From NCBI GenBank assembly GCA_964016885.1, contig OZ024747.1:43090001-43154000 (forward strand): a stretch of DNA of 64,000 bases. Reading direction: 5' to 3'. The notes beneath the pieces were generated by a model. It was not told where the DNA came from. It saw only the letters and a list, made by a program, of their open reading frames with translations, and searched no databases. Position numbers and translations under genes: made by a program. Source of the stretch: Eledone cirrhosa (taxonomy: Eukaryota). Positions within the stretch are counted from its first letter, which is position 1. Every line of letters starts with the position of its first letter. Shown piece by piece: positions 1 through 64,000 of this stretch.

Positions 1-224
1 TCTACTAAGGAACTGTACACAGTTGATTATTTTATTCTATTTTTCTAAGATTTTACTAATACCATATGTGCCGTTAGAAGCTCAGTGCTTGCTCTAGGTA
101 TTCAGCCACTTCTACCTATCTCTTAACCTACAGCATATTTCTTTGTTGCTGATCATTTCAAACAGCAGTAAAAATTCTATTTTCTCTCCTTGCATGAGGT
201 AAAAACATAACTTGGTTGAAACTG

Positions 225-400
225 CTCCTTTTCATGAAATAGAGATTTAAAAAATGTGTGGTATGAAATCCATCGCTATCTCAGTTATAGTTGGAAAACT
301 AAGGAACTGACAAATTCTTGGATCACATACCTGGTAAACCTTGTATAAAAGAAATTCAGTAAATCATACCCACATTTTACGAAGAGCATTGTCAATGTAA
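225..400 (+). pseudogene. Decayed 3' end of an RLE-type (R4/Dong-like) LINE ORF
   Basis: Remnant C-terminal motifs (..ISVIVG.L.., ..HILRRALSM*) resemble the RLE tail; heavily disrupted. Confidence 0.4.
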
Positions 401-790
401 TTTTGGGAAAGCAAACTGTGATGTATCTTGTATGTGACACATTCATGGACCAAACTTTGCACTGTATCCATTATATTTTGTATTCTCTCCTGGTTTTAAA
501 TGTGCATACATTTGTAAAAGGACTGTTTAACCTGTAAATACTCTAATTGGTTTTACTGACTATATCTGTAAATATTGTATATAGACCTTTTGAATCTATG
601 AATATCCTCTGTGTGTGCTTATGTATGTGTGTATAGGATGCATTGTTACTGGTTCTCTTAAACTCTCAACAAAATAGCAACAGTTATGTATGGTGCTGAG
701 GAAAAATGTGTTGTAACAAACTATCACCCACCCAAGGCCCCTGCTTGAGACTTGACAGGATTTATGTGATGGTACAGATATCCAAGAAAA

Positions 791-1510
791 TAATTGTTTC
801 TACTTTTGGCACAAGGCCAGCAAATACCCAGTGTATTACTGGTACTTTATTTTATTGACCCCGTAAGGATGAAAGGTAAAGTTAACCTCGGCGGGATTTG
901 AACTCAGACCATAAAGGGCCATAACTCTTTGCTGCAAAGCATGGCGTCCGATCCTCTACCGATACTGTCAATTCACGAAAATAATAACAACAATAACAAC
1001 AATAATTGTTTCTACTTTTGGCACAAGGCCAGCAATTACCCCAGTGTATTACTGGTACTTTATTTTATCAACCTCCGTAAGGTTGAAAGGCAAAGTTAAC
1101 CTCGGCGGGATTTGAACTCAAAACGTAAAGGGCCATCACTCTATACTGCAAAGCATGGTGTCTGACGCTGTACTGATACTGCTAAACCACCGCCCTAACA
1201 ATAATAACGATAATAATTGAATCTACTTTTGGCACAAAGCCAGCAATTTGAAGGGAAGGGGAAAGTTAATTAAATCCACCTAAGTGCATTACTGGTACCT
1301 TACTTTATTGATCCTGTAAGGATGAAAAGCAAAGCTAACTTTGGCAGGATTTGAACTCAGAACGTAAAGGGCCATAACTCTGTGCTGCAAAGCATTATTG
1401 TCCGATCTACCAATACTGCCAATAACAATACTAATAATAGTAATGGTTTCTGATTCAGGCACAAGGCCAGCAATTTGATGGAAAGGGAAAAACTTATTAA
1501 CTTATCACCC
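791..1510 (-). mobile_element. Cluster of 3 full and 1 partial tRNA-derived SINEs (~190 bp family, ATT tail)
   Basis: Repeated TTTCTACTTTTGGCACAAGGCCAGCAA...AAGGATGAAAGG...GATTTGAACTC (reverse B box) at ~791, ~1002, ~1215, ~1441. Confidence 0.9.
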
Positions 1511-1612
1511 TATTAATAAAACAAACACTCATCAGTCTTACAATCTCACTGTTTTCACTGTCTCACTGTCTCTATCACTCTCTCTCTCACTATCTATCTA
1601 TCTATCTATCTA

Positions 1613-2270
1613 TCTGTCCGAGGTGCGTACGAGACGAAGAAACCGTCGCACACGCATTCATACACTTCCCGGGCGTCACTGACCTGTGGGGCTATGTAGA
1701 ACGACTATTGTCACGGGTGGGACCAATCCGGTTGACCGCCGAGTCCATTGTCATGATCAAACCGCCACCCTCCTTCAAAAACGAAGGAGAGGCGGTTTTC
1801 CTTTGTGTGATAGCTATGGCGAAAGAGGTTGTATGGTGGACAATGTTGAAAGGGCTGAGGTCAGACACCTTTCTCTCCGGCCAACAACTGATTCTTTTTT
1901 TCAAATACCACTTTGGAAGAAGAATCAGGATGGAGAGAGAGGTGCTATACCCCAGCAAGTTTTATGAAAGGTGGGTGAAAGTGGCGAGAATGGCCCGAGT
2001 GAATGGGCCTTCTCTCTATATCAGCCTGTAGGTTGAGGAAAAGAAGGAGGAGAGGAAAGGAGTACAAGCTCTTCGTACTCCTGGAGATGAGGGTTGCACA
2101 TTTTTTTTCGGGGGTATGTGTTACCCATATAAACTGCCTCCCTCTATTGGGGAAAATCGACTAACTTTTAAATTGCATCTGTGATAACATTTTACACGTT
2201 TTTATTGTATGTAAACTTCCCCCTTTGTATTTGTCCCCTTCTTTTGTGCCCCTGTGGCTAATAAAGAAAT
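1613..2270 (+). mobile_element. 5'-truncated Tx1/L1-clade LINE 3' end
   Basis: ORF 1708-2031 closely matches the C-terminus of ORF 2702-4048; shared 3' UTR ending GTGGCTAATAAAGAAA. Confidence 0.85.
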
Positions 2271-2701
2271 CTATCTATCACTCTCTCTCTCTCACTATAT
2301 ATCTATCTATCACTCTCTCTCACTATATATCAATCTATCACTCTCTCTCACTATATATCTATCACTCTCTCTCACTATATATCTATCTATCACTCTCTCT
2401 CACTATATATCTATCACTCTCTCTCACTATATATCTATCACTCTCTCTCACTATTTATATATCTATCTCTCACTCTCTCTCACTATCCATCTATCACTCT
2501 CTCTCACTATCTATCTATGTATCACTCTTTGTATTTGTCCCCTTCTTTTGTGCCCCTGTGGCTAATAAAGAAATATATCTATGTATCACTCTCTCTCACT
2601 ATCTATCTATCTATCACTCACTCTCACTATATATCTATCACTCTCTCTCACTATTTATATATCTATCTTCACTTTCTCTCACTATCTATCTATCTATCAC
2701 T

Positions 2702-4048
2702 AATGAAATCGAGGCGGTCGGCACCTTACTGGAGGAGTACGAAAGGTTCACAGGGGCTAAGCTGAACCGGGACAAGTCGATCGGTTTGCAACTCGGCACG
2801 TGGAGGGGCAGACCGATGCCCTCCGATGGCGTCGTCGGACGCTGGACGGAGGGCCCGGTGAAGTTGCTCGGGGTCTGGTTCGGACCGGACCTCCAGGTGG
2901 AGAAAAACTGGGCGGAGGTTACGAACAGGGTGTTTGCACTGACCCAGAAGTGGGCCAGTTGCAAACTATCCCTGAAAGGTCGGGCGGAGGTGGCGAACAC
3001 CTACATAGCGTCCGTCATCTACTACCGCCTGACCGTAGTGCCCTGCCCAAGGGAAACCCTCACCAAGACGGAGCGCGCACTCTTCCAATTCCTTTGGAAG
3101 AGGCGGGCTCCTATGGTGAGGAGATCCATCTGCTGTCAACACCCTTCGAAAGGAGGGCTGGGGATGCCGTGGCTAATGATGCGTAAACACGTATTAAGGC
3201 TACGGCACCTCTACGTATTCCTCACCGGTCAACCGGTGTGGGCCTCGTTTGTGAGACGAACCTTTCCCAGACTCGTCTCACTCACCGAGCTGCAATCCTG
3301 GGTCAAACAAAGACCGAGAAAACTGGGCGCCTGGCACACTGAGTGTGCCCAGGCGCTCACCGCCCTCTGGCAGGCGGATCCGGTTATCAGTGGAGACTCC
3401 ACCGCAACATTCTATAGAGGGCTGGTACGCAGCAGGTGCGACGACGCCCTCGGAGAAGCCCTAGACATGGAGGAGGACAAACTGGCCAGCCTGTTCGGTA
3501 GGACATTCAGCCCGGGACCTATGGACAACTTCCAGAAGTCCCTGGCCTGGCAGTGCTACCGAGGGGCTTTACCCATTCGAGAAAGGCTCTACAGACACGG
3601 GCGCCTGGGTAGGGACCCCGCCAAAAAGATCTGTCCCAGATGCGTGTGCGACGAGGAAACCGTTGCACACGCATTGGTACACTGCTCGGGCGTAGCCGAT
3701 CTGTGGGGCTATGTCGAACAACTGCTGTCAAGGGTGGGACCGATCCGGTTGACCACCGAGTCTATTGAAATGATCAAACCGCCTCCCCACTTCAAAGATG
3801 AAGCAGAGGCGGTGTTTCTGTGCGTAATAGCCATGGCGAAAGAGGTTGTATGGTGGACGCGTCTGAAAGGACTGAGATCAGGCACCTTTCTCTCTGGCCA
3901 ACAACTGGTCCGTTTCTTCCGATATCATTTCGGAAGAAGGATCAGGATGGAGAGAGAGGTGCTCCACCCCAGTCGTTTTTATGAAAGGTGGGTGAAAGTG
4001 GCGAGAATGGCCCGTGTGAATGGGCCTTCTCTTTACATGAGCCTGTAG
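2702..4048 (+). CDS. Tx1/L1-clade LINE ORF2, intact C-terminal part (post-RT region and CCHC zinc finger); element continues to ~4311
   Basis: Motifs GAKLNRDKS, KLLGVWF, LSLKGR, KGGLG, CPRC..EETVAHALVHC; the N-terminal 160 aa of ORF 2225 is microsatellite read-through. Confidence 0.9.
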   Translation, partial: NEIEAVGTLLEEYERFTGAKLNRDKSIGLQLGTWRGRPMPSDGVVGRWTEGPVKLLGVWFGPDLQVEKNWAEVTNRVFALTQKWASCKLSLKGRAEVANTYIASVIYYRLTVVPCPRETLTKTERALFQFLWKRRAPMVRRSICCQHPSKGGLGMPWLMMRKHVLRLRHLYVFLTGQPVWASFVRRTFPRLVSLTELQSWVKQRPRKLGAWHTECAQALTALWQADPVISGDSTATFYRGLVRSRCDDALGEALDMEEDKLASLFGRTFSPGPMDNFQKSLAWQCYRGALPIRERLYRHGRLGRDPAKKICPRCVCDEETVAHALVHCSGVADLWGYVEQLLSRVGPIRLTTESIEMIKPPPHFKDEAEAVFLCVIAMAKEVVWWTRLKGLRSGTFLSGQQLVRFFRYHFGRRIRMEREVLHPSRFYERWVKVARMARVNGPSLYMSL

Positions 4049-4714
4049 GTGGAAAAGAGGAAGGAACGAGGGAGCACCCCCTCTCTGTGCTCCTGAGGAA
4101 AAGGGTTGCACACTTTTTTTGGGGGTGTGTGCGACCCCCCAAGGCGCCTCCTCTCTATTGAGGATTCTGTTATAAATTTTATTTTTTGTTATATTTTATT
4201 TTATTTTTATATTTTGTTATTGCCTCCTCCTTATTGAGGACGCCTTTTTGTGTAAACTCCCCCCTTTGTACTTGTCCGACTTTTGATGCCCTGGTGGCAA
4301 ATAAAAGAAACATATCTATCTATCACTCTCTCTCACTATCTATCTATCACTCTCTCTCACTATCTATCTATCTATCACTCTCTCTCACTATCTATCTATC
4401 ACTCTCTCTCACTATCTATCTATCTATCACTCTCTCTCACTATCTATCTCTCACTCTCTCTCACTATCTATCTCTCACTCTCTCTCACTATATATCTATC
4501 ATTCTCTCTCACTATTTATATATCACTCTCTCTCACTATTTATATATCACTCTCTCTCACTCTCTCTCACTATATATATATCACTCTCTCTCACTATCTA
4601 TCTATCACTCTCCCTATCTCTAAAAGTTACAAAACTATCTTGTTCGTGTCACTGTTATTAAAAAATCCTTTTCATAAATATTAGATTAGAAATCACATGT
4701 GTGTGAGTACATGT

Positions 4715-4748
<34 letters not shown>

Positions 4749-4816
4749 GTGTGTGTGTATTATGTATGTGGACAACACACACACACACACATATAGATAG
4801 ATAGATAGATAGATAG

Positions 4817-4874
<58 letters not shown>

Positions 4875-4945
4875 CAGAGAGAGAGAGAGAAAGAGGAGAG
4901 AGAAAGGGAGAGAGAGAGGAAGAGAAGAGAGAGAGAGCGAGAGAA

Positions 4946-4976
<31 letters not shown>

Positions 4977-5685
4977 GTGTGTGAGAGAGAGAGAAAGATA
5001 GAGACAGTGAAAGCCATTCATTCTCTTCTTTGGCCTAGTTCCTACCATGTCCAATATGTCAATTTGAAGGTTAAATATAAAGGTTTACCTCTACATTCTA
5101 CAAGTCTGAATTCTTTGTTAATTCCGTCAGAATCGGCTGCCATTCTTATACAGTCATTAATAGACTTGGAATCAATAATCCATTTATTTTCCACCAAGTT
5201 TTAAAATACATTAAGATTGAAATTATTGTTGATTCTCATCTTCTATTTGTATTTATTTTTATCTCATTCTTCAAGGATTTTCTTCTTTTTTTCTCTCTCG
5301 CTCCTTTTGCTTCTTAAAATGGTCTTTTTTGACCAGCCCTTCCTCCCCACCGTCCCTCCTTATGACCTTTTCCCAAAATATCTACCCAGTTCCAGTTCTT
5401 CTATGCAGTTGAAAGTTTGACAGTCTTTTCAACAACATAGAAAAGCTATTGCTGCTAGCCTAAACCGAAATATCACGACAGATATCATACTTCAATTACA
5501 AGAAACACACTGAGTTCATTTTTTCTCTTTGAGAAGAACCAGAACACATGATATTCCTGTAGTTTTTCTTCTTAAACGCTATATATATATATATATATGG
5601 TGACACACAGACAACATTTGGTGGAGTAGAACATATTTCTGGCTTGCTTCACAGTACTTTCTACCTAATGTCAGATTAAAGTAAA

Positions 5686-5720
<35 letters not shown>

Positions 5721-5725
<5 letters not shown>

Positions 5726-5915
5726 AAAAAGTATGACCCCGACGGCAGAGCTCAAGCCGTTTCGACGGCTATTTCTGGACTCCAGAAATACCCGTCAAAA
5801 CGAATTGAGCTCTGCCGTCGGGGTCATACTTTTTCCTATTTCCCACTCTACTACTCTAAGTATTGAGTACTCTGGTGCGTTATGGTCCATCTGGTCCCTT
5901 ACCACAATTCCTTTG

Positions 5916-5959
<44 letters not shown>

Positions 5960-6075
5960 AACGGAGGAGTTGTGGTAAGGATCCAGATGGACCATAACGC
6001 ACCAGAGTACTCAATACTTAGAGTAGTAGAGTGGGAAATAGGAGAAGATATTGTGTTTTCGCATACTTTCTCCTA
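5721..6075. mobile_element. Short fold-back non-coding inserts in (TA)n, probably PLE 3'-end derived
   Basis: Hairpin 5721-5839 (35-bp outer arms plus inner stem); inverted pair 5833-5920 / 5957-6043 around (TA)n. Confidence 0.55.
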
Positions 6076-6134
6076 TATATATATATATATATAATATATA
6101 TATATAGATCTCAGGAATAAATATATAAATATAT

Positions 6135-6895
6135 ATGCTGCATGGCAGTGAGACCTGGGCATTGTGTGCAGAGGATATACGCAGACTAGAGAGGAACGAA
6201 GCTTGCATGCTCCGCTGGATGTGTAACAGTAATATACGTGAACGGCAAAGCATAAACGAACTAAGGAAAAAATTAGAGATAAGAGGGATCAGATGTTGTT
6301 TACTCGAGAGAAGGCTACGTTGGTATGGACACGTGATGCGCATGAAAGTCGATAGCTGTATAACAAAGTGCAGGGCAATAAAGATAGACGGTAGTCACGG
6401 AATAGGCAGACCTAGAAAAACCTGGGACGAGCTGATAAACTCCGACATCACACACTTACACCTCTCCAAGACAATGTCACTGGACCGAGACCTTTGGCGG
6501 TACTCAGTAACAGAGAAGACCCGCCTTACCTAAATATATAGTAAACCCCGTCCCACCACCACCACCCCCACCCGATCCACACCACCCCGTTCTATGTAAA
6601 GTTATGTTGGTGCCGCGCCATCGAGGCCGAAACAAATGAGATCGTGTAGGTGTCACGACAAAAAAACACACAGTCCACGCTGTAATGTGGCCGTGTAGGC
6701 AACACGGTAAAAACCTCCCAGACCCACACTGTAAATGTGGTTGGTGTTAGGAAGGGCATCCAACTGTAGAAAACCTGCCAGACAGTCCTATGCGAGCAAG
6801 ACAATCACTCTTGCCTCAAGTGGGACTACCCCCGTCCAAACCCATGCAAGCGTGGAACACGGACGTTAAACGTTGATGATGATGATGATGATGAT
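6135..6895 (+). mobile_element. 5'-truncated RTE-clade LINE, family A, with (GAT)n tail
   Basis: LHGSETW..RLRWYGHVMR..GRPRKTW; near-identical inverted copy at 13799-14514. Confidence 0.92.
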
Positions 6896-6979
6896 ATATA
6901 TATATATATATATATATATAGTGGGTTAGTAGTTTAGACTAGTAAGACTATTGTTCAGTTAAGTACTGTAAAAATGATA

Positions 6980-7014
<35 letters not shown>

Positions 7015-7294
7015 GTAATAACAAAAGTAAAAACAAACGGTTCAGTATATGGGAAAAATATGTTAGTTTAATGCTTGAAATAGCAGGAATATATTTAATA
7101 ATAATATTAATGAAAATAAATTTTACTCATTTACTATGTGTATTTTAGCACAATGCAATGATAGGATCATTCAGAGCTGTTGTATTGTTACAATTTGCTT
7201 ACACACTAGAAATTAAAAGTTCAAGGCATTTAATCACTGATAAATTTGTTATTTGGGGTATATCACTGTGGGAAGAAACAATTGTAAGTGACAT

Positions 7295-7460
7295 TCAGAG
7301 TTGACACTGCACTCAGTGGTCTTGTGGGAGCCCCTACACGGACACACTGGAAGAGGGAAACCGAGGATGACATATGTTGATCCCCTAAGGACAGACACTG
7401 GTATCTGGGAGATTCAGGACAGAGACTGCTGCAGAGAACTCGTCCATAGATCTCGGGAAT
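7295..7460 (+). mobile_element. Fragment of RTE-X-like LINE 3' end
   Basis: Matches 44890-45075. Confidence 0.7.
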
Positions 7461-7489
7461 ATATATAAATATATAAATATATATATATA

Positions 7490-8640
7490 TTGTGGGTTAG
7501 TAGTCTAGACTAGTAAGACCATTGTTCAGTTAAGTACTGTCAATATGATATGATGGTATTTATACATTTTCTGTTGATATGGGAAGTTGGTGATTGGATT
7601 GGCTGAGAGACTGGGAATTCTAAGCGAGATGCTTTTAATTAAATCATCAGTAATATTTTGGGGGTGGTTTGAACTAACATCTATGTATCTAAGGGATTCG
7701 TTAGGTTTGTTGTATGGGTAATAGAGGGAAGTATCTAAATCTAAAGTGACATCTAAAATGTTGGCCCTAGTCATATTTGATTTGATGGTTATTCTAAAAC
7801 CTAGATTATGGAAGAATGAGCTTAAGTTTTTCCGAAACCCATCAGTGGTTCTGGGGTTCACCTTGTGCAAAGCAAAAAGGCCATTGTCACGTTACGGTAT
7901 AATCCTCCGGTCAGGCCTGTGAAAAGCTTCTTCAGGTGTTATAGGATATAGAGGCCCACCAGGTCGCTAACTTCTGTGGAATCACTTGCTCCTATACTGA
8001 TGTCAAATGGAGTCTCAGACTTCTTGTTAATCCAGTAAGATCCTTTGAGGTATAAAAAGGGCTTATGTGCATGGAGGATCATGTTCTGCTCAGTGTTGGT
8101 GATGGTGGTAAAATTCCTAGCAAAAGCAAGTGCATCCTTCAGTAGAGGCTCTGAGATAGAAGTGTAGTAGTCTTCTATATCCAGTTGCAGAAAACAGATA
8201 TTATATTTATCAGCCAATTCTTAGAACCAAGAGATTGCCTCAGAGGTTCTGCTTTAGAGTGGGAGAGGTGAGGCTGCACGCAGCGACGGTAGTACTTTAT
8301 TGAGGATTTTTTTACTGATAGATCCGATGTCTAAGCATGTAGGGTTCATCACTCTACCCGATGGTTAGTTAAGGAAATTTCCCTTGTGGTCTTTAAGGGT
8401 AAAGTGCGAGTCTTTACCCTTAATGGTACAGTCTGGTCTTCTATTTTAAGGGATTTTGCAATCTCTTTACCAACTATATTGGTATCAATCAATGTTAACT
8501 CGTCCACTTTTTTGTAAGTGGTCGTGATTGCATTTTTTGCCAGCTTCTTCTAGGTTGTAAGTCCACCTCATAAACGTTTTTGGTTTTATCAGAGGGGGCA
8601 TGGAGATTGGGGGAACTTTTCATTTTCAGCATCTTTTAAA
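7490..8640 (-). pseudogene. Penelope-like element (Neptune-type) reverse transcriptase remnant
   Basis: TLKDHK, LDIEDYYTSIS, ..DSTEVSDLVGLYIL, degenerate YRDN, LDVTLDL..YPYNKPN..SNHP motifs with stops and frameshifts. Confidence 0.85.
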
Positions 8641-10078
8641 TAGGCCTGTAAAGAGCTAGTGTTCCCAAAAAGCAAGATTCATATATATATGTATATATAT
8701 ATATAAATAAATAAATATATATGTATATATATACACATGCATACAACCCCCCCCCCCATACACACAGAAATGTGTGTGTGTGTGTGTGTGTGTGCGTGTG
8801 CGTGTGTGTGTGTGCATGTGTGTGAAAGGAAGCCACAATAGGGATAGACTTGGGAAAAAGTGGTGAGAGCTGATCTTAAATCACTGAGGCTCACAGAGGA
8901 GGTGACAAAGGAATGTGACAAGTGGAAAGATGCTGTGCTGAAAAAGACCTGTTCAACATATGAAAGGGCCGTAAGGAAAATAATAACTTTTCCACCTTAA
9001 AGTGTATACTATTTCCTAAATATTTGATGCTATATGTACAAAATACTATGTGTTTCTCTAATGATATATGGCTATATACATATATTTTTTTAATTTGAAT
9101 TATTGATGCTCTGGACAAATGACCATTGAGCTTTTCTGCTGAGAAACATAATCATCATCATCTCATTATTTTACATCCGCTTTTCCCTGCTTGCAAGGGT
9201 GCGACAGGTCCTTTTCAGCACAGTGTCTCTGTATATATATATATGTATATACACATACACACACATATATATCCACTTCACAGAATGTAACAGGTATGTT
9301 TTATTGTCTCAGTGTACTTCAGTTGTGGCCTTCCCCTTTTCTTTTTGATTTATATGGTATTGTGTGGTGTGAGGGAGATTTGGCTGCTATTTCTCCTCAA
9401 ACAAGTCAAGTGACCTCTTTTAACATCTGTCTTTTGCCTTGGCTCAGTTTTAAGGTGTTAATGAAATGAATGCAATATTTTAATGAAGAAGTAAAAGAAA
9501 TAAGTGAAAAACATCTCCAATCCATGTTCTAAACCAATTTCCTTTTAGTTAAAGTCAAGTATGTAGCAGTCACAATAGGTTTTTTTTATCCTCTGGCAAA
9601 CTAGGAATGTTTGTAAAAAAAAACATTCAAAAAACACCCAAAAACTAGGATTCTATTAAAAAAAAAACTAATAAAACCTAGTTCATGAACTCCAAAGCAA
9701 TTTTCTTTAGTGCTAAACCAATGGACATATGATTTACAATAGATTTTCTTCTGGCAAGAAACCCAACAACTTTCTCTATAACTTGGAATCTATTATTCCC
9801 CTCCACCCAAACCTTACATACCTCTCACATGGCTTCCCTCCCTTCCTTGCCACCAACCTTCACCTGACATCCCCTTCCCTCCATCGAACTCCCCAACAAC
9901 GTGTGGTTGCCTATCTTAAACCAGACACCTTCTTTGATGTCAAATTTGTATCTCAATACCTTCAGATATAGATACAGTGTACTCATTGGCAAAAGTAAAA
10001 TATCGGCATATTGCACAGATGGAATACAGCTCACGTACTAACACTACAACAAATTCAAATCGCCCCAAGATTTTCAGG

Positions 10079-10121
<43 letters not shown>

Positions 10122-10487
10122 ATGGTAAAGAATCTAAAAAATAAAAAAAAACATAAATAAATAAAAGAATAATAAAAATTTCCATCTCCCCACCAAAAAA
10201 TAAATGAATAAAATAACAAAAAAAAAAAAATGAAAATAAAGATACCATATAGGAATGAGGTTGCACTGTGGGATAGAACATGTTTAGGAATGAGCTATTT
10301 TTAGCAATGATCATTGAACTACTTTATATACATATAATTTCTGCTGGCTGCTGATTTAACAAACACTTTATAGGCATCTATCTCATTGCTTGAATTATAT
10401 AGCAAGGGCAAACAATCTTGTTCCATATTTTATCATTTAATCTTCCTATCAGATCACTATATACTTCATTATACATTATACTATGAA

Positions 10488-11640
10488 TTAGGGGCTGCGC
10501 TCTTTGTCCGCAAATCCAAGTTCAGTCATACTTTGGTCCAAGCGGGTTGGTATATAATCCGTAGCTCCAATAATGATGGGTATGAAGCTAAAGGTGTATC
10601 TTGGATACTGGATTTGTAAACTCCTCATCAATGATCCGTAGATGTCCTCCTTCTCCTGTATTATTCTGACAACGTTTACATCAAGTGGGCAGCTGATCTC
10701 CACAACAGAACACGCTTTCAATGTGTGGTCCCAAACAACAATATCAGGCCGGTTGTGCTTTAATTTGGTGGCAGTTTTTATTTTCAGGTTCCACCAGTAT
10801 TCCTTAGTGCCATCTGTCTCAATATATTCTTCCTCGTTTGTTGTTAATTTTGTTTTCCGAAGTGCGTTCCAGATGGTTCTAGCTATCCCATCGTGTCTCA
10901 TGGGGAGGTAGTAGCGAGATGACATTCTTTCGCAGCTGGCAACAATGTGGCTTACATCTTCGATCTTTGTTTTACATAGCCTACATTTATTGTCAGCTGC
11001 AGGCCCTCCTCTTTTGTGCAGCAGATATTTGGTAGGGAGTTCTTGTTCCTGTATTGCATAGAGATATCCCTCAAGGTGTGATGTCATAAACTTGTCGGAA
11101 CTCCATGCCAGGCTTTTTGAGTGGTTTATCCCCTCTATGGTCTGTGTTTTACGTCTCAAGTATCCATGCACAACTTTTTCTGTAAATTGGTCAATTTTTT
11201 CATCTTGTTTGAACATTGAATAGGATCTTCCGATTTCTCTGGGTGAGAGATTTATATCAGGCTTTATTCCAAATCTCTCCTCCAGATCAGTGGCTATCCT
11301 AATGATATTTCTTTTTTCATGCTCATAAACCTGGGCAAGATGGTTGCCAACCTTTTTCCTCTGTTGAAGATGTTGCTTCAGTGTTACTATCCGGGTCTCA
11401 TATGATGTTAATATGGATTTTAGACCCCAGCCACCTTCCTTGCATGAGAAGTATAGCCTATCCACATCACCATTGATATTAAAGTTCTCAGTAACACTGA
11501 GAAGTTTGCGAGTTCTAATATCCATCTCACTTGGTTCTTGCAATGATCAGTTCAGCAGGCCAAATGTTGGCGTTAGAATTGGCACAGCATAAGTATTGTG
11601 GGCAGTGTACTTGTTGTACGCTGACAGTTCTGATGACCAT
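10488..11640 (-). mobile_element. R4/Dong-clade (RLE) non-LTR retrotransposon fragment
   Basis: 351-aa ORF with EGGWGL, AIQEQ, CRLC..HIVASC zinc finger, RHD, NRPDIV and VEISCP restriction-like endonuclease motifs; 5' end abuts (TACA)n. Confidence 0.9.
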
Positions 11641-11769
11641 GTATGTATGCATGTATGTATGTATGTATGTATGTATGTATGTATGTATGTATGTATGTAT
11701 GTATGTATGTATGTACGTATGTATGTGTGTATGTATGCATATATGTATGTATGTATGTATGTATATATG

Positions 11770-11803
<34 letters not shown>

Positions 11804-11848
11804 TGCATGTATGCATGTATGTCTGTATACATGCATGTATGCATGTAC
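11640..11848. repeat. (TATG)n microsatellite
   Basis: Direct reading. Confidence 0.95.
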
Positions 11849-11879
11849 GTTCATTTGGTTTTATTATTCTATAAATTTT

Positions 11880-12072
11880 CGGCGGTGGATTGGCAGTGTC
11901 GGTAGAGGGTTGGACGCCATGCTTTGCAGCAAAGAGTTACGGCCCTTTATGGTCTGAGTTCAAATCCCGCCGAGGTTTTTTTGCCTTTCATCCTTACGGG
12001 GTCGATAAAATAAAGTACCAGTAATAAACTGGGGTAATTGCTGGCCTTGTGCCAAAAGTAGAAACAATTATT
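11880..12072 (+). mobile_element. tRNA-derived SINE, full length (Meta-domain-like core)
   Basis: A box TGGCAGTGTCGG, B box GAGTTCAAATCC, core GCCTTTCATCCTTACGGGGTCGATAAAAT, ATT tail. Confidence 0.9.
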
Positions 12073-12169
12073 CTATAAATTTTTGGCCCTTGTGACCAAT
12101 AAAGAAATAAGAAGTTTAATAAATTTTATAAATTTTCACCGATAGAGAACCAGTTTCTAACATATATAA

Positions 12170-12350
12170 CTGTTTCTACTTTTGGCACAAGGCCAGCAAT
12201 TACCCAATGCATTACTGGTACCTTATTTTACCGACCCTGTAAGGATGAAAGGTTAAGTTAACCTCGGCGGGATTTGAACTAAGAATGGCAAGGGCTGTAA
12301 CTCTATGCGTCAAAGCATGACATCCGACCCACTACCGATACTGCCAATCA
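12170..12350 (-). mobile_element. tRNA-derived SINE, same family
   Basis: Reverse-complement match to 11880-12072. Confidence 0.9.
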
Positions 12351-12429
12351 CCTGTAACAAAACTCTTTCATTGGAATTTAGACAACATCAACTAAGTAGA
12401 TACACATGTATGGATCTACATGTTTTGAG

Positions 12430-14567
12430 TTACATGTATACATGCACATATGTTTCTGTATCTATACATGCACATATGTTTCTATATCTATACATGTGCA
12501 TATGTTTCTATATCTATACATGTGCATATGTTTCTGTATCTATACATGCACATATGTTTCTGTATCTATACATACACATATGTTTCTATATCTATACATG
12601 TGCATATGTTTCTATATCTATACATGTGCATATGTTTCTGTATCTATACATGCACATATGTTTCTGTATCTATACATGCACATATGTTTCTATATCTATA
12701 CATGTGCATATGTTTCTATATCTATACATGTGCATATGTTTCTATATCTATACATGTGCATATGTTTCTGTATCTATACATGTGCATATGTTTCTATATC
12801 TATACATGTGCATATGTTTCTATATCTATACATGTGCATATGTTTCTGTATCTATACATGCACATATGTGTCTGTATCTATACATGTGCATATGTTTCTA
12901 TATCTATACATGTGCATATGTTTCTATATCTATACATGTGCATATGTTTCTATATCTATACATGTGCATATGTTTCTGTATCTATACATGTGCATATGTT
13001 TCTATATCTATACATGTGCATATGTTTCTATATCTATACATGTGCATATGTTTCTGTATCTATACATGTGCATATGTTTCTATATCTATACATGTGCATA
13101 TGTTTCTATATCTATACATGTGCATATGTTTCTATATCTATACATGTGCATATGTTTCTATATCTATACATGTGCATATGTTTCTGTATCTATACATGTG
13201 CATATGTTTCTATATCTATACATGTGCATATGTTTCTATATCTATACATGTGCATATGTTTCTATATCTATACATGTGCATATGTTTCTGTATCTATACA
13301 TGTGCATATGTTTCTGTATCTATACATGTGCATATGTTTCTATATCTATACATGTGCATATGTTTCTGTATCTATACATGTGCATATGTTTCTATATCTA
13401 TACATGTGCATATGTTTCTATATCTATACATGTGCATATGTTTCTGTATCTATACATGCACATATGTGTCTGTATCTATACATGTGCATATGTTTCTATA
13501 TCTATACATGTGCATATGTTTCTATATCTATACATGTGCATATGTTTCTATATCTATACATGTGCATATGTTTCTGTATCTATACATGTGCATATGTTTC
13601 TATATCTATACATGTGCATATGTTTCTATATCTATACATGTGCATATGTTTCTATATCTATACATGTGCATATGTTTCTGTATCTATACATGTGCATATG
13701 TTTCTGTATCTATACATGTGCATATGTTTCTATATCTATACATGTGCATATGTTTCTGTATCTATACATGTGCATATGTTTCTATATCTATACATGTGCA
13801 TCATCATCATCATCATCATCATCAACGTTTAACGTCCGTGTTCCACGCTTGCATGGGTTTGGACGGGGGTAGTCCCACTTGAGGCAAGAGTGATTGTCTT
13901 GCTCGCATAGGACTGTCTGGCAGGTTTTCTACAGTTGGATGCCCTTCCTAACACCAACCACATTTACAGTGTGGGTCTGGGAGGTTTTTACCGTGTTGCC
14001 TACACGGCCACATTACAGCGTGGACTGTGTGTTTTTTTGTCGTGACACCTACACGATCTCATTTGTTTCGGCCTCGATGGCGCGGCACCAACATAACTTT
14101 ACATAGAACGGGGTGGTGTGGATCGGGTGGGGGTGGGGGTGGTGGGACGGGGTGTATTTTGTTAGAGATGCCTACTGGCTGGAGTAGGTTTTACTATATA
14201 TTTAGGTAAGGCGGGTCTTCTCTGTTACTGAGTACCGCCAAAGGTCTCGGTCCAGTGACATTGTCTTGGAGAGGTGTAAGTGTGTGATGTCGGAGTTTAT
14301 CAGCTCGTCCCAGGTTTTTCTAGGTCTGCCTATTCCGTGACTACCGTCTATCTTTATTGCCCTGCACTTTGTTATACAGCTATCGACTTTCATGCGCATC
14401 ACGTGTCCATACCAACGTAGCCTTCTCTCGAGTAAACAACATCTGATCCCTCTTATCTCTAATTTTTTCCTTAGTTCGTTTATGCTTTGCCGTTCACGTA
14501 TATTACTGTTACATGTTTCTATATCTATACATGTGCATATGTTTCTATATCTATACATGTGCATATG
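12430..14567. repeat. 26-bp minisatellite (TATACATGTGCATATGTTTCTRTATC), ~53 copies, interrupted by an RTE
   Basis: Homogeneous 26-bp period over 12430-13800, resuming at 14510-14567. Confidence 0.97.
13799..14514 (-). mobile_element. 5'-truncated RTE LINE, family A
   Basis: ORF 14202-14564(-) is identical in its RTE part to 6135-6533; (CAT)n tail. Confidence 0.92.
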
Positions 14568-14601
14568 CAGTTATTACATATTAAATGTCTGAACTGTTTT
14601 A

Positions 14602-15101
14602 ACTGAACAAAAAGGAAAAACGAACACAGCTAGAGCTATTTCAAATGTTGTGTAGTCTCGGCTGCTAGTTTTAGTGGCGTAAGTCTACGCGACGCGCTAA
14701 GATCGGGAACCATGTGCGTTATATATATACACACATTTTCCAATTTTCTATTTGATTTAGAAGTTAGGAGGATACTAATTTCATCACCCACTGATGAGTC
14801 TGGAATTTGGTATATCTCTTCACAAATAATATTGCGAAACGGTTCTATTAAAGACCGTCTGGGTGATGGTAGTTACCACAATACTGGACTGTATATATTT
14901 TTCTTAATTTATTCTTAAATTGAGTCTAGCAAACCCTATTGTCTGTAGTTAGTATTTTTTTCCCCTTAGCGATTTTGGTTCATTACTATTTGAACACATA
15001 TATATATATATATGTCTGTGTTCGTTTTTCCTTTTTGTTCAGTTATATACGGCTCGGAAAAACCTCTTTCCTAGAGCTAATTTACTGTAATGAGACTATT
15101 T
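14602..15101 (+). mobile_element. HHR-bearing non-coding insertion with 12-bp TSD
   Basis: TGAACTGTTTTA at 14590-14601 and 15102-15113; internal inverted arm 14600-14629 vs ~15016-15044; an uninterrupted homologue of the host sequence lies at 17125-17225. Confidence 0.75.
14782..14868 (+). ncRNA. Type I hammerhead ribozyme
   Basis: Stem I CATCACCCA/TGGGTGATG (9 bp), CTGATGA, long stem II closed by G-C, GAAA, stem III CGGTTCT..AGACCG, GUC site. Confidence 0.8.
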
Positions 15102-15410
15102 TGAACTGTTTTACATATTTGTACAATTCCATTATTGAACTTTACTTTCAACTTCCTAACAAGCCATGCTCTTTCTGGTTTTATGAAGTCCAGTTTCTCA
15201 AGATTTGTACTGAAGCTGTTAGTAACATATCCCAGAATCCCAATGATCACAGGTATTAATCTGAAGGTATAATCAGGATGGAGTATCTGCAGATTCCTCA
15301 TTAGTTCAGCATAAAAGTTCTCCTTTTCACTGATCTTTACCATTATATTGACATCTGTTGGGCAGTTGACTTCCACTACTGTGTATACCTTCTTTTTTTC
15401 TTTCCTCATA
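15102..15410 (-). pseudogene. R4/Dong-like RLE C-terminal remnant
   Basis: VVEVNCPTDVN..LIPVIIGILG, homologous to the end of ORF 10488-11543. Confidence 0.75.
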
Positions 15411-15514
15411 TGTATGTATGTTCTGGCTTTATTTTTGATTAATTTGTCACCAATTGAGAGGAAGAGAGAGAGAAAGATACATATATATATATATATATAT
15501 ATATATGTGTATAT

Positions 15515-15860
15515 GTATACATTTCAATCAGGACAAAATTTTGTTGTAAAAAATCCCTTCACTTGCTCATCAAAAAATTTAATTTGTGCCATTAAATGTA
15601 AAGGATGCAATGAAGATTATATAGGACAAACTAAACTCACTCTCAGAAACAGAATGACAATTCATCGCCAACAATTACGAGACCCTACCACAAGACAGAT
15701 ACCACTCAGTGCATATCTAGACATATGCGCAAGTGATAAGACACCCAAATTCCAAGTCTTCCCATTTTATCTTTGCGCTGACAATACAACAGAACAAATA
15801 CGAATAAATAAGCAAAATATGTTTATTCAAAAATATAAACAAGCATTAAATATAGTTTAA
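15515..15860 (+). CDS. PLE GIY-YIG endonuclease domain (5'-truncated element; 3' UTR to ~16610)
   Basis: TCSSKNLIC.IKCKGC.EDYIGQT..LRNRMTIHR pattern typical of PLE endonucleases. Confidence 0.85.
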
Positions 15861-16508
15861 TATACATTATGTTAATTCCATAACGTGCTAACCATCCAAA
15901 CAGACACATACATACACACACCACACACATAACACCTTCTATATTCGAAAATAAAAACCAGAGCTAAATAAATCTTAACATACGTTAATACTCTAACACC
16001 TTAACATGCTTACCATATCCCTCAAACACACATAACTCCCTCCCCCATTTCTACTAATGGAATCATCTTCCTACACACACACACACCAGCACACAAATAA
16101 AAATACATATCTCTACTTTCTTTATTTCAATAGAAAGTCTGAATTCTGACACCCCACCACATCAGCCATACTCACTGAACCAAAACAATTCTCCCCCATC
16201 CCTTTTGTTTGGCACACAATTCTCTAAATGACTACAAAAAAATTCCCAAATATGGGTACGAAATTTAATGCACTTATTCACGTGACTGAGCCCCCCCCCC
16301 CTTTTTTTTTAAAGGCAAATATAATAAGAACTTTGTAACACGAACTGGCGTGGAATTTATTATACTTATTCACATGACAGGCATCAACCAGCCAAATTAC
16401 TTTTCTAAAAACTTAGCATTTCGAGCCACTTTTTTCCATATAAAACAGAAGTAACATTCGAACACCAACCAGATGCGAGAAAAACCTCAAACCCCCCATC
16501 TCAATTCT

Positions 16509-16546
16509 ACTTTTGAAAAGCACAAGAACTGCAAAACCGGTAAAGG
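16509..16546 (+). ncRNA. Decayed U3-A8 variant hammerhead in the PLE 3' end
   Basis: CTT-TTGAAAA-GCAC.AAGAA.CTGC-AAAA-CCGG-TA-AAGG; an intact homologue lies at 42842-42879. Confidence 0.6.
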
Positions 16547-16849
16547 AACCAAATAAATATTTTTAAAAAGACTCCGGTTGCATTTTCGAATTTATCTTTT
16601 TTCCTTATATATAAATAAAGAGAGAGTGTGAGAGGGAGTGAGTGAGTGAGAGAGAGAGAGAGAGTGAGAGAGAGAGAGAGAGAGATGGTTTCTTACATGG
16701 AATATAGTCCTTTTTATTGGAATTGAGACATCTACTAAGTAATTATGTCTCTCTGTATATGTGCGTGTGCATGTATGTGTGTATCTGGGCAGATAAGGAT
16801 GTCATTTCATTGCATGTGTGAATCTGTATGTTTTGAATTATATATATAT

Positions 16850-17070
16850 AAGTGGTTACACAACAGTTAGTTCACCATACCGAGAACAATTGTTTCACCT
16901 TAGCGGATCCTCAGCTCGTAAAAAAGATTACGAGCTGAGGATCCGCTAAGGTGAAACAATTGTTCTCGGTATGGTGAACTAACTGTTGTGTAACCACTTC
17001 TACCTAACTCATCCCATGGACTGAGTGCTCTACCACTACGGATATTTCCTTCCAGTGTTCTACCACTATA
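16850..17070 (+). mobile_element. Fold-back PLE-type 3' end in (TA)n
   Basis: Perfect 72-bp arms 16850-16921 / 16928-16999 with a 6-nt loop; plus arm extends to ~17070. Confidence 0.8.
16931..16968 (+). ncRNA. Minimal type I hammerhead (mirror copy 16881-16918 on minus strand)
   Basis: CGAG-CTGAGGA-TCC.GCTAA.GGT-GAAA-CAATTG-TT-CTCG; palindromic stem III. Confidence 0.8.
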
Positions 17071-17512
17071 TATATATGTATATGTATGTATGTATGTGTG
17101 TGTGTTTCTATGTCTAAATGTGTGTATATGCAGTTATTACATGTTAAATTTCTGCTTTGTTTTACATATTTTTACAGTTCCATTGCTGGACTGAACTTGC
17201 AATCTCCTAATTAGCCATGCTCTTTCTTTGCCATATCTACTGAAGCTACAAAATATATGGTACATTGTAAATGTTGTATGTATAATGAAGATGTGACTTA
17301 TAACTTATAAATGAGTACATAAAGTATATTTGAAGAAAAGTGGCAAATAAAATATATGCAGACACACTTTTTTTTATTTATTTAGAGAACAATAGTAAAG
17401 AAATATTTGTATGAGATTGTTCTGTGTGTTTATGATAGTGTGAGAGAGGAGAAAGAAAAAGTGAGAGAGTGAGTGAGTGAGGGAGTGAGTGAGAGAGAGA
17501 GACAGTTAGAGT

Positions 17513-17590
<78 letters not shown>

Positions 17591-18685
17591 GGGATTATTT
17601 TTAGAAAGAATTTCAAGATATTTATTAGAGATATGAAAAAAAGAAGCTTGAGAAAAGATGACAGAGCAAGATGTTTTGATACTATCAGTTAGGTGAATTT
17701 CATGAAATGAAGAAATATCAACTTTAATTACATTTCTGGCTTGAAGGTAATATAAATTGTGAATGTGTAGAGATTATTAACACAAATAAAAGCATGTGCA
17801 AACTGGAATGATAGCAGTTTTACTGTTTTTTTTTTTTGTTTAAAAAAAAAAAAAAAATTCTGGTTATCATCTAGGTTAACAAATATATCTTGCTTAAGTT
17901 TTGATTGATATATGTCAAACCTCAGGGATAAAACATTCGCTGAATGAATATGTTGATTGGGTGGGAGGTGTCTTTTCAAATGTTACTGTTGAACATGTCT
18001 TAGATAATGAAACTTTCTTTACAGATTTTTATGGCTGATGGACAAAATCTGAATATGACAACTATTTTTTTTTTATTGCAATGTGCAATTCTTGCACTTT
18101 AAATTTAAAGCTGTTCCAATACTCAGAAACATATTTTATAGAACTGACTGGTTTTCTTTGATTCCACAACCTCCTTTGCTAATTAATTCCTGTTCAGGGA
18201 GGTCTGCTGTTTTCTTGGTTTGCTGCATTGCTTTTCAAAGAATTTTTATCAATAAATTCTGGGTTTGACATATGTTACCTGTTGAGTATATTGAAGATAT
18301 CAAGTTCCTTAAGTCCAGCCTTATACAGTAGGTATTTGAAACAATAAAAAGTGTTTTAAAGCCATTTTCTCTGCTAAAGTATGAGTTAACATTATAGGCT
18401 CTATACTCATCATGGTGTCCTCTTTGAAGCAATGTTTTACAGCCAGGTGTTCTTCCTAGTGCATACCCTTTTGGACACTCCTTACAACTGACAAGGAAAA
18501 ATTGTACCTATTTTAAACCAAAGAATATGATCCTTTGAGAAAGGTGATTTACAAATGATATTACACTACTGTAGGAGTTGTCTCCCCATATTTTGAAGAG
18601 AGGTGATTTTATTGGTCACCAGAGAAAGTTATATTTCTTGTGGCAAAAGAGATATTATTTTCCTTGACTACAACTGATTTCATTA

Positions 18686-18950
18686 GCCCTTTCTTTACAA
18701 TATTTCTAATTAAAGACACTGCCTATGATTTTCAAATCATTTTGAAATTATTCAGGAATTTGGAGAGATTTAGTAATATAACTAACTTTCTTGTTATTAA
18801 GCTGGTATTTGGTGCATAATTTAGTGTAGCTTCTTGCATAGAATTATGATGAAGGTTTTACAGATAAATATAATCACTTTAAAATAAACAACTTTGCTTC
18901 ATATCATAGAACTAGGGATTGTTTCAGGCAGTTTGGTATTAAAAGGGTCA
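18686..18950. mobile_element. Diverged piggyBac-like MITE
   Basis: TTAG|CCCTTT ... AAAGGG|TCAA ends; resembles 55504-55680. Confidence 0.4.
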
Positions 18951-19874
18951 AAATCTTTCAAATGAATAGTTCTTTGTTTTATAAGAACATTTTAAATTAT
19001 CTGAGCTTCAGTGTAACAACTCACATTCTTCAGCATTCATAGATAAATGCTACCAATTATATTAAGCATTCAGTTTACTCAAATCTCCTTGTCTTATCTT
19101 AATGGTCTCATTATCTGACACAGTTTTCAATGTCTTAAAACCATCAGCAAAAAATGCTTGCACATACTTTCAATTAATGGTGGCATATTATTTGTAAAGC
19201 CAACTAATAAGATTGGGCCTATCAAACAAATCTATGCTGTTTACTTCTTCTCAGTACATCTAACTGCTATTAACATTTACCTTTTGTCCTCTTCTTCTCC
19301 CAACAGCAAAGTAACTGATATATTATCATCATCATCATCATAATCATTCTCATTGTAGTAGTAGTTGTTATTATTGTCTTCATCATCATCATCATCATCA
19401 TTATCATCATTATCATAAATAATCATAATAATCATTGTCATTATTGTTGTCTTCACCATCATTATCATTGCAATCATCATCACCATCATCATAATTATTA
19501 TATTACATCCATTTTACATGTTGGAATGTGTTGGATGGGTTATTGTCGTTTAATTCAGCTAATATTCAGTATTACAGTCTCCCTAAGTAGATCACGGAAC
19601 CATATCTTGCACATATGTTTCAGTTTAGGTATTGTTTCTATAACTACATGCTTATCCTGACACTAACCACTTTATAAAATGTACTTGTACTCTTAAAACC
19701 TCATATATTGAGAAATATTTTTGTCTTCTTTTTCTATGACTTGGGATTTCTGACCCTTCATCCAATAATCATCATCTATGTGCATTAATACCCATACCAG
19801 TGTAGTCTTCTCTTCTGTATACATCATAACATTCCTCTTATATCCAGGAATCTCTAAAGAACATTTAGAAGTTT

Positions 19875-20384
19875 CTTCTTCTTTGTCCACTCATTCCTGG
19901 GTGGGTCATGGGAGCAGAGTCCCCAAACACTCCTTCCAGTGGGCCCCGTCAGAAGCAAACATCTCCAACTAATCCAGCTGGATCCCCAAACAAGACCAGC
20001 CAAGTTCATGCATGTTATCCAACCCTCTTGATTGGGGTTTACCACTGGGTCTCCTGCCGGTTGGTTTTTGCCCGTAAAAATCTGTTCAGCAATTCTTTCC
20101 TGAGACATTCTAATCCCATAGTATCAGAGCTGTGATCTCTCAATTTAGAGAACTAGCGGCTCTATCTGGAGTGACTCTCTGATCTCCGAGCTACTCACTT
20201 TATTGAATAACATTACTCCAAAGACCCTTCAGAGGAATCCCACATTTCGACCGCTTGTATTTGTGATCATATTCTTTCAGTTACTACCCAAGATTCATGA
20301 CCATAGGTAACGGTTGGCACAAATATGGATTTGAAATAGTGAGTTTGGCTTTTATGCCTACCTCCCTGCTTTTGATAACCGAAG
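19875..20384 (-). mobile_element. Old RTE (Expander-like) LINE 3' fragment with 11-bp TSD
   Basis: KSIFVPTVTYGHESWVVTER; TTTAGAAGTTT at 19864-19874 and 20385-20395. Confidence 0.75.
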
Positions 20385-20549
20385 TTTAGAAGTTTGATAT
20401 ATCTATTTTATTGTCATCATTTAAACAAATTATTGTATTAGGAATCATTTTTGAAAAAAATTGTAAATCGGTGCCCCAGCATGGTCTCAGTTGGATGGCT
20501 GAAACATGTAAAAAAGAAAAATATTAAATAAATATAATAAGTTGTTTAA

Positions 20550-20740
20550 GTAATTGTTTCTACTTTTGGCACAAGGCCAGCAATTACCCCAGTGTATTAC
20601 TGGTACTTTATTTTATTGACCCCTTAAGGATGAAAGGCAAAGTTAACCTCGGCAGAATTTGAACTCAGAATGGCAAGGGCCGTAACTCTATGCTGCAAAG
20701 CATGGTGTCTGACCCTCTACCGATACTGCCAAATCCACCA
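20550..20740 (-). mobile_element. tRNA-derived SINE
   Basis: Family match; further copies at ~21230-21435(-), 23778-24125(+), 28905-29092(-), 30558-30975(-, two), 33398-33592(-), 50717-50826(+), 58235-58345(+). Confidence 0.9.
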
Positions 20741-21537
20741 GTAATGACTATAATATAGATATATCAAACTTCTAAATGTTCTTTAGAGATCCATAGGTAT
20801 AAGAGGAATATATGAATATGAAGCTTATCATTGGGCTTGCAAGGTGAAGCTACATTTTAGCAAGGAAAATGGTCTTAAAATACTTGCAGTTATGGTCTGG
20901 AGGAGATGATGGTCATATTCCACATAAATTTTCTTGGACTTGTCCTTGCATGCCCAATGATAGGCTTCATGTACATCAATGAGTTCCTTTTTGAAGCAAT
21001 GTTTACAGCCGAATGGCCTTCTTAGCACCAACCCTTTTAGTTGCCTCTTACAACATGCAAGGATATGATGTACTGATCCTAGACTGGATATATACATAGT
21101 ATAGCACAATTAGATACACAGCCCTGAAAAAAATGATATATAATAAACAAAATATAAAATTATGGCTTGGATAGGAATTAAGAGATTTTGTTCCAGCTAG
21201 TCTCCAGTGTGGCAAGAAGGTCAATATAATTACTTTTAATTTAGGCACAAGACCAGCAAATTTTGTGTTGGGGAAAGCCAATTAAATCAACTTCAGTGTT
21301 TGACTGCTACTTTATTTTGTCAACCTCGGAATGGTAAAAGACAAAGTTGATCTTGGTGAAATTTGAAATCAGAACATAAAGAAGCAAAAGAAATACCACC
21401 ATGAGCTTTGTCAGATGCTCTAACAATTCTGCCAATGTTAGTAATGAAACACATTTGGCTTGTAATTCCTGTTAATTAAATATAATTGCATATATTCATT
21501 GAATTATTGGTTATCTGTATTATTGTATCTGAAAGAG

Positions 21538-21539
21538 CC

Positions 21540-21571
<32 letters not shown>

Positions 21572-21661
21572 CACCATCACCATCACCATCATCACCATCA
21601 CCATCATCACCATCTACATCAATATCATCACCATCATCACCATCACCATCACCATCATAAC

Positions 21662-21693
<32 letters not shown>

Positions 21694-22132
21694 CCATCAC
21701 CCATCACCATCATCACCATCACCACCATCACCATCATCACCATCACCATCATCACCATCATCACCACCATCACCATCATCACCATCACCCATCACCACCA
21801 TCACCATCACCATCAACATCATCACCATCATCACCATCATCATCACCATCACCATCATCACCATCACCACCATCACCATCATCACCATCACCATCAACAT
21901 CATCACCATCATCACCATCATCATCACCATCACCATCATCACCATCACCACCATCACCATCATCACCATCACCATCAACATCATCACCATCATCACCATC
22001 ATCATCACCATCACCACCATCACCATCATCACCATCACCATCATCACCATCATCATCATCATCATCATTACCACCACCACCACCATCATCATCAGCAGCA
22101 GCACCACCACCACCACCGCCACCACCATCATC
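21538..22132. repeat. (CAT/CAC)n trinucleotide array with higher-order units
   Basis: Direct reading; produces spurious His/Ser/Pro ORFs. Confidence 0.95.
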
Positions 22133-22582
22133 TTTTAACAACTGTTTTCCCTTCTAGCAAGGGTTGGACCAATTTAGTGAAAATAACTATTCTAGGTGTT
22201 AACATTATTTGCTTTAATAGAGGAGTCAGGGTTGAAGTATCACCTTGCCTAAAGGACGTAGTACAATAGTTTCTATTGTATTATGAACAGTCAACTGTGA
22301 GGTCTCATACCTCAGCTCTTGTCATCTAGTCATCCACGTGGCTATTGTATCTACGTAGATTAATTACAGTAATGACAGTGTGTTTGAGTGTCTGTGTGTA
22401 TATATACTTGTATATATATATATATATATATATGTGTGAGTATATATATATATATGTGAGTATATATATATATATGCGAGTTTATATATATACTCACATA
22501 TATATATATATATATATATATATGTGAGTATATATATATATATGTGAGTATATATATATATATGCGAGTTTATATATATACT

Positions 22583-22680
<98 letters not shown>

Positions 22681-22802
22681 TACACACACTTACATACTGA
22701 CAGACACTTGCGCACGTGTGTGTGTGTATATAGATGAATGTACTTATTTTTGTGGATATGAAATATGTATATGAATGTAATAAGACTTCCTCTTTCCATT
22801 TC

Positions 22803-22906
<104 letters not shown>

Positions 22907-24199
22907 GTATATTATATACATATGTGTGTGAGTGAATGTATATGTGTATGTGTGCATGTTTGTATGTATAATATACATAATATATATTGGTGGATCATTA
23001 GTCATTTTTAATATTGAATCTTTCATATTTCCTCAGGTTTTTTTGATGAGTCATCAAGATTTGGCAGCAAATTCTAATTTGATATGATACATAAACAGTT
23101 CAAAGTAAGCTTTAGAAATTACTTATGCTCTTTGTAGCCAGGTCACCAAGTTCAAGTGAATACTGTGAAAATGTCGCTTCCAGTTGATACCGAGTGGGTC
23201 ACAAGGGAACATGCTACTTAAGATTAGCAAACTGTATAGACTAATGAGGTGCAGAAGGTGTGAGGTAAAGGTGTTGGAAAATTGAGTGCAGGAGTTCTCC
23301 TTGTGGCACACAACTCTATTTTCTGAATATTATTGGACAGAATTTTGCTTGACACAATGACCTTCATATCAGACCACTCTGCAAACCATCTTTCATGATT
23401 CTATAAACCACAAAAGAATTATTGAGTGTAGTGTTGTCCTTGTTGCACAAAACTCTATTTGATTTTGTGAACTCTATTGCACTAAATTTTGCTCGACCCT
23501 GATGACCTTCTTATCAGGTCATTTCATAGTTCATCTCCTCATTCTATGAACCATGATAGGATTCAAAATTAGTATTACACTCTAACAAAATATTCACCAA
23601 TTTTCACCTTTTTAGGTTATGAAAATTAAAATTAACCCTCTGTGCTGGTAATTAATTAAGGCTCCTACAATATTAAGCAGAGTGGAGACTAATTTCCTCC
23701 TGGATAGGATATCAGCCTCTCATAAGAACGTTTTCCAATATGAGGAAGTGAAACCAACTCAAAAACTAAGGAATTACTGTGGTTTGGCAGAATTGGTAGA
23801 GCACAAGATGATATGCTAACTCTTTACATTCTGAGTTCAAATCCTGCGATGATCAACTTTGCCTTTCATTCTTCTGGAGTTGATAAAATAAAGTATCAGT
23901 CAAGTACTGGGGTTGATTTAATCAACTTTGCCCAAACCTCAGATTAGCTGTTCTAATGCCTAAATTAGAGGTAAATATTATGGTAGAATTCTTTGAGTGT
24001 TGCACTAAATACTTTACATCATTTAGTTACAGCTCTTTTCTTTCTGAGTTCAACTTTAAATAAGATCAATTTTGCCTTTTATTCTTCCAGGGTCAATAAA
24101 ATGAATACCAGTTAATTTACAGGGGCTGAAAAATTTGACTGTTTTCTCCCTTCAACATATTGAGTGTCACATCTAAGAAATTCATGACAGATAGATAGA

Positions 24200-24362
24200 C
24201 TTAACTTGAATGGAAAGGTTGAAGGCTTTAAAGAAAGTGATAAGCTCCTTTCTATACCTATTGATAGGACGGGGTCCATACTTCGTCATACTCAAAAGAC
24301 CATCACCAGACCTCTGCCTACGTTATGGAATTCACCCTTGATGGAAAAGAGTAAAAATAGGC
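24200..24362 (-). pseudogene. Small PLE RT fragment
   Basis: ..GDGLLSMTKYGPRPINRYRKELITFFKAFNLSIQVK resembles the post-YRDD segment at 37270-37400. Confidence 0.55.
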
Positions 24363-25415
24363 TAATAATGAACTGTAGTATCATGGTACCTATACAAAAA
24401 CTGTGGTACCATGGTACATGTATAGAGGTGTTGTACCATGATACATACAGGGAACTGTGGTACTATGATACTGTCGTACCATAGTACATATATATAACTG
24501 TGGTACCAAGGTAGATACAGTGAACTGTAGTAGTGTAGAAATACAGTGAACTATTGTGTGGTAGAGCTTAAAATCTTACAAAAATAAAAAATGATAAATA
24601 GTCAAGATAATTTAGGTAGTAGCCAGCTAGCTAGCTAATCCATTCTTCAACTATGAGAATCTGTCTTGTTTGGTGCTCATCTTTGGATTTCTGATGATCA
24701 CATCATTTCATTTAGAATTAAAATTCTAAGAGATATGTCTTAGATTTAGAATCTAAGAGATTAACATGTTCTTATAATGTCATCATTTGATTTAGATTTA
24801 GAATTAGAGATTATAATTTCTTTATTGTCATCGTTAGATTTAGAATTAGAATTCTTAGTGATATATGTCTTAGATTTAGGATAGAGGAGATTAGAATTTC
24901 TTATGCTGCCCATCATTTAGTTGGTTTGGAATTAGAGTTCTGAGAGATGATATTATGTCTTAGATTTAGAATAGAAACAGATTAAAATTTCTTTATTGTG
25001 ATCATCATATTGTGGCATATATATAGAAATTTTCATTCAATAATTCTGAGAAATGAAATAGAGATAAAAATGTATTAAAAAGACCACACAGATAACACAT
25101 GAGTTCTGAAAGATAACAAAGCAGTGATTTGACATATAATGTACACTCACACACACACACACACTCACACACGCGCGCGCGCACACACACACACGCACGC
25201 ACATACCCACACGCACACACACACGCACATACACACACACACGCATACACACACACACGGACATTCGCCCCCCCCCCACACACATATAGAGAGAGGGGTA
25301 AAATCCTGACTGCTTGATTCTGCGGTGATGATTTTTCAGATCTCTATACCCATTCTGCATCCCCCATGCATTGAGTACTCCTATGATTAGTGGTCTCCCC
25401 AGTTTCAGCACCACA

Positions 25416-25473
<58 letters not shown>

Positions 25474-25583
25474 CATCATCATCATCATCATCGTTTAACA
25501 TCCATCTTCCATGCTAGCATGGGTTATATATATATATATTTATTATTTGTACAGATGTGGTCATCATAATTATTATTACTATA

Positions 25584-26199
25584 TAAGTAAGAAAAAAATT
25601 TTTTTTAAATTTTTTTAAAAAAATATTTTCTTATTTTACGTCCTTTATATTATTGTTCTGCATTCTCCTGCATTGAACCACCTAGGTACTATGACATAAC
25701 CTGTGTATTTGCTGGCATGGGCGTGCATCTGTGCGCTTATGTTAGTTGATATATTAAATTATCTATATTTATCTCCAAATCACTGATTTGTCGAGCAAAC
25801 TTGTCAAAACCACTTCTAAAAAAATTTTTTTTGGGGTGTTAGTAGGCGTCAGTCATCTTACCATCCCATTCCTTCTAACTAGCCTCTGTGTCACGTGATT
25901 GATTCTTTAGAATCGGCCATTTGACTTGAAGCAGTGAGAATTTCGGTACATAGAATCCAGTCCTCGCAAGCTGTTCGATCTACCGAATTATTATTATTTT
26001 TATATGAGCCGCCAGTGTCCGCGCATTGCCTGGAGACTTAACTGAGAATAGACTTCCTGATGACGCAATGAATTCTCGACAGTTGGATTACGTAACTGTC
26101 TTTATCCCATTGCAGAAACTAATTAGTTGGAGTGAAAATTTAAGTAAGAAAAAAATTTTTTTTAAATTTTTTTAAAAAAATATTTTCTTATTTTACGTC

Positions 26200-26207
<8 letters not shown>
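25584..26207 (+). mobile_element. Retrozyme-like non-coding element, ~557-nt monomer with 67-bp terminal redundancy
   Basis: Direct repeats 25584-25650 and 26141-26207; single HHR; no ORF; diverged relative at ~45380-45810. Confidence 0.75.
26052..26133 (+). ncRNA. Type I hammerhead with extended stem II
   Basis: ACTTC-CTGATGA-C.GCAATG..GACAGTT/AACTGTC..CATTGC.A-GAAA-CTAATTAG-TT-GGAGT. Confidence 0.82.
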
Positions 26208-26266
<59 letters not shown>

Positions 26267-26277
26267 AGTATATATAT

Positions 26278-27060
26278 GAGGTGGTATCAAAAAGTTCCTG
26301 GACTAGTTATGTTTAAAAAAAAAACACTCGACCCTGTGTTCCTGGCACTTTTGGAATCTGGCCTGGAAGTCATTTTCCGTAAGCGAGTTGAAGACCTTCT
26401 CCAATTTGCACTGGATCTTGGCAACAGTGTTAAAATGGCAACCTTTGAGCTGCATTTTCAACTTGGAGAAGAGATGGAATCCTGCATGTGCTAAATCAAA
26501 TACAATTTTGTTTTTGGTGAAAAACTCTTGAGTGAGGAGAGCTCAGTGATAGGGGGCATTGTTGCTGTGAAGAATCCACAGTCCGGTCACTTTCACTTAA
26601 TGTCCTCCCTCAAAACGCTACAGTAGAACTCTCGATTGACAGTCAGGCCCTGGGGGATGAATTCTTGATGCACAATACCACAGATGTTGAAAAAAGAGAT
26701 GAGCACGCTCTTGATTGAGCTGCATCTTTTGAAGCACCTGTGCCACTTGAAACATTGCATTCAACCCATTGCCTCATTGCTAGAAGCTTGGCGAGGCATG
26801 CTCAGTGTCTCTGTAGCAGACTTCCCAAGTTGAACGCACAATTTTACCTTGGCTCTTTGTTCCAGCTTCCTGTTCATGACAAAATCGCAGGCTACAGCAT
26901 ACATGTGATCACAAAAACACAAATTTTACAAACTGCAAAGTGAACACTTGGCACACTAGCACATGAAGGTCACTGTTAGCTCTCACTGCGCATGCAACCA
27001 CGTGTTGCCATCTGTTGGCATGCTACAAAGGTAGTCTGGAAACCTTTTGATACCACCTCG
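26278..27060 (-). mobile_element. Internally deleted mariner transposon
   Basis: TIRs GAGGTGGTATCAAAAAG / CTTTTGATACCACCTCG with TA flanks; minus strand MNRKLEQRAKVKLCVQLGKSATETL..*..FKWHRCFK and an HSNNAP (HDNA-like) motif. Confidence 0.85.
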
Positions 27061-27755
27061 TATATATATGTATACACATACTTTTAGATATATATAAGTC
27101 TTACATACATATGCCAGGTGCAATAATGTGAAAGTATGTGGCTTAGTGGCTAGGACAATGGTTTCATGATTCTAAGGGTCATGAGTTTGTTTCCTGGACT
27201 GGACAATGTGTTGTGTTCTTGAGAAAGTTGATTTACTTCACATTGAGAGCCTCTATAATTAGAACCCCTAAGAAACCCATCAGATGCAGCCTCGTAGAGG
27301 GCCACTTAAACCTATGTAATTTTGAGTGGTAAATTTATTTTTTCACATTACATTTCATTTGCAATGATAAGTCCTGTTATATGATATTCTGGGCTTTATG
27401 AAGACAGTCTGCTTGAAATGTTATGACAAAATGTAATGTCTCACACAAAGTGATTTCTCTAAAATCTACGTTGATGTTCCATAAACCAAAAGCTGCCACA
27501 GACATTACGTAATTATAAAGAGGTGAAGGTGGAAAAAAGAAAAGAAAAGGAAAAAAAAAAACTGTCTGTCTTCTTTCTGTGAGAGTTTCTTCCATTGTTT
27601 TCTAATATCTCTGACTTTTTATTGTAAACCAGCAGCAAATCTGTCTTCTACTGTTGTCTTCGAAAATATCTGTCTTTTTAGTTACTGATATATATATACA
27701 CATACACACAAACACACATATGTGTATATACATACAGACACATGCACACACACAT

Positions 27756-27820
<65 letters not shown>

Positions 27821-27841
27821 CACACACATGCACACACACAT

Positions 27842-27926
<85 letters not shown>

Positions 27927-29509
27927 TCTATATATACATATACATATACTTCCACATCTCTCTCTATATATATATGTATATGTATATATATGTTTCATGT
28001 ACATACATATATATATATATATGTGTATATACACATATATATATGTATGTACATAAAACATGTCTGCCCATTCTATTATTTGTCATTGATTTTTTTTCTC
28101 TTTTTTTTACATTGATTCATTGTAAGAAATTGATTCTTTGTCTTCTATTATTGTCGTTACTCTTGTTGTTATTGTTGTTGTTACTGTTACTCTAGTTCTG
28201 ATTACTGTTACTGTTGTTATTGTTGTTACTGTTATTATTCTTCTTATTGTCGTTACTGTTACTCTAGTTCTGATTATTATTGTTGTTGTTGTAGTAGTTG
28301 TTGGTATTGTTATTTTTCATCATCATTTCTTTTTTCTTTCTATTCTTTACCTTTTCTTTCATTACTTTAGAGAATATGTGGGGAGAGGAACAGTAAAAGT
28401 AATACACCCCCCCTAAAAAAAAACAAAAAAAAAAACAAAACAAAAACAAAACAAAACAAAAAGTATCAGCCATCTATAGAATAAACAAGAACTGCAATGC
28501 AACTCAGTATAATGTGAAGCTATTGTTATACGTTACTACTATACAATCATACTATTGCTATACCATGCTTTTCTCATGTAATGTATAACTTTACATTATC
28601 ATTATCATAGTATGTACTATATAGTACTATTCTATAACAAAGAGAATAGGAATGGCTGCTGTATGGTTAAGAAGTTTGCTTTGCAGCCATGAGGTTTATG
28701 GTTCAATTTTATTACATAGCACCTTGCACAAATGTTTTCTACTATAGGTTCAGGGTTGACCAATACATGTTTTTAAAATCTGGTAAAAGAATTTATTGCA
28801 CAAATGTTCTATGCTTTCTTTTTTTTTTTTTTGTCAATCAACAAGATCTCAAACATCATACACTCACTAAGTGAGGTGGGGCTTCTTAAATCGGACCAGG
28901 GAAATAATTGTTTCTAACTTTAGGCACAAGGCCAGCAATTACTCAGTACATTACTGGTACTTTATTTTATCGACCCCGTAAGGATGAAAGGCAAAGTTAA
29001 CCTCGGTGGGATTTGAACTCGGATCATAAAGGGATGTAACTCTATGCTTCAAAGCATGGTGTCCGACTCTCTACCGATACTGCCAATCCACCATTGAAAT
29101 GGTGACCAGGGAAATAATGTTTCCATTTTTGATGCTATCTATCGGTCGCAACTCCTGACAGAAGGAGTAATATGAAATAAAGTGTTTTGCTCAAGGACAT
29201 AACACATCGCCCAGTGCAGGAATCAAACTCACAACCTACCAATTGTGAATCCAATTCTCTAACCACTAAGCTACATACCTTCACTTATGTAATCCAACCA
29301 CAATTGTATGCCGACATAACAACCAAATCTATCAACACATATATTTCCTGTTCAATGCACACATGCCATGCTATAGACATACATATAACTTACCAATATA
29401 TATTTATATCACACATGTTTACACACTTTAAATACACACACACACAACAATTACATATATTCACAGACAAGAAAAACACTATACTCTTAAAAACCTGATT
29501 CAAAGCACA

Positions 29510-29895
29510 CATCATCATCATCATCATCATCACCGTTTTACGTCCGTTCTTCCACGCTAGCATGGGTTAGACGGGTTGTCCTGTTGTGGGCAGCGTCCAG
29601 TCGGCTGACCTTGTCTTGCTCATACGGGAACTGATTCTGGTTTGATTTCTACAGCTGGATGCCCTTCCTAACACCAACCTCATTTTTTTCAACCTGGTTT
29701 TTTTTTCATGGCGCCTACATGACCACTTTGCAGTGGAATGATAGGGACCCCAGTCCTATCATCTCATTTCTACAGCTGAGTAAACTGGAGCAATGTGAAA
29801 TAAAGTGTCTTGCTCAAGGAAACAACACATCACCTGGTCCGAGAATTGAACTCGCAACCTTTCGATTGCAAGCCCAATGCTCTAGCCTATTCCAT
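29510..29895 (-). mobile_element. tRNA-head SINE with RTE-derived 3' tail
   Basis: B box-like GAGTTCAATTC, TCCTTGAGCAAGACACTT core, GTTAGGAAGGGCATCCAGC tail and (GAT)n; sister copy 43885-44197. Confidence 0.8.
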
Positions 29896-31297
29896 GCACT
29901 TTCACATGTATACACAAAAACACATATAGATACACACTATGTATATATGCACCTGTATGTAAAAATAACTCACTCACACAGATTAGTTCATAGATATACA
30001 CCTACAGATATGCTCATACTTACAAGCACACACACACACATATACACTCTATTGAAGGTTTTTTTACACACATACTTGACAGAAACTAATGTGTCTCACT
30101 TATGCACTTGATGTACCTCCACCAAACACATTCACATAAACATAAACCAGCAGTAGCCAGAGGTATAACTATGGTATGGAAATCATGACCCATACCATGG
30201 ATGCCACTTGGACTAGAAACACTTTATATTAGAGTCAGATAAGCTTTTGTAGGAGAGTGGAAAAAAGAAACTTTTCAGTTGTATGATTTGTCTTTGATTA
30301 TCATGGATGAAAAGTTCTATGGTGGCTGGATTATTAAACCATTTATATAAATTATTAGGCCTATTGGTAAACATACAGTGCTAAGCAGGGGTACAAGTTC
30401 ACTGCTTCCCATAAATGCTATATTCCCTAGTTATACCTCTACACTCAATCCCCACTGTTTCACACTTTCACCCATACACTCTTTCTTGCTTCCAACCCCG
30501 GAGTCAGTATTTTCATCTCCCTTTACATTGTTTCCTTTTTTGTAATTTCTAAATAAGAGTTTCTACTTTTGGCACAAGGCCAGCAATTATCCCAGTTTAT
30601 TACTGGTACTTTATTTTATCGACCCCGTAAGGATGAAAGGCAAAGTTAACCTCGGCGGGATTTGAACTCAGTCCGTAAAGGGACGTAACTATGCTGCAAA
30701 GCATGGCGTCCGACCCTCTACTGATACTGCCAATCCACCTCCTGTACTTTCTAAATAATGGTTTCTGCTTTAGGCACAAGGCCAACAAACAATTTTGGGG
30801 TGGGGAAAGTCGTTTAAACAGACCCTAGTGTGTTACTGGTACTATATTTTATCAAGTGCATAAGGATGAAAACCAACTTCAACCTTGGTGTAATTTGAAC
30901 TCAGAATATAAAGAGCTGTAACTACATACTGTAAAGCATCTTATCCACCACTCTACTGATAATGCCAATTCACCACTATGTATTTTCTAAATAATATGCA
31001 AACTTCTTTTTTCTTTTTTCACTTTTACTTCTCATCTTTTCTTCTAAGCTCCTCTCTCATTTCCTTTTTTATTCTTTCCTTTCTGATGATAGACTAACAC
31101 CCAAAACATAAAGGACACTGATATATTTCATTCAAGCATTATACTATTACCATTCATTGTTCTGTATTTCTTTCATGTTTTTAAACTATGTTTTGACTGT
31201 TGCAGACCTTGCATTATATATAAATAAACCATCATTATATTGTATTGTTCTCTTGAGTTGATTTTTCTTATTGACTTCTCTTATATATATATATATT

Positions 31298-31334
<37 letters not shown>

Positions 31335-31764
31335 CATCATCATCATCATCATCATCATCACCGTTTTACGTCCGTTCTTCCACGCTCGCATGGGTTATAT
31401 ATATATATATATATATATGCATATATGCAACACAACAAGCATTTTATGTTCATATTCCTTGCTGAATCTGAGGTTAGCCTTGAGGACTTATCACAGAGTC
31501 TCTTTTAGTCATCTCTTACAACATGCAAATATATACTGTTCATATTCTAAGCTACGTATGCACTGATATCTATACATCTGTGTGTGTGTGTGTATGTGTG
31601 TGTGTATACACATATGTATATACACATATATACACACATATATATGTCTAGTAAAAATTTATTTATCCGTGTGAGTTGGGTTGTGACTTTGGTAAAAATA
31701 GGAGTAAGCAGGAGAAAGCTCTCTACATTCATAGTGTAGTTACAATGGAGATTCAGTATAAGAA

Positions 31765-32586
31765 TAATAGTTTCTGCTTTTGGCACAATGCCAGCAATTA
31801 TCCTAGTACATTACTGGTACTTTATTTTATCGACCCCCGTAAGGATGAAAGGCAAAATTAACCTTGGCTAGATTTGAACGCAGATCGTAAAGGGACGTAA
31901 CTATGCTAGAAAGCATGGTGTCTGACCCTCTACCGATACTACCAATCCACCACCCTAGCATGGTGTCTGACCCTCTACCGATACTACCAATCCACCACCC
32001 TAGCATGGTGTCTGACCCTCTACCGATACTACCAATCCACCACCCTAGCATGGTGTCTGACCCTCTACCGATACTACCAATCCACCACCCTAGCATGGTG
32101 TCTGACCCTCTACCGATACTACCAATCCACCACCCTAGCATGGTGTCTGACCCTCTACCGATACTACCAATCCACCACCCTAGCATGGTGTCTGACCCTC
32201 TACCGATACTACCAATCCACCGCCCTAGCATGGTGTCTGACCCTCTACCGATACTACCAATCCACCGCCCTAGCATGGTGTCTGACCCTCTACCGATACT
32301 ACCAATCCACCACCCTAGCATGGTGTCTGACCCTCTACCGATACTACCAATCCACCACCCTAACATGGTGTCTGACCCTCTACCGATACTACCAATCCAC
32401 CACCCTAGCATGGTGTCTGACCCTCTACCGATACTACCAATCCACCACCCTAGCATGGTGTCTGACCCTCTACCGATACTACCAATCCACCGCCCTAGCA
32501 TGGTGTCTGACCCTCTACCGATACTACCAATCCACCACCCTAGCATGGTGTATGACCCTCTACCGATACTGCCAATTCACCGCCCT
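31765..32586 (-). repeat. SINE whose 45-bp 5' head is amplified ~15 times in tandem
   Basis: Unit AGCATGGTGTCTGACCCTCTACCGATACTACCAATCCACCACCCT over 31911-32586, contiguous with SINE body 31765-31910. Confidence 0.93.
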
Positions 32587-32814
32587 TTATAGGAATAATA
32601 TTAAGAAAGATGCTGTGTTTACATAAATCATTTATTCATTATAATTATTTCTATGGCATCTTGTATGCCGTCAGAGTACAGCAGTTGCATCTGTTGCTGT
32701 CATCTTTTTCTATATAACATTTATTTATTTGAGTCTACATATTGTATAGAATTGTATGCCACTAATGTCTTACCAAAGTATAATATAGACTAATATATCT
32801 AATCTATCTAATCT

Positions 32815-33225
32815 AAGGCGGGTAAAATTCCCGAGATCCATGGATGAGTTCTCTCCAGCGGTCTCTGTCCCTCATTATCGCTGCCATGTCCTGCGTCTCC
32901 AACAGACCAGTGTCTGTCCTTAGGGCATCAACTTACATTAACCTTGGTCTTCGTCTTCTAGTGTGTCCATGTCGGGGCTCCCATGTAGGGGCTCCATGTA
33001 GGGGCTCCCACAGGAGCAATGTCAACTCTGGATGTCGGTGAGCATGTCCAGCTAACCTCAGTCTCCTCTGTGTCACTTTTGAGCTGACTTTTGGGATGCT
33101 CCCATACAGCTCTGAGTTTTTCATCCTCAGTGTATACTGATTAATGTTCAGAGCCATACTCAGCATTCTCGTATAGCACATATCCACCATCTGAGTGAGT
33201 TTCTTGGTCAGTGTCCAAGTCTCAG
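32815..33225 (-). mobile_element. RTE-X-like LINE 3' fragment
   Basis: RLRLAGHAHRHPE..LLWEP; homologous to 44731-45089. Confidence 0.8.
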
Positions 33226-33289
33226 ACTAATATATGATATACAACAACATTACTTTCTCTATACCCTTCACTTTCTCCCACTTTCTGTT

Positions 33290-33340
<51 letters not shown>

Positions 33341-33856
33341 AAGTATTTATACATGTACACAACACTTGCTAGCAGTGAAAAACATATAATGATGATAATA
33401 ATTGTTTCTACTTTTGGCACAAGGCCAGCAATTATTCCAGTGTATTACTGGTACTTTATTTTATCGATCCCCGTAAGGATGAAAGGCAAAGTTAACCTCG
33501 GCGGGATTTGAACTCAGAATGGCAAGGGTCGTAACTCTTTGTTGCAAAGCATGGCGTCCGACCTTCTACTGATACTGCCAATCCAGCGCCCTTGATGATA
33601 ATGATGATAATAATATATATATATATTAAATGTGGTTGGTGTTAGGAAGGGCATCCAGCCGTAGAAAACCCGCCAGACAGTCCTATACGAACAAGACAAC
33701 CAATCTTGCCTCAAGTGGGACAATTCCCGTCTAACCCATGCTAACGTGGAAGATAGACGTTAAACAATGATGATGATGATGATGATGATGATATATATTT
33801 TTAAAAAAGGATGAAGTTTCTTTTACATGTATTTTTATTTTTATTGTGTATCGACC

Positions 33857-33936
33857 TGTTACAGACGTTTCACAGAGGCTGAGGGTCAGCCGTAGGAGTT
33901 ATGACCCAGCTCCATTTTTTATCTGCTCTTCAGACT
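33857..33936 (-). ncRNA. Hammerhead-like motif with branched stem II inside an inverted repeat
   Basis: CTGAAGA-GCAGA..TCTGT-GAAA-CGTCTG-TA; weak stem I; enclosing inverted repeat 33810-33834 / 33957-33982. Confidence 0.5.
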
Positions 33937-34081
33937 GATGATGCAACAAAATATCTAAATACATGTAAACAAAACTTCATCAGGTTTTTTATATATCCAT
34001 TGCCTGTGCATAGAGCGCTTGTTTTGGTACTGCCACCGATAATTTACTGAATCACCTACACTATATATATATATATATATA

Positions 34082-34530
34082 TAATACATTATGAAGAGAG
34101 AAGAAACATTTAGATATAATTAGTAATAAAATGTATCATACCTAAACTGTTCCTAAATTCCTCGACTACGTAGTTTCGTGGCATAAACAAAAACAATATA
34201 TCAAAGATATAGAGTCCTTGCGAGGTCTGCCGACTTATCAAGAGGATACCTCATTTTACTAGTCCCAAGAACGCGTCTACACGACGTGAGAAAGAATCCC
34301 AAAAGGCGGAGGGGGAGATAGTCACGCGAGTTTAGGTATGATACATTTAGGTATGATACATTTTATTACTAATTATATCTAAATGTTTCTTCTCTCTTCA
34401 TAATGTATTTTTAACTCTGATACTGGTTCAGTCTGGTTCAAACTGAATTGGTCTGTCCCAGTCATTCATTGAGCAACATCGGTGAAGTTGGCACCCTTAA
34501 CTCACAGTTGGGTGCGGATGCATTCATGTA
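34082..34530. mobile_element. Fold-back non-coding element carrying a variant HHR
   Basis: ~64-bp inverted arms 34083-34146 / 34346-34409; flanked by (TA)n. Confidence 0.7.
34159..34246 (-). ncRNA. Hammerhead ribozyme, U3-A8 core variant
   Basis: TCCTC-TTGATAA-GT(C)GGCA..TGCCAC-GAAA-CTACGTAG-TC-GAGGA. Confidence 0.75.
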
Positions 34531-34564
34531 TATATGTGTGTGTCCGCATGTATCTGTGTGTTTC

Positions 34565-34661
<97 letters not shown>

Positions 34662-34827
34662 ATATATACACGTATATAGATTTTGAGTTTATGTTGGTTG
34701 TATACCAACACCTCAGTATGCAGGCTGGAGCACTCGACGAAGTGCGCAGGTTGGTTTGGTTACTCCGGAGTAGTGTAAAATAAAGTTAAATAAAAAGTCA
34801 AATGATTAAAATTTAGCTTCGTTTATT

Positions 34828-34882
34828 ACTGCTATATATATTTCAGTGACAGCCATCTTTGGCTGTGACCTCTTCAGGCAGT
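34828..34882 (-). ncRNA. PLE pLTR hammerhead ribozyme
   Basis: Reverse complement of 38317-38371. Confidence 0.88.
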
Positions 34883-35769
34883 TTGAATTAGTATGGTATA
34901 GACAAGTACATATGTTGTTGAGGTGTATAATATTGTCAATACTCTGATATGCCCAGTTCCTGGTTGGGTTGTTATTTCACTGAGGAACTGGAATCATATG
35001 AATTCAAACAAACGAATTTCAGTGTCAAGGTCCTCTTCTCCTCTCATTGGTCATCTCATAGAGGTGGTGGTGGTGGTGGTGGGGGGTGGTGGGGGTTCTT
35101 CCATGTATATGAAGAAATATAAGGCAATAAATGAAGAAAACAGAAAATAAATAAATAATATAATAAAATAATTAATATAATTTGTATAATTTGAAAATAA
35201 ATAAATAAATAGAGAATAAAGAATAAAGAATAAAGAATAAATGAAAAATTGGTGAAAAACTAATGAAAATGAATATGGAGAAGTGAAAAATAATGTAGGA
35301 TAAAGTGTGTGTGTGCTATAACCAATCTCAAGGTCAGAAATATGTTGGATAGATTGGTATGAGGCCAAGATGTTAAGATAAGATAATCAAACTAAATGTG
35401 TTTGTGTTATAATCAATCTCAACTTAAAAATAAATATAAGGTGATACAGTGAAGAGGGCAGAAAACAAATAACAAATTAATAAAGAGAAATCAAGATTTA
35501 AAATTGGAACTTGAAAATCAGAAATCTAGTAAATTAAAAAGTGTTTGTGTTATATAGATGTTGGCCAAATTATAATGGCTGTGTCCGATTCTATCTCTAG
35601 GCTATCATGGTGTCTGCTCAGCCTGGGTTGTTCCCTATGGCTTGAGGGGAGTTCACAACCTAGGGTGTTGTTACTGCCCATATAGCTTGAGGGAGGTCTG
35701 GCCGAGAGGTGTTTTCATGTTCTGTAGAATTCCCTATAGCTTGAGGGGAGTTCACATCTTCTTGTGTTG

Positions 35770-37456
35770 CTACTGTCCATATATCTTGAGAAAGGTCCCG
35801 GCTCTAAGGTGTCTGCATGTCCCGAAGAAGTCGGTTCTGAGGTTTATCAGGCCGCTTCCACCTCTTAGTATCTCGAGGGTCTCGTTCAGGCATAGTTTGC
35901 ATATGCAAGATCCCCCTTTATCGGGTGGTACTTTCCTGACTATGTACCAGGCCAGAGAGTATGGGGTCCTGTCCAGCTTAAGCTTCCAGATCAGGTCGGA
36001 GAGAGCTGTGCTTTTCCTTTTGGCCTCCTTCTTGAATGAATGGCGATGGTTGTACCAGCGGTCTTTAAAGCTTGTTGATGTGGCTCCTATGTAGAGGTGT
36101 TCGGAGTTGGGGGTTTTAACCCTACAACCGTATACTAGGTTCTTCTTGAGGCATTCATTACCAAAGGGGCATGATTCGGGGTTTCTGCAGTTGCAGAGGG
36201 TGGTCGGCCTCTGCGTGCCTAGATTAGGGTTCCCGTTATGTGTTACATGTTGGTCTTCCCCCAGGCTCGGTGGGGGGGGGGGGGGGGGTCCTCGGGTCTG
36301 TTTGGGTTTCTTGGGTGGGCTCTGGGTCCCCCCTTCCCTCCTTTCACATGGTTCTGCTGAGTGTTTATATTGCCATCTTCTGGTTGTGTGTGGTTTTTAA
36401 GCCTACTCCTGTTGATGCTAGCTATATGTTGGGCCAAATTTCTCGTGGTGGAATACGAGAGCTTCACAGTATGTCTGTTGACGATCCTGTGGTATCTGTG
36501 GTCCCTCAGGAAGCATTTGTCAAGTGCTCCAAAGAATAATCGGGCCAAGCTTTTCTTTAGGGCCGCTGAGTAGGGTGGGTTGTAACACATGATTTTTCGG
36601 TGTCTCCTCCTATATGTGTGGGTCGGGGGCGTCGTGATTTGTTGGAGATTTGTTGGGTTGCTGGTGGTTTCCGCCGTGTTGCTTCCCCTTTGGGCTCTAT
36701 GCTTTTTGTTATCTCCGCGGCCCGAATTTGTGGGGTGGTCGTTGTCCGCCCCGGGAGATCCATCGTGGGGTGGTCGCCCCTCCCCCCTACGTGTCCTGCG
36801 TTTGGGGTCGTCTGTCCTGGAGTGGTTAGCGTCACGCCTGAGACTGCTACTCATATTGTGCTCCATCTCGTGGTCAAGCGCACTAGTCCCCACCGCCCGT
36901 GTGGTGGTGTCGGGCACATGGTGCCTATTTGATTCTGCTCTGCCTGTATTGTTAGGGTTCGCCCCCCCCCCCCGGGCAACGCGGTTGTGGGTGTCTGTTG
37001 GGCTATCCCCATCCCGGCTTTTCGGACTATATGTTATATTTTGGCCATGTGCCGCTCTCTTTAGAGCTGCGTTGTAATATTTCGCGTGGTTATTGAATAT
37101 TTCCTTACTTGCGGACAGGCTGGAGATCCTGTCCGAGACACTCTTCACCACTGCCTTGGTTATGGATCTAGGGTGGTTTGATTTGGCGTTAACATATACG
37201 AGTTTCTCGTTGGGCTTGTGGTAGGGGTAGTATTGCTCGGTGTTCAGGTTTAGAGTGGTGTCTAGGAAGTTAACTACCTTCCTATTTGGGTCTATTTCTA
37301 TGCTGAGCTCCTGGTTCTTAAAGAAATGGCGAATACGCCTCCTCATACCCTCCAACATATTGGTGCTGTGGTCATATACTGTGAATAGAGCATCGTCACG
37401 ATGTAATCCGCCACCCAGGCAGGGGATTTCATCTTTTATCTGCTTCAGATACCTTT
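35770..37456 (-). pseudogene. PLE RT thumb + linker + GIY-YIG endonuclease, frameshifted near the poly-C run at ~36272-36288
   Basis: HRDD, NFLDTTLNL..YPYHKPN..SNHP, YNPPYS, KLSYSTT, CNCR..CPFGNECL..VY..YIGATSTSFKDRWYNH, CKLCLNE. Confidence 0.9.
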
Positions 37457-38316
37457 CTCAAGATATATGGACAGTAGCAACACAAGAAGATGTGAACTCC
37501 CCTCAGGCTATAGGGACTTCTACAGAACATGAAAACACCTCTCGGCCAGACCTCCCTCAAGCTATATGGACAGTAACAACACCCTAGGTTGTGAACTACC
37601 CTCAAGCCATAGGGAACAACCCAGGCTGAGCAGACACTCTATATTCTTTATTCGTTATTCTCTATTTATTTATTTATTTTCAAATTATACAAATTATATT
37701 AATTATTTTATTATATTATTTATTTATTTTCTGTTTTCTTCATTTATTGCCTTATATTTCTTCATATACATGGAAGAACCCCCCCCCCCACCACCTCTAT
37801 GAGAGATGGTGGCAGGAGGGATGAAGAAAAGACACACACTGGATACTTCTAAATTGTTAGCAGCAGCAAGATATAAGCTGACCACAACACCAACAACACT
37901 ACCAAAATAATGGTAGAGGTCAAATGTACTTAACAATAGCAAACAAAAACACTACAGGGAACCTCACCCCAGAAAGAATTCTATAGACTTCTGACTGAGG
38001 AATGCTCCCAGAACTGACCAATGGGAAGTTTGACACTTTTTTTGTTATTTTGTTCCTTTAACACCTTGTCCCTTCTACCATTTTATCAATTTTTTAAGCT
38101 AACTCCAACAATAACAACACTTAGAATGAGGAATGTTCTAATAACTGACCAATGAGAGGAGAATAGGACCTTGACACTGAAATTCGTTTGTTTGAATTCA
38201 TATGATTCCAGTTCCTCGGTGAAATAACAACCCAACCAGGAACTGGGCATATCAGAGTATTGACAATATTATACACCTCAACAACATATGTACTTGTCTA
38301 TACCATACTAATTCAA

Positions 38317-38371
38317 ACTGCCTGAAGAGGTCACAGCCAAAGATGGCTGTCACTGAAATATATATAGCAGT
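38317..38371 (+). ncRNA. PLE pLTR hammerhead ribozyme
   Basis: ACTGC-CTGAAGA-GGTCACAGCC.AAAGAT.GGCTGTCACT-GAAA-TATATA-TA-GCAGT. Confidence 0.88.
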
Positions 38372-38426
38372 AATAAACGAAGCTAAGTTTTAATCATTTG
38401 ACTTTTTATTTAACTTTATTATACAC

Positions 38427-38939
<513 letters not shown>

Positions 38940-38940
<1 letters not shown>

Positions 38941-40560
38941 CAAAGGGCAAAGGAGCTCTTAAGAGTCAATGGCCATCCAAAATCACTGGGAGAGATGACC
39001 CCTTAGCCTTTGTCAAGGCAGAATTCTAGGAGAAGGAAAACTCTGATATAACATCTGCAACCCTGATGGTATCCAATGATGTTGACTTGTTCTTCTTTTT
39101 GGTAAATATCATCTTGGTTAAGAGAGTGGGACTGGCTTTGTGCAGTGCCTTTGCTCACTATAAAAGCTTCACGGCACAGGCATTGCTTTGTATCTGGAGA
39201 TCTCTCTGCACTTGTCGTCACATGGTACCAAAGGCAAAGCACTATGTGTCAATAATTGTCACAAGTGTAGTGTTTGTACCAGAGTTTTCAAGTCGCTGGC
39301 TGGACTAAAAAGTCACACTCGTTCAGCGCATCGGTAGGGGTTCTCCTACATGGATATAAAGTAGTGGCCGTACTCGAAAACGAGTTGGCAGCCATCATGT
39401 ATGTATGTATGTATATATAACCTGTCCCATGGTCGGGTCGTTGGCGACTAAACTGACAACCCCACCAAGGTTTCTTGGTGAGGAGGGTGACTTTGGACAT
39501 CCTGCAGGAATAAAAACAAAACCTGTCAAAGGGCAAAGGAGCTCTTAAGAGTCAATGGCCATCCAAAATCACCGGGAGAGATGACCCCTTTGCCTTTGTC
39601 AAGGCAGAATTCTAGGAGAAGGAAAACTCTGATATAACACCTGCAACTCTGATGGTATCCAATGATGTTGACTTGTTCTTCTTTTTGGTAAATATCATCT
39701 TGGTTAAGAGAGTGGGACTGGCTTTGTGCAGTGCCTTTGCTCACTATAAAAGCTTCACGGCACAGGCATTGCTTTGTATCTGGAGATCTCTCTGCACTTG
39801 TCGTCACATGGTACCAAAGGCAAAGCACTATGTGTCAATAATTGTCACAAGTGTAGTGTTTGTACCAGAGTTTTCAAGTCGCTGGCTGGACTAAAAAGTC
39901 ACACTCGTTCAGCGCATCGGTAGGGGTTCTCCTACATGGATATAAAGTAGTGGCCGTACTCGAAAACGAGTTGGCAGCCATCATGTATGTATGTATGTAT
40001 ATATAACCTGTCCCATGGTCGGGTCGTTGGCGACTAAACTGACAACCCCACCAAGGTTTCTTGGTGAGGAGGGTGACTTTGGACATCCTGCAGGAATAAA
40101 AACAAAACCTGTCAAAGGGCAAAGGAGCTCTTAAGAGTCAATGGCCATCCAAAATCACCGGGAGAGATGACCCCTTTGCCTTTGTCAAGGCAGAATTCTA
40201 GGAGAAGGAAAACTCTGATATAACACCTGCAACTCTGATGGTATCCAATGATGTTGACTTGTTCTTCTTTTTGGTAAATATCATCTTGGTTAAGAGAGTG
40301 GGACTGGCTTTGTGCAGTGCCTTTGCTCACTATAAAAGCTTCACGGCACAGGCATTGCTTTATATATGGAGATCTCTCTACACTTGTCATCACATGGTTC
40401 CATGGGCCCAGCACTGTGTCAATAATTGTCACAAGTGTAGTGTTTGTGCCAGAGTTTTCAAGTCGCTGGCTGGACTAAAAAGTCACTCTTTCAGCGCATC
40501 GGATATAAAGTAGTGGCCGTACTCGAAAACGAGTTGGCAGCCACCATGTATGTATTTATA
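38940..40560 (+). repeat. 586-bp tandem array (~2.75 copies) of a putative non-autonomous RTE-derived element
   Basis: CAAAGGGCAAAGGAG at 38941, 39527, 40113; RTE 5'UTR-like CTAGGAGAAGGAAAACTCTG; C2H2 remnant CSVC.RVFKSLAGLKSH; (TATG)n tails. Confidence 0.8.
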
Positions 40561-40885
40561 TATGAATATTGGTTGTTCCTTATATCTCATTCTGTTATTT
40601 TGCCCGAGAAAATATCTGTGTGTGTCATCAAATGTTGTTCACACATAGATATTTTTTCAATTTCCAATTGAGTTCTAGCACGTGGCCTGAATTCCTTTTA
40701 GAATTCATTGTCATGCGCACATATTGTTTTTTTCTGGCGGTAATTTACTTCCTCATTTTTGAATCAGTTTGAGCATTTCTTTAGAACTACTGGACTGGCA
40801 ACCTGACAGATACCTCAGGCACTGATGAGGATTATCGCTAAATGCTGATGTTGGTTAGATTATCAATATTAGTATTATTGGGGCA

Positions 40886-41014
40886 CCCACTGATGAATTA
40901 TAGGAGCCCACTTGAATATATATATCTATTGATGGTATACAAGCTCCTACATAAATTGGTATATTTTAACCCAAATTGTAGGAATCCTATAATGAAACGA
41001 GACGTCCGTCTGGG
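40886..41014 (+). ncRNA. Hammerhead with a large insertion in stem II, within a non-coding element at ~40565-41180
   Basis: CCCA-CTGATGA-ATTATAGGA..(79 nt)..TCCTATAAT-GAAA-CG.AGACGTC.CG-TC-TGGG. Confidence 0.78.
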
Positions 41015-41179
41015 AAGAGATATATTCGATATGTCTCATATGAAATAATACAGCCAATTTTCCACGCAATACTTTTAGTTAGCACCCCGAACGCATAATT
41101 AGGAATATAATCACTTATTTCCTAATGTTTGTTGAGTGAGTTGGAATTTGGCCGGAGTATCACTAAAAAGCTTTCTCCG

Positions 41180-41221
<42 letters not shown>

Positions 41222-41224
<3 letters not shown>

Positions 41225-42676
41225 GTCATGCCTGTCTGAATTCCTAAGAGAATTTTCGGTCAGTTACTATCTTGACGGATTACCCTCACAATTACTACGT
41301 AGCGGTTCTGGTTCTTGCACGTGACTGCTAGACCCGGATGAAACGAAGACGAAGAATTTCCTTGCGTACCGTTTTGTACCACAGACGCGATCTCACTCTG
41401 CCTCGTTAATGTTCAATCAACTCCAAAGTTCTACGTTCTGGGCAATAGAATTGAATCCAACCACCGACAACATAGTTGGATGACCGATAATCACACCAAA
41501 CCGGAGTACTGTGATCCTTGTGATTTCGAGATATACAACCACTGATAGTGTTACGAAGACCAGAAAACCATACTCCATAATATTGAACCAAGTGATTAAT
41601 TTGTGCGACCAAAATAACATCACACACATATTGAACTAGGAATATTGGATCCTCCGTCAATGTCTGGGTGAGCAAAAATAGATTTCTATCTGCATTGGAA
41701 TTTACCGAACTTGTGCATCTGCTGTGGTGTCAAAAACAAACGCACACGACCGCACAGATGAACAATGGACTATGCCACGTGGGTTGAACCTGCAAGTGAA
41801 TTGAAGGATGTGTAACTCTGATATACAGATTATTTATTATTAAGATGTATAAACTTGACATAACTATTATCATCTTATATTCTCTCAACTAATCACATTT
41901 GATTATATTTCTCTATCCCGTTTTCTCCCCCCATATTTATAATATTTTTATTTGAAAAAATCGGTTTATTTACATTGTGTTTTCCCCTTTCTAATACTTG
42001 CTTATATTTCTTTATATATTCTCTATATATTTTTTATATATATTTTTTTATCTTTATTCTTATTTTCACTTTTATCCTCCTTTATATTTTACCTTATTCT
42101 TACTTTTATACTTTATTATAGTGTAATCTTCCCCATGCCTTATTATACATTATTAATTATAGATTATTATTATTACTCTTATTCCATTTCTAATTACCTC
42201 ATGTACTTTCTCCTCCGTTATATATATATATTGTATGCCCTTTGTGTGTGTGTAGCCTCTGCACACCCTCTGCACCCTACTATCGACGCCACCCCATCTA
42301 TGGCTCCACTAACCACTCGACTCCCGGGAATGAATATGACCGCAGCTAGTAAACAAGGACCCACACCCCACCCTCCCGCACCAAAATTAGACTTATCGTC
42401 CCCTGCTTTTGCTCTTTACTCTCTTTACTCTTTGTTCTTGAATGTTTGGTTGGTAGAGTCCATAACACCAATCAAACCCCTTTTATAGCTCTGACGAATC
42501 CTACGGTTACGTAAGGAAGAAACATTGTAAGCCAATAAAAATCTTTTGATGTTGTAGACGCTCTTGTGTTCTTTATCATATATACGGCTCTGCTCCAAAG
42601 CATAGAGCTAATTATTATGCTGCCAATACCTTAATGGGACACGGGTATACAATACCTAACCCCTATTAACCTAAGT
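41222..42676 (+). mobile_element. 1.45-kb (TA)n-flanked element ending in an HHR, with no recognisable ORF
   Basis: CpG-rich 5' part, T-rich spacer, HHR about 140 nt from the 3' end. Confidence 0.55.
42481..42540 (+). ncRNA. Minimal type I hammerhead
   Basis: TTTTAT.AGCT-CTGACGA-ATCCTACG.GTTA.CGTAAGGAA-GAAA-CATTG-TA-AGC..ATAAAA. Confidence 0.75.
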
Positions 42677-42841
42677 ATATATATATATATATATATATTT
42701 ATATTAGAAAGTGAGGTTTTTTTTACAAAATGAAAAATAACCGAGGTGTCCTACACGAGTGGAAGTATAAAGAAAAAGGGATGAAATCGAAAATGCAACT
42801 GAAGTCTTATTTTTTTAAAAAATATATATATTTATTTGGTT

Positions 42842-42879
42842 CCTTTACCGGTTTCGCAGTTCTTCTGCTTTTCAAAAGG
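42842..42879 (-). ncRNA. Minimal hammerhead, U3-A8 core variant, in PLE 3' fragment 42704-42912
   Basis: CCTT-TTGAAAA-GCAG.AAGAA.CTGC-GAAA-CCGG-TA-AAGG. Confidence 0.8.
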
Positions 42880-42913
42880 TGAGTTGAGATGGAGGGTCTG
42901 TGGTTTTTCTCAC

Positions 42914-43014
<101 letters not shown>

Positions 43015-43038
43015 TATATATATATATTTATATATATA

Positions 43039-43117
<79 letters not shown>

Positions 43118-43127
43118 ATATATATAT

Positions 43128-43883
<756 letters not shown>

Positions 43884-43884
43884 C

Positions 43885-44194
43885 ACATGGCAATCGAAAG
43901 GTTGTGAGTTCAATTCTCAGACCGTGTGTTGTGTTGTTTCCTTGAGTGATACACTTTATTTCACATTGCTCCAGTTTACTCAGCTGTAGAAATGAGATGA
44001 TAGGACTGGGGTCCCTATCATTCCACTGCAAAGTGGTCGTGGAGGTGCCATGGAAAAAAAAGCACCCAGCACTCACTGTAAATGAGGTTGGTGTTAGGAA
44101 GGGCATCCAGCTTTAGAAATCAAACCAGAATCAGTTCCCGTCCCACCCTTGCAAGCAGGGAGAAGCGGATGTAAAATGATGATGATGATGATGA

Positions 44195-44197
<3 letters not shown>
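43885..44197 (+). mobile_element. SINE with RTE-derived tail
   Basis: Homologous to 29510-29895; (GAT)n tail. Confidence 0.8.
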
Positions 44198-44269
<72 letters not shown>

Positions 44270-44686
44270 TGATTTTATAGCCTCCTACATCATCACCCAT
44301 TGTGTTGTGTGTGATCATCAAATTAACAATATATTATATCCCTTGGTACTAAAACTATGTAAATTATTATCATCAATATACATCAATGAATGATTGAAAA
44401 TATGATATGATAACAAAGCAGAGGCTTTCTGAGTATTAGCTAAAAACCAGACATATTCTTCCTTGTATATCAGTGTTGAATATTGTTTGACTGGTTTCTA
44501 TCATTTCACTGTCACTTGATTTCAAGGTACTGGATACCTTGAAATGATTTAGGCCATTGTATCAATCCAAGTAATTTTATATTTCACAATCCTGGTATCT
44601 ATTTTATAGAGCTCTCTCTGTTATGGGACACAGACATAAACACACACACATATATATATATATACATATATACAAAGAGAGTGTGG

Positions 44687-44730
<44 letters not shown>

Positions 44731-44734
<4 letters not shown>

Positions 44735-45087
44735 TGGATGGGTGCTACACGAGAATGCTGAGTATGGCTCTGAACATTAATCAGTATACACTGAGGATGA
44801 AAAACTCAGAGCTGTACGGGAGCCTCCCAAAAGTCAGCTCAAAAGTGACACAGAAGAGATTGAGGTTAGCTGGACATGCTCACCGACATCCAGAGTTGAC
44901 ATTGCACTCAGTGCTCCTGTGGGAGCCCCTACATGGACACACTGGAAGAGGAAGACCAAGGTTAACGTATGTTGATGCCCTAAGGACAGACACTGGTCTG
45001 TTGGAGACGCAGGACATGGCAACGATAATGAGGGACAGAGACCACTGGAGAGAACTTGTTCATGGATCTCGGGAATTTTACCCGCCC

Positions 45088-45090
<3 letters not shown>
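44731..45090 (+). mobile_element. RTE-X-like LINE 3' fragment (open frame) in (TA)n
   Basis: DGCYTRML..RLRLAGH..GRGRPRLTYVD..WRELV. Confidence 0.82.
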
Positions 45091-45127
<37 letters not shown>

Positions 45128-45379
45128 TGAAATGAATACAAGGAGAATATACTGTTAAAACATGTTTATATAAAACATGTTTTAACAGGATATTCTCCTT
45201 TGTATTCATTCCACCCGCCCGGTAGATATTAACGCTTCTAATATTTAACCCTGTAGGCACAAAAATTGAGCACATTTGCACAAGCTATTGGCAACTAACT
45301 ATATGTATCACTTATCTCTTCTTTTTTCTCTCTCTCGATACTTAAATATTCTATATATATAAATATATATATATGTATA

Positions 45380-45810
45380 TATATGTTACTAGATATTAAT
45401 TCTTTATAATTATCTCCAAATTATTTGTCGAGCAATATTGGCCATGACTGCTGCTATGGTAGCAGGCAGGCCGCCGTCTTATTAGCAAACCACTTTCCAC
45501 TGATTGACCTCGATGTCACGTGATTGATTCTTTTTGAATTTGCCACCGACGCAGAGGCAGTGATTTTCTCAATGGCTAGGAATTCAGTCCACGCTCTGCT
45601 ATTTTCTATCCACTGAATTATTTTTTTAATAAGTTTCCAGAGTCCAGGCTTTGCCTGGATACTTAGATGAGAATAGTCTTCCCTGACGACGGAATGATTC
45701 TCTGTATTTTCTTCGGAAAATATATTTATTCCATTCCAGAAACTAATTAGTTGGAAGTGATATTTTAGTAAGTAAGTTAATTTTATAATTTTCTTATTTT
45801 ACGTCTCTCA
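45380..45810 (+). mobile_element. Second, diverged copy of the retrozyme-like element
   Basis: Colinear shared blocks with 25740-26200 (TATCTCCAAAT, TTTGTCGAGC, GTCACGTGATTGATTC, TTGCCTGGA.ACTTA, TTTTCTTATTTTACGTC). Confidence 0.78.
45678..45757 (+). ncRNA. Type I hammerhead with extended stem II capped by cUUCGg
   Basis: CTTCC-CTGACGA-C.GGAATG..TGTATTTTC.TTCG.GAAAATATA..CATTCC.A-GAAA-CTAATTAG-TT-GGAAG. Confidence 0.85.
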
Positions 45811-45828
45811 TATATATATATATGTATA

Positions 45829-45829
45829 T

Positions 45830-45879
<50 letters not shown>

Positions 45880-46851
45880 TTTACGTCCCCTTCTCCCTGC
45901 TTGCAAGGGTGGGACGGGTCTTATTCAGCACAGCATCTCTCCACTCGTCATGGTCCTTCGTCATCTCCACTGTGAGCTTCAACGATCTGAGGTCTGTTCT
46001 CACCACCTCCGCCCATGTTTTTCGTGGTCTACCTCTACCACGTCTTCCTTCAACTGGCATTTCCTGGCACCTCTTCACCCATCGGTCATCCTCCATGCGC
46101 ATCACATGTCCATATCACCTCAGTCTCCTCTCCCGTACACTACATTCTATCCCTCTCAGACACATTCTATCTCTCTCAAAACATTCATGCTGGGTCGTTC
46201 ACGCATATTTACACTGCACATCCAACGGGCATGCTTGTCTCATTTCTCTCCAGCTGTTGCATATCCTCTGCAGTTGCTGCCCATGTCTCACTACCATGCA
46301 GCATCGCGCTCCTCACACAGGCATCATACAACCAGCCTTTCATACGCAGGGAGAAACCCTTCTTCATCAGCAGAGGAAGCAGCTCCCTAAACTTCTTCCA
46401 ACCGTCCTTATTCTAGATATTGTGGCCTCGGAACACCCTCCTCCCATGCTAATCTGATCTCCTAGGTACTGGAAGTTATCCACCACTTCTATAGCGCCCT
46501 CCTGCATTTGAAAAATGTGTCTATCAATGCGACTTCTACTGTCTAATTTCTCTGTACATCTACTGCATACATATTTCTCCCTACCTGTTAGTTTGCCTGC
46601 TATCCCGCTACATCCTCAGGATCTGCATTGTGTGCATTTTATAGAATTTATGCCAGTTCTTTTTCTGCATATCGAACATGGCCATTTCCCTGATGGAACC
46701 AGAGTTTTGTCCTCTTTTCTACTCATCAACACTTTTGTCTTAGCTAGGTTCACTCTCAGTCCTTTTGCTTCCAACTGCTGTTTCCATAGCCATAATTTAT
46801 TCTCTAGCTCCTCTACTGATTCTGCTATAAGATCCAGATCGTCAGCATAGA
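45829..46851 (-). mobile_element. RTE LINE family B, truncated at the YADD motif
   Basis: LYADDLDLIAES..GLRVNLAKTKV; GRPRKTW; (CAT)n tail. Confidence 0.9.
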
Positions 46852-46889
<38 letters not shown>

Positions 46890-46894
<5 letters not shown>

Positions 46895-47689
46895 TACGAA
46901 CAGCAATGTTGCATGGCAGTGAGACCTGGGCATTGTGTGCAGAGGATATACGCAGACTAGAGAGGAACAAAGCTTGCATGCTCCGCTGGATGTGTAATAG
47001 TAATATACGTGAACGGCAAAGCATAAACGAACTAAGGAAAAAATTAGAAATAAGAGGGATCAGATGTTGTTTACTCGAGAGAAGGCTACGTTGGTATGGA
47101 CACGTGATGCGCATGAAAGACGACAGCTGTATAACAAAGTGCAGGGCAATAAAGATAGACGGTAGCTACGGAGTAGGCAGACCCAGAAAAACCTGGGACG
47201 AGCTGATAAATTCCGACCTCACACACACCTCTCCAAGACAATGTCACTGGACCGAGACCTTTGGCGGTACTCAGTAATAGAGAAGACCCGCCTTACCTAA
47301 ATACAAAGTAAAACCTACTACAGTCAGTAGGCATCTCTAACAAAATACACCCCCGTCCCACCACCCCCACCCCATCCACACCGCCCCTTTCAATGTAAAG
47401 TTATGTTGGTGCCACAATATCCAGACCGAAACAAATGAGATCGTGTAGGTGTCACGACAAAAAAAACACACAGTCCACGCTGTAATGTGGCCGTGTAGGC
47501 AACACGGTAAAAGCCTCCCAGCCCCACACTGTAAATGTGGTTGGTGTTAGGAAGGGCATCCAGCTATAGAAAACCCGCCAGACAGTCCTATGCGAGCAAG
47601 ACAATCACTCTTGCCTCAAGTGGGAAAACTCCCGTCCAAACCCAGGCAAGCGTGGAACACGGACGTTAAACAATGATGATGATGATGAT
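46890..47689 (+). mobile_element. RTE LINE family A, 3' fragment
   Basis: Homologous to 6135-6895. Confidence 0.92.
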
Positions 47690-47704
47690 ATATACATATA
47701 TATA

Positions 47705-47740
<36 letters not shown>

Positions 47741-47819
47741 GAATATTTAAGTATCGAGAGAGAGAAAAAAGAAGAAAATTACAGTTGAAAATTGCAAACT
47801 TGACTGTCACCACAGAATA

Positions 47820-47858
47820 TGAACCTGAAGATTGCAAAAGCATGAAAGTACTTGTTCA
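47820..47858 (+). ncRNA. Minimal type I hammerhead in element ~47740-48005
   Basis: TGAAC-CTGAAGA-TTGC.AAAA.GCAT-GAAA-GTAC-TT-GTTCA. Confidence 0.78.
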
Positions 47859-48057
47859 ATTAACACTTAACATTTAATATTCTACCATACTATTTAATTA
47901 TAATATCATTATAATTTTAAAGGATTGTAAATAAAACGAGTAAATCAGACAAAGTTGGAATTCCTTTTATTAATATAATCTTCTATACACAATCATACAC
48001 ACCCGTGTATATTTATCTATCTATATCTATATCTATATATATATATATATATATATC

Positions 48058-48099
<42 letters not shown>

Positions 48100-48106
<7 letters not shown>

Positions 48107-48609
48107 ATACTTTGGGAGGGTCATGTTGCCAATAAGAAACACACGCACCAGTTGCTTTCACTTCAATTTAATTTAATATATATTTATAAATTTACAAATT
48201 TATAAATTTCTGGTTGGTTGGTTGGTTCCACAACCAGATAGTTGTTTATATATATATAGTCATAGTTCTTTCGTCACACACTCTGTGACCTCTTCAAAAA
48301 TGGCGTAGGATAGAAGAAAGGAAAGGCACAGAAACGAAGAAAGAAATCCCCAGTCACTGAAGAGGTCACAGAGTGTGTGACGAAAGAACTATGACTATAT
48401 ATATATAAACAACTATCTGGTTGTGGAACCAACCAACCAACCAGAAATTTATAAATTTGTAAATTTATAAATATATATTAAATTAAATTGAAGTGAAAGC
48501 AACTGGTGCGTGTGTTTCTTATTGGCAACATGACCCTCCCAAAGTATAACAATATCGGTTTCAACACACGATTTCAGATAAAGAATCTTGCTAAACAAAT
48601 TCAGAAACG

Positions 48610-48612
<3 letters not shown>
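48100..48612 (+). mobile_element. Fold-back HHR element, copy 1; HHR at 48352-48396(+)
   Basis: ~195-bp inverted arms; AGTCA-CTGAAGA-GGTCACA.GAGTG.TGTGAC-GAAA-GAAC-TA-TGACT. Confidence 0.8.
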
Positions 48613-48659
<47 letters not shown>

Positions 48660-48833
48660 ATATATATACACATACTTATATAGAGTTCAAGGAAACAAAG
48701 AAACAGAGATACAAAAAGTCTTATTAGTTTTAGGCTTTATATGGAAAAGGAGAAACACAGTTTGAGATGTCAGGCTTTAGGCCTTCTTCAGGAGTACAAA
48801 GACTAGACACAGAATATATAAACACATATATAT

Positions 48834-49054
48834 CAGTGGCGAAGGGTAACCTGGAAAGCAGGGCATGCAGTTCAATCGCCATGGCGGGAAGTGGGGCTGT
48901 GCAACCCCCCCCCAATTGCCTCTAAATGATTGCATGTAGTGTTATCTAGTGTGCGTGTGTGTGTTATCTTTTTATGTGTCTACGATTTAGCAAGCAGCCA
49001 AAATTTTGCTTGCTTCAACCGACGCAATTGATCAACTCAACGCACCCTTCGCCC

Positions 49055-49057
<3 letters not shown>
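48834..49057. mobile_element. hAT-like MITE
   Basis: TIRs CAGTGGCGAAGGGT / ACCCTTCGCCCCTG; ATATATAT on both sides. Confidence 0.65.
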
Positions 49058-49142
<85 letters not shown>

Positions 49143-49156
49143 TGTGTATATATATA

Positions 49157-49216
<60 letters not shown>

Positions 49217-49221
<5 letters not shown>

Positions 49222-49812
49222 TTTCTGAATTTGTTTAGCAAGATTCTTTATCTGAAATCGTGTGTTGAAACCGATATTGTTATACTTTGGGAGGGTCATG
49301 TTGCCAATAAGAAACACACGCACCAGTTGCTTTCACTTCAATTTATTATAATAAATTTATAATAAATTTATAAATTTATAAATTTCTGGTTGGTTGGTTG
49401 GTTCCACAACCAGATAGTTGTTTATATATTGTCATAGTTCTTTCGTCACACACTCTGTGACCTCTTCAGTGACTGGGGATTCCTTTCTTTGTTTCTGTGC
49501 CTCTCCTTTGTTCTGTCCTGCGCCATTTTGTTTCTGAGCACACAACACACACACAGAAACAAAATGCCGTAGGACAGAACAAAGGAGAGGCACAGAAACA
49601 AAGAAAGGAATCCCCAGTCACTGAAGAGGTCACAGAGTGTGTGACGAAAGAACTATGACAATATATAAACAACTATCTGGTTGTGGAACCAACCAATCAA
49701 CCAGAAATTTATAAATTTATAAATTTATTATAAATTTATTATAATAAATTGAAGTGAAAGCAACTGGTGCGTGTGTTTCTTATTGGCAACATGACCCTCC
49801 CAAAGTGTAACA

Positions 49813-49815
<3 letters not shown>
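49217..49815 (-). mobile_element. Fold-back HHR element, copy 2; HHRs at 49431-49474(-) and 49617-49659(+)
   Basis: ~260-bp inverted arms; same family as 48100-48612; decayed relative at ~57190-57485. Confidence 0.8.
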
Positions 49816-49845
<30 letters not shown>

Positions 49846-50825
49846 TATATATATTTATATATATATATTTATAGAAATTTATATATATATATTTATATAT
49901 ATATGTGTGTGTGTGTAATTGACACTGAGTCAATGTGTATATAAATACATATTTTTAGTATATAAACAGCTTTCGTTGATTTTTGAACCTAGTTTGATTT
50001 TCATCAGAAGGTATTCGTACAAGGAAACACTTATTTGATGGTCTTATATACTCAGTCACTCATAGTAGCATTCAATGGATGTGTTAATTTGCATATAATT
50101 AGCGTTCATGTTTCTAGTTAAGATATGTCAGAGAAGGTGGGTATATTTTCTACCAAAACACACATCTATGTGTATATACTCTACAATATATGTACATGTT
50201 ATGTTAATCCCATATCTTGGTTGATATTTGATAATAACAGCTAAACTAATCACTACAACTAAATTGACCAAATCTGCCCCTCCCAATTCAGAAATGCTTC
50301 CACCGCCCCTGAAATATATCTTAAGAAGTGCACCAAGCAGCCAAAGTGTATGATAAAGAGTGGGTAACTGAGTCTGTGCCAATGTGTACCCACTGTGAAT
50401 ATATATTGGTATAACTTTATTGTGCACTTGGCTTTATATATGTGTGTGTGTGTGTGCATAGAGAGAAACAACAAAGTACAATGAAGAAATATATTAGCTT
50501 GATATAATAGGAGAAGAGTTTTTCATGTTGGATATTAGTCCTCCATCAGAAGATAGAATGAGAAGTAAAGATGAAATAGAAAGATAGAGTGAGAAGAGGA
50601 AAGAAAAGAAAAAAATATTGTTGATAAAAATCATGTGTGTATTCAGTCAGACATTTTGGAGGGAAAAAACTATCTATATCTATCTATTTACTATCTATCT
50701 ATCTATCTATCTGTCTATTGGCAGTATCTGTAGAGGGTCGGACGCCATGCTTTGCAGCAAAGAGTTACGTCCCTTTATGATCTGAGTTCAAATCCCGCCA
50801 AGGTTAACTTTGCCTTTCATCCTTA

Positions 50826-53800
50826 TAACAACAACAACAACAGCACCAACGCGAAAACTGTGAATGGCACAAACCAAAACAACGCCATCAACAACAACAG
50901 TGACAACGAGAACAACAAGAACCACAACGACAACAAAACCACAACCAACAACAACAACAACACCAACAACGGAAAAAATGAAAACAACATCAACAACAAG
51001 AACAATAACAACAACAACAAGACCAATAACTGCAACAAGGAAGTAAACGACAAAATATCGTTTGCGCAAACTGTAAAGAAAAACGGTAAGCTACACTCCG
51101 GTGGATATTTCAAATACAAATGAGCTTTTGAATAACGCCAGACAGTACGTCACTTTTGGGGAGAACGGATCATTCTCCATAAACTCTACCCCAGATCTGC
51201 GAAGAGAAACTGCCTTGAAAACTGTGGTTTTCAGGACAGTCCCAAACAAAACCCGAAAACCGACTCAACTTTCACAAGGTGAAATTGAGTTGGTTTTAAA
51301 AGATGCCTTAAAAGACATTGCTTTCATTCAGAAGGGTAGACTCTATGGGAGTTTATCCATTCTGATGAAAAACCAATTGATGGCACAGAAATATTCTGTG
51401 TCGCCAATTGTGTCACCACTGTTCACCTTTTTCCACCACTTACATGAGGAAAAGAACACAGAAAATAAAAATCCAAAGTATCACACCAAATATTGATATT
51501 TGGTGGGTATTATATGGATTTTTAAACCTCCAAAAAGACTTGATAATATCGGTAGGTAAGTCCTCCGGTGACCTGTTCAGCGGAAATTCTGGTCCAAATG
51601 ACACCAGAACGAATTTCTAGGATCCCGGAACGTGTGCTGCTGGATGGGTTTATATACATAAACATTTCGGTCGAGGGTAGGCAGCCCTCATGTTACCACT
51701 GCTTAAGCAAGGGTCACCTGAGAGCTTCCTGTCCTCGGCTAACTAACCAAAAAAAGGCACTACTGCCAACACCTGCAACACCAGCACAACAATCACCACC
51801 ACCACCACAACAACAATAACATAAAAAAATAGTGACAACAAAACAAACGACAAACACAGTCCCACCAAACCCCTCCCCACCTAAAACAACTCCAGAAACA
51901 GCCACACACATAACAGCTCCCCAAAATGTACCCCTCTCCAACAACACGGATGAGGGAGAGCCTTTCTGACCAGTAAAAAGAAAAAAGAAAAGACATAACA
52001 CAAACAAAAATGCAACAAACACACAAACACCAACACAAGCGATGCAAACAGCACAAACAAAAACACCCCCTCCTGAAAACAAAACACCTACTACAAAACT
52101 TAAACACACACAAGAACCACAGACAAAAAGCAACATAACACAACAAAAATGTTACACCTACATAAATACTAACAATAAAACTTTAACAGACATGATATAA
52201 AAAAACCGAAGGGAAAACTTTTACACACTCTTCGGAGAATTCTAATCTTAAAATGATTGGGGTCTCCACATAATCAGTTAACAGGAAAATTTCCTACCGA
52301 CGTAGGTAACCCCTGCGTCAAACCCTACAATCGAGTCCTGTTAAAATGTGACAGTAATGGTGTCGAGCACCTCGCAAATCGGGGAGGTCAGCACCTTACT
52401 GAAGGAATACGAAAGGTTCACATGAGCGAAGCTGAACCAAGACAAATCCGTCGGTTTGCAACTCGGAACGTGGAGAGGCAAACTGATGCTTTCCGATGGT
52501 GTCGTTGGACGCTGGACGGAAGGACCAGTAAAGCTGCTCGGAGTCTGGTTTGGTCCAGACCACCAGGTGGAGAAGAAGTGGAACGAGATGATGGCCAAGG
52601 TGTTTGTGCTCATCCAGAAGTGGGCTGAATGCAAACTATCCTTGAAAGGTCGAGCGGAGGTGGCGAACACTTTTATAGCGTCCGTCATCTACTACCGCTT
52701 GACCGTCGTGCCTTGTCCAGCCAAAACGCTCACCAAATGGAGCGCGCGCTCTTCCAATTCCTTTGGAAGAAACGGGCTCCTTTGGTGAGAAGATCCATCT
52801 GCTGCCAACACCCTTCAAACGGAGGGCTGACGATGCGCAAACACGCGCTCAGGCTGTGGCACCTCCACGTATTCCTCACCGGACAACCGGTGTGGGCCTC
52901 GTTCATGAGGCGAACCTTCCTACGACTTGTCTCGCTGACCGAACTGAAGCCCTGGGTCAAGCAAAGACTGAGGCAAATGGGCGACTGGCACATTGAATGT
53001 GCTCAGGTGCTCACAGAACCTCTGGCAAACGGACCCGGCGATCAGTGGAGACTTCACTTTGTCATTCTATAGAGGTTTGGTCAGCAGCAAGTACGACAAC
53101 GTGCTCGGAGAAACTCTAGGCATAGAGGAGGACGAACTGGCCAGTCTGTTCAGTAGGACCTTCCGCCCGGGACCGATGGACAACTTCCAAAAGTCCCTGG
53201 CCTGGAAGTGCTACCGAGGAGCTCTACCAGTTCAAGACAAGCTCTACAGACGCAGGCGCTCGGGCAGGGACACTTCGAAAAAGATCTGTCTGAGATGCGT
53301 GTGCGATGAGGAAACCGTCGCGCACGCATTTGTACACTGCCCGGGCATTACCGACCTGTAGGGCTATGTAGAACGACTATTGTCGCGGGTGGGACCAATC
53401 CAGTTGACCACCGAGTCCATTTTCATGATCAAACCGCCAACCTCCTTCAAAAATGAAGGAGAGGCGGTTTTGCTATGTGTTATGGCTATGGTGAAAGAGG
53501 TTATATGGTGGACGAGGTTAAAAGGGCTGAGGTCAGACACCTTTCTCTCCGGCGAACAACTGATTCGTTTTTTCAAATATCATTTTGGAAGAAGAATCAG
53601 GATGGAGAGAGAGAGGGGCTGTACCCCAGCAAATTTTATGAAAGGTGGGTGAATGTGGCAAAGATGGCCCGAGTGGTTGGGCCTTCTCTCTATATAAGCC
53701 TGTAGGTTGAGGAAAAAGTACTCACTCTTGGTGCTCCTGGAGATGAGGGTTCTACATTTTTCCAGGGTGTGTACAACCCCTGTGTAACGCCTCTCCTCTA

Positions 53801-53920
53801 TTGGGGATTTCAATTGTTATTTGTTGTTTTATTAATAGTTTTATTTTCATTTACCTGTATGTAAACTCCCCATTTGTATTTGTCCCCTTCTTTTGTGCCC
53901 TTGTGGCTAATAAAGAAATT
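50826..53920 (+). mobile_element. Degenerate Tx1/L1 LINE: ORF1 (zinc knuckle) plus internally deleted ORF2
   Basis: CYHCLSKGHLRASC knuckle; 52380-53705 homologous to 2702-4048 with frameshifts; same 3' UTR followed by (TATC)n. Confidence 0.87.
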
Positions 53921-53938
53921 TATCTATCTATCTATCTA

Positions 53939-54388
53939 AAGCATAGAGAGAGAGACTAAGCAAAAGAGGTATCAAATGTGTTCTGGAGAGGAGATTGTGT
54001 TAGTATGGACATGTGATGTGTATGAAGGATGACAGCTGTATAAAAAAGTGCAGGGCAATGAAAATTGATGGAAGCTATGGAGTGGGTAGACCAAGAAAAA
54101 CCTGGGACGAGGTGATAAACACTGACCTTGCTCTCTTACACCTCTCTAAGACAATGTCACTGGATCGAGATCTTTGGCGCCATGCAGTTGTATAGAAGAC
54201 CCGCCTTGCATACAAACTTACACCTACAGTCAGTAGGCACCTCTTAACCCAATATACACCCCCATCACACACCCCCTCCTCCATCCTCCCACTGAAAGTA
54301 GTCGTGTAGACAGAAAGCACCCAGTCCACACTGTAAAGAGGTCATGTAGGAGACACGGTAAAAAGGCTCCCAGTCCACACTGTAAACA
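53939..54388 (+). mobile_element. Diverged RTE family A fragment
   Basis: KKCRAMKIDGSYGVGRPRKTWDE. Confidence 0.85.
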
Positions 54389-55503
54389 TGCACACACACA
54401 TATATATGCATTTCTATCCACCCAGTTTCCCTCCTGTGGCATTGTTCAACCCAAGCTTATAGACACTTTTCTAAGATGCCATGTGGTGGGAGTGAACCCA
54501 AAACAATGTGCTTGTGAAGCAATCTCCTTAACCACTCAACCATGTCTGTTCATACAACTAAACATTACATTTATATTTCCACAATTCTAAACTTAAACAA
54601 TTTAATAAAATAATTTATTAGAAAACTAACAACTGCTGTTGAAATTCTATAAAATAAATTGTTGTCATATAAAATCCGGAATATCTTTCCAATTACATAC
54701 TTCTAAACATTATGGTTGCAAAATGGAAGTTTAACCATCAATTGAAGTTATGATATTTCTGTTGACACATTCTTTCTTTCTCTTTTTGACAGAAATTCTT
54801 AGAGACAGAGAAGAATCAAAGGTGAACCATTCCACAAGACCTGAGACTGTTTGCTGTCACCTATAAAACTTCAACAGTTTAAACAATTTGATTGTAGAAT
54901 TAGATTACTAGAATTGTGTGTCCAAAAATGTCTGTTTTTCTTCATCATTCAATAAACTCTATTGCGATGATTTGATGAAGACAAGTGATCTTTAAAAAGC
55001 ATTAAGTCTGATATTATTAACATTAGTCAAATAGCATTAGTTGGATCATAAATTACGTTTGCAAAAATTGATTTTTCCTTTAATTTTCTTTTCTTGAAAT
55101 GAAATAAATGAATGCAGTAACTATCAGTAGTGACTTAAATCAAAATTTGAAACACTAAAGTGATAATTCTATTTTAAAAATATATATTTCAGAGAAGATA
55201 ATAGGCACTTCCACAGTTTGGTCTTTATTTTAATTTTATCATCTTATCTATGACCAATATACTTATTATTATGGACATTGAGAAAGGCATGAACATCACA
55301 CAATCTCTTTTATAAACATAGTTTTTGTTAGTATGAATATCATGTTGTTTGTTGGTGTAATTCTTTCTTTGCTTTTTAACATTTTTCTGCCATACTTATT
55401 GAATATAACCTTGATAGTGAGGCACATTGATGTAGTCAGAGAATAACTCAGAGGCACTATCACCATGAAAAGATAATAGTTAAGTTACTGTTAGAATATT
55501 TAA

Positions 55504-55680
55504 CCCTTTTGTTACCATATTTCAAATAAAGGGCAATGTCATTGTGTTGCAATTAATTTTGAACAACAAATGTGCACTTCAAACAATGTATCCCTAAATA
55601 CACTATGTCTGAGAACAATGTTTGAACATAAAAAGATGAAAGAATTCTGGCCAGATGCGGCCAGTTTAAATGCTAAAGGG
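55504..55680. mobile_element. piggyBac-like MITE
   Basis: TTAA|CCCTTT ... AAAGGG|TTAA. Confidence 0.6.
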
Positions 55681-56071
55681 TTAAATAATCTAGGGCACTT
55701 TGGATAATCTATTCATAAATTACAAAGTTTGAATAAAAGACTCAAGTGGTCATAATGGGAATGTCTTTCACCTTATACCTCTTCATTTCAGGATTGCTGA
55801 CTTGGGTCAAAACCAGGTGTGGGCAACCTTTTTTGAGCAGCCTGCTGCATGAGATATGGCTCATACCGATAAAAACATTCAAGGTAATTTTTTTGTTAGG
55901 TGTGTCATTCAGAAAGCCAAACAATCTGCAAGTAGCCATGGACTGCAGTTAACTCATGACTGGTCAAACAATTATTGTTAACATAGACACAAGGAAACAA
56001 ATTTGAGAGAAGGGGTTGTTGATAAAATTGACCCCAGTACTCGGGTGATGCATTATTTTAGAAATCCCTTA

Positions 56072-56263
56072 AGGGCGGTGGATTGGCAGTATCGGTAGAG
56101 GGTCGGACGCCATGCTTTGACGCATAGAGTTATGGCCCTTGCCATTCTGAGTTCAAATCCCGCCGAGGTTAACTTTGCCTTTCATCCTTACGGGGTCGAT
56201 AAAATAAAGTACCAGTAATACACTGGGTAATTGCTGGCCTTGTGCCAAAAGTAGAAACCATTA
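56072..56263 (+). mobile_element. Young SINE with TSD, nested in an older opposite-strand SINE (~55985-56380)
   Basis: ATTATTTTAGAAA(T/C)CCCT on both sides; A and B boxes intact. Confidence 0.9.
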
Positions 56264-56548
56264 TTTTAGAAACCCCTGAAGGATGAAAGGTAATGTCGAC
56301 TTAGGTTTGATTTGAACTCAGAATATAATGAGCCAGAAAAATACTTCAAAACATTTCTTCTGATGCTCTACCAATTCTGCTATCCTTTCAGTAGCTCAGT
56401 TCTTTGATAACCCAGAAGAAGAAGAAAAAGTAGATATATGTATATCATCATCATCATCATCATCATTTTACATCCGCTTTTGCCTGTTTGCAAGGGTGTA
56501 TATATGGACATGATATGTATAAGAGAAAAGGAGTGATAGATATAGATT

Positions 56549-56609
<61 letters not shown>

Positions 56610-56856
56610 TATATAAAGAGAGAGAGAGAGAGGGGAGAGAGGGGGGGGGGGGAAACGTGTGTATAGAGAAGTAATAGTGCACATTTTTACTCACTGCTAA
56701 ATTGACAATGAAACATAATTGTAGAAATGTAGTGCAATATTTCACACTGATGTTTCTGTCAAAGTATTTTATTTATCTCTTCTATAGTTATATGTAAACT
56801 GAAGCAGAATGAAGTATTTACTTTGGACAATGCTAGCAGGGAAAACAGACATTAAA

Positions 56857-56893
<37 letters not shown>

Positions 56894-58369
56894 GACAGTA
56901 TTCTATAAGACTGATGTCTTTGTCAATCTACTCTTATTTCTAATATAGTTGTACTTTTAGTCTTATCCTTTTACTGGTTTCAGTCAGTAGACGACGGTCA
57001 TGCTGGAGTACTGCCTTCATTTAGTCAGTCATATAGGCCCCACTACTCTTTTACTGGTTTCAGTCAGTAGACGACGGTCATGCTGGAGCACTGCCTTCAT
57101 TTAGTCAGTCATGTTGGCCCCAGTATATAGTTTTCAAGACTGGTACTTATTTTATCCATTTCTAGTTGTCATTTTTGTATTTGTTTTGCCAAATCTTTGA
57201 TGTGAAAATGTGTGGTGAAACAGATATTGTTATAATTTGGGAGAGTCATGCTGCCAATAAAAAACACATGCACCCAAGAGTTTCATTTCAGTATTATAAT
57301 TAGTAAGGTAACTAATCCATTCATTAGTTGGTTTAGTAACTGGATGGTTATTTAATAGTCTGAGGTCTTTTGTCACACCTTCTGTAACCTTCTCATTGAC
57401 TAACCTTAGAATAAAACCAAAGAAAAACTCAACTAGTGCATAATAATTTGGATTGGCAGCATAGCACTCTCAAAGTATAACAATGTAATATAATATATCA
57501 TATATTATATATATTTATGTTTTTAAGACCATCAATAAATATTTTGATTATATATGTGTATATATATATGACTGACACACACAACAAGTATTTAATGCAA
57601 TTACCACCTCATATTTCAATAATGTATTTCTATTTATTTAAAAGAGAGCTGGTGTAAAATATTACAAACACCCAGTGTAAGTAAAAATGAGTGTTTATGA
57701 CAGTATATAGAAGTAAATTCTATAAATGTTAAAGTAAGAGACATTAACCATTAAATCTGGTGAATAAATGTGCATTTAGATGAATAACTGTGCATTTAAT
57801 TTTCCAAATACATGAAAGAATAAATGCTTTTTATACATATTTTCTATACAAATGTATGGAGTAAATGTATTTAGAGTTATATAAATGCCTTTGTAATAGG
57901 TTAAAAAAAGAAACATTAGATATTAAAGTTACCAAATAAATGTGAATTTAATTTTGTAAATATACATGTTATCATTACAAGTGTAAGTAGAAAACATATT
58001 TACAAGCGTTGTGTTGGTAAAGAATCATCATCATCATCATCATTGGATGTATTAGTTGCAATTTTCATAGTACTAGCAGACGAGGTTGTCATGTCAGAAT
58101 TGAAGGGTCATCACAACACTTTTTAGCATGTATTTTTAGGCATGGAGCCCGTCTTCAAACCAACAAGTTACACTGTATAGTTGGTACATATTATCATCAC
58201 ATCAGTAATAGGGAGTTTGTTGGGTGAGATGATAAATTGGCAGAATAATTAAGGGATCAAACAGAAGGGCACACAGTATTTGATCTGGCTTTCTGTGCTG
58301 AGTTCAAATCCCACTGAGGTCAAATTTGCTTTCCATTCTTTTGAGTTATAATGTGTATAGTTAAATAGT

Positions 58370-58468
58370 TGTTTCTACTTTTGGCACAAGGCCAGCAATT
58401 ACCCAGTGCATTACTGGTACTTTATTCTATCGACCCCGGAAGGATGAAAGGCAAAGTTAACCTCGGCG
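58370..58468 (-). mobile_element. 5'-truncated SINE with 17-bp TSD
   Basis: GTGTATAGTTAAATAGT at 58353-58369 and 58469-58485. Confidence 0.88.
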
Positions 58469-58962
58469 GTGTATAGTTAAATAGTGTGTACTAAACATTA
58501 TAGTACTGTGGTGTACTGTAGTAGTGACATAGTGGGCACTAAACATCATAGTACTGCAGTAGTGAAATAGTGTGTACTAAATATAGTACTGTGGTATAGT
58601 GTTGTAGTGAAATAGTGTGTACCAAACATTATAGTACTGTGGTATATTGTAGTGAACTAGTGTGTTCTAAACATTATCATACTGTGATATAGTGTAGTAG
58701 TGAAATAGTGTCTACAAAACATTATAGTACTACTGTACTAGTGAAATAGTGTGTCATCGTCTTCGAGAGATGCAATTGTGCATGGTCAGCTTTTATCACC
58801 TTCAATTCCTCTTATGCCTAGTTTTTTTCTAAGTTCGTTTATGCTTTGTCATTGACATATATTACTATTATACATCCATCGGAGCATGCAGGCTTCATTT
58901 CTTTCCAATCTTCGCAAGTCTTCTGCACATAGTGCCCAAGAACTACCAAGCAATATTGCTGT

Positions 58963-60617
58963 TTAGGTGTTCAGGATTGCTAGACAATGTGTCAAGGAAA
59001 ACCGTGATATTGTCTGGGAGAAGTGTGCCCATAATGATAATGGTGTACTTGCCCTCACTGATACTGATAAGAAGGTAGCTTGGAAGTGTCACTACGAGAG
59101 ACTACTAAATGAGGAGAATAAATGGGAAAAAGATAGTCTGCCCCAAATCGATCTAATAGAGGGACCAGCAGTGAAAGTTGAAGGTAGTATAATAAGTAAG
59201 GCAATCAAAGATATGAAGACAGGCAAGGCAGCTGGGCCTTCGGAGATAGTTACTGAAATGTTGAAAGCATCTGGAATGGTGGGACATACTATGGTCACCC
59301 GGATAGTAAACCAAGTAATACAGAATGGGGTCATACCAAATGACTGGCATAGCAGCATCATCATTAACTGTTACAAGGGTAAAGGGGATGCTCTAGATAG
59401 GAGAAACTATAGAGGCATTAAGTTAGTTGACCAGGTCATGAAGGTCACAGAAAGAGTTATAGCACAACTAATCAGAGATCGAATTGATCTAGAGGAAATG
59501 GAGTTTGGGTTTGTGTCAGGTAAAAGTACCACAGACGCTCTTTTCCTTGTACGACAACTATAGGAGAAGTACCTAGCTAAAAGTAAACCCCTCTACTTAG
59601 CTTTTGTAGACCTGGAGAAAGCCTTTGACAGAGTCCCCCGCTCCATTATCTGGTGGGCTCTTAGAAAACTAGGTGTAGATGAATGCCTTGTGACAGCTAT
59701 ACAAACCATGTATAAAGATACAGTCAGCAAGGTTAGAATTAACAATGAATATAGTGAAGAATTTAGTGTAAAAGTTGGTGTTCATTAAGGCTCTGTCCTT
59801 AGCCCCCTCCTATTTACTATTACCCTTCAGGCTATAACAGAGGATTTGAAGACCAGCTACCCATGGGAACTTCTATACGCAGATGATCTAACTCTCATAG
59901 CTGAGTCTATGGCGGAACTAGAGAAGAAATTCCAAACATGGAAGCATGGCCTAGAATCAAAAGGCCTTAAAGTTAACTTGTCTAAGACTAAAGTTCTAGT
60001 ATGTAGAAAGAAAAATAGGGCACAGGTGCCCTCTGGGAAATAGCCATGCACAGTGTGTAGGAAAGGAGTAGGTAGAAATTCCATTTTATGTCTCAAACAC
60101 AAACTATGGGTACATAAAAGATGTAGTGAGATCACAGGTAAACTATCTAAGAACGTCGATTTTATATGTGGCCGGTGCTCAGGTACAATAAGTAGCAAGT
60201 ACCCACAGGATACTAGCTCCTTCTATTGCCCAGAAGGCTCTATAGAAATAGTGGACACTCTCCATTACCTGCGTGACAAAATCAACAGTGGTGAGGGTGC
60301 TCTGAAAGTACAGTAGCCAGAGTCAGAACGGGATGGAAAAAGTTCAGAGAGCTTATACTGCTGTTGGCCACAAAAGGTTTCTCTCTAAAAACGAAAGGCA
60401 GATTGTATGATGCCTGTATACGAACAGCAAAGTTACATGGCAGTGAGACATGGGCATTGTGTGCAGAGGACGTGTGCAGACTGGAAAGGAACAAAGCATG
60501 CAGGCTCCGTTGGATGTGTAATAGTAATATACGCGAACGGCAAAACATAAATGAACTAAGTGAGAAATTAGAAATAAGAGGGATTAGATGCTGTTTACTT
60601 GAGAGAAGACTACGTTG
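58963..60617 (+). pseudogene. RTE LINE ORF2 reverse transcriptase with stops; flanked by short minus-strand RTE pieces (58753-58938, 60619-60815)
   Basis: KGKGD..NYRGIKL, FGFV.GKSTTDA, FVDLEKAFDRVP, G.H*GSVLSP, LLYADD. Confidence 0.92.
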
Positions 60618-60817
60618 AGATTCCACTACATCACTTGTTTACCCATAGTTTGCCTTTGGGGCAGAGAATTGAATTTCTACCTACATCTTTCCTACATACT
60701 GAGCAAGGCCATATCCCTGAGGGGATCAGGGTTTAGTTTGCTCTTCTACTTACTAGGACCTTAGTCTTTGTCAGGTTGACTTTAAAACCCCTTGTTTCTA
60801 GGCCCTGCTTCCATAAT

Positions 60818-60906
<89 letters not shown>

Positions 60907-61464
60907 TTGTGTGTGACCATGCACACACACATCTGTCTGTAAAGAATGAAAGAATAAAAGAATTTATAGAATTCTAAAACTAGTTTGAAAAGATTGGGGA
61001 ACCACACCATGAAAATGAGATTTCAATATAGTATTGGTGTATGATATGTATGGTTAATATTATCATTAATTAGTTTAAAAAGTCTTGTTTTCTACCATTT
61101 CTGAAAGGACTTACAAATTATGTTCTAATGCTCACTGTATTGATTAATTTATAGATATATTGGAAATTGCTTCTTTTATTTATTTATTTATTTTTATTTA
61201 TCATTTTTATTTAATAAATTTTGTTTTTTATTGTCCTTTCCCGCCATTTTTTAATTTTTTAATTTTTATTTTATTTGTTATTTCCCATTCAACATTCCCC
61301 CGCCCCATCAATTCCCTCCTCGATACGAAGATCAGAAGAGTTCACCTCTAATCAACTGTCTTGAAATACCTTTCCTATATTTATGCTCCAATCAAAATAC
61401 AATATTCGCAGCATATTGTTCCGACAACAAAGACACGTTACCAGAATCCATCATCAATACCAAT

Positions 61465-62240
61465 GACACTGCCACCACCAACAACACCAACGACACCACA
61501 AGTGACACCACCACCACCACCATGACACCAACGACACCACCACCACCACCACCACAAGCGACACCACCACCACCACCACCACCACCACCAATGACACCAA
61601 CGACACCACAAGCAACACCACCACCACCACCACCACCACCACCACCACCGACACCAACGACACCACAAGCAACACCACCACCACCACCACCACCAACGAC
61701 ACCAACGACACCACAAGCAATACCGCCACCACAACCACCACCAACGACACCAACGACACCAACACAACCACCACCAATGACACCAACGACACCACAAGCG
61801 ACACCACCACCACCGACACCAACGACACCACAAGCAACACCACCACCACCACCACCACCAACGACACCACAAGCAATACCGCCACCACAACCACCACCAA
61901 CGACACCAACGACACCAACACAACCACCACCAATGACACCAACGACACCACAAGCGACACCACCACCACCGACACCAACGACACCACAAGCAACACCACC
62001 ACCACCACCACCACCAACGACACCAACGACACCACAAGCAATACCGCCACCACAACCACCACCAACGACACCAACGACACCAACACAACCACCACCAATG
62101 ACACCAACGACACCATAAGCAACACCACCACCACCACAACCACCACCAACGACACCACAAGCGACACCACCACCACCACCAACGACACCAACGACACCAC
62201 AAGCAACACCACCACCACCACCAACGACACCACAACGACC
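61465..62240. repeat. (ACC)-rich minisatellite with higher-order duplication
   Basis: ACGACACCACAAGC-type units; open in several frames on both strands. Confidence 0.9.
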
Positions 62241-62589
62241 CATACACAACACAAGACCAATTCTTCAGTCAACACGGTTTTTTCCCTTCTTTTTTTTGTC
62301 GTTATTATTCTTTACCATGACTCAAAGTTATCCTCAAAGGGATGATCATTCCTAACTCTAACTTCTTCCTACCATCAATTCTACATTTATAGCTTTGCAC
62401 TTTTCAGTTCAATATTGTCGACAAATAAAAGCACTAACAATTAGGTCAGGCAAGAATGTTATAATGGATGACATCGCTATAATGGTGCAAAATGTCTTTG
62501 AATAAAAACCTTGCGCTACTCTCCCCCATCTCTGCTTTGCTCCATATAAAAGCACATGAATAACTAATGGGATATGCATCTGTATGCAT

Positions 62590-62933
62590 GTAACATACAT
62601 ACAACCACAGCGAATACACTGACATGCACTTACACATATGCACACATATATATATATCCTTACATGTATACACACACATACATGCCATACATGTAAACAT
62701 ACATACAACCACAGCGAATACACTGACATGCACTTACACGTATGCACACATATATATATATCCTTACATGTATACACACACATACATGCCATACATGCAA
62801 ACATACATACAACCACAGCGAATACACTGACATGCACTTACACATATGCACACAAACATATATATATATCCTTACATGTATACACACATACATGCAAACA
62901 TATATACAACCACATATAAATTCACACATTTGG

Positions 62934-62985
<52 letters not shown>

Positions 62986-64000
62986 TTGCAAACAAATATA
63001 ACCATAGTTATATATATCATGTGCCTTCACACAAAACACTCATACACATAGATACATGTATACACACATACATGCATACATATATATACAATCACAGTTA
63101 TGCACTCACATGCCCTCACATAAAAGTACATACACATACACAGGGGTATATAAATACACATACACACATACATACAGCTGCAGTTATGTACTCACATGCC
63201 CTCACACAAAAAAAGACACACACACACTCAGGGTTACATGAGTACATGTATACATGCATGTATACATGCATGTATACATGTATACATGTATACATGTATA
63301 CATGCATGTATACATGTAACTACAGTTCTACACTCATATACCCCTGCATATACACACACACACACACACATGGACATATGCATACACACACACATGGACA
63401 TATGCATATACACACACACACACATGGACATATGCATATATACACACACACATGGGCATATGCATATACACATACACACACATGGACATATGCATATATA
63501 CACATACAGGCAAACACACATGGACATATGCATATATACACACACACAAACACACATGCAACCACAGCAATGCACTCTGTGCCATTACACAAAAACAGAC
63601 ACATGTACATACATGCAAACACACATACAACCACAGTTATGCACTCACATGCCCTTGCACAAACACACACACACACACGGACAAATGCACACACACACAC
63701 AGAGGGACAAATGCACACACACACACACAGGGACAAATGCACACACACACACAGGGACAAATGCACACACAGGGAGACATGCACACACACACACACAGGG
63801 ACAAATGCACACACACACACACAGGGACAAATGCACACACACACACACAGGGACAAATGCACACACACACACAGGGACAAATGCACACACACACACAGGG
63901 ACAAATGCACACACAGGGAGACATGCACACACACACACACAGGGACACATGCAAACACACACACACACAGGGACACATGCACACACACACACACATGTAC
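62590..64000. repeat. CA-rich tandem repeats (~110-bp unit at 62590-62910; (CA)nGGGACAAATG units at 63660-64000)
   Basis: Direct reading. Confidence 0.9.

Follow-up and report, generated by a model that had tools for sequence, protein, structure and literature searches.

The window and its features

The window is a stretch of 64,000 nucleotides of the Eledone cirrhosa genome (contig OZ024747.1, positions 43,090,001 to 43,154,000), to which all plain coordinates given here refer. It holds two copies of a hammerhead motif, each in a remnant of the same PLE family, called family A here (Table 1). Both remnants are 5′-truncated, passive stubs, and the one at 42842 is a solo stub.

Table 1. Features of PLE family A in the window and the data on which they are based.
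Feature	Position	Strand	Basis
Solo 5′-truncated pLTR stub (216 bp) of family A, between (TA)n runs	42700..42915	minus	~95% identical to the L062 pLTR (full-length copy)
Minimal type I hammerhead motif, U3-A8 core	42842..42879	minus	Sequence; 30-nt centre with 11,539 exact genome copies
Core strand U3-U4-G5-A6-A7-A8-A9; U3 at 42875, A8 at 42870	42869..42875	minus	Sequence, family counts
Stem II GCAG/CUGC, 4 bp, perfect, G10.1-C11.1 at the base, 5-nt loop AAGAA	42856..42868	minus	Predicted pairing 0.94; double compensation in family B
Stem III, palindromic (A15.1-CCGG-U16.1), predicted to pair two RNA copies by a 6-bp helix	42847..42852	minus	Self-duplex −8.3 kcal/mol, homodimer MFE
Predicted cut	between A17 (42846) and 42845	minus	Hammerhead 42842..42879
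Older 5′-truncated family A copy: end of GIY-YIG frame, 3′ UTR, pLTR	15515..16617	plus	blastn pieces 80-88% to L062
C-terminal 113 aa of RT-EN frame, GIY-YIG part only	15519..15860	plus	tblastn 88.5% to residues 663-775; translation
Decayed hammerhead copy, U3-A8 kept, G12A at 16533	16509..16546	plus	Sequence

An earlier note on this DNA had tied the motif to an autonomous PLE by way of the ORF 15515-15860, which starts at a (TA)n run. The tie holds through open ORF1 and RT-EN frames found elsewhere in the genome, but this ORF itself is no more than the last 113 residues of such a frame. The RT of the family gave no match anywhere in the 64-kb window, and Pfam gave none for the 113-residue piece (15519-15860) alone. 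This piece has a Gln near its C-terminus where full-length copies have a Glu.

The second hammerhead copy, at 16509-16546, matches the motif at 42842-42879 at 35 of 38 bases, and U3-A8 is common to both. That it has the same core had been pointed out before; the U3-A8 pair is indeed kept, but a change at G12 had been overlooked. The three differences are G12A and one mismatch in each of the two stems, C-C in stem II and A-G in stem I. G12 is described as the general base of the hammerhead (PMC8495972). This copy is considered decayed because G12A changes the general base and stems I and II are both mismatched.

An unrelated hammerhead-like motif, with a canonical CUGAAGA core, a long stem II and a palindromic UAUAUA stem III, is present at 38318-38370 (+) and 34829-34881 (−). 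These motifs sit in a 290-nt inverted repeat (34773-35062 / 38137-38426), between the arms of which there is no match to the family A protein. The window also contains a 26-nt tandem array (12278-13880), a 45-nt tandem array (31777-32706), a hairpin at 49274-49816 (263-nt arms, 17-nt loop) and a 156-nt palindromic element (16847-17002).

The hammerhead motif at 42842-42879

Read on its own strand, from 42879 to 42842, the motif consists in order of CCUU, UUGAAAA, GCAG-AAGAA-CUGC, GAAA, CCGG, UA and AAGG. Stem I (CCUU/AAGG) has four perfect base pairs. The 3′ core strand is G12-A13-A14-A15.1 and is followed by the palindrome CCGG and by U16.1-A17, which makes GUA the predicted cut triplet. The core is complete at U4, G5, A6, A9, G12, A13, A14, A15.1-U16.1 and H17; positions 3 and 8 form a Watson-Crick pair, U3-A8, and the literal CUGANGA is absent.

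Stems I and II are predicted to form a three-way junction around the core, with pairing probabilities of 0.76 and 0.94, respectively. Within one RNA, stem III would close a 2-nt loop, and it is therefore unable to close alone, having only two bases to close around. U3 may also pair with A17 (predicted probability 0.61 in the window copy), in an alternative register that extends stem I. A loop-loop contact is not evident in the motif.

A strict descriptor that allows any base at positions 3 and 8 finds the motif at 42842-42879 as its only match in the window, and gives no match when 353 kb of PLE loci are block-shuffled 20 times. The minimal hammerhead with a U3-A8 core read there earlier is thus confirmed, on the minus strand. 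The expectation that standard searches would miss such motifs holds for Rfam: at E ≤ 10, the region 42780-42920 gives four matches and no hammerhead family, and over the whole window there is no hammerhead family among the 150 matches listed of 207.

Family A in the genome

The genome searched amounts to 3.0 Gb in 1,796 contigs. The 30-nt pattern of the motif has 11,539 exact copies genome-wide with U3-A8, compared to none for a control with the reversed pattern. With the rest of the exact pattern unchanged, C3 occurs in 50 copies, all of them C3-A8, and U3-G8 in 23, while the C3-G8 version has no copy genome-wide. The single-change copies (C3-A8 and U3-G8), at their rate, look like mutations that arose after insertion. 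These counts bear out the proposal that U3-A8 is a family trait and not the result of decay, and the consensus of the genomic copies, which had been suggested as a check, is not CUGANGA. A looser pattern which spans family A and its sister family B has 25,854 matches genome-wide.

Stem I occurs in two forms in family A. The perfect stem I noted before is that of the window copy (4 bp), but it characterizes only one subfamily; the other form has 3 bp and a mismatch, and accounts for about half the contig depth of one DNA run. The predicted pairing probability of stem I is 0.03 in the older family A form.

A sister motif with the canonical C3-G8 core and an identical stem III (CCGG) was also looked for; its pattern has 152 genome matches, compared to 205 for the control. 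Many of the 152 belong to a low-copy repeat with a CUGAUGA core, a CCGG stem III and a GUC site (L121-L150), with no family A protein match in five of its loci. The 152 also include a CUGAGGA...GCAA repeat, which was rejected as a hammerhead since the four copies inspected lack a consistent stem I.

The element that carries the motif

A search of the genome with the endonuclease piece returned 14,653 candidates at first look, and 150 of these were scored. Twenty long stretches were fetched, six from hammerhead matches and 14 from endonuclease matches with long open frames, and seven of them contain open RT-EN frames of 769-791 aa. In each of these seven, the motif lies about 1.0-1.5 kb downstream of the RT-EN frame, on the same strand, in the sense-strand pLTR. 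Pfam detects RVT_1 in the long frames at 28.5 and 31.1 bits (cut-off 29.6) and GIY-YIG above its cut-off. These genome copies, as distinct from those of the window, thus have the layout of an EN+ PLE, with an RT (DKG, YLDD) followed by a C-terminal GIY-YIG.

Four copies (L058, L059, L061 and L062) have a 400-aa ORF1 which starts about 200 nt behind the upstream motif; the motif therefore lies, on the sense strand, about 200 nt before ORF1 of the tandem partner. Family A thus has autonomous-looking members, in which both ORF1 and the RT-EN frame are open. The overlap of ORF1 with the RT frame lies at U UUU UUA and is in the −1 register, so that a −1 frameshift is likely at this site. Six Ts are found at this site in 11 of 13 family A loci, the site is present in all three family B loci (L153, L155 and L157), and, irrespective of frame, a T6(A/G) run occurs near the start of the RT match in four of seven distant relatives. 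The legend of Fig. 1 in PMC8557442 indicates that a frameshift can separate PLE ORF1. Splicing of an intron from between ORF1 and RT, suggested by a GT...AG look-alike, was considered and rejected: such a join would, when followed by hand, lead back into the ORF1 frame.

Copies of the pLTR are direct at both ends of L062 and head-to-head in others. The 3′ ends fall at +81 in 31 of 146 alignments and most of the others are longer, which fits an optional tail. Families A and B both have a C-X4-C-X2-C linker before the endonuclease, and the elements are flanked by (TA)n. The linker, which falls within the CX2-5CxxC pattern of the Neptune clade, the (TA)n targets and the head-to-head repeats fit the description of Neptune. 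Judged from these described features, the carrier is a Neptune-like EN+ PLE.

In a young subfamily of family A (L058, L060 and L061), a Tyr replaces the last His of the endonuclease CCHH motif, which the older L057 and family B (L155) keep. In several copies (e.g., L263), short internal deletions between short repeats remove the hammerhead partly or wholly. Full or partial PLE RT-EN genes also occur on contigs of bacterial metagenome-assembled genomes (L246-L252), six of these seven being under 4 kb; contamination by the host animal is the most likely explanation. Some homologues bear the names of bacterial symbionts.

Sister family B

The protein of family B is 56% identical to that of family A over 771 aa. 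The family has 6,212 exact genome matches and an open RT-EN frame of 784 aa in L155; its loci include L155:4715 (+), L157 and L091-L120. It shares the U3-A8 core with family A and differs from it by A13C, which is found in 98 of the first 100 copies listed among the 6,212 matches. Its stem I has 3 bp, all U-A, one pair having been lost compared to family A, and the predicted fold hardly forms this stem. Between the two families there is one double compensation in stem I and one in stem II.

Despite the 56% identity of the proteins, G5, A6, A9, G12, A14, A15.1-U16.1 and H17 are identical in A and B. Since the pLTR just upstream of the motif is also visibly conserved between the two families, as judged by eye, some of this conservation could be that of promoter DNA. 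Family B has been amplified in spite of A13C, an all-U-A stem I of 3 bp and a predicted fold in which that stem hardly forms, so that catalysis may be dispensable. A successful family that lacks A13 is relevant to whether cutting is obligatory for PLE hammerheads.

Covariation of positions 3 and 8

The 3-8 pair was compared in 87 related PLE loci, taken from metagenome and genome collections, with the descriptor that allows any base at both positions. Sense-strand matches in 21 of these loci give 20 distinct motifs: 15 have C-G, three U-A, one A-U and one G-C, without any mismatch. A permutation test of 3-8 pairing gives p = 3e-6, a value uncorrected for kinship. On the antisense strand of the PLE loci, there are two matches, both canonical motifs. 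It had been argued that a U-A swap preserves 3-8 pairing; in agreement with this, the pair is Watson-Crick in all 20 motifs. At the level of sequence, the conclusion that the swap is compensatory is supported.

The RT tree has 23 rows, the 66 loci without a motif match having been left out. On this tree, U3-A8 takes four changes, all forced by well-supported branches, and it is no more clustered than shuffled labels (66 of 500 shuffles as low). Families A and B group together (96/94), and their sister L171 (100/99) combines C3-G8 with the same short layout. Because the nearest sampled relative of A and B has C3-G8, we infer that the swap probably took place once before the A/B split, with repeated swaps elsewhere.

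The A3-U8 motif (L215:1969, +) and the G3-C8 motif (L216:117, +) are natural PLE motifs with well-formed stems, represented by one example each. No natural A3-U8, G3-C8 or A13C hammerhead was found in the literature searched, but the study of dimeric PLE hammerheads by Lunse et al. (2017) may already describe A13 or 3-8 variants. A G3-C8 variant has been tested in a G17 context (PMC3884650).

These data rule against the idea that the motif, being A/U-rich, resembles a hammerhead by chance or is a canonical hammerhead that has decayed, an idea which finds some basis in the AT-rich surroundings and in the missing Rfam match. The absence of both reversed-control copies and C3-G8 copies next to the 11,539 exact ones, the usual PLE position of the motif, the empty shuffles and the compensated stems of family B all speak against it. 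Judged from sequences, it is already refuted by the family counts and the covariation, and we give it practically no credence.

A broader conjecture can be put forward tentatively, and with more doubt than conviction. The 3-8 pair would swap freely among all four Watson-Crick pairs in minimal PLE hammerheads, and the U3-A8 swap of families A and B, the U3-A17 register and the A13C change of family B would together describe a ribozyme that is throttled until the protein of the element refolds it. If this is true, the two families make a natural series for testing whether cutting by PLE hammerheads is necessary.

Proposed function and possible genomic footprint of cutting

We consider it fairly probable that the motif represents a minimal hammerhead of type I, carried in its pLTR by a Neptune-like PLE of high copy number, with the 3-8 pair swapped from C-G to U-A, and that the motif cuts its own transcript slowly after GUA, as a dimer paired through stem III and with help from the protein of the element. 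In this model, two RNA copies would pair through the palindromic stem III, for which a self-duplex of −8.3 kcal/mol is predicted and which forms in the homodimer MFE. Pairing of this kind has already been proposed for minimal PLE hammerheads (PMC4209133). The paired motif would then cut the transcript after GUA, at a slow rate, and the protein of the element would be a likely aid. As head-to-head copies put their motifs on opposite strands, the partners should come from direct tandems (e.g., L062) or from a second transcript.

The U-A swap would be tolerated if, as we infer, position 8 acts through its 2′-OH and needs only to pair with position 3. Activity is expected to be low, since stem I has 3 to 4 bp, a loop-loop contact is not evident and the U3-A17 register is presumably inactive. 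Pairing of U3 with A17 may slow cutting further, by analogy with the C3-G17 pair, which is presumed to be inactive (PMC3884650).

The genomic copies were examined for traces of cutting. The bases that directly follow the cut site are present in 15,889 copies; among the first 100 listed, 96 run through the site, three start exactly there and one starts 7 nt upstream. In a biased sample in which overlapping loci were kept, 54 of the 146 alignments begin 62-76 nt upstream of the cut site. Uncut RNA is thus the source of most new copies.

Two junction searches were also carried out. Among the first 100 of 424 copies without the upstream core, counted by hand, 15 junctions fall at site 0, then 6, 9, 7 and 5 at −1 to −4 and 1-4 each at −5 to −9; the remainder are indels, duplications or internal deletions. 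The search for junctions that reach downstream gave, in the first 100 of 250 (control 79), 18, 11, 23, 15, 15 and 10 junctions at −2 to +3. In that search eight were set aside as duplications or indels, and the other 92 were counted by hand, the first 30 being confirmed by a script. Site 0 is the largest bin in both searches, but the excess is weak, at most about twofold. It is confounded by (TA)n microhomology, which blurs the bins, and counts are raised at the AT-rich positions next to it as well.

An efficient monomeric ribozyme that sets the 5′ end of the RNA used for transposition would account for the copies which begin at the predicted cut (3 of the first 100, and 15 of the first 100 without the upstream core), and the window copy, with its perfect 4-bp stems I and II, is compatible with it. 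However, the 2-nt loop of stem III, the 96 of 100 unbiased copies that span the site, the alignments starting 62-76 nt upstream in the biased sample and the inactivity of published monomers of the same class (PMC4209133) make such a ribozyme very improbable.

The motif could also be of hammerhead descent and no longer cut in this clade, its fold being kept for the binding or folding of the retrotransposon protein, or as a part of the pLTR promoter. The copies that run through the cut site, the predicted U3-A17 pairing in the window copy and the A13C change and U-A stem I of the successful family B are in line with a loss of cutting, as are two published observations: Naiad PLEs spread without canonical hammerheads (PMC8557442), and hammerhead mutants leave insertion unimpaired in vitro (PMC11167929). 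On the other side, all the catalytic positions of family A are canonical save the compensated 3-8 pair, those shared with family B have stayed the same while the proteins diverged, the tertiary 3-8 pair is important for the active fold and persists in all 20 related motifs, and the site-0 bin is the largest in both junction searches. We therefore regard loss of cutting as improbable, although to be taken seriously, and retain the slow, dimeric ribozyme as the preferred reading.

Comparison with known hammerheads and PLEs

The U3-A8 core is not new: it has been published both for natural hammerheads and for PLEs, one of which has an identical UUGAAAA. Perreault et al. (2011, PMC3088659) reported a natural U3-A8 covariation, the same as in family A, and stated that it had already been shown to be active in vitro. 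In the passages concerned, their examples are not tied to a retroelement, whereas the family A motif belongs to a PLE, and the tolerance of variant cores is attributed to tertiary contacts, which are not evident in family A. What is new here is tree-level evidence of selection on the 3-8 pair in PLE hammerheads, together with the single A3-U8 and G3-C8 examples. In practice, about 25,000 motifs in one genome escape Rfam and descriptors with a fixed CUGANGA.

Cervera and De la Pena (2014, PMC4209133) described U3-A8 in the Cercyon PLEs of S. mansoni, with about 1,300 matches; in their Fig. S3, S. mansoni(4) has the UUGAAAA core, and its element is a full PLE that possesses both terminal repeats. 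Minimal PLE hammerheads are reported there as inactive when monomeric and weakly cutting as dimers. The Cercyon motifs resemble that of family A in being type I, with a short stem I and a palindromic, rudimentary stem III, and in their location in the pLTR. Family A differs by having no extra base between A9 and stem II, a stem II of 4 bp and CCGG as stem III. The cut triplet is GUA in family A and GUU in S. mansoni(4), and the host element is Neptune-like in one case, with over 11,000 exact copies, and Cercyon in the other. In contrast to the A13C of family B, Fig. S3 has GAAA throughout (AGAAA in one row), but the set was collected with a fixed-core descriptor.

The carrier shares with the EN+ PLEs of the Neptune clade (Craig et al., 2021, PMC8557442; Arkhipova et al., 2013, PMC3846280), as described there, the C-terminal GIY-YIG, the C-X4-C-X2-C linker, the (TA)n targets and the head-to-head inverted pLTRs, as well as an optional 3′ tail and a hammerhead near the 3′ end. 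The young subfamily departs from these elements by its Tyr at the last His of CCHH.

Frangieh et al. (2024, PMC11167929) reported that the hammerhead of an Anolis PLE cuts only with the protein of the element and is dispensable for insertion in vitro. As described by them, this Poseidon element, PAc, resembles family A in its pLTR hammerhead, in two RT start sites that lead to an optional tail and in genomic copies that come mainly from uncut RNA. Unlike family A, it has C3-G8, a hammerhead that overlaps the start codon and a single described ORF, and it belongs to the Penelope/Poseidon clade.
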